DNA of 64,000 nt from Cyanobacteriota bacterium (GCA_046045965.1 JBJOKS010000010.1:32001-96000), one strand, 5' to 3'. Numbered from the stretch's first letter, positions 1 to 64,000 are shown. Numbers and translations are program-made. Notes: generated from the letters alone by a model not told the origin.

Positions 1-97
1 GTCTCTGACTGGGAATGCTATCATAGAGTCTCTGACTCTAATTTAACAGAAGGCAGAGCCTTCTAAAATTCATTCCCATACAGAGTATGGGAACGAG
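1..97. repeat. Dispersed MITE-like repeat (CTCGTTCC...GGAACGAG family), cut by the window start
   Basis: Colinear and similar to 43412-43518 (gactgggaatgct...tagagtctctgactc...ttcattcc..tacagagtat.ggaacgag). Confidence 0.8.
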
Positions 98-103
98 AAA
101 TAA

Positions 104-523
104 TTAAAATATAAAATCTAAAGCTTGCTTAATAATCAATTCTTGGTCTATCATATTTTTTAAAGTTAATCCATCATAAATTCCGCCAAAAGCTTCTAAT
201 GCCGCATTATCTAATGCTCGATCATAAGCTTCTAACAAAATCTCCTCTAGTTCTTTTTTATTCATATAAAACCCTCCAGATTTTCGGCGCTTGTTAACTC
301 GAATTATTGCATCCGTAGCATTACGAATAGAAACATCCCAGTAATTAGTTGTGCGTTTTTCTGACTGTTGTTTAATTAAGTGAACTAACAAAATGACACA
401 ATAACTATAAATTTTATTAATTTTATCTTCTTTGCTCATTTCCTCTAACTCATCAATTAAAAATATTGCTGCCTCTAAATTGCCAGCAATAACTAATTCT
501 CTGAGTTCTAATAATTCTTCCAT
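104..523 (-). CDS. DUF29 family protein
   Basis: 139 aa; 'LIDELEEMSKEDK..ILLVHLIKQQ..W.VSIRN' pattern typical of cyanobacterial DUF29. Confidence 0.75.
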   Translation of the reverse strand: MEELLELRELVIAGNLEAAIFLIDELEEMSKEDKINKIYSYCVILLVHLIKQQSEKRTTNYWDVSIRNATDAIIRVNKRRKSGGFYMNKKELEEILLEAYDRALDNAALEAFGGIYDGLTLKNMIDQELIIKQALDFIF

Positions 524-624
524 AATTCACTGTGACATTTCTCACAAAATTAATAACTGCTCTCTTTTTCACTTTTCAAGAAAGCAGTTTTTCCCAAATT
601 ACCAAACTTGCCAAAATCAAGAAT

Positions 625-954
625 CTACACATCTTCCGTTTCAAGTTGTGCTACTGTCACAGCATTAAACGCGAAGGCAAAAACCAAAGGCATCGGACAC
701 TTTAAAACAAAGGTATAAATAACCGATAAAATGGTAATAACTACAGCCGCTATTGACCAGTATAGCTCCTGATTTGTTAATCCATTCTCTTCTTTAATTA
801 CTCTCAAAACATGAACCGGAATTGGTTCTGGCATTACGCCACCAGGAGGAAATGCCCAATAGTTATCACGGCGTTCTACAAATAAATCTGTCCAGCCGTT
901 TTCCATACACCAAGCTTCGATCCATTCGATAGAGTAATGATTGATCATGAACAT
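625..954 (-). CDS. Conserved cyanobacterial hypothetical membrane protein
   Basis: 109 aa; 'EWIEAWCMENGWTDLF..WAFPPGGVMPEPIP' followed by C-terminal hydrophobic helices. Confidence 0.7.
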   Translation of the reverse strand: MFMINHYSIEWIEAWCMENGWTDLFVERRDNYWAFPPGGVMPEPIPVHVLRVIKEENGLTNQELYWSIAAVVITILSVIYTFVLKCPMPLVFAFAFNAVTVAQLETEDV

Positions 955-1366
955 ACAAATTCCAGTTTTCAGTTTGAGTAGTTAGTGAATATAGATTTAT
1001 CGGAGATTCCTGACAAGCTAAGAAATGCTTATAAGATTAACGCTAATTCCATAATCGTGAAATTTAGTTCAGCTGTTGATATTCCCTTATTCAAAAGACT
1101 AACAGGCAACAGCGATTGTTTGCAACAAACTACAATAAACTTTACTTTAAGTCATGAATATCAATAAATGTAAATTACTGTAAATTACCGATTGAGTAAC
1201 TGCCAACCTCTTAAGGAATAATTAATTTATCAACCTTTCGAGACAATTTAAATAATTTTGACCAGAAGACAACAAAATTTAATTACAAAATATTAAGCAA
1301 AACAGATATTCTGACCAAGATAATGAGGTAAACTGAAATACAAGAAACATTACAAATGGTTAACAA

Positions 1367-1861
1367 ATGATATATTGGCGGCGAGGCATAGGATTATTGT
1401 TAGCAGTTATGATCTGGTGTGTGGCATCTCCAGCACTAGCAACAGACTGGACTCATCCTCTATCATTTAGCAACGCGGAGTTAGGAAGACATGATTTTTC
1501 GGGACAAAATTTACAAGCAGCGGAGTTTTCTAACGCTAACTTAGAAATGGTTAACTTTACAGGTGCTGACTTGCGGGGAGCAGTTTTGAGTGCTTCTGTG
1601 ATGACAAAAGCAAATTTACATGGGGCTGATTTAACTAATGCAATGGTTAATGAAGTAAAATTAAATGGGGCTGATTTAAGTGATGCCGTTTTGTTAGAAG
1701 CTATTTTGCTGCGTTCCGTTTTTACTGATGTCAACATTAAAGGTGCAGACTTTAGTGATGCAATTTTAGATAGAGCGCAAATTAAAGAGCTATGTCAAAA
1801 AGCTAGTGGTGTCAATTCTAAAACTGGTGTTAATACTCGTGAGTCGTTAGGATGTCGATAA
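1367..1861 (+). CDS. Pentapeptide repeat protein with signal peptide (probably lumenal/periplasmic)
   Basis: Signal peptide ending 'SPALA'; A(D/N)LXX repeats; C-terminal 'C..ASGVNSKTGVNTRESLGC'. Confidence 0.9.
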   Translation: MIYWRRGIGLLLAVMIWCVASPALATDWTHPLSFSNAELGRHDFSGQNLQAAEFSNANLEMVNFTGADLRGAVLSASVMTKANLHGADLTNAMVNEVKLNGADLSDAVLLEAILLRSVFTDVNIKGADFSDAILDRAQIKELCQKASGVNSKTGVNTRESLGCR

Positions 1862-2991
1862 AGCGTATTGGTATAATTGGTGGTGGACAACTGGCCTGGA
1901 TGATGGGGGATGCTTCCAAAAAATTAGGATTAGAATTAATAGTACAAACTCCTAGTAAAAATGATCCCGCTGTATCTATTGCTGAAGATCCGGTTTTTGC
2001 AGCAGTTGATGATGCAAAAGCAACGGAAATTTTAGCTACAAAATGCGATGTCATCACTTTTGAAAACGAATTTGTTAACTTAGATGCTTTATCTTTATTA
2101 GAGAAACAAGGTGTTTGTTTTCGTCCTAGATTAGCAGCTTTATCTCCTTTATTAGACAAATATCATCAACGTTGCTATTTACGAGATTTAAAATTACCAG
2201 TTCCGCAATTTTTCGCTCTGGAAAAATCAGAGGATATTGAATCAAAAATAGAATATTTGGGTTTTCCTATTGTGATCAAAGCCAGACGACATGGTTATGA
2301 TGGACAGGGAACTTTTATTATCCATGATTTAGCGAATTTGTCAACAGTAATAAATCAAAATCATACACATTTCTTAGTAGAAGAATTTGTCCCTTTTACC
2401 AGAGAATTAGCTATAATTGCAGCGCGTTCTGTGGATGCGGAAATTGTTACTTATCCAGTGGTAGAAACCCAACAAGAACAACAAGTTTGTCGTCGAGTAA
2501 TTGCACCAGCGGATATTACACCCGAACAAGCAAAAAAAATTAAGGCGATCGCTCATACAATATTAAATAGTCTACAAGCTGTGGGCGTTTTTGGGATTGA
2601 GTTATTTATCACCGCTGATGGTAAAATACTGATTAATGAAATTGCACCAAGAACTCATAACTCTGGGCATTTTTCCTTAGATGCTTGTGAAACTTCTCAA
2701 TTTGAACAACACCTGAGAGCAGTTGCTGGTTTACCTTTGACCAATCCTAATTTACATTGTTCTGGTGCAGTTATGGTTAATTTGCTAGGGTATGAAAACT
2801 CACGTAGTGATTATCAATTTCAGCGCCAAAAATTAGCAGCTATTCCCCATGCTTACCTCCACTGGTACGGAAAAACCGAATCTCGTCCCGGTCGTAAACT
2901 AGGACATATCACAGTATTGTTAGAACAGCAAAACCGAGATGCTATAAACTCTATCATCAATACCATAGAATCTATCTGGTATCCTGTTTAA
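1852..2991 (+). CDS. purK: N5-carboxyaminoimidazole ribonucleotide synthase
   Basis: 'IGIIGGGQLAWM', 'GYDGQG', 'NEIAPRTHNSGH', 'RPGRKLGH' motifs. Confidence 0.97.
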   Translation: MSIKRIGIIGGGQLAWMMGDASKKLGLELIVQTPSKNDPAVSIAEDPVFAAVDDAKATEILATKCDVITFENEFVNLDALSLLEKQGVCFRPRLAALSPLLDKYHQRCYLRDLKLPVPQFFALEKSEDIESKIEYLGFPIVIKARRHGYDGQGTFIIHDLANLSTVINQNHTHFLVEEFVPFTRELAIIAARSVDAEIVTYPVVETQQEQQVCRRVIAPADITPEQAKKIKAIAHTILNSLQAVGVFGIELFITADGKILINEIAPRTHNSGHFSLDACETSQFEQHLRAVAGLPLTNPNLHCSGAVMVNLLGYENSRSDYQFQRQKLAAIPHAYLHWYGKTESRPGRKLGHITVLLEQQNRDAINSIINTIESIWYPV

Positions 2992-3104
2992 AATGGGGAC
3001 TCTTTACTGGGGACTGGGGACTGGAAAGAGGGTAAAATAACAACTGACAACTGATTACAAAAAAATTTTTTTATTCCCCCACTACACAAATTGCATTTGA
3101 CAGT

Positions 3105-3110
3105 TATAAT
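3105..3110 (+). promoter_or_regulatory. -10 element of the 6S RNA promoter
   Basis: TATAAT 5 nt upstream of the predicted 5' end at 3116. Confidence 0.6.
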
Positions 3111-3115
3111 GAATT

Positions 3116-3299
3116 AGTTGCACTACGACGTTGGTGACTGCCCCCAAGTTTTTTGATCTATGTCTTTAACGAAAAGGGAACCAATTCGTTCTTGTGGCAG
3201 TAGACCGAGCTTGTACTCGGAAACTTTAAACAAGCAACACCCGTTCCCACCTGGTTTACCCAGGTCATAAACTTAGGTAAAACGGCGTTGTGGTGAACT
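3116..3299 (+). ncRNA. ssrS: 6S RNA
   Basis: ~184 nt directly downstream of purK, the usual cyanobacterial position; 5' AGTTGCACTACGACG pairs with 3' CGTTGTGGTGAACT to close a rod; internal hairpins CCGAG..CTCGG and ACCTGG..CCAGGT. Confidence 0.88.
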
Positions 3300-3330
3300 T
3301 AAAAAGTTTTTAAAAACTAAAAACATTTCC

Positions 3331-3361
3331 GATCCCCGACTTCTTCAATAAGTTGGGGATC
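3331..3361. repeat. Palindromic dispersed repeat (GATCCCCGACTTC...AAGTYGGGGATC family); may act as a terminator between 6S RNA and rsmH
   Basis: Hairpin; related copies at 15677-15707 and 37545-37609. Confidence 0.7.
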
Positions 3362-3444
3362 TTATTATTTATTATTATCATAATGGGCAAGATGACCGTA
3401 CCACAAGATTTTTACTACAATATTTTTACCACAAGATGTTTATT

Positions 3445-4356
3445 TTACTCATCTACTGGGTTTTTTCTTTCTGCTATTCTCAATTTAGCAGAACGCGAAC
3501 GCGGGTTATTTTTTATTTCCTCTTCTGTTGCAATAATCGGTTTTTTTGTCAATATTCTTAACAACTCCGAGTTTCTTAAACCGTGTTTAACTATTCTATC
3601 TTCTAAGCTGTGAAAACTAATAATCGCAATTTTTCCCCCAGTAACCAGCGCGTGAGGTGCGTTTTCTATCAAAGTTTCTAATACTTTTAACTCATCATTA
3701 ACTGCTATTCGCAAAGCTTGAAAAACGCGAGTTGCAGGGTGTATTCTTCCATGACGATATTTAGGAGGAACAGAATAAAAAATTGCATCTGCTAATTCTG
3801 TGGTAGTTTGAAAAGGACGCTTTTCTATTATTCGTCTGGCAATTTTCCTGGAAAGTCTTTCCTCACCATATTTAAAAAATATATCGGCTAATTCTTGTTC
3901 ATCCCACTCATTAATTATATCACCAGCAGTTAAAGATTGTTGCTGATTCATTCGCATATCTAAATTCGCAGTATTTCTAAAACTAAAACCTCTTTCTGGG
4001 TTATCTAAATGATAGGAACTTACACCCAAATCTGCTAAAATGCCATCATAAGTATTTGCAGGAAATTGAAAATTAGCAAAATTGCTATGAATAAAATTCA
4101 CCCTATTTCCAAATTCTGCTAAATTCTCCTGTGCAGCTTTTAAAGCGTCCAAATCTTGATCAATTGCGGTAATTTTTGTGTTTTCAGCACTTTCTAAAAT
4201 TAACCGACTGTGACCACCACCACCCACAGTTAAATCTAAATAATTTCCACCTGGTTGAATATTTAAACCTGTGATAATTTCCTGACTGAGAACAGGAATA
4301 TGGGAGAAAGTAAATTCATCTAAGTCTAGGGGTGTTTGTAAATTTGATTTAATCAT
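3445..4356 (-). CDS. rsmH: 16S rRNA m4C1402 methyltransferase
   Basis: 'HIPVL', '[10 protein letters not shown]', 'DLGVSS', '[12 protein letters not shown]', '[11 protein letters not shown]', '[10 protein letters not shown]'. Confidence 0.97.
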
Positions 4357-4522
4357 TATTTTATTGATATGGTGATTATTATTTGAGGTAAAATCATTAA
4401 TAATTAAACGCAGATGAACGCAGATAATTTAATTTGACTAAGAAGCCATTTTAGCGTTAATAAAACTAAAAATCCTTTCTAATTCTAATAAACCAGCTAG
4501 TTCTGCTTTTTCATCAGTTAAC

Positions 4523-4627
4523 GGCGGTTAGAAACCGCATCTACACAGACGAAACCCACCTGCGTGGGTTCTAAATTTAGTCCGCGAAGGCGGACTTTGC
4601 TTGTGTAGCCGCGAATTCTATTCGCCG
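4523..4627. repeat. Multi-hairpin GC-rich dispersed repeat
   Basis: Nested inverted repeats GCGGTT/AACCGC, CTACACA/TGTGTAG, AACCCAC/GTGGGTT, AGTCCGC/GCGGACT, GCGAAT/ATTCGC within AT-rich intergenic DNA. Confidence 0.65.
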
Positions 4628-4665
4628 GATTTTTATTATATTAACTTATTGACTTATTGACAATC

Positions 4666-7600
4666 TTATTCTAACGGAAACCCCCCATAACCTGCAATAA
4701 TTTTATCAACATCTTCCATAATCTTAATAGTCTCCGAAATAATAGAAATAATATTTTGATAATGCGTCAAATCATCAAAATTTAACTCTCTTCCTTTCCT
4801 GTCTTTTAACCACTTTTGACAAACTTGATAACCACCTATATAAAAATTCCAGATTTGCGGAGGAACTTGATCAAAATACTGTTCAGAGTTTATCCAAATT
4901 TGTTGATGCTTTTCATTATATTTGACTTGTTCTACAATATTAGAACCCGCAATAGGATAAGTTGCAATTTCCGTTCCTGTGACTTTCATTAAATGTAACT
5001 GTACTAATTTATCACCCTTTGCTACCAACTCCCAAAACAGCGCAGAATTAGAAGTTAAAGGAACACGGGGAAAATCAATCTTTAAAAATTCAGCATAGCG
5101 TTGACGGTAAGTGGGAGAATGAAAAACAGCGTAAATGTAATTAAAAATATCCTCTGGTCCAAAGGTTTGTTTTTGATTTCCTTTTCCATCAACAATAAAT
5201 TCTAATCCTAATTTTTGGGAAAATTCAGTAATAAAATTTGGGGATAAATTCGGTCTACGTCCTCCTGGTGTATTAGTTGGTGTAGCATCAAATAAAGTTG
5301 GGGTATCTGTTGGGTAAAGGTAAAGAGGTATGATGGGACCACCACCAAATTTACCTGCTGTATCTAAAGCATTAATATTTGCTATCTTATCAGTACAGAA
5401 AATATGTCTAAAATCTTTCACTACTTGTCTGGAAATTAATAATCCAACATTACTATGAACATTCCTAAAATGTTGCATAATTTCCTGTCTAGGTCTATTG
5501 ACAACACTAGAATGATGATAATACTCTCTCAAATCAAAAGGACGATAAAGACATTTAACAAAAAATTCTTCCCAATTTACACAAGATGACAAAATTCTTC
5601 TTTGCTGATATAATTGCCAATCAATTGTTACTTGTAGTAAATATTCACTTTGTATTTGAAAGTCAGAAATCTTTAAATCTCGAAAATTTTTGATTCGTTC
5701 TTGAAGATGCGAAAATTCAAAATCAAATACAAAATGATCTCGATGAGTTTTGATACCAGCAGAATTAACTGGCATTATATCAATAATTCTCCATCCTTTT
5801 TCATATTCGGGTAATAAATCATTATTCTGAGGACTAAATAAATAAAATTCAGTTTGGGGATTTATAATTTTCCACTCAGTCGAACTAATATCATTTTCAG
5901 CTAACCAATGATACTTACCATTAACTAACTGATTATTTTCATAAACTTCTCTCATACCCCATAAATCAGCATGATAAACCGTTGCTAACTTTTGCTGACT
6001 ATTTTCATATTTAATAAAAATACTAATTGCTACACCTTGCTGAATATCAAAAACATTCTTATCCGGTGAACCATCAGGACAAAGTTCTTTTTTCTTACTA
6101 TTACCATGTAAATCTAAAACATAAATTTCATCAAAAGTTTGCATCAAATTTTGACGCATTCCCCGAAAAGTGGGGTTATCTAAATAACCATGATTCGTAA
6201 TTAAAGCCACAATACCATAACCCGTTTCCGAAACGCGATGTTGAGCAAAACGGATAAATTTGACATAATCATCTAATAATCCTTTCGGGTTTCTTTCTCC
6301 CAAAGGTTTACCGTCTACTTGATAATAATCCCTAACTAAACCTACAATCCAAGGATCAGTATTTACAGATTCATAAGAATAAGGAGGATTTCCTAAAATC
6401 ACCATTACTGGAACATCTTGTTTTACATCCTTTGCTGCTTCAGCTTCATCTCTAATTCTATTCATAAAACCATCAGCAGGAGGAATTTGAAAAGCTTCTT
6501 GTAAAGTATTAGTTAAATAAATCCTCAACCGTTCATCAGAACTAAAATCATAACCCAACTCTTGCAACTGCAAACCTAATTTCATGTGAGCTACAGTATA
6601 AGGAGCAATCAATAATTCAAAACCAAATAAACGGGGTAATAAATGCTGACTCACATAACTAGACCACATCCCCTTTTGAGATTTAAAACTATCATAAATA
6701 TAATCAATAATCCTATACATAAAAGTTCCCGTACCCACAGCAGGATCGAGAATTAAAACTTGATGAGTTTCCATAGTTCCCTCACCCTGGGGATGGGGAA
6801 TTTTAATCTTTTTAGAATCAGCTAAACCCTGACTAATATTAAACTTATGTTTCAGCACATAATCCACACTTTTAATGATATAATTAACCACAGGTTCAGG
6901 AGTATAATAAACCCCTCTTGACTCCCGCATTTTGGAATCATATTCTGCCAAAAAAGTCTCATAAAAATGGACAACAGGATCTTCCCTACGGGTACGTTTA
7001 CCAAAATCTTTAAGAATTTCCGCCATATCTGTTTGTTGCAGAATATTCGCTAAAGTATCTACCGCCCAAGTAATTCTCTCATCTAAATCAGGACCTGCAA
7101 TTTGTCCAAAAATACTTCTTAAAAAAGGGTTAGTTTTTGGTAACTTAAAAGCTGCGGTTTCCCGTGAAAAACTTTGAACATTATCAGTATTACATCTAGC
7201 TGCAAACAAACCATAACAAATAGTTTGAGCATACATATCCGCAAATTGTTCACCAGTTAAACCCTTAATTAATACCCGTTCAAAAGATTCTAACTGTTGA
7301 CGTAACATACCCCCCTGATCAACATCCTTTAACGCCGTTTTAATCGCATCCCTAATTAATTGAGCTAAACCAGACATCCGTTTAGCTAAATCCTTGGGTG
7401 TAGTAATTGGGGGAACTTTAGTTAATAGAAACTGGCGGAAAAGTTGGTCAAATTCTTGTATTCCTGTTTTGTCAAATTTGATTTTTTTCTGTTTATCAAT
7501 ACTTCCCAAAGAAGCAGATAACTTTAACTCACCTTGGACATACCAACGAAACTCTAAATAATCAGTTAAAATCAAATTACCCAAAGCATTAAAATAACGT

Positions 7601-7860
7601 GACATCTGAGGAGTTTTTACAACCTTATTCAGAGAAACGCCAATATCCTTAGCCTCAATATGACCAACTTCCAAAACACCATTTTTTACCACAAAATCAG
7701 GCGCACCGCAAGCAATTCTTTTAGGTTCATTAATAGCTTGAATTCCAGAATATAAAGACTCAATTAACTTCTGCAAAGCTGGACGATAACTATGCTCAGT
7801 AGCATTTTGAGTTTGATAAACTTGACTAACTTCTTGAATATAAACTTGCAGATAATTCAT
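4666..7860 (-). CDS. Single-polypeptide restriction-modification enzyme (type IIG / type ISP-like: nuclease + N6-adenine MTase + TRD)
   Basis: 1064 aa; N-terminal PD-(D/E)xK ('PDFVV..HIEAK'); 'GVYYTPEPVV', 'LDPAVGTGTF' (motif I), 'GNPPY' (motif IV); C-terminal 'IGGYQVCQKWLKDRKGR'; no helicase motifs. Confidence 0.85.
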   Translation of the reverse strand: MNYLQVYIQEVSQVYQTQNATEHSYRPALQKLIESLYSGIQAINEPKRIACGAPDFVVKNGVLEVGHIEAKDIGVSLNKVVKTPQMSRYFNALGNLILTDYLEFRWYVQGELKLSASLGSIDKQKKIKFDKTGIQEFDQLFRQFLLTKVPPITTPKDLAKRMSGLAQLIRDAIKTALKDVDQGGMLRQQLESFERVLIKGLTGEQFADMYAQTICYGLFAARCNTDNVQSFSRETAAFKLPKTNPFLRSIFGQIAGPDLDERITWAVDTLANILQQTDMAEILKDFGKRTRREDPVVHFYETFLAEYDSKMRESRGVYYTPEPVVNYIIKSVDYVLKHKFNISQGLADSKKIKIPHPQGEGTMETHQVLILDPAVGTGTFMYRIIDYIYDSFKSQKGMWSSYVSQHLLPRLFGFELLIAPYTVAHMKLGLQLQELGYDFSSDERLRIYLTNTLQEAFQIPPADGFMNRIRDEAEAAKDVKQDVPVMVILGNPPYSYESVNTDPWIVGLVRDYYQVDGKPLGERNPKGLLDDYVKFIRFAQHRVSETGYGIVALITNHGYLDNPTFRGMRQNLMQTFDEIYVLDLHGNSKKKELCPDGSPDKNVFDIQQGVAISIFIKYENSQQKLATVYHADLWGMREVYENNQLVNGKYHWLAENDISSTEWKIINPQTEFYLFSPQNNDLLPEYEKGWRIIDIMPVNSAGIKTHRDHFVFDFEFSHLQERIKNFRDLKISDFQIQSEYLLQVTIDWQLYQQRRILSSCVNWEEFFVKCLYRPFDLREYYHHSSVVNRPRQEIMQHFRNVHSNVGLLISRQVVKDFRHIFCTDKIANINALDTAGKFGGGPIIPLYLYPTDTPTLFDATPTNTPGGRRPNLSPNFITEFSQKLGLEFIVDGKGNQKQTFGPEDIFNYIYAVFHSPTYRQRYAEFLKIDFPRVPLTSNSALFWELVAKGDKLVQLHLMKVTGTEIATYPIAGSNIVEQVKYNEKHQQIWINSEQYFDQVPPQIWNFYIGGYQVCQKWLKDRKGRELNFDDLTHYQNIISIISETIKIMEDVDKIIAGYGGFPLE

Positions 7861-8240
7861 AATAAAAACTCTTGCTTCTCTCTCTGCGACTTTGCACCTT
7901 TGCGCGAAATATAAAAATTAATTAGCCCAACCATAAAATAAATATATCTAAAAACCAGCAAAACCACCCAAGCCGTAACAAAACTTAGATACAAACAACA
8001 CCACCCGTCAAAAATTCTCCCCACCCCACAACCAAAGAGAAAATAAAAAAACCAGACTCACAATTCCTTAAATCACCAGATCCCTATAATAATTGAAGAA
8101 GCAAGACAAAATAAAACATCAAGTACAACTCCAAACCTGCTATCCTGACAAGCTGAAAATTAGCAGATGCGGTAAATCGTATCTGGTTAGCATCTTGGCG
8201 GTTCAATACAAATTGTTGACAACGGGAGAACACCACATCT

Positions 8241-9425
8241 ATGAGTAGAATAGAAACTCGCACTGAACCAATGGTGCTAAATATGGGTCCTCACCACCCT
8301 TCAATGCACGGGGTTCTGCGGCTAATTATGACCTTAGACGGTGAAGATGTCGTTGACTGTGAACCAGTCATAGGCTATCTGCACCGAGGAATGGAGAAAA
8401 TTGCCGAAAACCGTACCACAGTTATGTATGTCCCCTACGTTAGCCGTTGGGACTACGCTGCGGGGATGTTTAACGAAGCAGTGACAGTCAACGCACCAGA
8501 AAAATTAGCAGGTATAGCAGTTCCCAAACGCGCTAGTTACATCCGCGTCATTATGCTGGAACTGAACCGCATCGCTAACCACTTATTATGGTTTGGTCCC
8601 TTCCTGGCAGACGTTGGCGCTCAAACACCATTCTTCTACCAATTCCGGGAACGGGAAATGATTTATGATCTGTGGGAAGCGGCCACAGGTTATCGCATGG
8701 TAAATAACAACTATTTCCGTGTCGGTGGTGTAGCTGTTGACTTACCCTATGGTTGGGTAGATAAGTGTGAAGAGTTCTGTGACTACTTCCTCCCCAAAGT
8801 AGACGAATATGAACGCTTAGTTACCAACAACCCTATTTTCCGCCGTCGTATTGAAGGTATTGGGACTATTACCCGTGAAGAAGCGATTAACTGGGGTCTT
8901 TCTGGTCCAATGTTACGCGGTTCTGGTGTGAAGTGGGACTTGCGGAAAGTTGACCATTATGAATGTTACGATGATTTCGACTGGGATGTACAGTGGGAAA
9001 CCGCAGGTGATTGTCTCGCTCGTTACATGGTGCGGATGCGGGAAATGCGGGAATCTGTGAAAATCATCAAACAAGCTATCAAAGGTTTACCTGGTGGTCC
9101 TTACGAAAACCTAGAAGCTAAACGGATGATGGCAGGACCAAAATCAGAATGGGATGCTTTTGATTATCAATATATTGGTAAGAAAGTTGCACCTACTTTT
9201 AAAATTCCTACAGGTGAAATCTACTCCCGTGTAGAAAGCGGTAAAGGTGAACTGGGTATTTATCTAGTTGGTGAAAATAACGTCTTCCCCTGGCGTTGGA
9301 AAATTCGCCCCGCAGACTTCAATAACCTGCAAATTCTGCCCTCTTTGTTACGTGGTGTGAAGGTAGCAGATATTGTAGTGATTCTCGGTAGTATTGACGT
9401 GATCATGGGTTCTGTGGATAGGTAA
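8241..9425 (+). CDS. ndhH: NAD(P)H-quinone oxidoreductase subunit H
   Basis: '[15 protein letters not shown]', 'GYLHRGMEK', C-terminal '[12 protein letters not shown]'. Confidence 0.99.
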
Positions 9426-9692
9426 ACTTCAGGATTACGTCATAATTTTGAGATATAGAGGTGTATTTGAAGCATCTCTATATTTTTTATAAATTTCTGG
9501 AACTATCTGGGGCTGGCGGTAAAGTTCTGTGGGTTATGCTGAGATTGAGGTTTGAGGTCAGCTATAAAAAAGGGTTTGTATGGAAATATAGGTATAAAAG
9601 CAGGGAACAAGTAACAGAGAGTTTGATAATTTATGAATCAAATGTATAATTAATCTGGCTCAGGTACTTATTAATCAGCATTAAAAAATCAC

Positions 9693-10535
9693 ATGAAAAA
9701 TTTCAAATTAGTTTTTCCTCAATTTTTCAACGAGAAAACTCGCTATAATTTAAGGAATTTAGTATATTTAAGAATGCTAACCCCTTATTTTTCACAAAAT
9801 GCTGTCTTCATATTTGGATCTCAAAGAAGCGGAAATACACTCCTTCTTTCGGTACTAAATGCCCATCCACAAATTGTTGGTGTAGATGAAACAGAATTTT
9901 CTACTCCCTATCCTTTCCCATCTGCACAACGACTCATTGCTAATAGTTTATTCAATCAACTTTATTGTTATAAAATTCTTGAACATTCAAATAAAGTTGA
10001 ATTTATGAAAAAATACTATCCAAAGGCTAAAATAATATGGCCTGTTAGACATCCCTATGGTGTTGTATCCTCGATGCGTCGCTTATTATCTCAAGGTAAA
10101 TCTTGGATTGAACGTTGTGCAATCACAGAAATTGAAAGATTAAGACCATTTTATCCTCAAGAATTAGCAAAGTGGGATTTAGAACAATTATCAGAAGTAG
10201 AAATAGCTGCTATTTATTGGTTTTATAAAAACAAATTTCTGCAAATTTTGCTTGATGAAGGTTTTGATGTTTTATCATTTAAATACGAGGATCTTTTAGA
10301 AGATAACAAAACAACCTTAGAAGAAATAATTTCGTTTCTAGGTCTCAGATGGAGTGAAGATGTAATCAGTTATCATAAAATAAATGCTAATAAAACTTTA
10401 GCAGGAGGTACTAAAATGAATTCACCTTTGGACATAACAAGAGCTAAAGGATATGAAGGTCTGAATGATAATGATAAAGAAAAAATATACTCTATCTGTG
10501 AACCTTTAATGAAAACTTATGGCTATATTGATTAG
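9693..10535 (+). CDS. Sulfotransferase family protein
   Basis: 5'-PSB loop 'FIFGSQRSGNTLL', 3'-PB 'VRHPYGVVSS', 'KYEDLL'. Confidence 0.85.
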   Translation: MKNFKLVFPQFFNEKTRYNLRNLVYLRMLTPYFSQNAVFIFGSQRSGNTLLLSVLNAHPQIVGVDETEFSTPYPFPSAQRLIANSLFNQLYCYKILEHSNKVEFMKKYYPKAKIIWPVRHPYGVVSSMRRLLSQGKSWIERCAITEIERLRPFYPQELAKWDLEQLSEVEIAAIYWFYKNKFLQILLDEGFDVLSFKYEDLLEDNKTTLEEIISFLGLRWSEDVISYHKINANKTLAGGTKMNSPLDITRAKGYEGLNDNDKEKIYSICEPLMKTYGYID

Positions 10536-10825
10536 CATTGGTTGATGTTCAAGTTACTACAGCATCAACTTTATGTATGGGCAAAATTAGATATTGAAAT
10601 GATCCAAAAATGAGTGCAAACTTTAGGCACAAGTCCCAATATCATTGAAACTTAACTGATGTTCTGGACTTCTGCTACAGCAGACTTACTACCAACATAA
10701 TTTGTGATGACATTTTTCAATCAAAGTTTTAAATATAATGGCATCCCTAATGTAAGTTATGTAGCTTGTAAGTGCTAAATCGTTTTTCTCTATTCCCCAT
10801 GCTCCAATCTGCAAGCAAAAATTTT

Positions 10826-12010
10826 ATGGATTCCAACCCCGCACTCTGTCAAGCTATAGCCAGTCGTATAGCTGCAAGTCCCCAACAGCGCATTACCTTT
10901 GCTGAATACATGGACTTGGTTCTATACCACCCAGAAAAAGGCTATTATGCCAGCGATGCTGTGAAAATTGGGTTTCGGAGTGGCGATTTTTTTACCTCTG
11001 TCAGTTTAGGGGCTGACTTTGGGGAATTACTAGCATTACAATTTTTACAGATATGGGAAATTTTAGGGCAACCACAGCCTTTTCACCTTGTAGAAATGGG
11101 AGCAGGTCAAGGTATTTTAGCATCTCATATTCTCAATTACCTAAAACTACACCATCCAGATTTTTTTACTGCGCTGGAATACATCATTGTTGAAAAATCT
11201 CCTTTTCTTAAACAAGAACAACAACAACGTTTACAGGAGTTTGCTGTCAGGTGGTGTAATTTGCCGGAAATAGCCCCAAACTCCATTATCGGCTGTTTTT
11301 TTTCTAATGAGTTAGTAGATGCCTTTCCCGTGCATCAGTTCACAGTAGAAGCGGGAAAATTGCAAGAAATTTATGTCACCATTCAAGAAGATGGGGAAAA
11401 TGATATTCCTGATCCTTCATTTATAGAAGTAGTAGGGGAAGCATCTACACCGCAGTTAGCAGAATATTTGCAATTAGTGGGAATTGATATAAGCCAAAAT
11501 ACTTATGATGATGGTTATCGTAGTGAAATTAATTTAGCCGCTCTTGACTGGTTGGGTATAGTGGCAGACTGCTTGCAACGCGGGTATGTGTTAACAATTG
11601 ATTATGGCTACCCTGCCAGCCGTTATTATCACCCCAGGCGATCGCAAGGAACTCTACAATGCTACTACCAACATCGTCATCATAATAACCCATACATCAA
11701 CATCGGAAAACAAGATATCACCGCCCATGTTGATTTTACAGCTTTAGAAGTATGGGGTAAAAGGTACGGTTTAAATCCAATTGGTTGGACACAACAAGGT
11801 TTATTTTTGATGGCCTTGGGTTTAGGAGCAAGAATAGCTGCCCTTTCCTATCAGCAACAATCAATATCACAGCTACTACAACGCCGGGAAGCACTACACC
11901 AACTGATCGATCCCACGGGAATAGGTAACTTTGGGGTTCTATTACAAAGCAAGGGATTGACAGAAACACAAAGCCAGCGATCGCTCCAAGGATTAACTAT
12001 ACCAGAGTAG
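10826..12010 (+). CDS. SAM-dependent methyltransferase, MidA/NDUFAF7 family (ATG at 10826 preferred over GTG at 10772)
   Basis: 'ITFAEYM..LYHP..GYY', 'GDFFTS', 'EMGAGQG', 'SNELVDAFP', 'IDYG', 'QDITAHVDF'. Confidence 0.9.
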   Translation: MDSNPALCQAIASRIAASPQQRITFAEYMDLVLYHPEKGYYASDAVKIGFRSGDFFTSVSLGADFGELLALQFLQIWEILGQPQPFHLVEMGAGQGILASHILNYLKLHHPDFFTALEYIIVEKSPFLKQEQQQRLQEFAVRWCNLPEIAPNSIIGCFFSNELVDAFPVHQFTVEAGKLQEIYVTIQEDGENDIPDPSFIEVVGEASTPQLAEYLQLVGIDISQNTYDDGYRSEINLAALDWLGIVADCLQRGYVLTIDYGYPASRYYHPRRSQGTLQCYYQHRHHNNPYINIGKQDITAHVDFTALEVWGKRYGLNPIGWTQQGLFLMALGLGARIAALSYQQQSISQLLQRREALHQLIDPTGIGNFGVLLQSKGLTETQSQRSLQGLTIPE

Positions 12011-12205
12011 GGGTGATTGGTGACTGGGGACTGGCGACTCTTTACTGGGGACTGGGTAAAAACTAAATTCTTACTATTGCCTTTTGCCTTTTGCCTCCTG
12101 ACTCCTGACATTAAAACTATATTTGGTGAATCCTGATATCCGTCTTTATTGGACTAGGATAACAGTGATTACTTTAAAGTTAAAAACCTTGGGAAAGCAA
12201 TAACT

Positions 12206-12301
12206 ATGAATGCTCACGATTTGATTGTGTTAGTAACTCTACTTAGCCCCGGTATCTTACTTTCAGTTGTAATTATGGCCACTTTTGCCGCAGGAGGATA
12301 G
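12206..12301 (+). CDS. 31-aa single-TM micro-protein (MNAHDLIVLVTLLSPGILLSVVIMATFAAGG); resembles cyanobacterial Norf4
   Basis: Translated by hand, ATG 12206 to TAG 12301; purine-rich GGGAAAG upstream; strongly hydrophobic with PG..LS core and GG end; below the ORF-track cutoff. Confidence 0.7.
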   Translation: MNAHDLIVLVTLLSPGILLSVVIMATFAAGG

Positions 12302-12448
12302 GTGACAGGGAACAGGTGACAGGTGACAGTAAAAAGGAAAGGGAGCAGGAAGGAATAAAATTCTTTACCTATTCCCTATTCCCTTTTTTCCCAATGACCA
12401 ATGACCAATGACCAATGACCAATAACCAATGACTAAGGAAAGTGAAAC

Positions 12449-13327
12449 ATGAAGGTGGCATTTCTGGGAACTGGATTGATGGGACTACCGATGGCTCAAA
12501 GGTTATTAGCTGCAAATATAGAGCTAATTGCTTACAACCGCACCCCAGAAAAATTAGCACCACTACAAGCAGCAGGGGCTGAAATTGCCACAAAACCGCG
12601 TCAAGCAATTCGTTCTGCTGACTGTATCATTCTCATGCTATCCAACGCCGCAGCGATTTATCATGTCTTGCTCACAGATACTTCTTGGCATACTTTATCA
12701 GGACGCAGCATCATTCAAATGGGGACAATTACTCCCCTAGAAAGCCAAGAAATCAGAGATGCGGTAGTGGCAGCAGGTGGTGAGTATATAGAAGCGCCTG
12801 TACTCGGTAGTATCCCAGAAGCTGAAACTGGCAAATTAATTGTCATGGTCGGTGGTGAACAAGAACAGTATCAACGCCATGTCAAGTTACTGGAACATTT
12901 TGGAGCTAATCCTGTATACATAGGTCCTGTAGGATCTGCATCATCCCTGACTCTAGCACTCAATCAACTCATTGCTTCCCTCACTACTAGCTTTGCCCTG
13001 AGTCTGGCTTTTGTCCAGTTGCAAGGTATTGATGTAGACTTATTTATGCAAATCCTGCGCGAAAGTAAACTTTATGCGCCTACCTTTGATCAAAACCTGA
13101 AACGGATGTTAGATGGCAATTATACCAAGGCCAACTTACCCACCAAGCAATTGATCAAAGAAATAGATTTATTTATCTCTGAAGCTAAATCCCTTGGTTT
13201 GAATCTCAGCAGTATTGAGGGTGTAAAACACATCTTACAGTCAGCAATGAATATGTCCTATCCAGAAGATGATTACTCTTCTGTTTTCCCCGCTATTCGT
13301 GAATGGGGTGAAGCCAGCGGAGAGTAG
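12449..13327 (+). CDS. NAD(P)-dependent oxidoreductase, beta-hydroxyacid dehydrogenase family
   Basis: 'FLGTGLMG.PMA', 'YNRT', 'EAPVLGS', 'LIVMVGG'. Confidence 0.9.
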   Translation: MKVAFLGTGLMGLPMAQRLLAANIELIAYNRTPEKLAPLQAAGAEIATKPRQAIRSADCIILMLSNAAAIYHVLLTDTSWHTLSGRSIIQMGTITPLESQEIRDAVVAAGGEYIEAPVLGSIPEAETGKLIVMVGGEQEQYQRHVKLLEHFGANPVYIGPVGSASSLTLALNQLIASLTTSFALSLAFVQLQGIDVDLFMQILRESKLYAPTFDQNLKRMLDGNYTKANLPTKQLIKEIDLFISEAKSLGLNLSSIEGVKHILQSAMNMSYPEDDYSSVFPAIREWGEASGE

Positions 13328-13445
13328 GTGACTGGTGACTGGTGACTGGTGACTGGGGAGATTTATGATTTTCCATCACAAAATACGTACAGATTTTACA
13401 GGATTAATTAGTTTCCCAATTCCCAATCACCAATTACCAATCACC

Positions 13446-13958
13446 TTAAAATGGGATGTCGTCTGGATCAGGTTCTGCTTCTGTTACGGGTTGATAGGAT
13501 GGAGGTTGAGAACTTGCTGGTTGATAGACAGGTTCGGGGATTGTGGGCTGAGGTGCTGGATTTGTAAAAGTTGTAGTTGGGGTTGGTGCTGGACTGCTGG
13601 GTTGATGATATACAATCTCTGGGAGACGTTGTGCTGGTGGTTGATTCGTCTGTACACCTTTGCCCATAGCATGAATTCGTTGTACTGTCAACTCAGCACG
13701 TTTTTCTTTAAAACCTTCGGGGCGTTCAACAGTATTCATACCTAAGCGTCCTTCGATGATCACGCGATCGCCTGGATGATAAGTTTGATGAATTTCTTTG
13801 GCCAAATTACCCCAACTTACCACTTTCAATGGATGGGAAGGATCATCTGGGCGCACTCCTGAAACATGGACTATCATTTCTGTGACTTCCAACCCGTCTG
13901 GTGTATGACGCAGTTGGGGAGCATCATAAATTTCCGCCATTAAAATACAACTGTTCAT
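13446..13958 (-). CDS. ssb: Single-stranded DNA-binding protein
   Basis: OB-fold 'PQLRHTPDG', 'GDRVIIEGRL'; P/Q-rich linker; acidic tail 'DPDDIPF'; start at MNSCILM. Confidence 0.92.
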   Translation of the reverse strand: MNSCILMAEIYDAPQLRHTPDGLEVTEMIVHVSGVRPDDPSHPLKVVSWGNLAKEIHQTYHPGDRVIIEGRLGMNTVERPEGFKEKRAELTVQRIHAMGKGVQTNQPPAQRLPEIVYHQPSSPAPTPTTTFTNPAPQPTIPEPVYQPASSQPPSYQPVTEAEPDPDDIPF

Positions 13959-14165
13959 ATAGTTTATTTCCTCCTCATCAATCAAACTTTACAATATTTA
14001 GGATTTAGTAAATCAATTCTCATGTCTCAATTTAACTTAACATTTTGAACACAAAAAACAAAAGTCAAGGGAGAACGTTGAACCACCATGAATAGCTGTT
14101 CAAGCTCTCCACCTGACCGAAACGAGCATTTAATTCTGCAATAGTACAAATATACCACTAAATTG

Positions 14166-15380
14166 TTAAATCTGAACATGAACCGGAAAAACACCCAAAG
14201 CAATTAACCTCGCCGGAAGATCCCGTAAAATAGGTAAGCGTAGCCAAAAAGGTGGCTTAAAAGTTTGATTTTCCGTGAGAATAGGGGCAAAGATCCGCTT
14301 TTGGATCAAAGTCTGAAATGCTTGAATCAGGCGTGTAGGAAACTCTCGACGCTGCTGCACTTTGGCTAAATCGCTGATTTCAACATGATGCTTTTTCAGT
14401 GATTGACTCAGTAAATTAGCGGTGACAACGGCATCCTGAATTGCATAATTGATACCCACACCACCCACGGGGGACATAACATGAGCTGCATCGCCAATAA
14501 GCAGTAGTCCTGGATGATACCAGCATTTAACGCGACTAGACTCAACAGACAAAAAAGCTATCTGTGACCAATCTTGTAAAATTTCAATGCGATTATTTAA
14601 TTCTGGTACTACCTCAATGATAGAATTTTTTAACGTTGCCAAACCAGCTGCACGCAATTTTTGATAACCACCTTTGGGGATCACATAACCAAGTTGCCAT
14701 TCCTCACCCCGGTCTAGCATCACCACAATTTTACCAGCACCGAAACGTCCCATACCCCCAGTAAATTCTTCTGGTTGACGAGGGAGACGAAACCAGAGGA
14801 CATCCATAGGTGGTGAAGTTTCTACAGACTCAAAACCGCCTAATTGTCTTAATTTGGAATGACGGCCATCTGCTCCTACTGTCAGTGTAGCTCGGACTTC
14901 AAGCCAGCCACCTTGTCCACGATAACGCACACCTTGAATTATGCCATTTTCTTCAATTAATTCTTGGACATTTGCACCCATGACTAAATGAAAATTTGGG
15001 TATTTTTCGGCTTCTTGGCTGATAAATTCCAAAAAGCGCACCTGGGGCAGCATTATGATATAGGGATAGCGGGTTTTTAGGTGACTAAAATCTGCCAAAG
15101 TAACAGTATCTTGGGGAGTTTTTACGCTGAGGTGTTGCATTTTTGTGTGGGGTAATTGTAAAATGCGATCGCTCAAATTTAACTCTTCCATAATTTGCAT
15201 TACCGATGGGTGAATAGTATCACCCCGAAAATCCCGATCAAAATCTTTATGTGCTTCCAGCAATGTCACCGCAATACCCTGACGCGCTAAAAGTAAAGAT
15301 AATACAACTCCAGCCGGTCCACCACCAACAATACAACAATCAGTAGTTTTTATGTCTACAATTTCGTGATTTTTATTCAT
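14166..15380 (-). CDS. FAD-dependent oxidoreductase/monooxygenase
   Basis: 'IVGGGPAG', 'VGADGRHS', 'IGDAAHVMSPVGGVGINYAIQDA'. Confidence 0.9.
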   Translation of the reverse strand: MNKNHEIVDIKTTDCCIVGGGPAGVVLSLLLARQGIAVTLLEAHKDFDRDFRGDTIHPSVMQIMEELNLSDRILQLPHTKMQHLSVKTPQDTVTLADFSHLKTRYPYIIMLPQVRFLEFISQEAEKYPNFHLVMGANVQELIEENGIIQGVRYRGQGGWLEVRATLTVGADGRHSKLRQLGGFESVETSPPMDVLWFRLPRQPEEFTGGMGRFGAGKIVVMLDRGEEWQLGYVIPKGGYQKLRAAGLATLKNSIIEVVPELNNRIEILQDWSQIAFLSVESSRVKCWYHPGLLLIGDAAHVMSPVGGVGINYAIQDAVVTANLLSQSLKKHHVEISDLAKVQQRREFPTRLIQAFQTLIQKRIFAPILTENQTFKPPFWLRLPILRDLPARLIALGVFPVHVQI

Positions 15381-15885
15381 AAAACCTCCTGAAAACCAAG
15401 CATGATCAATTTTTTCTGGAGATGCTACAAAAATTGTCTATTTCTTTAATAAGTAGGACACAGAATAAATCCCTGGCTTATTTGACAAGTCTCTTATTTG
15501 GGTATTACGTTTTTTAAGTTGAGCTACTTATGAAAAATCCTCTGCAGATGTTTCACAACAGTCTCTATAATTAAACTAACTCAAATTTTCAAGAATAACT
15601 AAACTCTTGCCGGTTCGGGAATATATAACATTTCTCAATCATCAATTCTGCGGACACGCTACACGTAACCCAACAATATCCCCGACTTCTTGAAGAAATT
15701 GGGAATATGATATAATTAGTAGATTTATGGTATTTTAGGAATTTTTTAGGGATTTTTAGGTAACTAATGGCTTTTTGTAACAATGGATTACCTTTACTGG
15801 ACTAATAGAAAACTTTTGCTACCCACTAGAGCGCAAATCCAGTTATAATTTATTGCTGTCTGATACCTGTGTCGGAGTTTTACTA

Positions 15886-16755
15886 ATGACCACTCAATCT
15901 ACCCTCAATGAAGTAGCCAAAAATTTAGAACAGCATGAAAACTCAACCCGGATTAAAAAATTAATATATTGTGCTTGTACACATGATTGGCAGAATGATC
16001 AAAATATACTAGACAACTTTAAATTAACTGAATTAATTCAGGAATTGTACAGTTTTAACCCAACCATAGAACACTTGAATTATACTTTTTATCAAATTGT
16101 CAATACCCTAAGTAAACCACGCGAATACTCTCTAATTGCCAATATCATTTTAAATGAAATAGAGAAACTCTATGTAATCAATGAGGAATTAACAGGAATA
16201 ATATTTAATCAACCGCAGCAAGAAATATCAACAAATACTCGCGATGAATTTACAGGCTATCAAATCAAATATGAATATAATAAATTTGATTTAAGGCAGA
16301 ATATTATGCAGTATACTAATCCACTCAGAGCTAAATTAGTTCTATTTTTTGCTCTTGACAATAAGATTGATTTCTTAGAAGACTGGAACAAACTGAAGGC
16401 TGAAGAACTGGATGGTTTATTGGAGAAATTATTTGATTCTTGTGCAACTATCAGAGAACTAGAATTTCAACTAAATAATGCAGTTATATCTCTAGGTAAC
16501 CAGTATGAAGACTCTCAAGCCGCAGGTGCAATTATGCAATCTATGCAGGGTTTTTATAGCGATATTCCATCAAATCAAAATCAAAATCAACCGCTTAAAA
16601 AATCCTTATCTGAAGAAACTACTAGTACCATCGCTAATTCTTCCCATCAAATAACTTCATCTGATAATGATAGCGATATCTATGAAAATGACAAAGATAG
16701 CACCTGTCAACTTATAGCACCTCCTACACCATATCCATTCAATAGAAAAGCATAA
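15886..16755 (+). CDS. Hypothetical protein
   Basis: Long ORF; 'RIKKLIYCAC..WQND', 'FDLRQNIMQYTNPLRAK' resemble a conserved Nostocales family; function not recognised. Confidence 0.7.
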   Translation: MTTQSTLNEVAKNLEQHENSTRIKKLIYCACTHDWQNDQNILDNFKLTELIQELYSFNPTIEHLNYTFYQIVNTLSKPREYSLIANIILNEIEKLYVINEELTGIIFNQPQQEISTNTRDEFTGYQIKYEYNKFDLRQNIMQYTNPLRAKLVLFFALDNKIDFLEDWNKLKAEELDGLLEKLFDSCATIRELEFQLNNAVISLGNQYEDSQAAGAIMQSMQGFYSDIPSNQNQNQPLKKSLSEETTSTIANSSHQITSSDNDSDIYENDKDSTCQLIAPPTPYPFNRKA

Positions 16756-16824
16756 ATGACAATTATAAACCATTATTGAGTCTAGGAAAACTTGAGAACC
16801 TTATAGTAATTGAAAAGCAAAGAT

Positions 16825-17817
16825 ATGGATGCCAATGAACTTCTGAAGAGATATGCAGATGGAGAAACAAAATTTATTGAAGCCCAACTCAGTGGCGTAA
16901 ATCTATTTGGTGCAGACTTGATAGGTGTAGTCTTAAATCAGGCAGATTTGAGTAATGCTATCCTAATTTTTACCTATCTGAGTCGAGCAATTTTGAATAG
17001 AGCAAATCTAAATTATAGCAACCTTAGTGGTGCTAATTTAAATCAGGCAAGTTTAATCAAAGCTAACTTGCATGATGCTGATTTGCATGGTGCGAGTTTA
17101 CAGGGTGCTAATTTGCAAAATGCTGATTTAACCTTAGCAGATATGCTAGATGCTAACTTAATGAATGCCGATTTGCGAGGTGCTAATCTCAGTGGTGCTA
17201 ATCTTACAGGTGTGTGTATGCGTGGTGCTAACCTGCGAGAAGAAAAGAGAGTTTTCACTGCTATTTTACTGGGTGCTAACTTGCATAAAGCTGACTTACG
17301 AGGTGCTGACTTAACTGGAGCAAATTTAAGTAAAGTTAATCTCAGTGGTGCTAATTTGAGTGAAGCAACATTGCGTGGTGTTAATCTGAGTGGTGCTAAC
17401 TTGAGTGAAGCAATTTTAAATAATGCTTCTCTGAGTGATATTAATTTAAGTGGTGCTAATTTATCAGGTGCTAACTTGATGAATTCCAGACTAGAACGTG
17501 CAAATCTGATAGATGCCGAACTTGCAGATATTAATTTGTATGGTGCGCTGATGGCAGATGCTAAACTGACTAGAGCGAAAATGAATGGAGCAAACCTGAG
17601 TTTTGCTAGACTCAGTAGAGCAGATTTAAGTCGCGCTATCCTGCGGGGAGCTAATCTTATGGAAGCAGACTTAGTTGATGCCTATCTTGCTAGAACAGAC
17701 TTGACAAATGCTAATTTAAATAAGGCAAATCTGTTCAGAGCAGAAATGAGTAGCGCAAATCTGATGGGTGCTAATTTGCGAGAAGCAGTAATGTCTGATG
17801 GCACAATTAAATATTAA
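16825..17817 (+). CDS. Pentapeptide repeat protein
   Basis: 'MDANELLKRY' followed by continuous A(N/D)LXX repeats; ends 'MSDGTI'. Confidence 0.93.
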   Translation: MDANELLKRYADGETKFIEAQLSGVNLFGADLIGVVLNQADLSNAILIFTYLSRAILNRANLNYSNLSGANLNQASLIKANLHDADLHGASLQGANLQNADLTLADMLDANLMNADLRGANLSGANLTGVCMRGANLREEKRVFTAILLGANLHKADLRGADLTGANLSKVNLSGANLSEATLRGVNLSGANLSEAILNNASLSDINLSGANLSGANLMNSRLERANLIDAELADINLYGALMADAKLTRAKMNGANLSFARLSRADLSRAILRGANLMEADLVDAYLARTDLTNANLNKANLFRAEMSSANLMGANLREAVMSDGTIKY

Positions 17818-17841
17818 CTGGGTAATTGGTAATTGGTAACA

Positions 17842-17949
<108 letters not shown>

Positions 17950-17954
17950 ATATA

Positions 17955-19295
17955 TTATTCCCCAGTAATAGAGAGTTCACTTACCCAAACTCTGGGACAA
18001 ACACCTGCTGGTGTTAACTCCGCTTCTTTCTCCACATAAACAATAGATTTCAAGACTTCCAAAAAATCACCAGCTACCGTTGCTGACTCAATACTGGTTT
18101 TTTCACCTTTATTAATTAACCAACCATCAAAAGGCAAAGAAAACGAACCTTGTAAAGCCTTAACACCTGCATGGAGAGCTTGTAAATCATCAATTAAAAT
18201 CACATTTTCGGCAGTTTCTAAACTCAATTCTTTCTCTGCTGTTCCTGCGGCAAAAACATGATAAAAATTAGGACCCACGCTCACCTTTGCACCAATACTA
18301 GCATTACCTGTAGGTTGAGCATTTAACCGTTTTGCAGTTCCCGCACTGTGGAGAAAACTGGATAAAACACCATTTTCAATTAACTTCACCTGACGGGTTG
18401 GTGTACCTTCACCATCAAAACTTTCAGCACCAATATTTGCAGGGTGTAAAGCATCATCATAAACTGAAAGTAAAGGTGAAGCAATTTGTTTACCAATATC
18501 ATCAGCTTTTGATAAACTTTGATTATCAAGAATACTTTGGGCATTAAATAAATTAGAAAATGCACCCAATAAACTCAAAAAAGCTTCAGGAGCAAAAACC
18601 ACCTGATATTTGCCAGTTTTGATTTTTTCATAATGCAAATGACTGATAGTTTTATCAGCAGTTTCTTTAATGCAACCTGAAATATCTAAATCCGCTACAC
18701 TTTCCTTAACTCGATATGCTCCTGCACTGCGGGGTTTTTTACCTTCTTCCTCAGTTTTACTGTAAAGATAAACTGAAGCTAAAGAATGAGATTCAGTTCT
18801 TAAAGCACCATCACTGTTGAGATAAAAACGGTCAATATCTCTTTGTGCTAAACCATTATAAGGTACTCCTTTAATAGCCGGATGAGCAGCTAAAAGTTCT
18901 TTTTCTGCTACTAATAATTTTTCAATTAGTTCAGAAACAGGTGCTTGAAGTGCTTTTTCTTTAGGTGTGTATTCGATGGGAATAGTTGCTTCTGGACTAA
19001 AATCAGGAACATTTTCTTTTACACCAAAAAAACTAGCTTCGTAAGCTGTTTGTAAAGCTAATTCTAAGCCTTTGGGGTCTACATCTGTGGTGCTGGTGAC
19101 ACCCATTGTATTTTCTTCATTCCAAACCCGAACTGTGACACCAGAACGGTTGGAAGCTTTCACTTGTTTGGGTTCACCTTGGTCAACTTGAACGCTGGTA
19201 TCGTCTACGGTTGAACCGTAAATGTCGAATTTTTTAATGCCTAATTTGGCAGCGTTTTCTTGAGCGTATTGAGCAATTTCTTCTATTTTTGGCAT
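17955..19295 (-). CDS. pmbA: TldE/PmbA family protein
   Basis: 446 aa; 'FDGEGTPT', 'LIENGVL', 'TVAGDF'; no HExxGH motif; downstream of tldD. Confidence 0.85.
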   Translation of the reverse strand: MPKIEEIAQYAQENAAKLGIKKFDIYGSTVDDTSVQVDQGEPKQVKASNRSGVTVRVWNEENTMGVTSTTDVDPKGLELALQTAYEASFFGVKENVPDFSPEATIPIEYTPKEKALQAPVSELIEKLLVAEKELLAAHPAIKGVPYNGLAQRDIDRFYLNSDGALRTESHSLASVYLYSKTEEEGKKPRSAGAYRVKESVADLDISGCIKETADKTISHLHYEKIKTGKYQVVFAPEAFLSLLGAFSNLFNAQSILDNQSLSKADDIGKQIASPLLSVYDDALHPANIGAESFDGEGTPTRQVKLIENGVLSSFLHSAGTAKRLNAQPTGNASIGAKVSVGPNFYHVFAAGTAEKELSLETAENVILIDDLQALHAGVKALQGSFSLPFDGWLINKGEKTSIESATVAGDFLEVLKSIVYVEKEAELTPAGVCPRVWVSELSITGE

Positions 19296-19420
19296 GATTT
19301 TGGATTTTAGATTTTTGAACGCAGATGTAGCTTGCTTCCCGAAGGGTACGCAGACAAACGCAGATGATATGGTTTATCTGTTTTCATCTCCATGATTTTG
19401 ATTTGTTGTATTTGTTGTTT

Positions 19421-20893
19421 TTATCGTCCGCCGACGGTAATGGAATCAACTTTAATGTGGGGTTGTCCAACTGTGGTGTAAATGCTGCCACTGACGGAAC
19501 CACAAAAACCGGGAGCTAGTTCTAAATCTTTAGAACACATGGAAATTTTGTTCATAATTTCTTTTGCTTCGCCGATGAGGGTAGCGCCTTTTAATGGTTT
19601 GGTAATTTTGCCATTTTCTATTAAATAAGCTTCGTCAACACTAAAGTTAAATTGACCGGTTGCGCCGACACTTCCGCCACCCATTTTTTTGCAGTAAATA
19701 CCTTTATCAACGGAAGCAAATAAATCTTCGTTGCTGTATTCGCCGCTATCAATATAGGTGTTTCTCATGCGACTTGCAGCAGCAAAGGTGTAATTTTGAC
19801 GGCGACCACTACCGGTTCTGGGGTGTCCGGTTCTCGCTGAACCTGTTCTGTCAGCTAGGAAGTTTTTGAGAACGCCTTTTTCAATTAATAATGTTCTTTG
19901 GGCTGGCATTCCTTCGTCATCCATATCAATTGTTCCGAAGGCATTATCAGCACGTCCTTCATCCCAAGCTGTTAAACTTTCATGGGCGATTTTTTCACCT
20001 TTTTTATCCGCAAATGGTGTGGTTTTTCTTTCTATTTGGGTGGTTTCTAATAGGTGTCCGCAAGCTTCATGGAAAATTACTCCGCCAAAGTGATTGGCCA
20101 TAATTATGGGATAATTACCTGATTCTACATAATCTGCATAGAGCATTTTACCCGCAGATTCGGCGATTTGTTCGGAAGCTTGTTGATAATCCCAGGTTTT
20201 CAGGAAGTTGGGATCACTGGTGTTACCTGCACGTTCGGCTATGGAAGATCGGTTAGCACCATCAGCACAAAGAAGATTAAAGCCTACTGACTGGGTAAGG
20301 CGAATATCACGGGCAAATGTACCGTCACTACCAGCAACTAATACTTCTTGCCAGTCACGGAAATAAGAAGCGCGACGAGATTGGACGTGGGTAGCTTTTT
20401 TGTTGAGTTGAGCAGTACCATCAAGGAGTATTTCTCCCATTTCTCTGATAGAACTGCATAAGGGCAACCAGCCATCTTTACCGCGTTTGGTAGCGTAGTC
20501 TCTCAATAATTCTAGGTTGATTTCGGGGATGAAAGCTGTAGCTGCGGGTAGTTGCAAACCCATTATAGACAAACCTTTTTCTAAGGCTGCTTTTAAGCCG
20601 GCAAATGTTAGGTTATTGGTGCTAACGTAACAGTCAGCTTTGCCGCGAAATACTCTCACTCCTGCACCAGTGGCTAAACTGGGTGAGATGCTGGTGATGG
20701 TGTCGTCTTCTGCTAAACAACTAATGTAGTTACGACGTTCTAAGAAAAATTCTACAAAATCAGCACCAGCTGCGCGTCCTAGTCCCAAAAGTGTGGACAG
20801 GGGCGCTTCCCAAGTGTCATCAAAGCGTTCTGTTGTGGATGAATACTGTAGACTGGGGAGTTGATTGGAAAGAAGTAAGGTATTTGTAAGCAT
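19421..20893 (-). CDS. tldD: TldD metalloprotease
   Basis: '[10 protein letters not shown]', 'DDEG', 'RMRNTY', 'CGSVSGS..VGQP', ends 'TVGGR'. Confidence 0.9.
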
Positions 20894-21318
20894 GAATAGC
20901 CTCGTCTGCTGCCGTTATCAGATATGTTAAAAAATCCTGGTGTGTTTACTCTAGCAATTTTCTTGAGAAGTCAGCATCCTGAACAACTTCTTTATGCATA
21001 ATCACTCTGTTTTTTGGCTAGTCGGTTGAGGATATTCTTGTTGATTAAGTGATGTATCTGACATGGATACAGTAGAACCATCTATTACTTTTACTTTTCG
21101 ACAACTACATGACGGGCGCGATCGCATAACGGTTTCGGTAATATTTCAAGGTTAGCAGCAAAACAAGCAGGTGTGAGTGTAAAAAATTTAATTGCCTTAC
21201 CTAAACGACAGCTTGGTTTTTGGGAACTATTTAACTAACATGGAAAATTAACGATTTCCAATCCACACAGGTGGTTATTTGTTGTGTATATATGGTTTGT
21301 AACCGAGTTTTTTAGGAA

Positions 21319-22443
21319 ATGTCTAACTTAGAAAATCAAGATCTTAATTTAGACCGTTCATTATCTGGGTATGATTATGAACTACCGACGGAGTTAATTG
21401 CCCAAAACCCAGCTGTTCCTAGAGATAGTTCACGTTTATTAGTGGTCAATTCTCCCAGTACAGGTCAGGAAATACCAGCCTTAAACCACATTTTTCGAGA
21501 TTTGTCAGAAATACTCAAACCTGGGGATTTGTTGGTAATGAATAACACAAAAGTTATTCCGGCTAGGTTGTATGGCCGCAAGTCAACAGGTGCTGAAGTG
21601 GAAGTGTTGCTGTTGGAAGAAAGACAGCATAACTGTTGGTTGGCTTTGGTAAAGCCGGGAAAGCATTTTAAAATAGGAACTCAAATTATTTTTGATGGGG
21701 ACAAATTAGCTCCTGGTAATGAATTGACGGCCACGGTTGTGGATAGGGATGAAGCAACTGGGGGACGCTTGTTACAGTTTGATGTACCGCAACATCAGTC
21801 TTTAGTGCAGGTGTTGGAGAAATTTGGAGAAATACCTTTACCTCCTTATATCAATGCGTCAACTGCGGCTGATGAACAATATCAAACTGTATACGCTCAG
21901 GAACAAGGTGCGATCGCAGCACCAACGGCAGGGTTACACTTTACACCAGAACTTTTCCAAAAATTGCGCGATCGCGGTATTAATCAAGCTTTTTTAACGC
22001 TACACGTCGGTGTGGGTACTTTTCGTCCTGTAGAAGTCGAAGATGTGACTACTCACCAAATGCACGCAGAATGGATTGAGGTGAGCGCCGCTACAGTAGA
22101 GCAAATCCGCGCTACTAAAGCCGCTGGAGGGCGAATTATTGCCGTTGGGACCACAGTAGTCCGAGCGTTAGAAGGTGCGGCACAATCTGGGGATTTACAA
22201 CCTTATGTGGGTAAGGTAAATTTATTTATTTACCCTGGTTATCAATGGCAGGTAGTTGAGGGTTTGATTACGAATTTTCACTTACCCCGTTCTAGTTTGA
22301 TGATGCTGGTAAGCGCCTTAATTGGTAGAGAAAGACTGTTGAAGATTTACCAACAAGCGATCGCATCTCAATATCGTTTCTATTCTTTTGGTGATGCTAT
22401 GCTCATTTTACCCGAAGCAACTATTAATGCTGGTGATTGCTGA
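21319..22443 (+). CDS. queA: S-adenosylmethionine:tRNA ribosyltransferase-isomerase
   Basis: 'YDYELP.ELIAQ', 'PLPPYI', 'AAPTAGLHF', '[10 protein letters not shown]', 'FYSFGDAM'. Confidence 0.98.
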
Positions 22444-22553
22444 TTGGGGATCGGGAATAATATTTATCACCCATTACCCATTACCCATTACCCATTTATG
22501 AATTAAATTGTGAATTTTTGATGTAGTTATGGGTACTCTGGTGTTGTGAGGAT

Positions 22554-23711
22554 ATGAACGATAAATACAGGGCTGCTAATATGTCTAAAAAACTTCATTC
22601 TAATCAGTGTTTACACAGTCATTTAAAAGTGGCATTTTCCAAAAATTCTGCACAGCAACTAGGATTTTTGTTGACGACTTCAGCATTTTTATTGTTGGCA
22701 TTACCGACATTTATTAATACACCAGGTAGTAAGGTGTTGGCGCAAAATGTGGTTTCTCAGGATTTGGATGCAGCAATTTTATACCAACTGGGAGTTACAC
22801 GTTATAACCGCAAAGACTTACAAGGTGCAGAATTAGCTTTTCGTCAGGCTTTACAGCGAGATCCTAAGATTGGGTTAGCACGGAATTATTTAGGTAATAT
22901 TTTGATAGAGCAAAATCGCCTAGATTTGGCTGTACAAGAATATGGGGAAGCAATTAGACTGATTCCCAATTTTGGTGAAGCTTATTACAATTTAGGGTTA
23001 GCTTTGCAAAAACAGGGACAAAAAGAAGCAGCAATTACTGCTTATCGCCAAGCGTTGTTAGTCAGTCCGACAATGGCAAATGCCCACTATAATTTAGGTT
23101 TACTCTTGTATGAACAAGAACAGCGTCAGGAAGCGATCGCTGCTTATCAGCAAGCTATTAATTTAGATAGCAGTAATGTGGATGCTTACTTGAATTTAGC
23201 GATCGCTCTCCAGCAAGAAGGTCAAACAGAACAAGCAATTTCTAACTATCGTCAAGTTTTAAAGCTTGATCCTAAAAATACCGTAGCCTACAATAATTTA
23301 GGTGCTTTATTAGTGATTCAAGGTCAACCTTCAGAAGCTATTGCTGTTTACCAACAAGCTATTCGCCAAAATTCCAAAAATGCTTTAGCTTACTATAACT
23401 TAGGAGTGACTTTATATAATCAAGGAAATCTCCAACTAGCAAATCAAGCATTTAAACGCGCTCGTCAAGAATATGGTCAACAAGGAAATACAGAACAAGC
23501 TGCAAAAATTGACGAGATGACACAGAAAATTGCCCAGTTTTTAGCACCCAAAAAACCTGAAGTTCTTCCAGTAACAACCCCTACTCCTAATCAAGATCCT
23601 AATAAAGATTTAGTATTACCACCACCTGAAGAAGCAATACCAATTAATTCGACTAATGAACCTCAAAAAGAGGAGGAACAGTTACAAAAACCTGAAGAAA
23701 TGGGTAAATAG
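22554..23711 (+). CDS. Tetratricopeptide repeat protein with N-terminal hydrophobic segment
   Basis: Repeated 'AYYNLG..L..QG..EAI..Y.QA'. Confidence 0.9.
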   Translation: MNDKYRAANMSKKLHSNQCLHSHLKVAFSKNSAQQLGFLLTTSAFLLLALPTFINTPGSKVLAQNVVSQDLDAAILYQLGVTRYNRKDLQGAELAFRQALQRDPKIGLARNYLGNILIEQNRLDLAVQEYGEAIRLIPNFGEAYYNLGLALQKQGQKEAAITAYRQALLVSPTMANAHYNLGLLLYEQEQRQEAIAAYQQAINLDSSNVDAYLNLAIALQQEGQTEQAISNYRQVLKLDPKNTVAYNNLGALLVIQGQPSEAIAVYQQAIRQNSKNALAYYNLGVTLYNQGNLQLANQAFKRARQEYGQQGNTEQAAKIDEMTQKIAQFLAPKKPEVLPVTTPTPNQDPNKDLVLPPPEEAIPINSTNEPQKEEEQLQKPEEMGK

Positions 23712-23837
23712 GTAATAGGTAATAGGTAATAGGTAATAGGTAATAGGTAATAGGTAATAGGTAATAGGTAAAAACTCTTTTCTGTCACCTGTCACCTGTC
23801 ACCTGTCACCTGTCACCTGTCACCTGTCACCTGTCAC
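23708..23837. repeat. STRR arrays (TAGGTAA)n and (CTGTCAC)n
   Basis: About 9 and 8 tandem heptamers between convergent genes. Confidence 0.92.
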
Positions 23838-24533
23838 CTAAATTGGTAAACGATTAATATCTTTATTACAGCCAATAACTACCATTGCTGAACCACGTTC
23901 TAAACGCTTGTTAGAGTCAGGATTAATCTTAAATTTACCATCCTGACTCACTGCTAACAAATTTAAACCGTAACGGTTTCTGAGTTGAATTTCTGCAACA
24001 GTTTTACCATGAAATTCATCGGGTACAATTACTTCAACAATGCTATGATCTGGATCAAGGTCAAATCGATCTAAAATTGATGGTTTAGTCAGTGTCCTTG
24101 CTAAAGCACAACCAGCTTCATATTCTGGGAATACTACATGATCTGCTCCCACTCTTTTTAACAACTTGCGGTGAACTTCACTCGAAGCTTTAGCAACTAC
24201 ATGAGGTACACCAGCTTCTTTGACATTGAGAGTGGTGATAATACTTTCTTGAATATAGTTACCAATAGCTACAATTACGGTATCAAACTCCAGAATACCA
24301 GCTTCTTTGAGTGCAGCAGGTTCAGTTGAATCTAATTGTACTGCATGACTGACTATTTCATCAGTTAAAGCCTCAGCAACCAGCTTTTCATCAACATCTG
24401 TAGCTAGAACTTGATAACCTAAACTGTGCAGTGTTGCACAAACAGAACGACCAAAACGCCCTAAACCAATTACAGCAAATTGCTGGTTATCTTGACGTAA
24501 ACTGCGAAAAAATTTTAATGATGAAAGGTTCAT
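23838..24533 (-). CDS. ktrA: KtrA/TrkA K+ uptake NAD-binding subunit
   Basis: 'FAVIGLGRFG', 'VIVAIG', 'GADHVVFPE', C-terminal RCK-C domain. Confidence 0.9.
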   Translation of the reverse strand: MNLSSLKFFRSLRQDNQQFAVIGLGRFGRSVCATLHSLGYQVLATDVDEKLVAEALTDEIVSHAVQLDSTEPAALKEAGILEFDTVIVAIGNYIQESIITTLNVKEAGVPHVVAKASSEVHRKLLKRVGADHVVFPEYEAGCALARTLTKPSILDRFDLDPDHSIVEVIVPDEFHGKTVAEIQLRNRYGLNLLAVSQDGKFKINPDSNKRLERGSAMVVIGCNKDINRLPI

Positions 24534-24681
24534 TTTTAACTAGGGAACAGGGAACAGGGAACAGGAAACAGGGAACAGGGAACAGAAGGCAAAAGGCAAA
24601 AGGCAAAAGGCAAAAGTAGGTAATAGGGAATAAAAAATAGTGTTTACCGATAATTACCCATTACCAATTACCCATTACCAA

Positions 24682-26016
24682 TTAACCAACAAGTAAATTT
24701 TCTTCAGGATAGTGAACTCTACTAGGACGAGGATCACCTAATATAGCCGACATTAATAATAGAACACCGACTCTCCCTATATACATGGTGATAATTAAAA
24801 TCAGTTTTGCCGCTATGGAAACAGTACCAGTTATACCTGTTGATAAACCTACTGTAGCAAAAGCTGATACCACTTCAAACAGAATTTGAATAAACTCTAA
24901 GTTGGGGTCTGTGAGACTAATTAAAATTGTTGCACCTATCACTGTAGCTAGAGAACCAACTACTACACCCACAGCTTTTAATATTAGTGATATTGCTATC
25001 TTCCGATCATAGAGTAAAACTTCTTCTTTCCCTTGGAGTATGGTTTTTGTACAACTGGTGAGAACTCTCAATGTTGTTGTTTTTATACCTCCTCCTGTAC
25101 CACCTGGACTTGCACCAATAAACATTAATGCAATCGTAATAAATAAACCTGCATCTGTCATTTTTCCAATATCAATGGTGTTAAAACCAGCAGTTCTGGG
25201 GGTGACAGATTGAAACCAAGCTAATAATAATTGATCAGAAAAACTAAAATTAGCAAATGTTTGAGGATTTCTGATTTCTATACACAAAAAAGCGATTGTT
25301 CCCAATACTAAAAGCAGCAAAGTTGTACTGGTGGCGACTTTAAAATCAAGAGAAAATACTATAGCATTGGGTTTCTTCAAAAATCGATCACGCAACCAAA
25401 GATACATATCTAAAATTACTTGATAACCAATTCCTCCAAAAATAATTAAGCCTGTAACTGTGAACACTACTAACCCAGAAGTTTGATAACCTATTAAACT
25501 ATCTTTAAACAGGCTAAAACCTGCATTATTCCAAGCATTAACACTATGAAATATGGCTAACCAAAGTCCTTTATTCCATCCAAAATCTTTAACAAAAGCC
25601 GGCAGTAATAACAATATTCCCGTAATTTCAAAAATCATGGTTGTAGCAATAATTGAACGAATGATTTGCGTACTACCACTCATTCCTGGACGGTCTAAAG
25701 CTTGTTGAATTGCTACTTTTTGCCTTAGATCAAATCTTCTGCCAATTAACAAAATCAAAAATGTGGTAGTGGTCATGTATCCTAAACCACCAATTTGAGC
25801 CAACATCATAATAAATAATTGACCCCAAAAGGAAAAATCAGTACCAGTATCAACTACAGCTAACCCCGTAACGCACACTGCGGAGGTTGAGGTGAATAGT
25901 GCTACAATGGGGTCATTCCACATACCATTGCTAGTTGAGAAAGGCATCATTAACAGGATAGTTCCTGCTAGAATGACAGCCAGAAATCCCAAGCAGATTG
26001 TCCGAGCAACAGTCAT
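24682..26016 (-). CDS. ktrB: KtrB/TrkH K+ uptake membrane subunit
   Basis: 'SAVCVTGL', 'NNAGFS', 'RTAGF', 'GGTGGGIKTTT', 'SAFATVGLS'. Confidence 0.92.
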   Translation of the reverse strand: MTVARTICLGFLAVILAGTILLMMPFSTSNGMWNDPIVALFTSTSAVCVTGLAVVDTGTDFSFWGQLFIMMLAQIGGLGYMTTTTFLILLIGRRFDLRQKVAIQQALDRPGMSGSTQIIRSIIATTMIFEITGILLLLPAFVKDFGWNKGLWLAIFHSVNAWNNAGFSLFKDSLIGYQTSGLVVFTVTGLIIFGGIGYQVILDMYLWLRDRFLKKPNAIVFSLDFKVATSTTLLLLVLGTIAFLCIEIRNPQTFANFSFSDQLLLAWFQSVTPRTAGFNTIDIGKMTDAGLFITIALMFIGASPGGTGGGIKTTTLRVLTSCTKTILQGKEEVLLYDRKIAISLILKAVGVVVGSLATVIGATILISLTDPNLEFIQILFEVVSAFATVGLSTGITGTVSIAAKLILIITMYIGRVGVLLLMSAILGDPRPSRVHYPEENLLVG

Positions 26017-26129
26017 AATTAATTCACAATTTTCCTGTAAAAGCAAAATCGCCTGATCTAATTAAATACACAGATGGTAGCCTAAAAATATATTTTTTTA
26101 ACTTCGGCTTGGTCTTTATCTGTGGAATC

Positions 26130-26972
26130 ATGAGTACAACACTTTATCAGCAAATTCAAGAGTTTTATGATGCTTCCTCTGGTTTGTGGGAGCAAATTTG
26201 GGGAGAACATATGCACCACGGCTATTATGGTGCAGATGGTAAGCAGCAAAAAGAACGTCGTCAGGCACAAATTGATTTAATTGAAGAAGTGCTGAAATGG
26301 TCAGGGGTCAAGGATGCTGAGAATATTCTTGATGTAGGTTGTGGAATTGGTGGCAGTTCTTTATACTTGGCACAAAAGTTTAATGCTCAGTCCACGGGAA
26401 TTACACTCAGCCCTGTACAAGCCGCTAGAGCGAAGGAAAGAGCTTTGGAGGCTAATTTGGGTGCAAGAAGTCAGTTTCTAGTGGCCAATGCTCAGGAAAT
26501 GCCTTTTGCGGATAATTCTTTTGACCTGGTGTGGTCGCTAGAAAGTGGTGAACATATGCCAGATAAAACAAAGTTTCTGCAAGAGTGCTATCGAGTTTTA
26601 AAGCCTGGTGGTACTTTGATTATGGTGACATGGTGTCATCGTCCTACGGATGTTTTACCTTTGACTGCTGATGAACAAAAGCATTTACAGGATATCTATC
26701 GGGTGTATTGTTTACCCTATGTGATTTCTTTGCCTGAGTATGAGGCGATCGCCCATCAATTACCATTAAACAACATTCGCACCGCTGATTGGTCCACTGC
26801 TGTTGCTCCTTTTTGGAATTTTGTGATTGATTCTGCTTTTACTCCCCAGGCATTTTTCGGGTTACTGTTTTCTGGTTGGAGTACAATTCAAGGGGCGCTT
26901 TCTTTGGGCTTGATGAGTCGGGGTTATGAACGGGGTTTAATTCGGTTTGGTTTATTGTGTGGAAATAAATAA
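26130..26972 (+). CDS. Gamma-tocopherol methyltransferase (VTE4-like)
   Basis: 'FYDASSGLWEQIWGEHMHHGYY', 'LDVGCGIGGS', 'WSLESGEHMPDK'; next to HPT. Confidence 0.88.
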   Translation: MSTTLYQQIQEFYDASSGLWEQIWGEHMHHGYYGADGKQQKERRQAQIDLIEEVLKWSGVKDAENILDVGCGIGGSSLYLAQKFNAQSTGITLSPVQAARAKERALEANLGARSQFLVANAQEMPFADNSFDLVWSLESGEHMPDKTKFLQECYRVLKPGGTLIMVTWCHRPTDVLPLTADEQKHLQDIYRVYCLPYVISLPEYEAIAHQLPLNNIRTADWSTAVAPFWNFVIDSAFTPQAFFGLLFSGWSTIQGALSLGLMSRGYERGLIRFGLLCGNK

Positions 26973-27157
26973 TTCAGAAGTCAGGAGTTCAGGAGTTCAG
27001 GAGTATGGCTAACGCCACGCTTCGCTATCAGGAGTTCAGGAGTTCAGAATAAATAAGAATGAACAAGCAAAAATAAAACAACACAATTAATCTTTACTCT
27101 TGCCTTTTGCCTTTAGCTTTATCATAACGACAATTTTTAACATCACCCAAATTAACA

Positions 27158-28099
27158 ATGAATCAATTTTCTCAACAAAATTCACCTATTTTTCCAGTCA
27201 GTTGGCTTTATGCTTTTTGGAAGTTTTCCCGTCCACATACCATTATTGGCACAAGTTTAAGTGTTTTGGGTTTGTATTTACTAACCCTTGGTGTCAGTTC
27301 TTCAAGTTTTTCTGTAGTTCATTTAGGTCAAATTTTCGGAACTTGGTTAGCTTGCATATCTGGAAATATCTATATTGTGGGTTTGAACCAATTGGAAGAT
27401 GTTGATATTGACAAGATTAATAAACCTCATTTACCTATTGCTTCAGGAGAATTTACCAAAGAACAAGGAACTTTAATAGTTGTTATTACTGGTATTTTAG
27501 CTTTGGTTGTAGCTTGGCTAAATGGACCATATTTGTTGGGAATGGTGGGGATAAGTTTATTAATTGGTACTGCTTATTCTTTACCACCAATTCGCTTGAA
27601 ACAATTTCCTTTTTGGGCGGCTTTGTGTATTTTTTCCGTGCGGGGAACTATTGTTAATTTAGGACTGTTTTTGCATTTTAGTTGGTTATTGCAAAGAAGC
27701 CAAGGTATCCCTGCTGCTGTATGGGTTTTGACGGCGTTTATTTTGGTGTTTACATTTGCGATCGCTATTTTTAAAGATATCCCTGATATGGAAGGTGATA
27801 AACTTTATAATATTACTACTTTTACTCTCCAATTAGGACAACAAACAGTATTTAATCTTGCCCTTTGGGTGTTAACAGTTTGCTATATGGGGATGATTTT
27901 TGTTGGTGTGTTACGGTTAGCTGAAGTTAACCCCATCTTTATATTTATCACCCATATTATACCCTTGATTTTGATGTGGACAAAAAGCAGAAAAGTAGAC
28001 TTACAAGATAAAAGTGCAATTTCTCGATTTTATCAATTTATCTGGAAACTGTTTTTCATCGAATATCTAATTTTTCCCTTTGCTTGTATTTTAGCCTAA
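27158..28099 (+). CDS. hpt: Homogentisate phytyltransferase (UbiA family)
   Basis: 'FSRPHTIIGT', 'NQLEDVDIDKINKP', 'KDIPDMEGD', 'FYQFIWKLF'. Confidence 0.93.
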   Translation: MNQFSQQNSPIFPVSWLYAFWKFSRPHTIIGTSLSVLGLYLLTLGVSSSSFSVVHLGQIFGTWLACISGNIYIVGLNQLEDVDIDKINKPHLPIASGEFTKEQGTLIVVITGILALVVAWLNGPYLLGMVGISLLIGTAYSLPPIRLKQFPFWAALCIFSVRGTIVNLGLFLHFSWLLQRSQGIPAAVWVLTAFILVFTFAIAIFKDIPDMEGDKLYNITTFTLQLGQQTVFNLALWVLTVCYMGMIFVGVLRLAEVNPIFIFITHIIPLILMWTKSRKVDLQDKSAISRFYQFIWKLFFIEYLIFPFACILA

Positions 28100-28108
28100 A
28101 TTAAAACT

Positions 28109-28567
28109 ATGTTAGACAATTCACCTCTGGGTAATATCATCTCTATCTCTTTTGTCGTTACCAGTATCGGCTTCCTCATTTATTTTGCCTGGAAAACCTT
28201 AATTACCTCAAACTTATACCAAAAAGGAGTTACTCTTTTTCAAGCTAAAGATTATGATGGCGCAGAAGCAGCTTTTCGTCAAGTAATTGCCATCAATGCC
28301 ACTAATGATGTAGTAAGATTATTATTAGGTGATTTGTTAAACCACCAAGGTAAAATTGAGGAAGCAAAACAAGTATTTAGTGATGTAATTAATCGTAGTT
28401 CCAAAAATCCTGATGCTTATTTAAGGTTAGCCAATATTTTATTATTGCAAAACCATCGGGAAGAGGCAATAAAAAACTTACAAACATCAAAAGCTTTATT
28501 CCAAAAACAACGTCAACCACAAAAAGCAGCAACTATAGATAAAATTCTCAAAGAAATAGGGAGGTGA
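28109..28567 (+). CDS. Membrane-anchored TPR protein
   Basis: N-terminal TM helix followed by TPR-like helices. Confidence 0.8.
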   Translation: MLDNSPLGNIISISFVVTSIGFLIYFAWKTLITSNLYQKGVTLFQAKDYDGAEAAFRQVIAINATNDVVRLLLGDLLNHQGKIEEAKQVFSDVINRSSKNPDAYLRLANILLLQNHREEAIKNLQTSKALFQKQRQPQKAATIDKILKEIGR

Positions 28568-28647
28568 CTCTTTACTGGGGACTGGAGAAGCAGGGGAAGC
28601 AGGGGAGGTTAATAACCCAATTACCAATGACAAATTACTAATAACTA

Positions 28648-29361
28648 ATGACTAAAAATAAAGTTTACATTGTTGGTGCTGGACCTGGAGACATTGAATA
28701 TTTAACAGTTAAAGCCTATCGGCTTTTAGCATCGGCTGAAGTTTTAATTTATGATGCTTTAGTAGATAGAGAATTGTTAGAATGTGTACCACAAAATTGT
28801 TTAAAATTAGATGTAGGTAAACGTGGTGGTAAACCCAGCACTCCCCAGGGAGAAATTAACAGTTTATTGGTCAAGCATTGCCGGGAAGGGAAACAAGTTG
28901 TTAGACTTAAATCAGGTGATCCGTTTATTTTTGGTCGTTGTATTTCCGAAATAGAAGCCTTAAAAGCTGCGGGTTGTGAATTTGCAGTCATACCGGGAAT
29001 TTCTTCAGCTTTAGCAGCACCTTTATTAGCAGGAATACCCTTAACAGATACCGTACTCAGTCGTTGTTTTGCTGTGTTGACAGCACATGAACCAGAGGTT
29101 TTAGACTGGGAAGCACTATCAAGAATAGAAACTTTGGTAATTTTAATGGGGGGAAAAAATTTAGCAGAAATAGTCCATCAACTGCTAAGATATAGGCGAT
29201 CGCACTCCACACCCATTGCTATTATCCGTTGGGCAGGAACTCCCAGTCAAGAAATATGGACAGGTGAACTGGGTAATATTTTGGCACAAACTGCCGATTT
29301 ATCTCTCTCCCCTGCTGTAATTGTCATTGGTGAAGTTGTAGGATTACGGAATTTCCTATAA
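28648..29361 (+). CDS. cobA: Uroporphyrinogen-III C-methyltransferase
   Basis: 'VGAGPGD', 'VGKRGG', 'VRLKSGDPFIFGR', 'IPGISS'. Confidence 0.92.
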   Translation: MTKNKVYIVGAGPGDIEYLTVKAYRLLASAEVLIYDALVDRELLECVPQNCLKLDVGKRGGKPSTPQGEINSLLVKHCREGKQVVRLKSGDPFIFGRCISEIEALKAAGCEFAVIPGISSALAAPLLAGIPLTDTVLSRCFAVLTAHEPEVLDWEALSRIETLVILMGGKNLAEIVHQLLRYRRSHSTPIAIIRWAGTPSQEIWTGELGNILAQTADLSLSPAVIVIGEVVGLRNFL

Positions 29362-29412
29362 CATGAAAAAATATAAACTCTTATCAATTACTCCTCTTCC
29401 AACTATAAAATC

Positions 29413-30240
29413 GTGCATAGCAATATCCCTATATCCCCGTCCCCCCATCCTCATGACTTTCCCCTCACAGGTAAAACCATCCTAGTTACCCGTTCAGTGG
29501 GACAGTCTAGCCAATTTAGCGATCGCCTGACAGACGCAGGTGCTAAAGTAATTGAAATGCCAGCTTTGGAAATTGGACCCCCTAGCAGTTGGAAAGCTTT
29601 AGATCAAGCAATATCTAATTTATCAACTTTTGACTGGTTAATTCTGACTTCTAGCAACGGTGTAGAATACTTTTTTAGCAGACTCCAAGCCAAAGGAAAA
29701 AATAAAAATGCCTTAGCTAAGGTTAAAATTGCTGTTGTGGGTGAAAAAACAGCTAAAAGTTTGAAAAAACAGCATATCCAAGCAGATTTTATTCCTCCCC
29801 ACTATATTGCTGATTCTTTAGTTGTCAACTTTCCTGAAAAATTAGCAGGTAAAAAGATTTTGTTTCCCAGAGTTGAAAGTGGAGGGAGAGAAGTTTTAGT
29901 TAAACAATTAACGTCCAAGGGTGCAGAAGTCATTGAAGTTCCCGCTTATGAATCTTCTTGTCCCCAGAATATTCCCCCAGCAGCAGAAATAGCTTTGCAA
30001 AATCATACTTTAGATATCATTACCTTTGCAAGTTCCAAAACTGTACAATTTTTCTGTCTATTAACAGCAACAAAATTTCCCGAAGGAATTACCCATTATC
30101 TAGAAAACACTTGCATTGCTTCCATCGGTCCCCAAACTTCTAAAACTTGTTTTGATTTATTTGGCAGGGTCGATATAGAAGCGGAAGAATACACTGTAGA
30201 TGGTTTACTCAAAGCAATTATTCAATGGGCTAGTAAGTGA
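29413..30240 (+). CDS. hemD: Uroporphyrinogen-III synthase (same frame as cobA, separated by two TAA codons; start uncertain)
   Basis: 'GKTILVTR', 'LTSSNGV', 'VVGEKTA', 'FASSKTV', 'SIGPQTS'. Confidence 0.88.
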   Translation: MHSNIPISPSPHPHDFPLTGKTILVTRSVGQSSQFSDRLTDAGAKVIEMPALEIGPPSSWKALDQAISNLSTFDWLILTSSNGVEYFFSRLQAKGKNKNALAKVKIAVVGEKTAKSLKKQHIQADFIPPHYIADSLVVNFPEKLAGKKILFPRVESGGREVLVKQLTSKGAEVIEVPAYESSCPQNIPPAAEIALQNHTLDIITFASSKTVQFFCLLTATKFPEGITHYLENTCIASIGPQTSKTCFDLFGRVDIEAEEYTVDGLLKAIIQWASK

Positions 30241-30334
30241 CTCTTTACTGGGGACTGGGGACAGAAAGCAGGGGAAGCAGGGGAAGCAGGGGAAGCAGGG
30301 GAAGAAACAACTAATGACTAATGACTAATAACTA

Positions 30335-30925
30335 ATGAGCAAACGCTTAATAGGTTTAACTGGTGGTATTGCTACGGGTAAAAGTACAGTGGCTAATTAT
30401 TTAGCTACTGCTTATAATTTACCGCTTTTAGATGCAGATATTTATGCCAGAGATGCAGTATCTGTAGGTTCTCCTATTCTGGCACAAATTGCCCAACGTT
30501 ACGGTAAAGAAGAAGTTTTATTAGCAGATGGTAATTTAAACCGTCTAAAATTGGGAGAAATTATTTTTAATCAACCAGAGGAACGTATTTGGGTAGAAAA
30601 TGTTATTCATCCTTATGTTAGAAAGTGCTTTTTAAAAACTATTCATGAATCATCTGCACCTATTTTAGTATTAGTTATTCCTTTGTTATTTGAAGCTGGT
30701 TTAGAAAATTTAGTGAGTGAAATTTGGGTTGTATCTTGTTCAGAAGAACAGCAAAAACAAAGATTAATTCAACGTAATAATTTAAGCGATGAACAAGCAG
30801 AAACTCGAATTAAAAGTCAGTTACCATTATCAGAAAAAATTGCCCGTGCTGATGTAGTTTTAGATAATTCCTCAACTTTAGAATCACTTTTAAAACAAGT
30901 AGATGAAGTGATAGAAAGATGTTAA
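30335..30925 (+). CDS. coaE: Dephospho-CoA kinase
   Basis: 'IGLTGGIATGKST', 'DAD', 'IHP', 'PLLFE', 'RIKSQLP'. Confidence 0.96.
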   Translation: MSKRLIGLTGGIATGKSTVANYLATAYNLPLLDADIYARDAVSVGSPILAQIAQRYGKEEVLLADGNLNRLKLGEIIFNQPEERIWVENVIHPYVRKCFLKTIHESSAPILVLVIPLLFEAGLENLVSEIWVVSCSEEQQKQRLIQRNNLSDEQAETRIKSQLPLSEKIARADVVLDNSSTLESLLKQVDEVIERC

Positions 30926-31075
30926 TTTTTAAATCCCCCCTCACTTAAAAAAAAGAGGGAGAATGAAATATAGGACTTAAGCAAAAATATTCCCAAACTC
31001 CCTTCCTCTGCGTTCTCTGCGTCCTCTGCGGTTCGATATTCCGTAAGTAAATAGTTACCAATAATTACCCATTAT

Positions 31076-32470
31076 TTAACTTTCTCCCCCCACAACTACA
31101 TCACGAATACGCAAAGAAGGACCACCACAACCAACAGGTAAACCGTTTTGTCCACCTTTCCCACATCCACCGGATTCATCCCAGTAAAAATCATCACCTA
31201 TCGCTTCTATATCTGCGAGGGTTTGGAAAACATTACCGGAAAGGGTAACATCTTTTACAGGTTCAGCTATTTGACCATTTCTAATCATCCAAGCTTCACC
31301 GGCTGTAAAGGTGAACATTTCCCCGTTTGTCATCCCCCCTAACCAGTTACGTGCATATACTCCTTCTTTGATATCTGTGAATAAATTTGCTACTGGGGTT
31401 TTACCTCTTTCTATCCAGGTATTTGTCATGCGGACTATGGGTGAGTAGTGATAATCTAAACAACGGGCGTTACCTGTGGGCGCTTCACCTAATTTACCCG
31501 CAGTTTCACGAGAATGCAAACGTCCGACTAAAACCCCATCTTTGATTAATTGCGTAGTAGTCGCAGGTGTACCTTCATCATCGTAAAAATAACTACCTCG
31601 ATGACCTTGGGGTGCAGCACCATCAAAAATTTGCAATTCTTCTGAACCAAAGCGCCTTCCCAGGGTCATAACCTCCAGTAAATCAGGGTTTTCATAGGCC
31701 ATGTCTGCTTCGGAAAGATGGCCAAAAGCTTCATGGACAAATAAACCTGTAAGTATGGGGTCAATGACGACGGTATAAGTGTTACCTTTAACTGATGGTA
31801 AGGATAAAGCTGTTACTGCTCTTTCGGCTGCGCTTTTAACTTGAGTATCTAAATTGACTAAATCTTCAAATGCTTTCCGTGATCCTGTGGTTTCTCTGCC
31901 GGTTTGTACAGTGTCGCCATTCCTTGCTGTGGCTGCAAAACGCATTTCCATGTCTACCCAGGATTGTTCTATTAATGTTTCTTCTGAAGTAGCAATAATT
32001 ACTCTTTGAGAACTATCACCATAGCGGACTGAGGTGGTGGTGATGCGGGGATCAACACTTTTTAATAATTCAGTGTAGCGATCGCACAGTTCTTTTTTTT
32101 GTTTCAGTGACACTGTACGGGGATCAATCCCTGTGAGGGGTAAATTACATATAGCTTGGATAGGATCAATAGGTGCGAGGATGGTTTCTTCATCTCCCAC
32201 TATTCTAGCTGCGGCGATCGCTTCTTCTATTCTTTCTTCGATAGTGGCTAACTGGTTGAAACTACTTAAACCCCAGCCACCTTTATAACAAGCACGAACA
32301 TGGCCACCGATAGAAATACCTTCGCTGAGGGTTTCTACTTTGTCACCACGCAATAAAATATCTGTTCCTTCTGCTTCTTCTAAGCGAATCATGAGATAAT
32401 CGACGCGGGAAGAATAGCGAGTGATTAAATCAGAGAGTAAATTTTGGATGTCAGCAAGGAGTTTAGGCAT
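31076..32470 (-). CDS. Second TldD-family metalloprotease
   Basis: 'VHEAFGHLSEAD', 'YDDEG', 'RMTNT', 'GCGKGGQ..VGCGGP'. Confidence 0.88.
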   Translation of the reverse strand: MPKLLADIQNLLSDLITRYSSRVDYLMIRLEEAEGTDILLRGDKVETLSEGISIGGHVRACYKGGWGLSSFNQLATIEERIEEAIAAARIVGDEETILAPIDPIQAICNLPLTGIDPRTVSLKQKKELCDRYTELLKSVDPRITTTSVRYGDSSQRVIIATSEETLIEQSWVDMEMRFAATARNGDTVQTGRETTGSRKAFEDLVNLDTQVKSAAERAVTALSLPSVKGNTYTVVIDPILTGLFVHEAFGHLSEADMAYENPDLLEVMTLGRRFGSEELQIFDGAAPQGHRGSYFYDDEGTPATTTQLIKDGVLVGRLHSRETAGKLGEAPTGNARCLDYHYSPIVRMTNTWIERGKTPVANLFTDIKEGVYARNWLGGMTNGEMFTFTAGEAWMIRNGQIAEPVKDVTLSGNVFQTLADIEAIGDDFYWDESGGCGKGGQNGLPVGCGGPSLRIRDVVVGGES

Positions 32471-32636
32471 TCTGGTTAGTGATGATTATAAAATATACTT
32501 AGTTCCTAACTATTTATTCCAATTTTACTATTAATGGCACAATATATGGGAATATAATAATTAAACGCAGATGAACGCAGATGAACGCAGATGATTTACA
32601 GTTTTGTAATCAAGTTTGTATCATGTATTTTGTTCA

Positions 32637-33056
32637 TCAAAAAACATATTTTTCAGCTACTTTCCAATAACGGGAAAATCTCTTTAAATCAATAAATCCA
32701 TCATAATCAAAAAACGGTTCAACTGCAAATATCTCTAATTTCAATTTCTTTTCAATCTGATCACAAATATCATCAAATGTGGGACTGGGACTATCAGTAG
32801 TCACAACTAATTTAGCATCATGTTCTTGAGCAAATTTAATAATTTCCTCTGCGACATTTCCTCGACGAATTTCTACAGGTAATTCTAGTAAACATTCGTA
32901 TATAAAAGTTATACGTTTTAAACTTAATTGCCATGCTTCGATTAAAGCATCATCCCAAACCCAAATTGCTGGAGTGTTGGGATATTCTTGTAAAGCTGGG
33001 TTTTGGGGACTTAAACAATCTCCATTAATCCAAATAATTGGTTTAGTCATATTCAT
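32637..33056 (-). CDS. Small protein resembling the N-terminal alpha/beta domain of photolyase/cryptochrome
   Basis: 'IIWINGDCLSPQNPAL..PAIWVWDD..KRITFIYECLLEL..F.RYWK' mirrors the photolyase N-domain pattern; ATG 33056 overlaps the kinase TGA (alternative ATG at 33050). Confidence 0.65.
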   Translation of the reverse strand: MNMTKPIIWINGDCLSPQNPALQEYPNTPAIWVWDDALIEAWQLSLKRITFIYECLLELPVEIRRGNVAEEIIKFAQEHDAKLVVTTDSPSPTFDDICDQIEKKLKLEIFAVEPFFDYDGFIDLKRFSRYWKVAEKYVF

Positions 33057-34396
33057 ATACATCTTAACAAAGCTTCCTTAAATTCTACCGCAGTTGGAAA
33101 ATAAATTTGCGGTTTTTCTGTTAAAGCTAAATCTATCACATCAGCTAACTTTTCAGGAATACTATGATCCCGTTGACGAATCGGGATAGGATGATTATTT
33201 AAAATACTACTCCAAGGATCACCATCAAAATCACGAGGAAATTTTCCTGTTAACATATTATATAAACAAGCTGCACTTGCCCAAACATCAACTTCCGGTA
33301 AAGAATGTTTAAAATCTAATACTTGTTGACGGGGCATAAATACAGGAGTTCCCATTTTTGTACCTGTGAAAGTTTGTCCACTTAAACCAGCTAAATCAAA
33401 AGCTTTAGCTAAACCATAATCTCCGATTTTTACCACCATTTTACCATTAATTTTAGTAATAAAAATATTATTGGGTTTTAAATCTCGATGGACTAAACCT
33501 TTACCTTTTCCTAATCTCCCATCTGCTAATCTCACATAGGGAACTTCGACGTTATGGGCATAATCTAAACCATCGAGAACTTGGAGAATAATATCAACTG
33601 CTATATTAATCGGTAAACTTCCCCCTAATTTTTCCATTAAATCCCAAACATCTCCACCTTCGCAATATTCCATTGCAAAGAAAAAGGTATTTCCTGCAAA
33701 GTCATAATCTAAACATTGGATGACGTTGAGATGTTGTAAACATTTACTATTTTCTATTTCCCTTAAAAACATTTTCACACCCTGCTCTGTAGCTGCAACT
33801 GCGGGTAACATGATTTTCAAAGCTACGAGTTTTTGAGTTTTTTGATGTTGGGCTAAAAATACTTCTCCACAACCACCTTGACCTAATGATTTAATAATTT
33901 GATAATTAGAAATTACTTTGAGATTTTGATTACCTGTGTTTGCTAGGTTGAGGATGTTTTTGATAATATCTAAAAAATTAGGTTTTTGATTTTCTGGGGG
34001 TTGGGGAAGATTGGGAGTTTGTTGTTTTTCAACTTCTGCTTCTACAGCAACATTAAAAATAATATGACCGATTTGCACCTGATCACGATTACCTAAATTA
34101 TATTCAGGAAGGAGATTTTTGGCAGCTTGTTCAGGAGTATCACCCGCTTTTCTTTGACCGATTTTTTTACCATTAACATAAGTTCTGTTTAAACTGCCTA
34201 AATCTCTAATTCTAATTTCTGGGGGGTTGATATCGAATAAGCAGTGATAACGGGAAACTTTCATATCAATATTATCGGCAATTTGTAAATTGCAATCATC
34301 ATTTCTACCGATAATACAAGTGCTGCGGTTATCAAATATATATTGTTTTCCTGATAGTTTCCCTGTGGTAATGGTGAGGGTGACGGTAGGTGGCAT
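33053..34396 (-). CDS. FHA-domain Ser/Thr protein kinase
   Basis: FHA 'IGR..DC..SRYHC..DLGSLN'; kinase 'LGQGGCGEV', 'VALK', 'HRDLKPNN', 'DYG', 'GTPVFM'; start MPPTV at 34396. Confidence 0.92.
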   Translation of the reverse strand: MPPTVTLTITTGKLSGKQYIFDNRSTCIIGRNDDCNLQIADNIDMKVSRYHCLFDINPPEIRIRDLGSLNRTYVNGKKIGQRKAGDTPEQAAKNLLPEYNLGNRDQVQIGHIIFNVAVEAEVEKQQTPNLPQPPENQKPNFLDIIKNILNLANTGNQNLKVISNYQIIKSLGQGGCGEVFLAQHQKTQKLVALKIMLPAVAATEQGVKMFLREIENSKCLQHLNVIQCLDYDFAGNTFFFAMEYCEGGDVWDLMEKLGGSLPINIAVDIILQVLDGLDYAHNVEVPYVRLADGRLGKGKGLVHRDLKPNNIFITKINGKMVVKIGDYGLAKAFDLAGLSGQTFTGTKMGTPVFMPRQQVLDFKHSLPEVDVWASAACLYNMLTGKFPRDFDGDPWSSILNNHPIPIRQRDHSIPEKLADVIDLALTEKPQIYFPTAVEFKEALLRCI

Positions 34397-34442
34397 TTTG
34401 GGAATTGTTGATTTTTTTAGGTTTTGGTAAATATTATACTCT

Positions 34443-34530
34443 GTAGGTTGGGTTAAGTGACAACGCAACCCAACAATCTAAATGATCACATTTGCATCAT
34501 GTTGGGTTTCCTTTCGTCAACCCAACCTAC
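34443..34530. repeat. REP doublet (REPIN-like) of GTAG-type REPs
   Basis: GTAGGTTGGGTT..AACCCAAC and the inverted GTTGGGTT..AACCCAACCTAC; single copy at 53814-53843. Confidence 0.75.
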
Positions 34531-34975
34531 AAAAAAGTTTTTGTTGCAATAAAGGGGGGTCTATTCTCATTATTATTGAGAATGGTGTCAATAATTTAAC
34601 GATTTTTGGTGATTTCAGCTTGGGGGGTTGACAGTGTTCTGAGTTTTTGCTACTCTAATGTTATATCTAGAAATCTGTCCGCGCCATATATAACAGGTTT
34701 TGAATTGTCTGAGTTGGGATGAATAGGATTTTTTTGTCTGAATCAGGATGTTATTGATAAATTGGTAGTGGTGATTTTCAAGAGTTAAGTTTCGCGCAGA
34801 GACGCTAAGGAGCAAAGACGCAAAGAGAAAAATTTGTCTGAATCAGGATGTCTAGGATTTAAGGATTTACAGGATGGGATTTAATGATTTATGGTGGAAG
34901 TATGTAAATTGGGTTGAACGAAGTAAAACTCAAATTTTACCAGGTTTTAAAGTGTTGTGTCCTAATTCAGAGAAG

Positions 34976-35422
34976 TTAGAGTAAAAAATCACTCAAAACT
35001 AAAATCGTTAATTCTGTAACTCGTTTCAACTGAATATCATTAGTTAAGAAAATATCACATTGAGAAAATATAGCTACGGAAATTTGTAAAGAATCTAATA
35101 AAGCTAAATTATATCTAGCTCTTAATTGGGATGCTTGTTTAGCAATTAATTCATCAATTTGTATAAATTCAACATTGACACCAGAAACAATCAAATCAAT
35201 AAAATCCTGTTGTAATTCTGTTAGTCCTAAACGATAGGGATAAACTAGACACTCAGATAATGTGATAGGAGAAGTAACCGCACTTAGTAAACCTGAATCT
35301 ATACCGTGAAAAACATAGTTGACTAAAGACTGATATTGAGGATGATTCTCTACATAATAAATTACTGGTGCTGTATCCAAAAATAATTTTTTACCCTGAA
35401 TTAAATAATCTTCAATGTTCAT
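34976..35422 (-). CDS. vapC: PIN-domain toxin (VapC family)
   Basis: 'LFLDTAPVIY', 'TSPITLSE', 'LALLDSLQ', 'FLTND'. Confidence 0.88.
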   Translation of the reverse strand: MNIEDYLIQGKKLFLDTAPVIYYVENHPQYQSLVNYVFHGIDSGLLSAVTSPITLSECLVYPYRLGLTELQQDFIDLIVSGVNVEFIQIDELIAKQASQLRARYNLALLDSLQISVAIFSQCDIFLTNDIQLKRVTELTILVLSDFLL

Positions 35423-35702
35423 AGATATTTCTGAGATTTAATTCCCTATTTTTACTTTCCTCGTTTCTATTTCTGGAAACCCAATTTTGAGCATCTTCAC
35501 TAACTAAAGGATAAGGTGCTTTACCTCTGATTTCTTGCCATTTTCGAGGTTGTTTTTGTTCTATATCATTTGGTTGTGATTGCAGGGATAATGAATCAAT
35601 AAAAATTAACACTTGTTCTTGTTGTGCAGGTGTTAAATTGTCTAGTTTTTCTAAGATAGTTTTTTTATTTTCCAGTGCTGTAGTCATCATGAAAATCCTC
35701 AT
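35412..35702 (-). CDS. Putative antitoxin of the VapC toxin (start could be at the MM a few codons downstream)
   Basis: Small ORF upstream of and overlapping the PIN gene by 11 nt; 'LTPAQQEQVL.FI', 'EDAQNWVSRNR.E'. Confidence 0.75.
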   Translation of the reverse strand: MRIFMMTTALENKKTILEKLDNLTPAQQEQVLIFIDSLSLQSQPNDIEQKQPRKWQEIRGKAPYPLVSEDAQNWVSRNRNEESKNRELNLRNIYEH

Positions 35703-35826
35703 TATCTGTAAAATACGATCTTCTTTAATTATATGGCTATCGGCTTTTATTTGTAAAGATTTCTAGGATTTGAGGATGTACAGGATGTTATTGAATGATT
35801 ATTTTTTGGAAGTTGGGGATTTTTTT

Positions 35827-35999
35827 TGTCTGAATCAGGATGTCCAGGATTTGAGGATGTACAGGATGTTATTGGATGATTGTTTTTTGGAAGTTGGGGA
35901 TTTTTCAGGATGTTATTGAATGATTGTTTTTGAATTATTTAAAACATCTAAAAATTACCATCCTGTAAATCCTTTAATCCTGGTTATCCTGATTCTGAC
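35827..35999. mobile_element. MITE-like element with ~40 bp TIRs built from AGGAT-periodic units
   Basis: TGTCTGAATCAGGATGTCCAGGATTTGAGGATGTACAGGAT ... ATCCTGTAAATCCTTTAATCCTGGTTATCCTGATTCTGAC. Confidence 0.65.
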
Positions 36000-36033
36000 T
36001 TAATAATTTTCTGTAACCCTTAAATGTTACAGT

Positions 36034-37530
36034 TTACAAGTCTCGACGCGAGACAAGAGACCAGTACATCTTCGCCACAACAAGAAAGACATCCCGACTC
36101 AAAACCCCAACAACCAGCGGAACAGGGAGGTGGCCTTCTGGTGCTTTTATATCAAAAGTAATATTTTTGTAGTACAACCTTTCTCCTCCTTTTCTCCATC
36201 CTACCTTGTCCCCAAACTTCTGCCAGATGTCTGAGTTATATTCTCTAGTTCCACCCAAACCCTGATAAATTCGTTTCTGAACAGAAAAACCAAACTTACC
36301 ATCACTATATTTTACCCATAACTGGTCAATGGTGCGGAGGTCTGCACAGGGAAAATTATCAATGTGTTTAGAATATAACCAACCTTCCTCTTCTCTTTTC
36401 GCAACTGCTAACATTACTCTTCTAGTTTCTTCATCTGCTTCTTTCCATTTTCCTGCTTTGAGGTAGTTTTGCAGTTTTCTATAGTCCATTCCCACATCTG
36501 ATTTTAATTCTATCTCTTGGTTTTCTTCATTGATAACTTCCACATCATCTTCATAGAATTCTTCTTCTAAATAACTAATATCATCATCTTCATTAAGGCT
36601 ATCGAAGGATGATGAACCAAAAGCAGATTTAAATGCATCTAAATCAAAATTATCATCATAATCTTCCTTTTCTTGGTTATTGGTTGTAAGTAAACCCAAC
36701 AACTCCCGAAACTCCCGTACAGTTTGCGGACGGTTTTGGGGTTCTAACTCCATACCTTTGAGAATAGCAGCATTTACCTTATCGCTAATATTCTGATTAT
36801 ATTTTTGCGGTGGTTGTAAAATCACATCATCTTCAGCGCGATAATTAGCAGGAATGGGAACTCTCAGAGTTAACAAAGTGTACAACGTCGCAGCTAAAGC
36901 ATAAACATCAGTATAATAACCAAAATCTCCCCGTCGTTCATACTGTTCTATGGGTGCATAACCTTCCGTTTTACTCGCAGTCATGCTTTTAATTTTTCCC
37001 GGTTGAAACTCTCGCGCTAACCCAAAATCAATTAATACCGCTTCCTTGGTTTTCTGTCGTAGTAAAATATTATTGGGTTTCACATCCCGGTGTAAAAGTC
37101 CTCGTTCATGAACCACTTCTAACGCTTGTCCGATTTGGTCAATGTAACTCAATGCTTCCGTTTCTGACAAGTACCCATTTTCCGCTGTATATTCTTCTGT
37201 ATATTTTTCTAAATCATCCCCTTCTATATATTCCATGACTATAGCGTGCAGTTTATATTTATCAATATCTTCCTCAAAGTTCGTGTAAACCTTGACTATG
37301 TGGGGATGTTCACATTTAGCTAATGATTTTGCTTCTGCTTTAAACCTATTTTGTCTTTCTTCAAAGTCTGGTTTTTCTCGTTGTTCGCGGTTGAGAGTTT
37401 TAATAACTACGAGTCTATCAAGTCCTGTATCTTCTGCAAGATAGGTTTCACCAAAGCCACCCCCACCGATGACTTTTTTAATGATATACTGTCCGTTCTG
37501 TAGACTGGTGTTAGGTGTCCAAACTTGCAT
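36034..37530 (-). CDS. Ser/Thr protein kinase with C-terminal GUN4-like domain
   Basis: 'IGGGGFGETY', 'VVIK', 'HRDVKPNN', 'DFGLAR', 'GYAPIEQY'; GUN4 'DYRKLQ.YL..GKWKEADEET', 'FPCADLRTIDQLW..S.GKFGFSVQ', 'APEGHLP'. Confidence 0.93.
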   Translation of the reverse strand: MQVWTPNTSLQNGQYIIKKVIGGGGFGETYLAEDTGLDRLVVIKTLNREQREKPDFEERQNRFKAEAKSLAKCEHPHIVKVYTNFEEDIDKYKLHAIVMEYIEGDDLEKYTEEYTAENGYLSETEALSYIDQIGQALEVVHERGLLHRDVKPNNILLRQKTKEAVLIDFGLAREFQPGKIKSMTASKTEGYAPIEQYERRGDFGYYTDVYALAATLYTLLTLRVPIPANYRAEDDVILQPPQKYNQNISDKVNAAILKGMELEPQNRPQTVREFRELLGLLTTNNQEKEDYDDNFDLDAFKSAFGSSSFDSLNEDDDISYLEEEFYEDDVEVINEENQEIELKSDVGMDYRKLQNYLKAGKWKEADEETRRVMLAVAKREEEGWLYSKHIDNFPCADLRTIDQLWVKYSDGKFGFSVQKRIYQGLGGTREYNSDIWQKFGDKVGWRKGGERLYYKNITFDIKAPEGHLPVPLVVGVLSRDVFLVVAKMYWSLVSRRDL

Positions 37531-37612
37531 AATGTCTAAATCAAAGATCCCCGACTTCTATGATAATTGATTTTATACAGGATAGGTGAAAAAAAGAAGT
37601 CGGGGATCTGAA

Positions 37613-37881
37613 TGTCTGAATCAGGATAACCAGGATTATAGGATTTTCAGGATGTGATTGATAATTGGTGGTGGGGATTTTTTGATGTGGGTGAAAATAA
37701 CGATGTTGGAAGTTTAAAACCCTATATATATGCGCCCACAGATTCCCACTCATAACATAAGTGTAAAATATTATTTTCGCCTTGTCAAGTCTTAACATAA
37801 CAAAAATATGAAAATACAAAACTTCAGATGGCAACTTACCATCCTGTAAATCCTAAAATCCTGGACATCCTGATTCAAACA
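37613..37881. mobile_element. MITE-like element, same TIR family (269 bp)
   Basis: TGTCTGAATCAGGAT... at 37613; ...ATCCTGATTCAAACA ending 37881. Confidence 0.65.
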
Positions 37882-37890
37882 AATTAAATT

Positions 37891-38730
37891 CTACCTTCCT
37901 TTTTTCCCCTTTTGCCAACTTTGACTATTAGGTTTTTTACTAAACTCACCGTTCGGAAAAAGTCGCGCTTCTAACTCCTCATAACTCCCCTCAAAATCAC
38001 ACTTACCATAAAGCGGACATTGACAACAATAAACCCCTTTTGTGTAACGTTCTAAATTTTCCCGATTGAAAAAATAAGGTTTATGACTAAAGGTACTCGC
38101 TACCCATTGCCATGACATATTATTACTTGCAGGATCGCCATCTAACAAATGTTGTAAAAACCATTTTGCGCCGGCTTGCCATTGAATACGTCGCCAATGG
38201 ATAATATAAGCCGCTAACCACATTCTAATATGGTTATGTAAATAGCCATTTTCTCGTAATTCCTGACTAAAACTATCAATACAAACCAGTCCGGTTTTAC
38301 CTTCCGTAATATCTGACGGTAAATTTTTTGCATAGTCTGCTATTTTATAACCGGTTTTGTATTCTTCTTGATTTTCCCAAATACCTTTTCCTAATTTAAT
38401 ATATAGCCTTTGCCAATAATCACGCCATCCTAATTCATTAATTAATTTACTCGCATCCTCTGGATTTTTCACCCGCTCTAAAATATCATCTTTAATTTCT
38501 CGTAAACTTAAAACGCCATGACGAATATAAGGTGATAACCTAGTAACAGCACCAGTTAAAGAATTGCGTGTTTTTGCGTAGGCAAGAGGATCGACATTTT
38601 TCAGCTTTGCTTTTGCTGCTTTCCTTCCTCCTACAGTTTCGCTGATGTGATCATCTCGTTCTGCGGCCTGGGGAAATTGTTCGCGCAGGTAAGCTATTAA
38701 CTCATCTCTGTTAGTGAAATCACGTAACAT
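37891..38730 (-). CDS. Photolyase/cryptochrome FAD-binding-domain protein lacking the N-terminal domain
   Basis: 'TRLSPYIRHG', 'ELGWRDYW', 'GYLHNHIRMW', 'LLDGDPASNNMSWQW'; Cys-rich 'YCCQCPLYGKC' near the C-terminus. Confidence 0.88.
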   Translation of the reverse strand: MLRDFTNRDELIAYLREQFPQAAERDDHISETVGGRKAAKAKLKNVDPLAYAKTRNSLTGAVTRLSPYIRHGVLSLREIKDDILERVKNPEDASKLINELGWRDYWQRLYIKLGKGIWENQEEYKTGYKIADYAKNLPSDITEGKTGLVCIDSFSQELRENGYLHNHIRMWLAAYIIHWRRIQWQAGAKWFLQHLLDGDPASNNMSWQWVASTFSHKPYFFNRENLERYTKGVYCCQCPLYGKCDFEGSYEELEARLFPNGEFSKKPNSQSWQKGKKGR

Positions 38731-38835
38731 AGTTTTCTGGGTTTAGACTTAAATGTAATCAAAATTAGAATTAGTGGCAGTTTTAATATAACTGTATTAT
38801 CCTCTACATTATATCAAGTTTTACCTCCAAAAACC

Positions 38836-40755
38836 ATGACAAAACACCCATCTTTGCAAGAACAACAAGGTTACTATCGTTATGATCCTAACAACTTGGA
38901 TCAAAAAGGATATGCAAGGTTATTTCCTTACACTGGGGAAGATGGCGTTATCCGTTATATTTTAGCGAAATTAGGAGAAAATTTAGTAGAACAGGGTAAA
39001 CTTTCCCAACCTTGGACTTTATTACTGAGTCAGTTAGATCAAAAAGTTGCAGAATTAGAGGAAAATTGGTTAAGTATCTCAACTTTATTGGTTGACTGCA
39101 AAATTTTTCAATCAGGATGGTTTAATTTTGATTTACCTCCCAATGAACAATTTAATAGTAGTTATATCCAAGAAAGAAAAAAGTTAATTCAAACAATTTC
39201 CTCAGCTAAAAAAGCTGTTGGAAATGTAGATAAAAATTTACCTCTTCTAACAATAAATGCAGAACAAAGAAAGTTATTTTACCAAGCATTAAAAAATGCA
39301 AATGTTAAAACTCCTGTTATGAGTATCATTCATGAACGGGATGGAGGTTTAAGCGATAGAGAATTTGTCCGTCAAAGGGTAGCAGGTGCTAACCCCACAG
39401 TTATCCGCCGAGTACAAACAAATGATCAAGGTTTGATTCAAGCTTTAGCTACTCAACCTTACAAATTAGCTAATAACGGTGCTGTTGATTTAATCAAATC
39501 TGCCAGTGAAAACCGCTTGTTTATTGCTGACTATCCCATTTTTAAAGATTTGAAAATTACAGACTTACAAACTGGTAAATATGTGGGTAGTCCAATAGCT
39601 TTATTTCATAATACAGAAAAAGGTTTAGAACCTGTACTAATTCAAGTAGAAAAAGGTAGAGTTGTAACTCCAGGAATTACAGGAGAACCAGCAGATAATT
39701 GGATGAAAGCAAAATTATATTTTCAAACTGCGGATGCTACTCATCATGAACTAATTGCCCATTTAGCTTATACTCATTTAGCAATGGAATCCTTATCTAT
39801 TGCTACTTCTAGACAGTTACCAAGTAATCACCCAGTTTATCAATTATTATCTCCCCATTTTAAATTTTTAATTGCTATTAATAACCGGGGAAATAGTATA
39901 TTGTTGTCAGAAGGAGCAGGAATTGATAACTTAATGGCTCCCACTTTGGCAACTTCTTCTAAATTGATGAATAAAGCCTATCGAGAAAAGTCTTTTTGGT
40001 ATTATTCTTTGTTAAATGATATTGAAGTGCGAGGAATAGAACCAAAATTATTACCAGACTTTCCCTATCGGGATGATGCTTTGTTATTGTGGGAGGCGAT
40101 CGCTAAATACACAACTCGTTATTTACAACGCTATTACCCAGACGACAAAGCAGTACAACAAGACATCTATTTACAAAATTGGGCGGAAGAACTAGGCGCA
40201 CCTTTAAACACCCGTCCCAAGTCAGACTTTCCCCAAGCACCCGCATGGTTTCCCAAAGAACTGGTAGCAGCATCAGGAATAGAACCCCAAGAAATACCTT
40301 CCTATCCTCGCGTACCAGGGTTTACAAAAATTGGTAGTTTGCAACAATTAATAGACATTGCAACTATCGTTATTTTTACCTGTGGACCCCAACACGCGGC
40401 TGTTAATTTTAGTCAATACGATTATTTTGGCTATGTTCCTAACGCACCCTTAGCAAATTATAGTCGTCCTGGTACACCAGCTAGTTTAGAGGAAATTTTA
40501 CCACCTCCAGAAAGAGATTTAGAGCAAATGCAATTAACTTTTGCATTGAATGGAATTAGATGGAGTAAATTAGGAAGTTCTGATTTTATTCAATTTGCAG
40601 ATAAAATTGATAAACAAATCTTAGCGCAATTTCAAAATGATTTGTTGGAAATTGAACGCAAAATTAAAGATCGAAATCAGCAGCGTTTAACAAATAGCGG
40701 TGTTGAATATCCTTATCTTTTACCCTCTCGCATTCCCAACAGTATTAATATTTGA
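38836..40755 (+). CDS. Lipoxygenase
   Basis: 'DREFVRQRVAGANP', 'W..AK', iron ligands 'HHELIAHLAYTH', 'QHAAVNF', C-terminal 'IPNSINI'. Confidence 0.93.
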   Translation: MTKHPSLQEQQGYYRYDPNNLDQKGYARLFPYTGEDGVIRYILAKLGENLVEQGKLSQPWTLLLSQLDQKVAELEENWLSISTLLVDCKIFQSGWFNFDLPPNEQFNSSYIQERKKLIQTISSAKKAVGNVDKNLPLLTINAEQRKLFYQALKNANVKTPVMSIIHERDGGLSDREFVRQRVAGANPTVIRRVQTNDQGLIQALATQPYKLANNGAVDLIKSASENRLFIADYPIFKDLKITDLQTGKYVGSPIALFHNTEKGLEPVLIQVEKGRVVTPGITGEPADNWMKAKLYFQTADATHHELIAHLAYTHLAMESLSIATSRQLPSNHPVYQLLSPHFKFLIAINNRGNSILLSEGAGIDNLMAPTLATSSKLMNKAYREKSFWYYSLLNDIEVRGIEPKLLPDFPYRDDALLLWEAIAKYTTRYLQRYYPDDKAVQQDIYLQNWAEELGAPLNTRPKSDFPQAPAWFPKELVAASGIEPQEIPSYPRVPGFTKIGSLQQLIDIATIVIFTCGPQHAAVNFSQYDYFGYVPNAPLANYSRPGTPASLEEILPPPERDLEQMQLTFALNGIRWSKLGSSDFIQFADKIDKQILAQFQNDLLEIERKIKDRNQQRLTNSGVEYPYLLPSRIPNSINI

Positions 40756-40777
40756 GGAGAAAAGATTTATAATTAAC

Positions 40778-40856
40778 TGCAGATGGACGCAGATGAACAC
40801 AGATAACTTAATAAGTTATGATCTTACTATCTGCGTTTATCCGCGTTTATCTGCGT
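40778..40856. repeat. Inverted pair of (AACGCAGATG)n decamer repeats
   Basis: GCAGATGGACGCAGATGAACACAGAT ... ATCTGCGTTTATCCGCGTTTATCTGCG; direct copies near 4407, 19318 and 32563. Confidence 0.7.
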
Positions 40857-40886
40857 TGGAAATTATTTATTTTTCATCATTCCCTC

Positions 40887-41363
40887 ATGACTAACATACC
40901 CCAAACAGGACAACCAGCACCCGACTTTTCCACCCCAGACCAAAACGACAAACTTGTTAAAATATCTGAATTAAATCAGTGGATAGTCCTTTATTTCTAC
41001 CCCAAAGACGACACCCCTGGATGTACCACAGAAGCCAAAGATTTCACCGATTTATCATCACAATTTACCGATTTAGGTGCTAAAATCATTGGTGTTAGTC
41101 CAGATTCTAGTAAATCTCATTGCAAATTTATCGCCAAACACAACCTATCAATTACCCTATTAAGTGACCCCGAACATCAATTAATAGAAGCCTATGGTGC
41201 GTGGCGTTTAAAAAAGTTTATGGGTAAAGAATATATGGGAGTTGCACGTTCAACTTTCTTGATTTCACCTGATAAAATTATCGCCCATTCTTGGCCAAAT
41301 GTCAAAACAAAAGGTCATGCTCTAGCAGTATTAACAAAATTGCAAGAACTAGCCGCTAAATAA
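40887..41363 (+). CDS. bcp: Peroxiredoxin Q / BCP
   Basis: 'GQPAPDF', 'YFYPKDDTPGCTTEA', 'RSTFLI'; start at MTNIP. Confidence 0.92.
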   Translation: MTNIPQTGQPAPDFSTPDQNDKLVKISELNQWIVLYFYPKDDTPGCTTEAKDFTDLSSQFTDLGAKIIGVSPDSSKSHCKFIAKHNLSITLLSDPEHQLIEAYGAWRLKKFMGKEYMGVARSTFLISPDKIIAHSWPNVKTKGHALAVLTKLQELAAK

Positions 41364-41543
41364 ACAGTTCGTAGTGAGAGATTTATCGCTCTCACCATGC
41401 TTTTATTAATTTATTTATAGTCATCTTATCGTTTATTTTCAAACTGTTAATTAATTTTAATTTTGTCTGATTAGGTAATGTTAATAAAATAACATAATCA
41501 TTGAGACATTATATAATAGAAATAGCATCTCTATGGTATAAAT

Positions 41544-42170
41544 ATGATACAATTTATCCAAGCACAAAATGTAAGTATTGCCTATTTAGAAGAAAGATTT
41601 GGTATACAACGAGTCAATAATGAAAAATTCTTTACTGAATGGTGGGGAAACTTGCCAGAAATTACAGATTTAGAAAAGCAATATCTAGACAGAATCAGGG
41701 AGCATTTCCTCAGATTGATTAAGCGTCCACCAATCTTAGAAAATGCTGTAAAAATGGTAGTGTTATCTCCTCTACTAGATTTAGCAGGATTTTATGAAGA
41801 CCCATTTTTATTTGCTACTGAAGAATCTATAGAACTAGCTATAGAAGATGAAGGAGAAATTATTAGAGGTAGAATTGATGCGTTAGTAATTCAAGAACAA
41901 TTTTGGTTACTGATAATTGAATCTAAAAGAGCTAGTTTTTCCTTGTTAGAAGCCATACCTCAAGCACTTACTTATATGCTTGCTAGTCCTCATCCAGAAA
42001 AGCCCATATTTGGATGTGTTACAAGTGGAGAAGATTTTCAATTTATCAAACTCATCAAGCAAGACACACCTACTTATGATTTGTCTGATAAATTTACTTT
42101 ATCTAAACGGGAAAACGAACTATATCAAGTTCTGAAAATCCTCAAAAAAATAGGTCAAATATTGAGTTAA
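41544..42170 (+). CDS. Type I restriction HsdR N-terminal-like PD-(D/E)xK protein
   Basis: 'VVLSPLLDLAGFY', 'GRIDALV..IIESK', 'PQALTYML'. Confidence 0.75.
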   Translation: MIQFIQAQNVSIAYLEERFGIQRVNNEKFFTEWWGNLPEITDLEKQYLDRIREHFLRLIKRPPILENAVKMVVLSPLLDLAGFYEDPFLFATEESIELAIEDEGEIIRGRIDALVIQEQFWLLIIESKRASFSLLEAIPQALTYMLASPHPEKPIFGCVTSGEDFQFIKLIKQDTPTYDLSDKFTLSKRENELYQVLKILKKIGQILS

Positions 42171-42185
42171 TTGTTGAGTTAAATT

Positions 42186-43355
42186 ATGTCTAATCGTCCC
42201 ATCTACCTCGATTGTCACGCTACCACACCCATAGATGAACGGGTACTAAATGCCATGATTCCTTACTTTACCGAAAAGTTTGGTAATGCAGCTAGTATAA
42301 GTCATGTTTACGGTTGGGAATCAGAAGCAGCAGTTAAACAAACCAGGGAAATTTTAGCAACTTCTATTAACGCTAACCCGGAAGAAATTGTCTTTACCAG
42401 TGGTGCAACAGAAGCTAATAATTTAGCCATCAAAGGTGTAGCAGAAGCGTATTTTTCCAAAGGTCAACATATTGTTACAGTCGCCACCGAACACAAAGCA
42501 GTTTTAGACCCTTGTGAATATTTAAAAAGCATGGGTTTTGAAATTACCATTCTCCCAGTGCAAAAAGATGGATTAATTGATTTAGGACAATTAGAAAATT
42601 CTTTGCGTCATGATACAATTTTAGTATCAATCATGGCTGCCAATAATGAAATTGGTGTTTTACAACCATTAGCAGAAATCGGTCAAATTTGCCGGAAAAA
42701 AGAAATTATCTTGCATACAGATGCGGCTCAATCTATTGGTAAAATACCCTTAGATGTGCAAGCATTAAACATTGATTTAATGTCTTTAACTGCCCATAAA
42801 GTATACGGTCCCAAAGGTATTGGTGCTTTATATGTTCGCAGACGTAATCCCAAAGTGAAACTTGCTGCACAACAGCATGGTGGTGGTCATGAAAGAGGTA
42901 TGCGTTCAGGGACTTTATATACACCGCAAATAGTTGGTTTTGGTAAAGCGGTGGAAATTGCTTTAACAGAACAAGAAACAGAAAATCAACGGTTAATAGA
43001 ACTGAGAGAAAGACTGTGGAAACAGTTATCAAATTTGGAGGGAATTTATATTAATGGACATCCCCAAAAACGATTAGCAGGAAACTTAAATATTAGTGTG
43101 GAAGGTGTGGATGGTGCTGCACTTTCTTTAGGTTTACAACCAATAGTAGCAGTATCTTCTGGTTCTGCTTGTTCTTCCAATAATGTTGCACCTTCCTATG
43201 TACTTACAGCTTTAGGACATCCTGAAAAATTAGCTTATGCTTCTGTACGGTTTGGAATTGGGAGATTTAATACTATTGAAGAAATAGACCAAGTTGCAGA
43301 ACATTTCATTACTACTGTAAAAAGTTTAAGAAAATTATCAGTAGTCAGTTGTTAG
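42186..43355 (+). CDS. iscS: Cysteine desulfurase (IscS/NifS family)
   Basis: 'YLDCHATTP', 'FTSGATEANN', 'HTDAAQ', 'TAHKVYGPKG', 'RSGT', 'SSGSAC'. Confidence 0.93.
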   Translation: MSNRPIYLDCHATTPIDERVLNAMIPYFTEKFGNAASISHVYGWESEAAVKQTREILATSINANPEEIVFTSGATEANNLAIKGVAEAYFSKGQHIVTVATEHKAVLDPCEYLKSMGFEITILPVQKDGLIDLGQLENSLRHDTILVSIMAANNEIGVLQPLAEIGQICRKKEIILHTDAAQSIGKIPLDVQALNIDLMSLTAHKVYGPKGIGALYVRRRNPKVKLAAQQHGGGHERGMRSGTLYTPQIVGFGKAVEIALTEQETENQRLIELRERLWKQLSNLEGIYINGHPQKRLAGNLNISVEGVDGAALSLGLQPIVAVSSGSACSSNNVAPSYVLTALGHPEKLAYASVRFGIGRFNTIEEIDQVAEHFITTVKSLRKLSVVSC

Positions 43356-43411
43356 TAAATCTATAAACCCTACCCTTTACCTTATTTACCCCTTTCCCAG
43401 TCTCCAACTAC

Positions 43412-43518
43412 CTCGTTCCCAGTCTCCGACTGGGAATGCTTTTATAGAGTCTCTGACTCCACTTTTAAAGAAGTCAGAGTCTTCCAGAATTCATTCCGAT
43501 ACAGAGTATAGGAACGAG
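43412..43518. repeat. MITE-like dispersed repeat, 107 bp, TIR CTCGTTCC/GGAACGAG
   Basis: Terminal inverted repeat, internal hairpins, second copy at 1-97. Confidence 0.8.
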
Positions 43519-43551
43519 AAATTCAAAATCTAAAATCTCAAATCCCATGAC

Positions 43552-44727
43552 TCAATAAGGATCAGAATCAAATCTTCCCCGCTTCACACTTCTGAGATAA
43601 TAACCTTTGGACGGGATTTTATTTAAATCAAATGTTTCACCTCTAGGAACTCGCCAAATTTTATAGTCATAATACGTGAGAGGTTTACCAGGTTCACAAA
43701 CTTCTGGAGGATGATCTCCCACTACAAAATAAGCAGCACCCCTCCCCATCACCTTAGCAATACCGTTTTTATCCACAAGTAAAGATGTTTCTTCACTAAT
43801 AGCTATTCCTAACGCTGTTGCAGATACACCATCTTGAATTTGACGCGCAATAAAAACCATAATTCTCCCCATTCTTTTGCGTTCATCAAAATGGGTATCA
43901 ATAATCGTTCTTCGCAAATACTTCCACTGGAAAAAGTTATAGGTAAAGGTAATATTTCGATATGGGTCATCAAGTGCTTCTTTAGTTTCAATACTATCTT
44001 CACAAGCGCAAGAATCATAAACATATTCACTTTGAATCATTGCACCTGCACTTGTACCACCAATAGCCCCACCTTTATCATAAACTGATTTGATGGCAGC
44101 TTCTAACTTCGTGTTTTTCCAGTTGCGAATATATTCACATTGATCACCACCTGCAAAGAAAATGACACCCGCATTTCTGACTTTATCAAAAATCTCCGTT
44201 CTGTTCGCTTCCTGTCTGTTTCTGATGATCAACGTTTCTACATAATTCACCCCTTTCATATTATAAATTAGCTGATTATAATCATCGTTACCAGCAGCAC
44301 GAATGACAACAACATTAACTTTTCTGTCAGAGTTAGCACCTCCCCTAACTTGATTAATCATCCATTGAATTGCATCATCAACATCAGGACCACCCCCACC
44401 CAAATTATGTACAGGTCCAGCTAAGATGGGTATTTTATAATTGGGTTTCGGTAAGGTCGGACTAACATCGCTGTTGATTTTCTCAAAGTAGCGGTTTCGG
44501 TTTGCTGTAAAGTGGGATATGAGGAAGGTTCCCATCTTCAACAACATAGTTTTTGCTTTTCTCAAGCACTTGGCTATATTTGGGAATGCCTTGGTCATAC
44601 TCAGAAATGTGAAGCAAACAGCTATCATTGCTAACTCTCGCATTCCCAAGGGGTAAATTCCCAGCGTACAGCCTTTGTACTGTTTGTTAACGCCAAAAAA
44701 CGCAGAGTAATTAATTATTCTCTTCAC
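43552..44727 (-). CDS. Cyanophycinase-like peptidase (S51 family); true start probably downstream (e.g. 44598)
   Basis: 'FFAGGDQ', nucleophile 'GGTSAGA', 'IIDTHF.ER.RMGR', 'GIAISEET'. Confidence 0.85.
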   Translation of the reverse strand: MKRIINYSAFFGVNKQYKGCTLGIYPLGMRELAMIAVCFTFLSMTKAFPNIAKCLRKAKTMLLKMGTFLISHFTANRNRYFEKINSDVSPTLPKPNYKIPILAGPVHNLGGGGPDVDDAIQWMINQVRGGANSDRKVNVVVIRAAGNDDYNQLIYNMKGVNYVETLIIRNRQEANRTEIFDKVRNAGVIFFAGGDQCEYIRNWKNTKLEAAIKSVYDKGGAIGGTSAGAMIQSEYVYDSCACEDSIETKEALDDPYRNITFTYNFFQWKYLRRTIIDTHFDERKRMGRIMVFIARQIQDGVSATALGIAISEETSLLVDKNGIAKVMGRGAAYFVVGDHPPEVCEPGKPLTYYDYKIWRVPRGETFDLNKIPSKGYYLRSVKRGRFDSDPY

Positions 44728-44763
44728 TACTCTGCGAAAACCTCAGTTTTACTTGGTGTTGAA

Positions 44764-45951
44764 TTACCAATCAATTTGCGATCGCTCTTTTACCACTCTC
44801 TCATATACCGCTTCTGTTTTTTGCGCTAATTTTGTCCACCGAAACCGCCGTTCTAAATCTTGATATGCGTTATCTATCAACCATTGTCGATAACCGGGAT
44901 TTTTCAAAACTTCTAAAATTCCCCATGCTAAAGAATCAGAATTATTTACTTTAGTCACAATTCCTGTTTTCGTATGTTGTACTACTTCAGGAAAACCACA
45001 AGTATCTGAAACCACAACAGGAACTTTAGAAGCAAAACTTTCTAAAGCCACAATACCAAAAGGTTCATAAAGACTAGGAAAAACTGCACAGTCAGCCAGG
45101 GTTTGAAATTTATCCAGGTATTCATCAGATAGAAAACCAGTAAAATAGCATTTATTCCAAATTCCTAAATCCCAAGCTTGCTGTTTCAGATGGTCAGTAT
45201 TACCACCACCAATTATTACAAATTTAACGTAACCTCCCATTTCCCAAAGCACCTTGGGAGCAGCATTCAGCAATACAGGTACACCTTTTTCATACGTCAT
45301 CCTTCCCAAGTAATAAACAATTTTTTCATGATCTGCGGCAAATTGGCGACGAAAATCCTCCGCATGAAAATCTCGGTGATGCTGCTTTTTTTCTGGACGA
45401 ATACCGTTAAAAATCACGTCGATTTTATCATCAGGACTATGTAAAGTTGTCGCTACTTCTGAGCGCATATATTCAGTACAAACAATGATGCGCCAAGCGT
45501 TATAAGCTAGTAACTTTTCTTTGCCATAAATGTAGTTTTGGGTGTCATTGTGAATACCGTTATAGCGCCCGTGTTCTGTGGCATGAATGGTAGCAATTAG
45601 GGGGATTTTAAAAGTATGCTTGAGAGCGATCGCTGCATCACCAACTAACCAATCATGTGCATGAATAATATCAAAGGGTCCCTCCTCCAAAATCAACTTC
45701 CCACCGTGATCTCCCATACTCTCATTTAAATTCACTACCCAATGAAAAAAATCATGACTATGGGCTACTGGTACTCGATGAACATGAATACCTTCAACTA
45801 CTTCATACAATGATGCTTGTTTTACTTCTGGTGTAATTAAATGGATATCATGTCCTAATTTGACAAGTTCAGGGTATAATTCTGCTACATGACGGGCAAT
45901 TCCTCCTACTATTCTCGGTGGAAATTCCCAACTTAGTACCAGTATCTTCAT
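44764..45951 (-). CDS. Glycosyltransferase family 4
   Basis: 'WEFPPRIVGG', 'HAHDW', 'GRMTYEKG', 'PSLYEPFGIVALE'. Confidence 0.92.
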   Translation of the reverse strand: MKILVLSWEFPPRIVGGIARHVAELYPELVKLGHDIHLITPEVKQASLYEVVEGIHVHRVPVAHSHDFFHWVVNLNESMGDHGGKLILEEGPFDIIHAHDWLVGDAAIALKHTFKIPLIATIHATEHGRYNGIHNDTQNYIYGKEKLLAYNAWRIIVCTEYMRSEVATTLHSPDDKIDVIFNGIRPEKKQHHRDFHAEDFRRQFAADHEKIVYYLGRMTYEKGVPVLLNAAPKVLWEMGGYVKFVIIGGGNTDHLKQQAWDLGIWNKCYFTGFLSDEYLDKFQTLADCAVFPSLYEPFGIVALESFASKVPVVVSDTCGFPEVVQHTKTGIVTKVNNSDSLAWGILEVLKNPGYRQWLIDNAYQDLERRFRWTKLAQKTEAVYERVVKERSQIDW

Positions 45952-46327
45952 TGATTCGACTCCCCGATGATTTACAAAAATTTAAAAAACTAGAAAAAAC
46001 TACATTTATCTCAAAATACGAAGTGTGACAATTACTGCGAGTATTCCTAGTAAAATTTTTATTTTTTTTAATAACTACTTTTTTGATAAAGCTTATCATA
46101 TTGATTTGCAATTTATGCCACATAAAAAACCCGATTTCATCAAAAAACCAGGTTGATCAAGCTTTTAAATTTGCAAACATCTAGGGAACAGGGAACAGGG
46201 AACAGGGAACAGAAAAGAGGAAAGGGAGGAGGGAACAGGGAACAGGGAACAGTGAATATTTATCTTTCTTCTACCTCCTGCCTTCTACCTCCTGCCTCCT
46301 GCCTTCTGCCTCCTGTCACCTTCCACA

Positions 46328-48139
46328 CTAATTTTGATCTAACCGCAACACAGCCATAAAAGCTTCCTGTGGTACATCCACCGTACCTACAGCTTTCATC
46401 CGCTTTTTACCCTTGGCTTGCTTCTGCAAAAGTTTCTTCTTCCGGCTGATGTCCCCACCGTAGCACTTAGCAAGTACATCTTTCCGCATAGCCGGGATAT
46501 GTTCACTGGCAATAACTTTACTACCAATAGCTGCCTGAATGGGAACTTTAAATTGATGACGTGGTATAAGTTCTTTGAGCTTTTCAGCCATTGCTCTGCC
46601 AACATTGTAGGCTTTATCTCTATGCACAATCATCGCTAAAGAATCTACCGGATCACCATTAATCATGATATCCAACTTCACCAAATGATTCTCACGGTAG
46701 CCAATCATATGATATTCCATACTGGCATAACCACGCGATCGCGATTTCATTTGGTCAAAAAAGTCTGTCACAACTTCTGCCAAAGGTAACTCATAAGTCA
46801 GTGTCGTCCGTCCTTGGGTGAGATATTTCATATCTTTGAAAATACCCCGGCGGTTTTGTGACAACTCCATCAAAGTACCAACATAGGTTTCTGGAGTAAT
46901 CATTTCTACTTTGACATAGGGTTCCTCTATTCTTTCTCGTTCATTGGGAGCAGGTAAGCGGCTAGGATTATCAATGTACACCTCCTCACCCTTAACGGTG
47001 ATCACCTTATAAACCACAGATGGGGCTGTGATAATTAAATCTAGGTTATACTCACGCTCCAAGCGTTCTTGGACAATTTCCATGTGCAGCAAACCCAAGA
47101 ACCCGCACCGGAAACCAAAACCCATCGCGCTAGAAGTTTCCGGTTCGTAATGCAGAGCTGCATCATTGAGTTCGAGTTTTTCTAAAGCTTCCCGCAAATC
47201 TTCAAATTGATCCGCATCAATGGGGAACATCCCACAAAAAACCATTGGGTTGGCTTCTGTGTAACCCGGTAAAGCTTCTGTAGCTTTGGCTTTAGCTAAA
47301 GTGATAGTGTCTCCTACCCGTGCGTCAGCTACAGCCCTAATAGATGCGGCTAAATAGCCCACTTCCCCAGCGTGTAGTTCTTCAACTTGCTTTTGGTTGG
47401 GAGAAAGAACCCCTAACTCGTCAATATCATATTCTTTACCAGATGCCATCAAATGGATGCGATCGCCCTTCCTCACACTACCATCCATCACCCGAAAGTA
47501 AACAATTACGCCCCGGTAACTATCATAGTAACTATCAAAAATCAATGCCCGTAAACTTTCATTGACTGTGTTAGCAGCTGGGGGTACTCGCTCAACAATT
47601 GCTTCTAAAATTTCAGGAACACCAATTCCCTCTTTAGCAGAAGCTAAAATTGCCCCACTACAATCTAAACCAATAATTTCTTCAATTTCACCAATTACCC
47701 TGTCAGGTTCTGCTCCTGGCAAGTCGATTTTATTCAAAACTGGGATAATTTCGAGATTATGCTCCAGCGCCAAATAGACATTGGCCAAAGTTTGTGCTTC
47801 TACACCTTGGGAAGCATCCACTACCAACAAAGCACCTTCACAAGCAGCTAGAGAACGCGACACTTCATAGGAAAAGTCCACGTGTCCAGGAGTATCAATG
47901 AGGTTAAGAACGTACTGCTGACCATCCTTGGCAGTATAGTTCATCCGGGCAGCTTGCAGCTTAATTGTAATGCCGCGCTCCCGTTCCAGATCCATATTAT
48001 CGAGAAACTGCTCCTTCATCTGTCGATTTTCTACAGTCCCAGTGGTTTGTAGGAGCCGATCAGCGAGAGTAGATTTCCCGTGGTCAATGTGAGCAATAAT
48101 ACAAAAGTTGCGAATGCGAACTGCGGGAACGTCAGTCAT
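46328..48139 (-). CDS. lepA: Translation elongation factor 4
   Basis: '[17 protein letters not shown]', 'DTPGHVDF', '[14 protein letters not shown]'. Confidence 0.99.
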
Positions 48140-48478
48140 ATACTATCTTTGCTTAAAGCAAACCAAAAGTTAAATCTATTTACTTCATGTATTTTAATGC
48201 TTTATTGGGTAATGGGAACAGGGAACAGGGAACAGGAGGCAGGAGGCAGAAGGCAGGAGGCAGGAGGCAGGAGGCAGAAGGCAGGAAGTCATATATTATT
48301 CTCCCCATCTCCCCATCTCCCCATCTCCCCATCTCCCCATTTCCCCTGCCTCCCCTGCTTCTTCCCCAGTCCCCAGATAGGTGAATTCTTTTTCAGGATA
48401 TGATGACACTGTATATTAAAACTGCCACTTAAAAACTGTCCATCTGAGTTTGGTAATTTTTTGGGAAACTATAAACCT

Positions 48479-48715
48479 ATGAATATGCAAGATAAACCTA
48501 CCGATGCGGAAAAAATACACGCTGACAAGATAGAAATAGCGGTTCGCCTAGACTCTGAGTTAATAGCCCAAATTCAGCACCTGACTAATGACCCCAGTAA
48601 GGTGATAGAAGTCGCTATCCGCCAATGGTTGCGCGGCGATGTGCCGAGAGATGATGAACTAACTCGTACACCAATACGCACACCTATTCCCCCCAGAGGA
48701 GAATGGAATGACTAA
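48479..48715 (+). CDS. Small ribbon-helix-helix-like conserved protein
   Basis: 'IEIAVRLDSELIAQI..DPSKVIEVAIRQWL' beta-alpha-alpha pattern; ends 'PPRGEWND'. Confidence 0.65.
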   Translation: MNMQDKPTDAEKIHADKIEIAVRLDSELIAQIQHLTNDPSKVIEVAIRQWLRGDVPRDDELTRTPIRTPIPPRGEWND

Positions 48716-48794
48716 GATGAGCAGGGGAAGCAGGGGGAGCAGGGGGAGATGGGGAGATGGGGAGATGGGGAGATGGGGAGAATAATATATTACT

Positions 48795-49038
48795 TCCTGC
48801 CTTCTGCCTCCTGCCTTCTGCCTTCTGCCTTCTGCCTTCTGCCTCCTGCCTTCTGCCTCCTGCCTTCTGCCTCCTGCCTTCTGCCTCCTGCCTTCTGCCT
48901 CCTGCCTTCTGCCTCCTGCCTCCTGCCTCCTGCCTCCTGCCTTCTGCTTCCTGCCTTCTGCTTCCTGCCTCCTGCCTCCTGCCTTCTGCTTCCTGCCTCC
49001 TGCCTCCTGCCTCCTGCCTCCTGCCTCCTGCCTCCTGC
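48795..49038. repeat. Long STRR array, about 35 x (CC/TT-variant CTGCCTY heptamer)
   Basis: Continuous CTGCCTC/CTGCCTT/CTGCTTC units over ~244 bp. Confidence 0.95.
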
Positions 49039-49190
49039 TAATGATAAAAAATGTAAACTTTAATGCTCTAGATTCCAGAAAAGTCAAAAATACACAATCG
49101 AAAGTGTGAAAGCTGTAAAACTTTATGCCAAAATTTAAGCAGCTTTAGTACAACCACGGTGGAAAGCAATTTGTCTATCCAACTCGATTA

Positions 49191-50975
49191 ATGACTATTA
49201 CTGCGAATACCCAATTGCCAAATTTATTTTCTCAGAACCTGGAATCTATTAACCGCAGTACAGATGGCTTGTTACCAACTCTCTGCTCTGAGTTGGTATA
49301 TACCCAAGATGGAAACGGTCGCTATTTGACATTTGATTGGCAGTATAGCGAACTCCTGGATTTGGGGACTGAGACAATAGTTGATGCGCTGAATGAAAAA
49401 GAAGCTTTTACTCCGGTAGATAAAGTAGCCTATTTGGAACGTTTACACCGAATTCTCACAACTTTAGTCCCCGAGAGAGTTCAGTGCTGGTTTAAATGCA
49501 GTCAGCATTTATTAGAGTTGGAGTTGACAATTACTCCGATTATGCCGAGATTAGGTCAAGCCGCGACCACAGTTTTGGTGATGGGTCGGTTGTTACCATC
49601 TCAAGTCAATGGCAAAGAAGTGAATGAGGCAGCAAAAAATCCTTCACAACTTGAGTTAGCTTTGCATTCCCGTAGCGTGCCGCAAGTATCGCTACGATAC
49701 CAAAAACTATTAAACAAAATCACCAGAAATATCCGGCGGACTCTAGACTTAGACATTATTTGGCAGCAAACAGTTGACAGTTTAGGAAAAATTCTCACAC
49801 TAGAGCGTTGTATTATCTGTCCTTATCAGCCAGGATTGGCAAAAGTTCAGGTAATTGCAGAATATCACCAACAAGAATTGGAACCACTGCTAGGCTCAGA
49901 AATAGAGATATCCTCTGAACCTGCCTTTGCTCAGGCTTTGGAAACTCTGGAACCGATGGTTATAGAGTTGCCTATCCAAAAAAATCAAGAGCCGCAAAAA
50001 TTATTGTTGGTTGCTACTAGCTATAAAGACCAAGCAAATGGTTTAGTTGCCTTGAGCTTAAGTAATGAATATCAATTATTGTCAGAAACGGAACTAGAAT
50101 TAACTAAAGAGTTAGCAGATCAGTTGGGAACAGCGATCGCTCATGCTACCTTATACAAAGAACTAGAAGACGCACGACAAAAAGCTGAAGAAGCCTCCCG
50201 CCTCAAAAGCGAATTTCTCGCCAACGTATCTCACGAAATTCGTACTCCTCTAAACGGTATGATTGGCTTCTTAAAGCTGATTCTAGAAGGGATGGCAGAT
50301 GATCCCGAAGAACAACATCAATTTGTCACTGAAGCTCATCAATTATCAATCCATCTGCTCAATATACTTAATGACATCTTAGATATTGCCAAAATCGAAG
50401 CTGGTAAAATGGAACTAGACTGCTCACCTGTCAAACTCAATGAGCTATTTAGTGATGTAGAGAACTTTACCCGCGCCCAAGCGGAAATGAGAAACCTCAG
50501 CCTACAGATGCAAATGCCTGTCACCTCCGATGAAATTATCGTCCAAGGTAATTACCAACGGTTGTTACAAGTTATGCTCAATTTGGTTGGCAATGCCATT
50601 AAATTCACCCATGAAGGTGGAGTTACCATCAGCGCCGATTTAGTTCTGAAAAAAAGCAAAGGCAAGTCTAGTAAACCACAAGCACCGGGCATGGTAAAAG
50701 TGCGAGTCGCAGATACTGGTATTGGTGTTTCCTTAGACAAACAAGATAAACTTTTTCAATTATTCTCTCAGGTGGATGGTTCCCGTACTCGTCATTACGG
50801 TGGCACCGGTTTAGGATTAACCATATCCCAAAAACTCATAGAAGCAATGGGTGGTGAGGTCCATTTCTACAGTTTAGGCGAAGGACTTGGTTCAACAGTC
50901 ACCTTCACTGTCCCACTGTATCAACAACCGGTGCTGTGTTCCCCTAGCGAGTGTGAGATAGAATCTCAAAATTGA
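49191..50975 (+). CDS. Sensor histidine kinase (N-terminal PAS-like, GAF, HisKA, HATPase)
   Basis: GAF 'IRRTLDLDII', 'LADQLGTAIAHA'; H-box 'FLANVSHEIRTPLNG'; 'NAIKFT', 'DTGIG', 'GGTGLGL'. Confidence 0.93.
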   Translation: MTITANTQLPNLFSQNLESINRSTDGLLPTLCSELVYTQDGNGRYLTFDWQYSELLDLGTETIVDALNEKEAFTPVDKVAYLERLHRILTTLVPERVQCWFKCSQHLLELELTITPIMPRLGQAATTVLVMGRLLPSQVNGKEVNEAAKNPSQLELALHSRSVPQVSLRYQKLLNKITRNIRRTLDLDIIWQQTVDSLGKILTLERCIICPYQPGLAKVQVIAEYHQQELEPLLGSEIEISSEPAFAQALETLEPMVIELPIQKNQEPQKLLLVATSYKDQANGLVALSLSNEYQLLSETELELTKELADQLGTAIAHATLYKELEDARQKAEEASRLKSEFLANVSHEIRTPLNGMIGFLKLILEGMADDPEEQHQFVTEAHQLSIHLLNILNDILDIAKIEAGKMELDCSPVKLNELFSDVENFTRAQAEMRNLSLQMQMPVTSDEIIVQGNYQRLLQVMLNLVGNAIKFTHEGGVTISADLVLKKSKGKSSKPQAPGMVKVRVADTGIGVSLDKQDKLFQLFSQVDGSRTRHYGGTGLGLTISQKLIEAMGGEVHFYSLGEGLGSTVTFTVPLYQQPVLCSPSECEIESQN

Positions 50976-51161
50976 TTAAAAGGGAATAGGGAATAGGGAA
51001 TAGGGAACAGGGAACAGTTAAAGAATTTTCTCCCCATCTCCCCATCTCCCCATCTCCCCTGCCTCCCCTATCCTCCCTGCTTCCTGTTATATTTTGGGAA
51101 ATGGGTAAGCATCCTCAATTCCCATTTTCAAAGCCATCCTTAACTAAGCAGGTCTAAAACT

Positions 51162-51401
51162 ATGGCAACTATGGAACTGACAACTGAAAACGTTGAAACT
51201 GTATTAGATGAAATGCGCCCTTATCTAATGTCTGATGGGGGTAATGTGGAACTTGTAGAACTTGATGGACCTATTGTGAAATTGCGTTTACAAGGTGCTT
51301 GTGGTTCTTGTCCCAGTTCACAAATGACTTTGAGAATGGGTATTGAACGCCGTCTCAAGGAAATGATCCCCGAAATTGCTGAAATTGAACAAGTAGTTTA
51401 G
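51162..51401 (+). CDS. nfuA: NifU-like Fe-S scaffold (Nfu)
   Basis: '[13 protein letters not shown]', '[11 protein letters not shown]'. Confidence 0.9.
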
Positions 51402-51574
51402 GGACCTGGGGACTGGGGACTGGGAACTGGGGACTGGGAACTGGGGACTGGGGACTAGGGACTGGGGAAGTATTTTTCCCAACCACCAATTACCCATTAC
51501 CAATTACCCATTACCAATTACTATCATTCATAATTCAAGATTATTAGCAAATCCCGAATAACTTATCACTCCTC

Positions 51575-53809
51575 ATGTCTCACCCCCTGTACGTCGCTTT
51601 TATCTGGCATCAACATCAGCCGTTATACAAGTCTCCTGGTAGTGGTATTTCTACCTCTGCTAGTCAGCAGTATCGCCTACCTTGGGTACGGTTACATGGT
51701 ACTAAAGATTATCTGGATTTAATATTACTATTAGAAAAGTATCCTAAATTGCACCAAACGGTGAATTTAGTACCGTCTTTGATTTTGCAACTGGAAGATT
51801 ATATTGCGGGGACTGCTTTTGATCCCTATCTGACAGCAAGTTTGACACCGGTTGAAAAATTAACCACAGAACAGAAAGAATTTATTGTTCAACATTTTTT
51901 TGATGCTAATCACCATACTTTAATTGATCCCCATCCTCGTTATGGCGAGTTGTATCATCAAAGACAGGAACAGGGACAAGCTTGGTGTTTAGCAAATTGG
52001 CAAGCGGTAGATTATAGTGATTTACTAGCTTGGCATAATTTGGCTTGGATTGATCCTCTGTTTTGGGATGACCCGGAAATTGCAACTTGGTTAAAACAGG
52101 GACGTGATTTTACTTTAAGCGATCGCCAACGTATCTATTCTAAACAAAAGCAAATCCTCAGCCGCATTATTCCCCAACACCGGAAAATGCAGGAAACAGG
52201 ACAGCTAGAAGTCACGACAACTCCCTACACTCACCCGATTTTACCCTTGTTAGCTGATACCAATTCTGGGCGGGTAGCAGTGCCAAATATGACGTTGCCT
52301 AACTCTCGTTTTCAGTGGGCGGAAGATATTCCTCGGCATTTACATAAAGCTTGGGATTTATATAAAGACCGCTTTGGGCAAGAACCCAAGGGTTTATGGC
52401 CTTCGGAACAGTCAGTTAGTCCAGAAATACTACCGTATATTATTAAACAAGGATTCAAGTGGATTTGCTCAGATGAAGCCGTCTTAGGTTGGACGCTAAA
52501 ACACTTTTTCCATCGAGATGGGGCGGGAAATGTCCAGCAACCTGAATTGCTTTATCGTCCTTATCGGTTGCAAACTCCAGCCGGCGATGTATCCATAGTG
52601 TTCCGGGATCATAGATTATCTGATTTGATTGGTTTTACCTACAGTTCCATGCAGCCAAAACAGGCTACAGCGGACTTAGTGGGACATTTGCAAGCGATCG
52701 CCAAAAAGCAAAGAGAAAACCCCAGTGAACAACCTTGGTTAGTTACCATTGCTTTAGATGGAGAAAATTGCTGGGAATTTTATCCCCAAGACGGTAAACC
52801 CTTCCTAGAAACCTTGTATCAAAATTTGAGTAATCAAGAAAATATCAAACTTGTTACCGTCTCCGAATTTCTAGAAAAATACCCTGTTACAGCTACTATA
52901 AATGGTGAACAATTACATAGCGGTTCTTGGGTAGATGGTAGTTTTACTACTTGGATCGGCGATCCTGTAAAAAACCGCGCTTGGGACTATTTAACCCACG
53001 CTAGACAAACCTTAGCCAAACATCCCGAAGCAACAGAAGAAAATAACCCTGCTGCATGGGAAGCATTATATGCTGCTGAAGGTTCTGATTGGTTTTGGTG
53101 GTTTGGTGAAGGACATTCTTCAAACCAAGATGCCATATTTGATCAACTATTTAGAGAACATCTCTATGGCATTTATAAAGCCTTAAATGAACCCATACCA
53201 GCCTATTTGACTCAACCTTTAGAAGTCCATGAAGCAAAGGCAGATCATCGACCAGAAAGTTTTATTCATCCGATTATTGATGGTAAAGGAGATGAACAAG
53301 ACTGGGATAAAGCTGGACGGATAGAAGTTGGTGGTGCTAGAGGAACAATGCACAATAGCAGCTTAGTTCAGCGGCTTTGGTATGGAGTAGATCACCTGAA
53401 TTTTTATTTGCGGGTAGATTTTAAAAGTGGTGTTGTACCAGGAAAAGAACTACCCCCAGAGTTAAATTTACTTTGGTATTATCCAGATAGAACAATGGTG
53501 AATAGTCCTGTACCTTTAGCAGAAGTTCCAGACATATCACCAGTTAATTATTTGTTCCATCATCATCTAGAAATTAATTTACTCACACAATCAGTTCAAT
53601 TTCGAGAAGCAGGAAATAACTATCAATGGCATCCTCGTGTTAGTCGCTCCCAAGTTGCTTTAAACTCTTGTTTAGAAGTAGCAGTACCTTGGGCAGATTT
53701 GCAAGTTCCTCCAGATTATCCTTTGCGGTTAATTGTGGTTTTAGCTGATGATGGTTGTTTTCACAGTTATTTACCAGAAAATTCTTTGATTCCCATTGAA
53801 GTTCCTTAA
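51575..53809 (+). CDS. Glycoside hydrolase family 57 (amylopullulanase-like)
   Basis: 'WHQHQP', 'HPILPL', 'GLWPSEQ', 'ALDGENCWE', 'AEGSDWFWW'. Confidence 0.92.
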   Translation: MSHPLYVAFIWHQHQPLYKSPGSGISTSASQQYRLPWVRLHGTKDYLDLILLLEKYPKLHQTVNLVPSLILQLEDYIAGTAFDPYLTASLTPVEKLTTEQKEFIVQHFFDANHHTLIDPHPRYGELYHQRQEQGQAWCLANWQAVDYSDLLAWHNLAWIDPLFWDDPEIATWLKQGRDFTLSDRQRIYSKQKQILSRIIPQHRKMQETGQLEVTTTPYTHPILPLLADTNSGRVAVPNMTLPNSRFQWAEDIPRHLHKAWDLYKDRFGQEPKGLWPSEQSVSPEILPYIIKQGFKWICSDEAVLGWTLKHFFHRDGAGNVQQPELLYRPYRLQTPAGDVSIVFRDHRLSDLIGFTYSSMQPKQATADLVGHLQAIAKKQRENPSEQPWLVTIALDGENCWEFYPQDGKPFLETLYQNLSNQENIKLVTVSEFLEKYPVTATINGEQLHSGSWVDGSFTTWIGDPVKNRAWDYLTHARQTLAKHPEATEENNPAAWEALYAAEGSDWFWWFGEGHSSNQDAIFDQLFREHLYGIYKALNEPIPAYLTQPLEVHEAKADHRPESFIHPIIDGKGDEQDWDKAGRIEVGGARGTMHNSSLVQRLWYGVDHLNFYLRVDFKSGVVPGKELPPELNLLWYYPDRTMVNSPVPLAEVPDISPVNYLFHHHLEINLLTQSVQFREAGNNYQWHPRVSRSQVALNSCLEVAVPWADLQVPPDYPLRLIVVLADDGCFHSYLPENSLIPIEVP

Positions 53810-53935
53810 TTATGTAGGTTGGGTTGACGCAAGGAAACCCAACATTTTATTTATTGGTGAGTATCCAGGGTTGTTATTTCGCGCAAAGTCGCAAAGTGGC
53901 AAAGACGCAAAGGAAGAATAGTTAAAATTTAATTT

Positions 53936-54157
53936 TGTCAGAATCAGGATGTCCATGATTAAAGGATTTTCAGGATTGAATATTGATTTTTATGTTGTGA
54001 TTTTTTAAAATTATGAACATCTGATACAATTTTAATTGTGTTAAGATGATTCTTTCCACAAGCAATTGATCATCTATTCTCAAATTACTAAACTAAACCA
54101 TTAATTATCAAATAACGTCCTGTAAATCCTCAAATCCTGTAAATCCTGATTCAGACA
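53936..54157. mobile_element. MITE-like element, AGGAT-TIR family (222 bp)
   Basis: TGTCAGAATCAGGATG... and ...AATCCTGATTCAGACA. Confidence 0.65.
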
Positions 54158-54198
54158 AACAAAAGGGTTTAGCACCGCCAAACCCCTATAACTAACTA

Positions 54199-55590
54199 TT
54201 AAAACTCTGCGCTTTGTGGTGTACGGGGGAAAGGAATTACATCCCGAATATTCCCCATTCCTGTCATAAATTGCACCAATCTTTCAAACCCCAAACCGAA
54301 ACCAGCATGGGGAACTGTACCATAGCGACGCAAATCTAAATACCACCACAAATCTTCAGGTTTCATACCCTGTGCTAAAACCCGTTTTTCTAACACATCA
54401 AGTCTTTCTTCCCGTTGTGAACCACCAATGATTTCGCCTATTTTTGGTGCAAGAATATCCATTGCGCGAACGGTTTTTTCATCGTCACTCAACCGCATAT
54501 AAAAGGCTTTGATTTGCGCGGGATAATCTGTAACAATGACGGGCTTTTTAAACAGTTGTTCTGCTAAATAACGTTCATGTTCTGATTGCAAATCTGCACC
54601 CCAATTTACAGGATATTCAAATTTAACATCAGCTTTTTCTAAAAGTTTAACTGCATCAGTGTAAGTTAAACGTTCAAATTGATTATTAATAATGTTGTCT
54701 GCGGTTTCTAAGACGGTTTTATCAATACGTTCATTGAAAAATTCCATGTCTTCTGGACAGGTTTCTAATACATATTTAAAGATATATTTCAGAAACTCTT
54801 CTGCTAAATCCATATCACCTTCTAAGTCACAAAAAGCCATTTCTGGTTCAACCATCCAAAATTCGGCTAAGTGACGAGAAGTGTTAGAATTTTCGGCGCG
54901 GAATGTAGGACCAAAGGTGTAAACGTTACTAAAGGCCATCGCCATTATTTCGGCTTCTAGTTGTCCACTTACTGTTAAATATGTGGGTTTTCCAAAGAAG
55001 TCTTGAGTATAATCAATTTCTTTGTTTTCAGTTCTGGGAACATCTTTTAAATTCAAGCTGGTGACATTAAATAATTCCCCCGCACCTTCACAGTCACTGG
55101 CGGTTAAAATGGGAGTATGTACCCACAAAAAACCACGTTCTTGAAAAAACTTGTGAATAGCAGTCGCACAAGCATTTCTGACGCGGAAAACTGCACCAAA
55201 TGAGTTAGTTCTACCACGTAAATGGGCAATGGTTCTTAGAAACTCAAAGGAATGACGTTTCTTTTGCAGAGGATAGGTTTCGGGATCAGCGTCTCCGTAT
55301 ACTTTTACTATATCTGCTTTTAATTCTATTCTTTGTCCTTTTCCTTGAGAAGCTACTAACACTCCTGATACTTCTACGGAAGCACCAGTATTTATCTGTT
55401 TTAATATTCCTTCGTAGTTTGGTAAATCTTGATTAATAACTACTTGCAAGTTACCTAATGATGAACCATCATTAACTTCTAAAAATGCAAATCCTTTTAA
55501 TTCGCGTTTTGTTCTTACCCAACCTTGCACTACTAAGGTTTCTTCAGGTTGACCACTTCTTAATATTTCTGCAATTCGATGTTTAATCAT
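54199..55590 (-). CDS. asnS: Asparagine--tRNA ligase
   Basis: 'GWVRTKR', 'LTVSGQL', '[21 protein letters not shown]', '[11 protein letters not shown]'. Confidence 0.98.
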
Positions 55591-55775
55591 TTTATACAAT
55601 TTGGATTTTTTTCACTATATATAACACTAATTTAAACCAGAGACTGGGGACTGGGGACTCTTAAGAAAGCAGGGGAAGCAGGGGAAGCAGGGGAAGAATA
55701 TATTTATCTTTCGCCTGTTCCCTGTTCCCTGTTCCCTGTTCCCTTCTTTCCCAATTACCAATGACCAATTACCAA

Positions 55776-56120
55776 TTAACCAACCGAAGATTTTAACAGC
55801 CAACCTATAATAACGCCTAAACCACCAAAGCGGACGGCTTGCCAAAAAGGTCTATTGAGACTTTTCCAAGAAAATAACTGGCTTTCTAAGTTAATTTCTA
55901 GCACTTCCAACTCTTTTTCAAGGCGTTTTAACTCGGCTTTGATTTCTGGGTTCTGATTTTTATTTTCTTTGAGATTTTTAATTTCTTGTTGCCATTGTGC
56001 CTTTTGCTGTTGATCCTGTTGCACTTGGGCGTATCTTTCTTTCAAGAGTCGGAGTGCAGTTTCTAGTTCTTCTAGTTCCTGTTCAAACTCTGGTTGTTGG
56101 TTTTCCTCTAAATTAGTCAT
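55776..56120 (-). CDS. Hypothetical coiled-coil protein with C-terminal membrane anchor
   Basis: Q/E-rich coiled coil; 'FWQAVRFGGLGVIIGWLL'. Confidence 0.75.
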   Translation of the reverse strand: MTNLEENQQPEFEQELEELETALRLLKERYAQVQQDQQQKAQWQQEIKNLKENKNQNPEIKAELKRLEKELEVLEINLESQLFSWKSLNRPFWQAVRFGGLGVIIGWLLKSSVG

Positions 56121-56186
56121 TGGTGATTGGTCATTGGCTATGATAATTACATCATAACTTTTACTATTAACTTAGCACTTAGTCGT

Positions 56187-56447
56187 ATGTCTCAAATCGG
56201 TCAACTAAATGATGTTACTACTCTGGAACTTGCCCAAGCTTTGATGGAAAGACTAAGTATTTCTCCTAATGATTGGCATCGTCTTAAGTCTAACCGTAAT
56301 TCTCGCGCTAGTGAACAGGTGGCGGCTGCGATGGTGTTTCTTCTCAAAAATCAGCCCCAAGAGGCACAAGCTAGGTTAGAACAGGCTGTAGGCTGGTTAG
56401 ATAAGTCAATTTCTGCCCCTCCCTGTCCAACTCATGGTAAAAATTGA
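56187..56447 (+). CDS. Conserved cyanobacterial hypothetical protein
   Basis: 'ELAQALMERL...DWHRLK.NR..RA.EQ', 'PPCPTHG'; convergent with pmgA. Confidence 0.75.
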   Translation: MSQIGQLNDVTTLELAQALMERLSISPNDWHRLKSNRNSRASEQVAAAMVFLLKNQPQEAQARLEQAVGWLDKSISAPPCPTHGKN

Positions 56448-56567
56448 GGTACTGGGGAGATGGGGAGATGGAGAGAATAATATAATAATATTACTTCTTG
56501 CCTCCTGACTCCTGACTCCTGGCTCCTGACTCCTGGCTCCTGACTCCTGACTCCTCTCTTCTGCCTT

Positions 56568-57017
56568 CTATCGTCTTAAAGATAACAAACGCCGGGTTTC
56601 TATTTGCTTACAAAGCCTTAATTCTGTGCCTTTGCGGTTCCACTCTACTTGATCAAAAATTTGATGCAGTAGAGACATCCCGCGACCGTTTTCTGATTCA
56701 TCTGGTGGTAAATAGTCGGTGGGATCAGTGTCAGCATGACAACAGGGTGTAAAACCATTACCTTGATCTGAGATGATCCACCAATATTGATTATCTATTA
56801 AGGAAAAACGAACTACTACTAATTTGCCAGGATCAAGATTATTGCCGTGTTTAGCTGCGTTGACTAGGGCTTCTTGAAGTCCTAACCGCAGTTCGGCTTG
56901 TAATTTTGTGGGAATATCTGCCAATAGTAAATCTAATATTGGACATAGATATAGAGTTGAGGCAAAACTAATTGTACCCCAAGAACGCCCAAGTGGACGA
57001 AGAGAAATGGTAATCAC
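56568..57017 (-). CDS. pmgA: PmgA, RsbW-like anti-sigma/Ser kinase
   Basis: 'SFASTLYLCPILDLLL', 'LGLQEALVNAAKHGN', 'DQGNGF', 'GRG'; GTG start. Confidence 0.88.
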   Translation of the reverse strand: MITISLRPLGRSWGTISFASTLYLCPILDLLLADIPTKLQAELRLGLQEALVNAAKHGNNLDPGKLVVVRFSLIDNQYWWIISDQGNGFTPCCHADTDPTDYLPPDESENGRGMSLLHQIFDQVEWNRKGTELRLCKQIETRRLLSLRR

Positions 57018-57446
57018 AAGAGAAACCCCGTAGCTTTTAGTTAGCTAGACATCAGTTTGGTGTTTATGCACCCTGATTAAAATTAAGGTGGTCATGCTGC
57101 CTTCAAACTTGCGTCTGTAAAACTAAATTTATGAAAATGCTAGGGTGCATTGACTCTAAATATGAGTGAGAATTGCTTGGTTAAAATCTGGCTGTAATTG
57201 TTTTGCTAATGCATTTAACAAATTCTCAGTTGTTATTTATTACTTTGAGTGAGTAGATAAATATCCAACTTCGTTGCCGCTTCATAATTTACACAATTTA
57301 GTTCACCTTTTTAGATCAGAGTCGATGCAACTTTAATGGTTTTAAAAAAAGAAATTTCTATTTTTAGGTAATTTTATTTTAGCATTATTAGTATGCAATA
57401 GACTACAAATTTTCCCTTTGAGTTTTTGTCAGAAATTCATTAGCAT

Positions 57447-58820
57447 CTAATCCCAAGGCGATCGCACGAGAAAAGCTGCTGTTTCCACGTGAGCGGTTTG
57501 AGGGAAAAAGTCGGCTGGCTGTACTCTTGTAAGATTGTATAATCCATGTTCACAAAGTATTTTCAGATCACGCGCTAAGGTGGCTACTTTACAACTGACG
57601 TAAACAATCCGCGAAGGTTTCAGGTTCAGCAAAGATTTGATCACATTAGCTTCACATCCTTTCCGTGGCGGATCAAGTAACACAACATCTGGTATAATTC
57701 CCAAATTTGGCAGAACTTTTTCCACTGCTCCTACTTGAAATGTAACATTATCAATTCCATTTAGTTGAGCGTTTAAAATAGCCTGTTCTACTGCTGTTGA
57801 TTGCACTTCCAAGCCGATAACTTGGCGTGCTTGTTTTGCTAGGGGTAAGGTTAAAGTACCAATACCACAATAGGCATCAACTAAAACTTCATGACCTTGC
57901 AAATTTAGTTCTGACTGAATTACTTGTAAAAGTGCTTCAGCCGTTTCGGTGTACACCTGAAAAAAGGTATCCGGGCGGACTTGAAATTCTAATCCGGCGA
58001 ATTTTTCTCGCAGGTAAGGAATTCCAGCAATGCAAGTTGTTTCTTTACCAAATATAGCATTTGTGCGATCGCTATTGCGATTGAGTGAAACTCCTACTAG
58101 CTGAGGATAACGCTGCAACCATTCCTGTGCTTGGGTTTCAATTCCTGGCAAATTCCCATTTTTGACTACCAAAGTTAGTAGCATTTCCCCTGTTCGCCGA
58201 CCAATGCGTAAACCCAGATGGCGAATTTCTCCTTGATGGCGTTTTTCGTCATAAATTGACCAGCCTCGTTTTTGGATATCCTGCTTTACTTCAGCCAAGA
58301 GAGGATTTAAGCGTTGGTCTTGAACTGGACATTGATTTAAGTTAATTAGTTGATGACTACCTTTTTGGTAGTAACCAGCTTGAACCTGACCTGTAGCTGA
58401 GATACCAATAGGATAGGTGGCTTTGTTGCGATAATTTAAAGATGAATCAGCTACCAATACCGGATCTACAGATGGGTTTACAAAACCGCCAATTCTTTCT
58501 AAAGCTTGAATTACTTGATTTTGCTTGGCTGTGAGTTGGTAATTATAATTTATATGCTGCCACTGGCAACCACCACATTTATCAGCGACAATGCAACTGG
58601 GACGGATACGTTGTGGAGATGGTTGGAGGATTTTTTGGAGGGTAGCATGGGCATATTTTGGCTTAACGTGTACCAGTCTGACCAGAGTGCGATCGCCCAC
58701 TACGGTATCTGGCACAAACACCACACGCTGATCAAAGCGTCCTACACCATCGCCAGTGTCGCTTAAATCAGAAATTTCAACTTCTATTACTTCACCCTGT
58801 CGCCAAACTGTATTAGTCAT
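57447..58820 (-). CDS. rlmD: 23S rRNA m5U1939 methyltransferase
   Basis: TRAM domain, 'C..ADKCGGCQWQH', 'FFQV', 'DAYCGIG', 'LDPPRKG', 'YVSC', 'DFFPQTAHVE'. Confidence 0.95.
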   Translation of the reverse strand: MTNTVWRQGEVIEVEISDLSDTGDGVGRFDQRVVFVPDTVVGDRTLVRLVHVKPKYAHATLQKILQPSPQRIRPSCIVADKCGGCQWQHINYNYQLTAKQNQVIQALERIGGFVNPSVDPVLVADSSLNYRNKATYPIGISATGQVQAGYYQKGSHQLINLNQCPVQDQRLNPLLAEVKQDIQKRGWSIYDEKRHQGEIRHLGLRIGRRTGEMLLTLVVKNGNLPGIETQAQEWLQRYPQLVGVSLNRNSDRTNAIFGKETTCIAGIPYLREKFAGLEFQVRPDTFFQVYTETAEALLQVIQSELNLQGHEVLVDAYCGIGTLTLPLAKQARQVIGLEVQSTAVEQAILNAQLNGIDNVTFQVGAVEKVLPNLGIIPDVVLLDPPRKGCEANVIKSLLNLKPSRIVYVSCKVATLARDLKILCEHGLYNLTRVQPADFFPQTAHVETAAFLVRSPWD

Positions 58821-59048
58821 TAGTTATTAGTCATTAGTCATTAGTCATTAGTTCAGTGGGAATAGGGAACTCTTAACAGGGAATAGTTAAAAAATATTAT
58901 TAACAAATATTAATTTTTAACAATCCCCAATCCCAATCACCAGTCCCCAATCCCCAATCCCCAATCCCTATCTTGCCATACCCTTCACTTCTGTACCGCG
59001 AACTGGTTAAACTAACAAATAATATTATTTCGTTTGATTGCCATAATC

Positions 59049-59534
59049 ATGACTGTAATTAGCCAAGTTATTCTCCAAGCGGACGACGAACTGCGTTACC
59101 CTAGCAGTGGCGAACTCAAAAGTATCAAAGAATTTTTGCAAACCGGCGCACAGCGGACTAGAATCGCTGCTACCCTCTCCGAAAACGAAAAAAAGATAGT
59201 TCAGGAAGCCACCAAAAAACTTTGGCAAAAGCGCCCTGATTTTATCGCTCCTGGTGGTAATGCTTACGGGGAAAAGCAACGTGCTTTATGTATCCGTGAC
59301 TTTGGATGGTACTTACGCCTGATTACCTATGGTGTACTTGCTGGTGACAAAGAACCTATTGAAAAAATTGGTTTGATTGGTGTGCGAGAAATGTACAACT
59401 CTCTAGGTGTTCCTGTTCCTGGAATGGTGGAAGCTATCAGTTCTCTCAAACAAGCATCCTTGGACTTACTCGGTGCTGAAGATGCAGCAGCAGCAGCGCC
59501 TTACTTTGATTACATCATTCAAGCGATGTCTTAA
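59049..59534 (+). CDS. apcD: Allophycocyanin-B alpha subunit
   Basis: '[22 protein letters not shown]', '[14 protein letters not shown]'. Confidence 0.95.
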
Positions 59535-59726
59535 TATTAAGGTTGTAGCGAAACATTAGCGATAGCCGCAACGGCTGACGCTTCGCGTAACGCTACCCAT
59601 CAAAATTCATCATTGAGATGATCACCCTTTCCCCACACTTGTTAGTGGCTATGGCAACATATTTGTCAAGTTATTATAAAGTTGTGGGGATATCTTATGT
59701 GTATCTACTGATTGATGATCACCAAT

Positions 59727-59753
59727 GAAAAGAAACCGACAGGAGGCTGTCGG
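59727..59753 (-). terminator. Intrinsic terminator on the minus strand
   Basis: Perfect 7-bp stem CCGACAG/CTGTCGG, 4-nt loop, followed on the minus strand by TTTCTTTT. Confidence 0.65.
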
Positions 59754-60012
59754 CCATTAGTTGTGTTCCCTATTAATGACTCGGCTAGAGTTCAGTTATA
59801 GATGATTATGCCAACATGGTCACTATCAGAAGAGGATCTTAATCATGGATAATGGTGATTATAATCATAATCATTCGTGATTTAAATCACTGAAGTATTC
59901 ACTTAAAAATGTATTCTCTTGCTCAGTGGATGGAGAGAGAAAAATACACCAGAAACCGTAAATTAGATAAAAAAGCCAGCTTTTTTGTAAACAGCAACCA
60001 ATTTTTTATCAG

Positions 60013-60648
60013 ATGTCTCTTAACTTAGCCAAAGTAATATCAGCAACAGTATTATTAAGTGTAATCACTGCTTGTACTACACCACCACAAAACCAATTTT
60101 CCCCAGAAAATAAACCCCTTGTAGATAGTAATAAATCTGCCAAAAATAGACCACCTAATAAAACAGCGACAATTTCTGTTGAAGGAGAAAAAACTAACAT
60201 TAACTTAAAACTTTACCAGGAAAAAAATTTATTCAGTACCTACTTTCCTGAAGAAGATTTTTTGGTGGAAACTGCAACTTCAGATCAACCAAAGAGAGTA
60301 AAGTTTATTGCTAATTTTGGTGGTATCAAAAATGAAGATGCTTATATCCAAATTACCTTTACTGATAACTTCCAAAATATTGCAGAAGTCAAAAACTTTA
60401 TTACTAGTAAAGAGGGTATAATTGCAGCTAATAAATGGAAAATTGTCAGTCGTAGCAACACTTTAACCTATCCTTGGGCAAAAGAAAAGATTGCTTTTAG
60501 TAAAGGTGAAGATATTGTAGGTGATATTTACATTGGAGAACAAAATGCTAAAGTCTTTTATGTCATTACCCATTTTCCTTTAGAATATGGAGATGGTTTT
60601 TCACCAATAGAAGATTTGGTTTTAAGTAATCTGGAAATAGATAAGTAA
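60013..60648 (+). CDS. Hypothetical lipoprotein
   Basis: Signal peptide with lipobox 'ITAC'; 'SVEGEK', 'FPLEYGDGF'. Confidence 0.75.
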   Translation: MSLNLAKVISATVLLSVITACTTPPQNQFSPENKPLVDSNKSAKNRPPNKTATISVEGEKTNINLKLYQEKNLFSTYFPEEDFLVETATSDQPKRVKFIANFGGIKNEDAYIQITFTDNFQNIAEVKNFITSKEGIIAANKWKIVSRSNTLTYPWAKEKIAFSKGEDIVGDIYIGEQNAKVFYVITHFPLEYGDGFSPIEDLVLSNLEIDK

Positions 60649-60700
60649 AGCCAAGACAAATTTTAAATTTTTCAGCTACAATACAGAAAATATCAAACCT

Positions 60701-61504
60701 GTGAAAACAGATACCATATTCTATCAACTGTTTCAAACATTACCTAGTATCCTTTTTGAACTACTTGGTAAACCAGCCACGGAAGCGGAAGTATATAAAT
60801 TTACATCTGTAGAAATTAAGGAACTAGCATTTCGCTTTGATGGTTTATTTGTACCTGATTCAGAAATACCTGAACAGCCAATTTACTTCGTAGAAGTTCA
60901 ATTTCAACCGAAAGCGGACTTTTACTGGCGGTTTTTTACCGAAATCTTTGTTTATCTGAATCAGTATCAACCAAAGAATGATTTTCACGCAGTAGCGATT
61001 TTTGCTAAACGTAGTTTAGATCCTGGTGTACCAATGCAGTATCGGGGTTTGCTAATGAGTCAGCAAATCACGTTTATTTATTTGGATGAGTTAGAGGTAA
61101 TAACCGATAATTCAATAGGACTGGGAATGGTACAGTTAGTTGTGGAAAAAGAGGAAACTGCTATTGATCATACCAGGCAGTTAATCCAAAAATCTCGACA
61201 ACAATTAACTGATGCCAGTAAAAGACAAAAGGTTTTAGAATTGTTAGAGACGATCTTGGTTTACAAGTTAACTAATTTAAGTCGTCAGGAGATTGAAGCA
61301 ATGTTTACTCTAGATGAATTAAAGCAAACACGGTATTTTCGAGAAGTTGCTGAGGAAGAAAGAACAAAAGGTAAGTTAGAAACAGTACCGCTGTTATTGC
61401 AGTTAGGTTTGACTGTGGAACAAATAGCCGCAAATTTAGGTGTGGATATTGAAGCGGTGAGGAAAGTTGCGGAAGAATCTGTTGATGAAAATCTTTCGGA
61501 GTAG
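60701..61504 (+). CDS. Rpn family nuclease / putative transposase (DUF2887-like)
   Basis: 'MKTDTIFYQLF', 'Y.F.SVEIKE..FRFDG', 'YFVEVQFQ', C-terminal HTH 'GLTVEQIA..LG'. Confidence 0.88.
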   Translation: MKTDTIFYQLFQTLPSILFELLGKPATEAEVYKFTSVEIKELAFRFDGLFVPDSEIPEQPIYFVEVQFQPKADFYWRFFTEIFVYLNQYQPKNDFHAVAIFAKRSLDPGVPMQYRGLLMSQQITFIYLDELEVITDNSIGLGMVQLVVEKEETAIDHTRQLIQKSRQQLTDASKRQKVLELLETILVYKLTNLSRQEIEAMFTLDELKQTRYFREVAEEERTKGKLETVPLLLQLGLTVEQIAANLGVDIEAVRKVAEESVDENLSE

Positions 61505-61787
61505 TTAGAATAAATGGAAAGTGATTAGTTTGACTGATCACTTTTTTTCAAAATTTTCAAAAGTTGATTAGAGAATTTCATACCTATAAAACATTAGTAT
61601 GTAAAACTAGCTTCTTGCATATTTTATCAGCGAGCTACATAGTTAATTCTACATGAGACTAGGTTACTGCACCCCCAGATACCCTACTTCTAACATCAAT
61701 TAAAATTTAAATTTATTGCCCAGATTAAAAAAAGAAGTCCAGTATCTCAGATAGAATATTCCTCTGTCCCCTTGGTGCATAACTGCC

Positions 61788-64000
61788 ATGACCACCGCAC
61801 AAAGTCCCTTTTCTCCCCAAGAAATAGCCTCAGAAGGCATAAAACCCGAAGAATATACCGAAATTGTCCGCCGCTTAGGCCGTCATCCCAACAAAGCCGA
61901 ATTAGGTATGTTTGGGGTGATGTGGTCAGAACATTGCTGTTATAAAAATTCCCGTCCTTTACTCAAACAGTTTCCCACCACAGGACCCCGCATCCTCGTT
62001 GGACCCGGTGAAAATGCAGGTGTTGTGGATATCGGCGACGGACTACAATTAGCGTTTAAAATAGAATCCCACAACCACCCCTCAGCCGTTGAACCCTTCC
62101 AAGGTGCTGCTACAGGTGTGGGAGGTATATTAAGAGATATATTCACAATGGGGGCGCGTCCCATTGCTTTATTAAATTCTTTGCGCTTTGGTGATTTAGA
62201 TGATCCGAAAACCCAAAGATTATTTACAGGCGTTGTAGCGGGAATCTCCCATTATGGTAATTGCGTCGGTGTTCCCACTGTAGGCGGTGAAGTCTATTTT
62301 AACCCTGCTTATTCGGGGAATCCCTTAGTCAACGTCATGGCACTGGGATTAATGGAAACACCAGAAATCGTCAAATCTGGCGCTTCTGGTATTGGTAATC
62401 CTGTGTTATATGTCGGTTCTACCACCGGACGGGATGGCATGGGAGGCGCGAGTTTTGCCAGTGCAGAATTAACAGATGAGTCAATGGATAACCGTCCTGC
62501 GGTGCAAGTGGGAGATCCATTTTTAGAAAAGTCCTTAATTGAAGCTTGTTTAGAGGCATTTAAAACCGGGGCTGTAGTTGCGGCGCAAGATATGGGTGCT
62601 GCTGGTATAACTTGTTCTACTTCAGAAATGGCTGCTAAAGGCGGCGTAGGTGTTGAATTTGACCTAGATAAAATTCCTGCCCGTGAGTTAGGAATGATAC
62701 CCTATGAATACCTGCTTTCGGAATCTCAAGAAAGAATGTTGTTTGTTGCCCATAAGGGACGAGAACAGGAATTAATTGATATTTTCCACCGTTGGGGACT
62801 GCAAGCGGTGGTTGCGGGTACGGTTATTGAAGAAACCATTGTCAGAATTTTGTTTAAAGGGGAAATTGCCGCAGAAATACCCGCTGATGCTTTGGCAGAA
62901 AATACACCTTTGTATGAACGGGAACTATTAGCAGAACCTCCTGAATATGCCCAAATAGCTTGGCAATGGACATCTGATAGTTTACCTCCCTGTAATGCTA
63001 CGGGTATTGAAATCGGTGGTAAGTTGCAAATCTGGCAGGATATTTTATTAACTTTGCTAGGTACACCTACCATTGCTTCTAAAAGCTGGGTTTATCGCCA
63101 ATATGACCATCAAGTGCAGAATAACACCGTATTATTACCCGGTGGTGCCGATGCTGCTGTTGTGCGTTTACGTCCTTTAAATTCTTACCCAGTCACCAGT
63201 TACCAGTCACCAGTCACCAGTCACCGAAGCGGTGTTGCGGCTACTGTAGATTGTAATTCTCGTTATGTTTATCTTGATCCCTATGAAGGGGCTAAGGCTG
63301 TGGTAGCTGAAGCTGCCCGGAATCTAAGCTGTGTGGGCGCACAACCCTTGGCTGTGACGGATAACCTCAATTTTGGTAGTCCAGAAAAACCGATTGGTTA
63401 TTGGCAGTTAGCGTCCGCTTGTCGGGGTTTGAGTGAAGGGTGCAAGGAATTATCAACCCCTGTTACGGGTGGAAATGTTTCTTTGTATAATGAAACTTTT
63501 GATGATCAGGGAAATCCTCAGCCAATTTATCCGACTCCTGTTGTGGGAATGGTTGGTTTAATTGAAGATTTGGATAAAATTTGTGGTCAAGGTTGGAAAA
63601 ATGCAGGTGATGTAATTTACCTATTAGGCGTAGCAGTTCAATCCAAAATCGAAAATCCAAAATCTAAAATTGAATTGGGTGCGTCTGAATATTTGGCAAC
63701 GATTCATAATACTGTTGCTGGAAGACCACCAAGGGTTGATTTTGAATTAGAACGTACTGTACAACAGGTTTGTCGTGAGGGTATTCGTTCTGGTTGGGTG
63801 TGTTCTGCCCATGATACTGCTGAAGGTGGTTTAACGGTGGCTTTGGCAGAATGTTGTTTAAGTGGCAACTTGGGAGCAGAAGTTAATTTAGGAATCTCCG
63901 CAGATCATGATACACGCTTTGATGAAGTGTTGTTTGGTGAAGGTGGAGCGAGAATTTTGGTTTCTGTAAGTGAGGAAAATCAGGAAAAATGGGAATCCTA
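61788..64000 (+). CDS. purL: Phosphoribosylformylglycinamidine synthase subunit PurL (runs past the window end; absent from the ORF track)
   Basis: Hand-translated from ATG 61788: '[10 protein letters not shown]', 'GPGENAG', 'ESHNHPS', 'DMGAAG', 'LSESQERM', 'QYDHQV', 'LNFGSPE', 'GGNVSLYN'. Confidence 0.97.

Follow-up and report, generated by a model that had tools for sequence, protein, structure and literature searches.

The 3' end of a kinase-GUN4 gene in a 64,000-nt stretch of Cyanobacteriota DNA (GCA_046045965.1 JBJOKS010000010.1:32001-96000; the whole stretch analysed is termed the window herein) raises the question of how a short coding segment unlike the rest of its gene came to be written there. 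A first-pass annotation proposed that this segment is rewritten, as a remote target, by a DGR-like or other localised mutagenesis. Comparisons among paralogs support rewriting that is confined to the GUN4 C-terminus, generates indels, and takes place between common nucleotide anchors, and the window gene does behave as a remote target, i.e., as an orphan member of its family without an adjoining enzyme. The features involved are listed in Table 1.

Table 1. Features at and around the 3' end of the kinase-GUN4 gene (window coordinates)
Feature	Coordinates	Strand
Ser/Thr kinase-GUN4 gene, 498 aa, target gene without adjoining transposase	36034..37530	-
Protein kinase domain, Pkinase residues 15-269	36724..37488	-
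GUN4 domain (residues 344-470) as far as GHLP; GUN4 fold, predicted with pLDDT >90	36121..36501	-
5' anchor encoding APEGHLP	36124..36144	-
Variable core, 63 nt, 78% G+T, no donor found	36061..36123	-
3' anchor closing all three frames: SLVSRRDL-stop, LLSRVETCKL-stop, SCLASRLVNCNI-stop	36020..36060	-
Hairpin 1, 6 bp in window	36040..36054	.
Hairpin 2, 7 bp in window	36011..36032	.
Proximal half of the cis element (about 124 nt in full), retained; distal half with motif (GTGCCAGGTA) missing	35998..36060	-
Dispersed-repeat copy truncating the element	35959..35999	-

Recomputing the base content of the core reproduced the first-pass values (G24, T25, C8, A6 at 36123-36061; 78% G+T and 51% G+C) in a gene that is 35% A. 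Outside the core, no 63-nt window of the gene goes above 68% G+T, and only 0.08% of genomic 63-nt windows reach 49 G+T on a given strand. It had also been remarked that no codon in the core ends in A, which is true of this core but is no signal, the chance probability being about 0.08 with 6 A in 63 nt; in pooled cores, A makes up 16-19% at each of the three codon positions. For 73 segments drawn from the own genome and from retrieved loci, of which 2 run across a second anchor, the base mix of the cores is G.38, T.33, A.17, and C.12, equal at all three codon positions; the bias thus acts at the nucleotide level.

The boundaries of the variable segment are sharp. Across 87 segments, conservation drops abruptly after the Pro codon and returns about 7 nt ahead of the TCTCG block, and alignment of paralogs yields, as foreseen, fixed nucleotide anchors flanking a length-variable core, with unalignable cores ranging from 22 to >120 nt. 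The own genome, G000 (92% complete), contains 14 GUN4 matches, most of which have both nucleotide anchors in common, carry unrelated cores, and between them use all three exits. In this genome the anchors were found only on GUN4 genes and on one gene-less fragment (L053:1867-2050, on G000:C9), an isolated GUN4 3' end that retains the two anchors around an open core and lies outside any full GUN4 gene. The canonical GUN4 gene of the genome sits apart from the window gene, at G000:C8. An 803-aa kinase (L054:404-2815, on G000:C86) carries three GUN4 repeats with one core each, and its inner anchors are read through with no stop.

Termination within the 3' anchor had been described for the gene frame and the +1 frame; both do stop, and the description is completed by the +2 frame, which also ends there (Table 1). 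Paralogs enter all three frames (29/25/19 of 73), and 63/87 anchors close every frame within 6-18 codons. No frameshift has damaged the gene, its ..SRRDL ending being one of three normal exits. Stop triplets number 9 in frame vs 181 in the other two frames of the cores, and about 64% of random cores of the observed composition would stop early; in-frame stops are under strong counter-selection. As an explanation for the G/T bias itself, stop avoidance was rejected, since the simulated stop rate is 0.64 vs 0.59 for uniform composition, i.e., of no benefit.

Both hairpins noted in the first-pass annotation lie where it placed them and fold (z = -3.7; equally stable in 1/200 shuffles), yet they are largely specific to the window. 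All five inner pairs of hairpin 1 are kept in 40/87 segments and its sixth in 4/87, while the seven pairs of hairpin 2 are all kept in 4/87, with almost no compensatory pairs in either across these 87 segments. On these pair counts, the hairpins are unlikely to be the conserved signal.

At the protein level, the modelled window GUN4 domain adopts a GUN4 fold (TM-score about 0.8); the model has high confidence up to GHLP, is weak across the first half of the core, and runs a C-terminal helix across core and anchor. The core starts after the position that aligns with Pro208 in the GUN4 of Synechocystis, such that Leu209-Arg217 of that protein are replaced. The available text of PMC1084334 describes Arg214 as essential for porphyrin binding; the conserved Arg214 segment that follows GHLP in canonical GUN4 is absent from the window gene, with the core in its stead. 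By alignment, the core thus takes the place of the porphyrin-binding segment of GUN4, with the kinase domain as the likely output domain. A second short variable patch was observed in L186 (G089:C1), in the GUN4 loop before GDRVGW and about 100 nt upstream of the core, where it differs between otherwise identical cassettes.

The surroundings of the window gene include an FHA-kinase gene (33053-34468) and a PIN-domain gene with a small upstream ORF (34976-35702), likely a toxin-antitoxin pair. A lone photolyase FAD-binding domain (37891-38730) and, 5 kb off, a weak photolyase N-terminal match (32637-33062) may represent a split photolyase-like pair.

Core replacement is all or nothing. In 30 close pairs, whose two flanks are each at least 80% identical, cores were at shuffle level in 27 and kept in 3, the latter having damaged anchors by inspection. 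Two tandem cassettes in G089 carry unrelated cores despite only 4 differences over about 900 aligned columns of enzyme and element. Likewise, the window gene and its relative at G003:C59 have kinase sequences 96-99% identical in aligned blocks and the same anchors, with the core replaced; swapping extends to the kinase-GUN4 linker. Separately, cores are conserved between genomes in the lineages L038, L039, and L049; G000:C35, L042, and L043; and L103 and L149. The 3' anchors of these lineages are decayed or deleted, as though the cores had been frozen.

On contig C1 of G000, a 251-aa Y1 transposase, present in a single copy (G000:C1:172559-173314), is encoded convergently with a caspase-GUN4 gene. 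Its recurrence was examined at 81 enzyme loci, i.e., the own copy and the best 80 of 447 relatives from species genomes: a convergent GUN4 gene lies within 700 nt at 68/77 Y1 loci having at least 700 nt of downstream room, and neither a recurrent third gene nor a recurrently linked polymerase was found among the 81. Control regions around other Y1 proteins had such a target in 0/20 cases and the motif described below in 0/18 of those giving a match. At L096, where both enzyme and motif are present, the facing gene is protease-like, has a Pro-rich tail, and gave no match to GUN4.

Several lines of evidence bear on the identity of this enzyme. A model of the close homologue L063 has E. coli TnpA-REP (4ER8) as its best fold match (E 3.8e-8), with no match to the enzyme in a PDB sequence search; against NF047646 (RAYT/TnpA-REP) the enzyme scores 72.3 bits, hence below the curated cut-off of 80. 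It has NHVH, WE, and YIxxNP motifs, a length of about 250 aa, a C-terminal extension, and a low copy number. On these grounds the linked enzyme is classed as a Y1/HUH (RAYT-like) transposase. An IS200/IS605 insertion sequence was rejected given the single copy in G000, the lack of a recurrent third gene at the 81 loci, and a score of 23 bits vs 55 for NF033573. Over 119 full-length copies, H60 and H62 are conserved at 100% and Y122 at 99%, and the enzyme is predicted to be catalytically intact across its clade. GQxxL[PW]-like residues occur in 103/119 of these copies, the conserved QxxL[PW] motif presumably being akin to a sliding-clamp-binding motif. Viral contigs contained no enzyme and phage records gave one weak 26% match; four near full-length cyanobacterial copies are on plasmids, and the one examined faces GUN4.

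The DNA between core and enzyme is nearly fixed in length and ends in an invariant 10-nt motif, GTGCCAGGTA (transposase strand), which is present at 102/119 loci. Motif and core are separated by 124 nt in 48/63 cases and by 125 nt in 8/63. The enzyme ORF reads the motif in frame 0 at 33 loci and in frame 2 at 18, while at 51 it falls after the stop, from which we conclude that its conservation is at the DNA level; a coding role for the element was discarded for the same reason. The element is not a known RNA either, the only matches being a neighbouring tRNA and a weak overlapping match in L052, and when 12 elements were folded as DNA, hairpin 1 was the only structure they had in common. Premature stops occur in 5/63 motif-bearing copies vs 0/24 motif-less ones.

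GUN4 is not the only partner. In a quick tree, the enzyme clade (119 rows, SH-aLRT 99) also contains enzymes facing Nif11-leader precursors (TIGR03798), cyanobactin genes (anacyclamide/piricyclamide precursors, TIGR04446), and barrel-type genes, the last encoding proteins of about 330 aa with a variable tail after DVRVHD. The barrel-type genes have no Pfam or NCBIfam match, and their resemblance to inverse-autotransporter barrels is offered as a lead only; up to nine copies were seen per small genome (L168, L169, L175-L182, L184), with tails often containing Cys. Of the enzyme matches with room, in a count that retains fragments and overlapping loci, 115 divide into 96 facing GUN4 genes, 3 facing cyanobactin genes, and 16 with none, and the 55 of the picocyanobacterial branch into 14 facing Nif11 genes, 17 facing barrel genes, and 24 with none. 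The cyanobactin-facing branch is nested among GUN4-facing enzymes (support 100). Most of the cyanobactin cassettes L158, L161, L163, and L165 have a 10-nt motif of their own, which lies 153-162 nt beyond the core in the downstream direction.

The conserved motif, its fixed spacing, the convergent pairing, and the all-or-nothing cores together lead us to propose the Y1 enzyme as the likely agent of the rewriting, and we infer that it acts on GUN4 tails. We consider it probable that the Y1/HUH transposase facing GUN4 genes cuts the gene end, and that the segment after GHLP is rebuilt at any length, mostly G/T-rich and probably without a template. The enzyme would bind the element while it is single-stranded, the replication fork being the probable place, and would nick at the core. 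As with TnpA-REP enzymes, the nick would leave a free 3'-OH and a 5'-phosphotyrosine; the available text of PMC8266576 describes TnpA-REP as cleaving single-stranded DNA and transferring strands. A host polymerase would then extend or fill the end with little or no template, sometimes slipping back and re-copying an anchor, before strand transfer reseals the site. Selection would retain open-frame products, giving new ligand-sensing loops to kinases, caspases, and proteases, and frequent loss or breakage of the transposase would leave a tail slowed or frozen. Traces in the cores fit synthesis at a broken end with slippage: cores of some relatives contain re-copied pieces of the 5' anchor, 9/87 repeat at least 9 nt of upstream flank in direct orientation (0.27 expected), 6 of these 9 repeats end exactly at the junction, and 3/87 cores repeat the 3' anchor.

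A first alternative, which we regard as unlikely, is that the same Y1 enzyme builds the new tail by splicing in short pieces of existing single-stranded DNA, of foreign or genomic origin, and that template-free synthesis plays no part. HUH strand transfer can join any 3'-OH oligonucleotide to the cleaved strand, according to the available text of PMC8266576, and the composition of the cores leaves this explanation some room. Over 68 cores, G+T ranges from 0.33 to 0.97, with about a fifth near-ordinary (<0.6), and other target classes show little bias (barrel-gene tails 0.50, n=13, post-stop sequence included; cyanobactin cores 0.58, n=4); given this spread, G/T-biased synthesis is not general. 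Against capture, several cores exceed 90% G+T with homopolymer runs, and no dinucleotide of the kind of CT, CA, or TG is enriched. The cores show no dinucleotide signature of repeated cut-and-join. Donors were also sought. For 9/10 own cores, the longest match in the own genome is at shuffle level, the exception being one C86 core with an 18-nt match longer than in all 100 shuffles. The best own-genome match of the window core is 17 nt of unrelated DNA on C20, equalled in length in 4/100 shuffles; this core had no match in phages and plasmids, and one marginal 25-nt match in 200 family genomes. Cyanophages being thinly covered, a foreign donor may have gone unseen.

Equally improbable in our estimation is that there is no dedicated rewriting, i.e., that a weakly constrained loop drifts by slippage and paralog recombination, with the Y1 enzyme a hitch-hiker supplying the three-frame terminator. 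Such drift would account for the many anchor-bearing genomes without enzyme, the commonness of enzyme fragments, the swapped kinase-GUN4 linker, and the occurrence of the window core on different GUN4 backgrounds in two sequencing runs (see below). It would, however, be expected to leave graded divergence, whereas a core is retained or else resembles its counterpart no more than a shuffle does, and cores are unrelated even in cassettes 4 differences apart over about 900 nt. Recombination, moreover, requires donors, and none were found. Nor would a hitch-hiker be expected to be single-copy in G000, catalytically intact over 119 copies, and facing the variable ends of four unrelated gene families.

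The DGR named in the first-pass annotation fared worse. G000 (92% complete) has no DGR-type RT and no Avd (NF033474, 0 matches); its single RVT_1 match is a retron-like RT on another contig (L001:1297-2430, on G000:C75), which is followed by a 335-aa ORF of no known family and has Retron_TIR and Ec67 as its best NCBIfam matches, under cut-off. This RT was rejected as the writer, since its contig lacks an anchor and it does not recur near the enzyme; nor is any RT a recurrent gene across the 81 enzyme neighbourhoods. The gene-less G000:C9 fragment with both anchors is no template (maximum z 1.9), and no A-to-N template exists among 11 cores (best z = 3.1, between two near paralogs; window core 0.9). 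Abi-type polymerases, considered as a source of A/C-rich DNA, are unsupported by the available text of PMC9508834, and no such RT was found. A remote target of a DGR or other RT system would suit the 3' position, A-poor core, nearby stem-loops, and kinase fusion, but core lengths of 22 to >120 nt in three frames, depletion of C as much as A, a GUN4 target fold, and the missing RT, Avd, and template leave this explanation largely refuted and highly improbable.

Returning to transposase-mediated rewriting, the window gene itself is an orphan, without motif or adjacent enzyme. From TCTCG onward it keeps 56 nt of the element, followed by a dispersed repeat of about 41-48 nt that has 150 genome copies at up to 6 mismatches. 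Repeats of this type flank the gene in inverted pairs (35746-36006 and 37613-37890), in a REPIN-like layout. Eight copies in the genus have the same element cut and different cores; they fall within a 20-row clade (support 99) together with enzyme-linked L115 and L134, and form two subgroups. This implies either that rewriting continued after motif loss, in trans or by import, or that the repeat hit the site repeatedly. The window core would probably have been written in trans by the G000:C1 transposase or imported by recombination, and may be stable now.

Identity of the core in close strains had been named as grounds for abandoning the rewriting proposal; this applies in part, the core recurring in contigs of three other studies. 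Contigs were compared from 4/24 listed runs (X1, X3, X4, and X5), X1 possibly being the window's own sample. A contig from X3, another study, has a core identical to that of the window. Contigs from X4 and X5, two further studies, span the core with the listed differences outside it (12 differences are not listed), and there the window core sits on a different GUN4 background, pointing to recombination. Runs X1, X3, and X4 also yielded contigs in which these anchors enclose a different core, either an allele or a paralog. In those populations, then, no churning of the locus is visible, and rewriting there appears to be episodic or to have stopped.

More broadly, the anchor pattern occurs in 63/301 genomes of the phylum (reversed control 0), and the enzyme clade, fragments included, in 41/301 (matches of at least 45% identity). 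The clade is represented in 30 of the 63 anchor-bearing genomes, with no match in 33. The congeners G001-G003 have enzyme fragments only (G003 being 80% complete). Enzyme loss is common.

Mechanisms that diversify a single region of a bacterial gene are few, and to our knowledge every established one depends on a stored donor or else does not write new sequence of variable length. As a wider and more tentative proposal, to which we give somewhat less than even chances, a domesticated HUH transposase and a portable element would act as a CDR3-like diversifier that rewrites the end of the facing gene template-free, building repertoires of GUN4 sensors for immune-type kinase, caspase, and protease signalling, and also generating hypervariable prochlorosin and cyanobactin cores. 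If so, one gene and a 124-nt element would constitute a two-part, RT-free diversifier, the origin of the hypervariable prochlorosin and cyanobactin cores would become directly testable, and many cyanobacterial GUN4 fusions would be recast as variable receptors, not porphyrin sensors.

Parts of this picture have precedents. GUN4 fused to kinases, caspases, and proteases has been presented as a presumed sensor in conflict systems (PMC7159879, PMC8195603); the available text of these sources treats it as a tetrapyrrole sensor, with no variable tail or transposase mentioned there. A transposase beside sphE or artE is mentioned without comment in the available portions of PMC6162287 and PMC4663559. 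The literature searched, mostly outside subscription journals, yielded no paper that links GUN4 tails to a transposase. With respect to the enzyme, members of TnpA-Y1 subclass 2.1 / RAYT group 1 are described with the same motifs, length, C-terminal extension, low copy number, and TnpA-REP fold in the available text of PMC6006769 and PMC5581495; subclass 2.1 is reported without REPs (PMC6006769) and, in those texts, has no function on record, whereas the enzyme clade here has a fixed partner gene and a cis element.

Cyanobacterial DGRs, in the available text of PMC7517822, are alike in that variation is localised at the 3' end of a domain that binds ligands and is fused to kinases or caspases, and in having remote targets. 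They differ in that DGRs make A-to-N substitutions, while the GUN4 system replaces a whole segment, with changes of length and frame and no RT, Avd, or template. DGR target folds are C-type lectin or Ig, as opposed to the GUN4 fold here; GUN4 is the varied domain in our system, whereas the same text lists it only among other DGR-target domains.

The closest relatives are the facing procA/tnpA-REP pairs of marine picocyanobacteria described by Laurenceau et al. (bioRxiv 10.1101/2020.03.09.984088), who considered the association unique to picocyanobacterial lanthipeptides and, in an added authors' note, saw no strong evidence for causality. Those pairs share with the GUN4 pairs the same enzyme clade, a tail-to-tail arrangement, conserved spacing and intergenic DNA, C-terminal enzyme fragments by targets, an indel-rich variable 3' segment, and the same proposed role. 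Their target is a lanthipeptide precursor, as opposed to the kinase-GUN4 of the window, and the preprint's main text has neither the common 10-nt motif nor the 3' anchor that closes three frames, nor does it report cores biased to G/T or re-copying of anchors. The features of a facing pair are found in the GUN4 family and at G000:C1, with the window copy lacking enzyme and motif. The GUN4 form is thus a variant of a proposed, unproven procA-type pairing, and would be categorically new if template-free writing holds. The same clade, motif, and geometry at four unrelated variable gene ends provide independent support that the procA preprint lacked.

Junctional (CDR3) diversification in V(D)J recombination is carried out by RAG and TdT. 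Should our preferred explanation, template-free rebuilding after transposase cleavage, be correct, the two systems would be alike in relying on a domesticated transposase that cuts at fixed signals, and in turning a length-variable, apparently template-free junction into the binding loop. They would differ in that the cyanobacterial enzyme is an unrelated, single-strand HUH enzyme, no gene segments are involved, the outcome is heritable, and a three-frame terminator rescues the reading frame.
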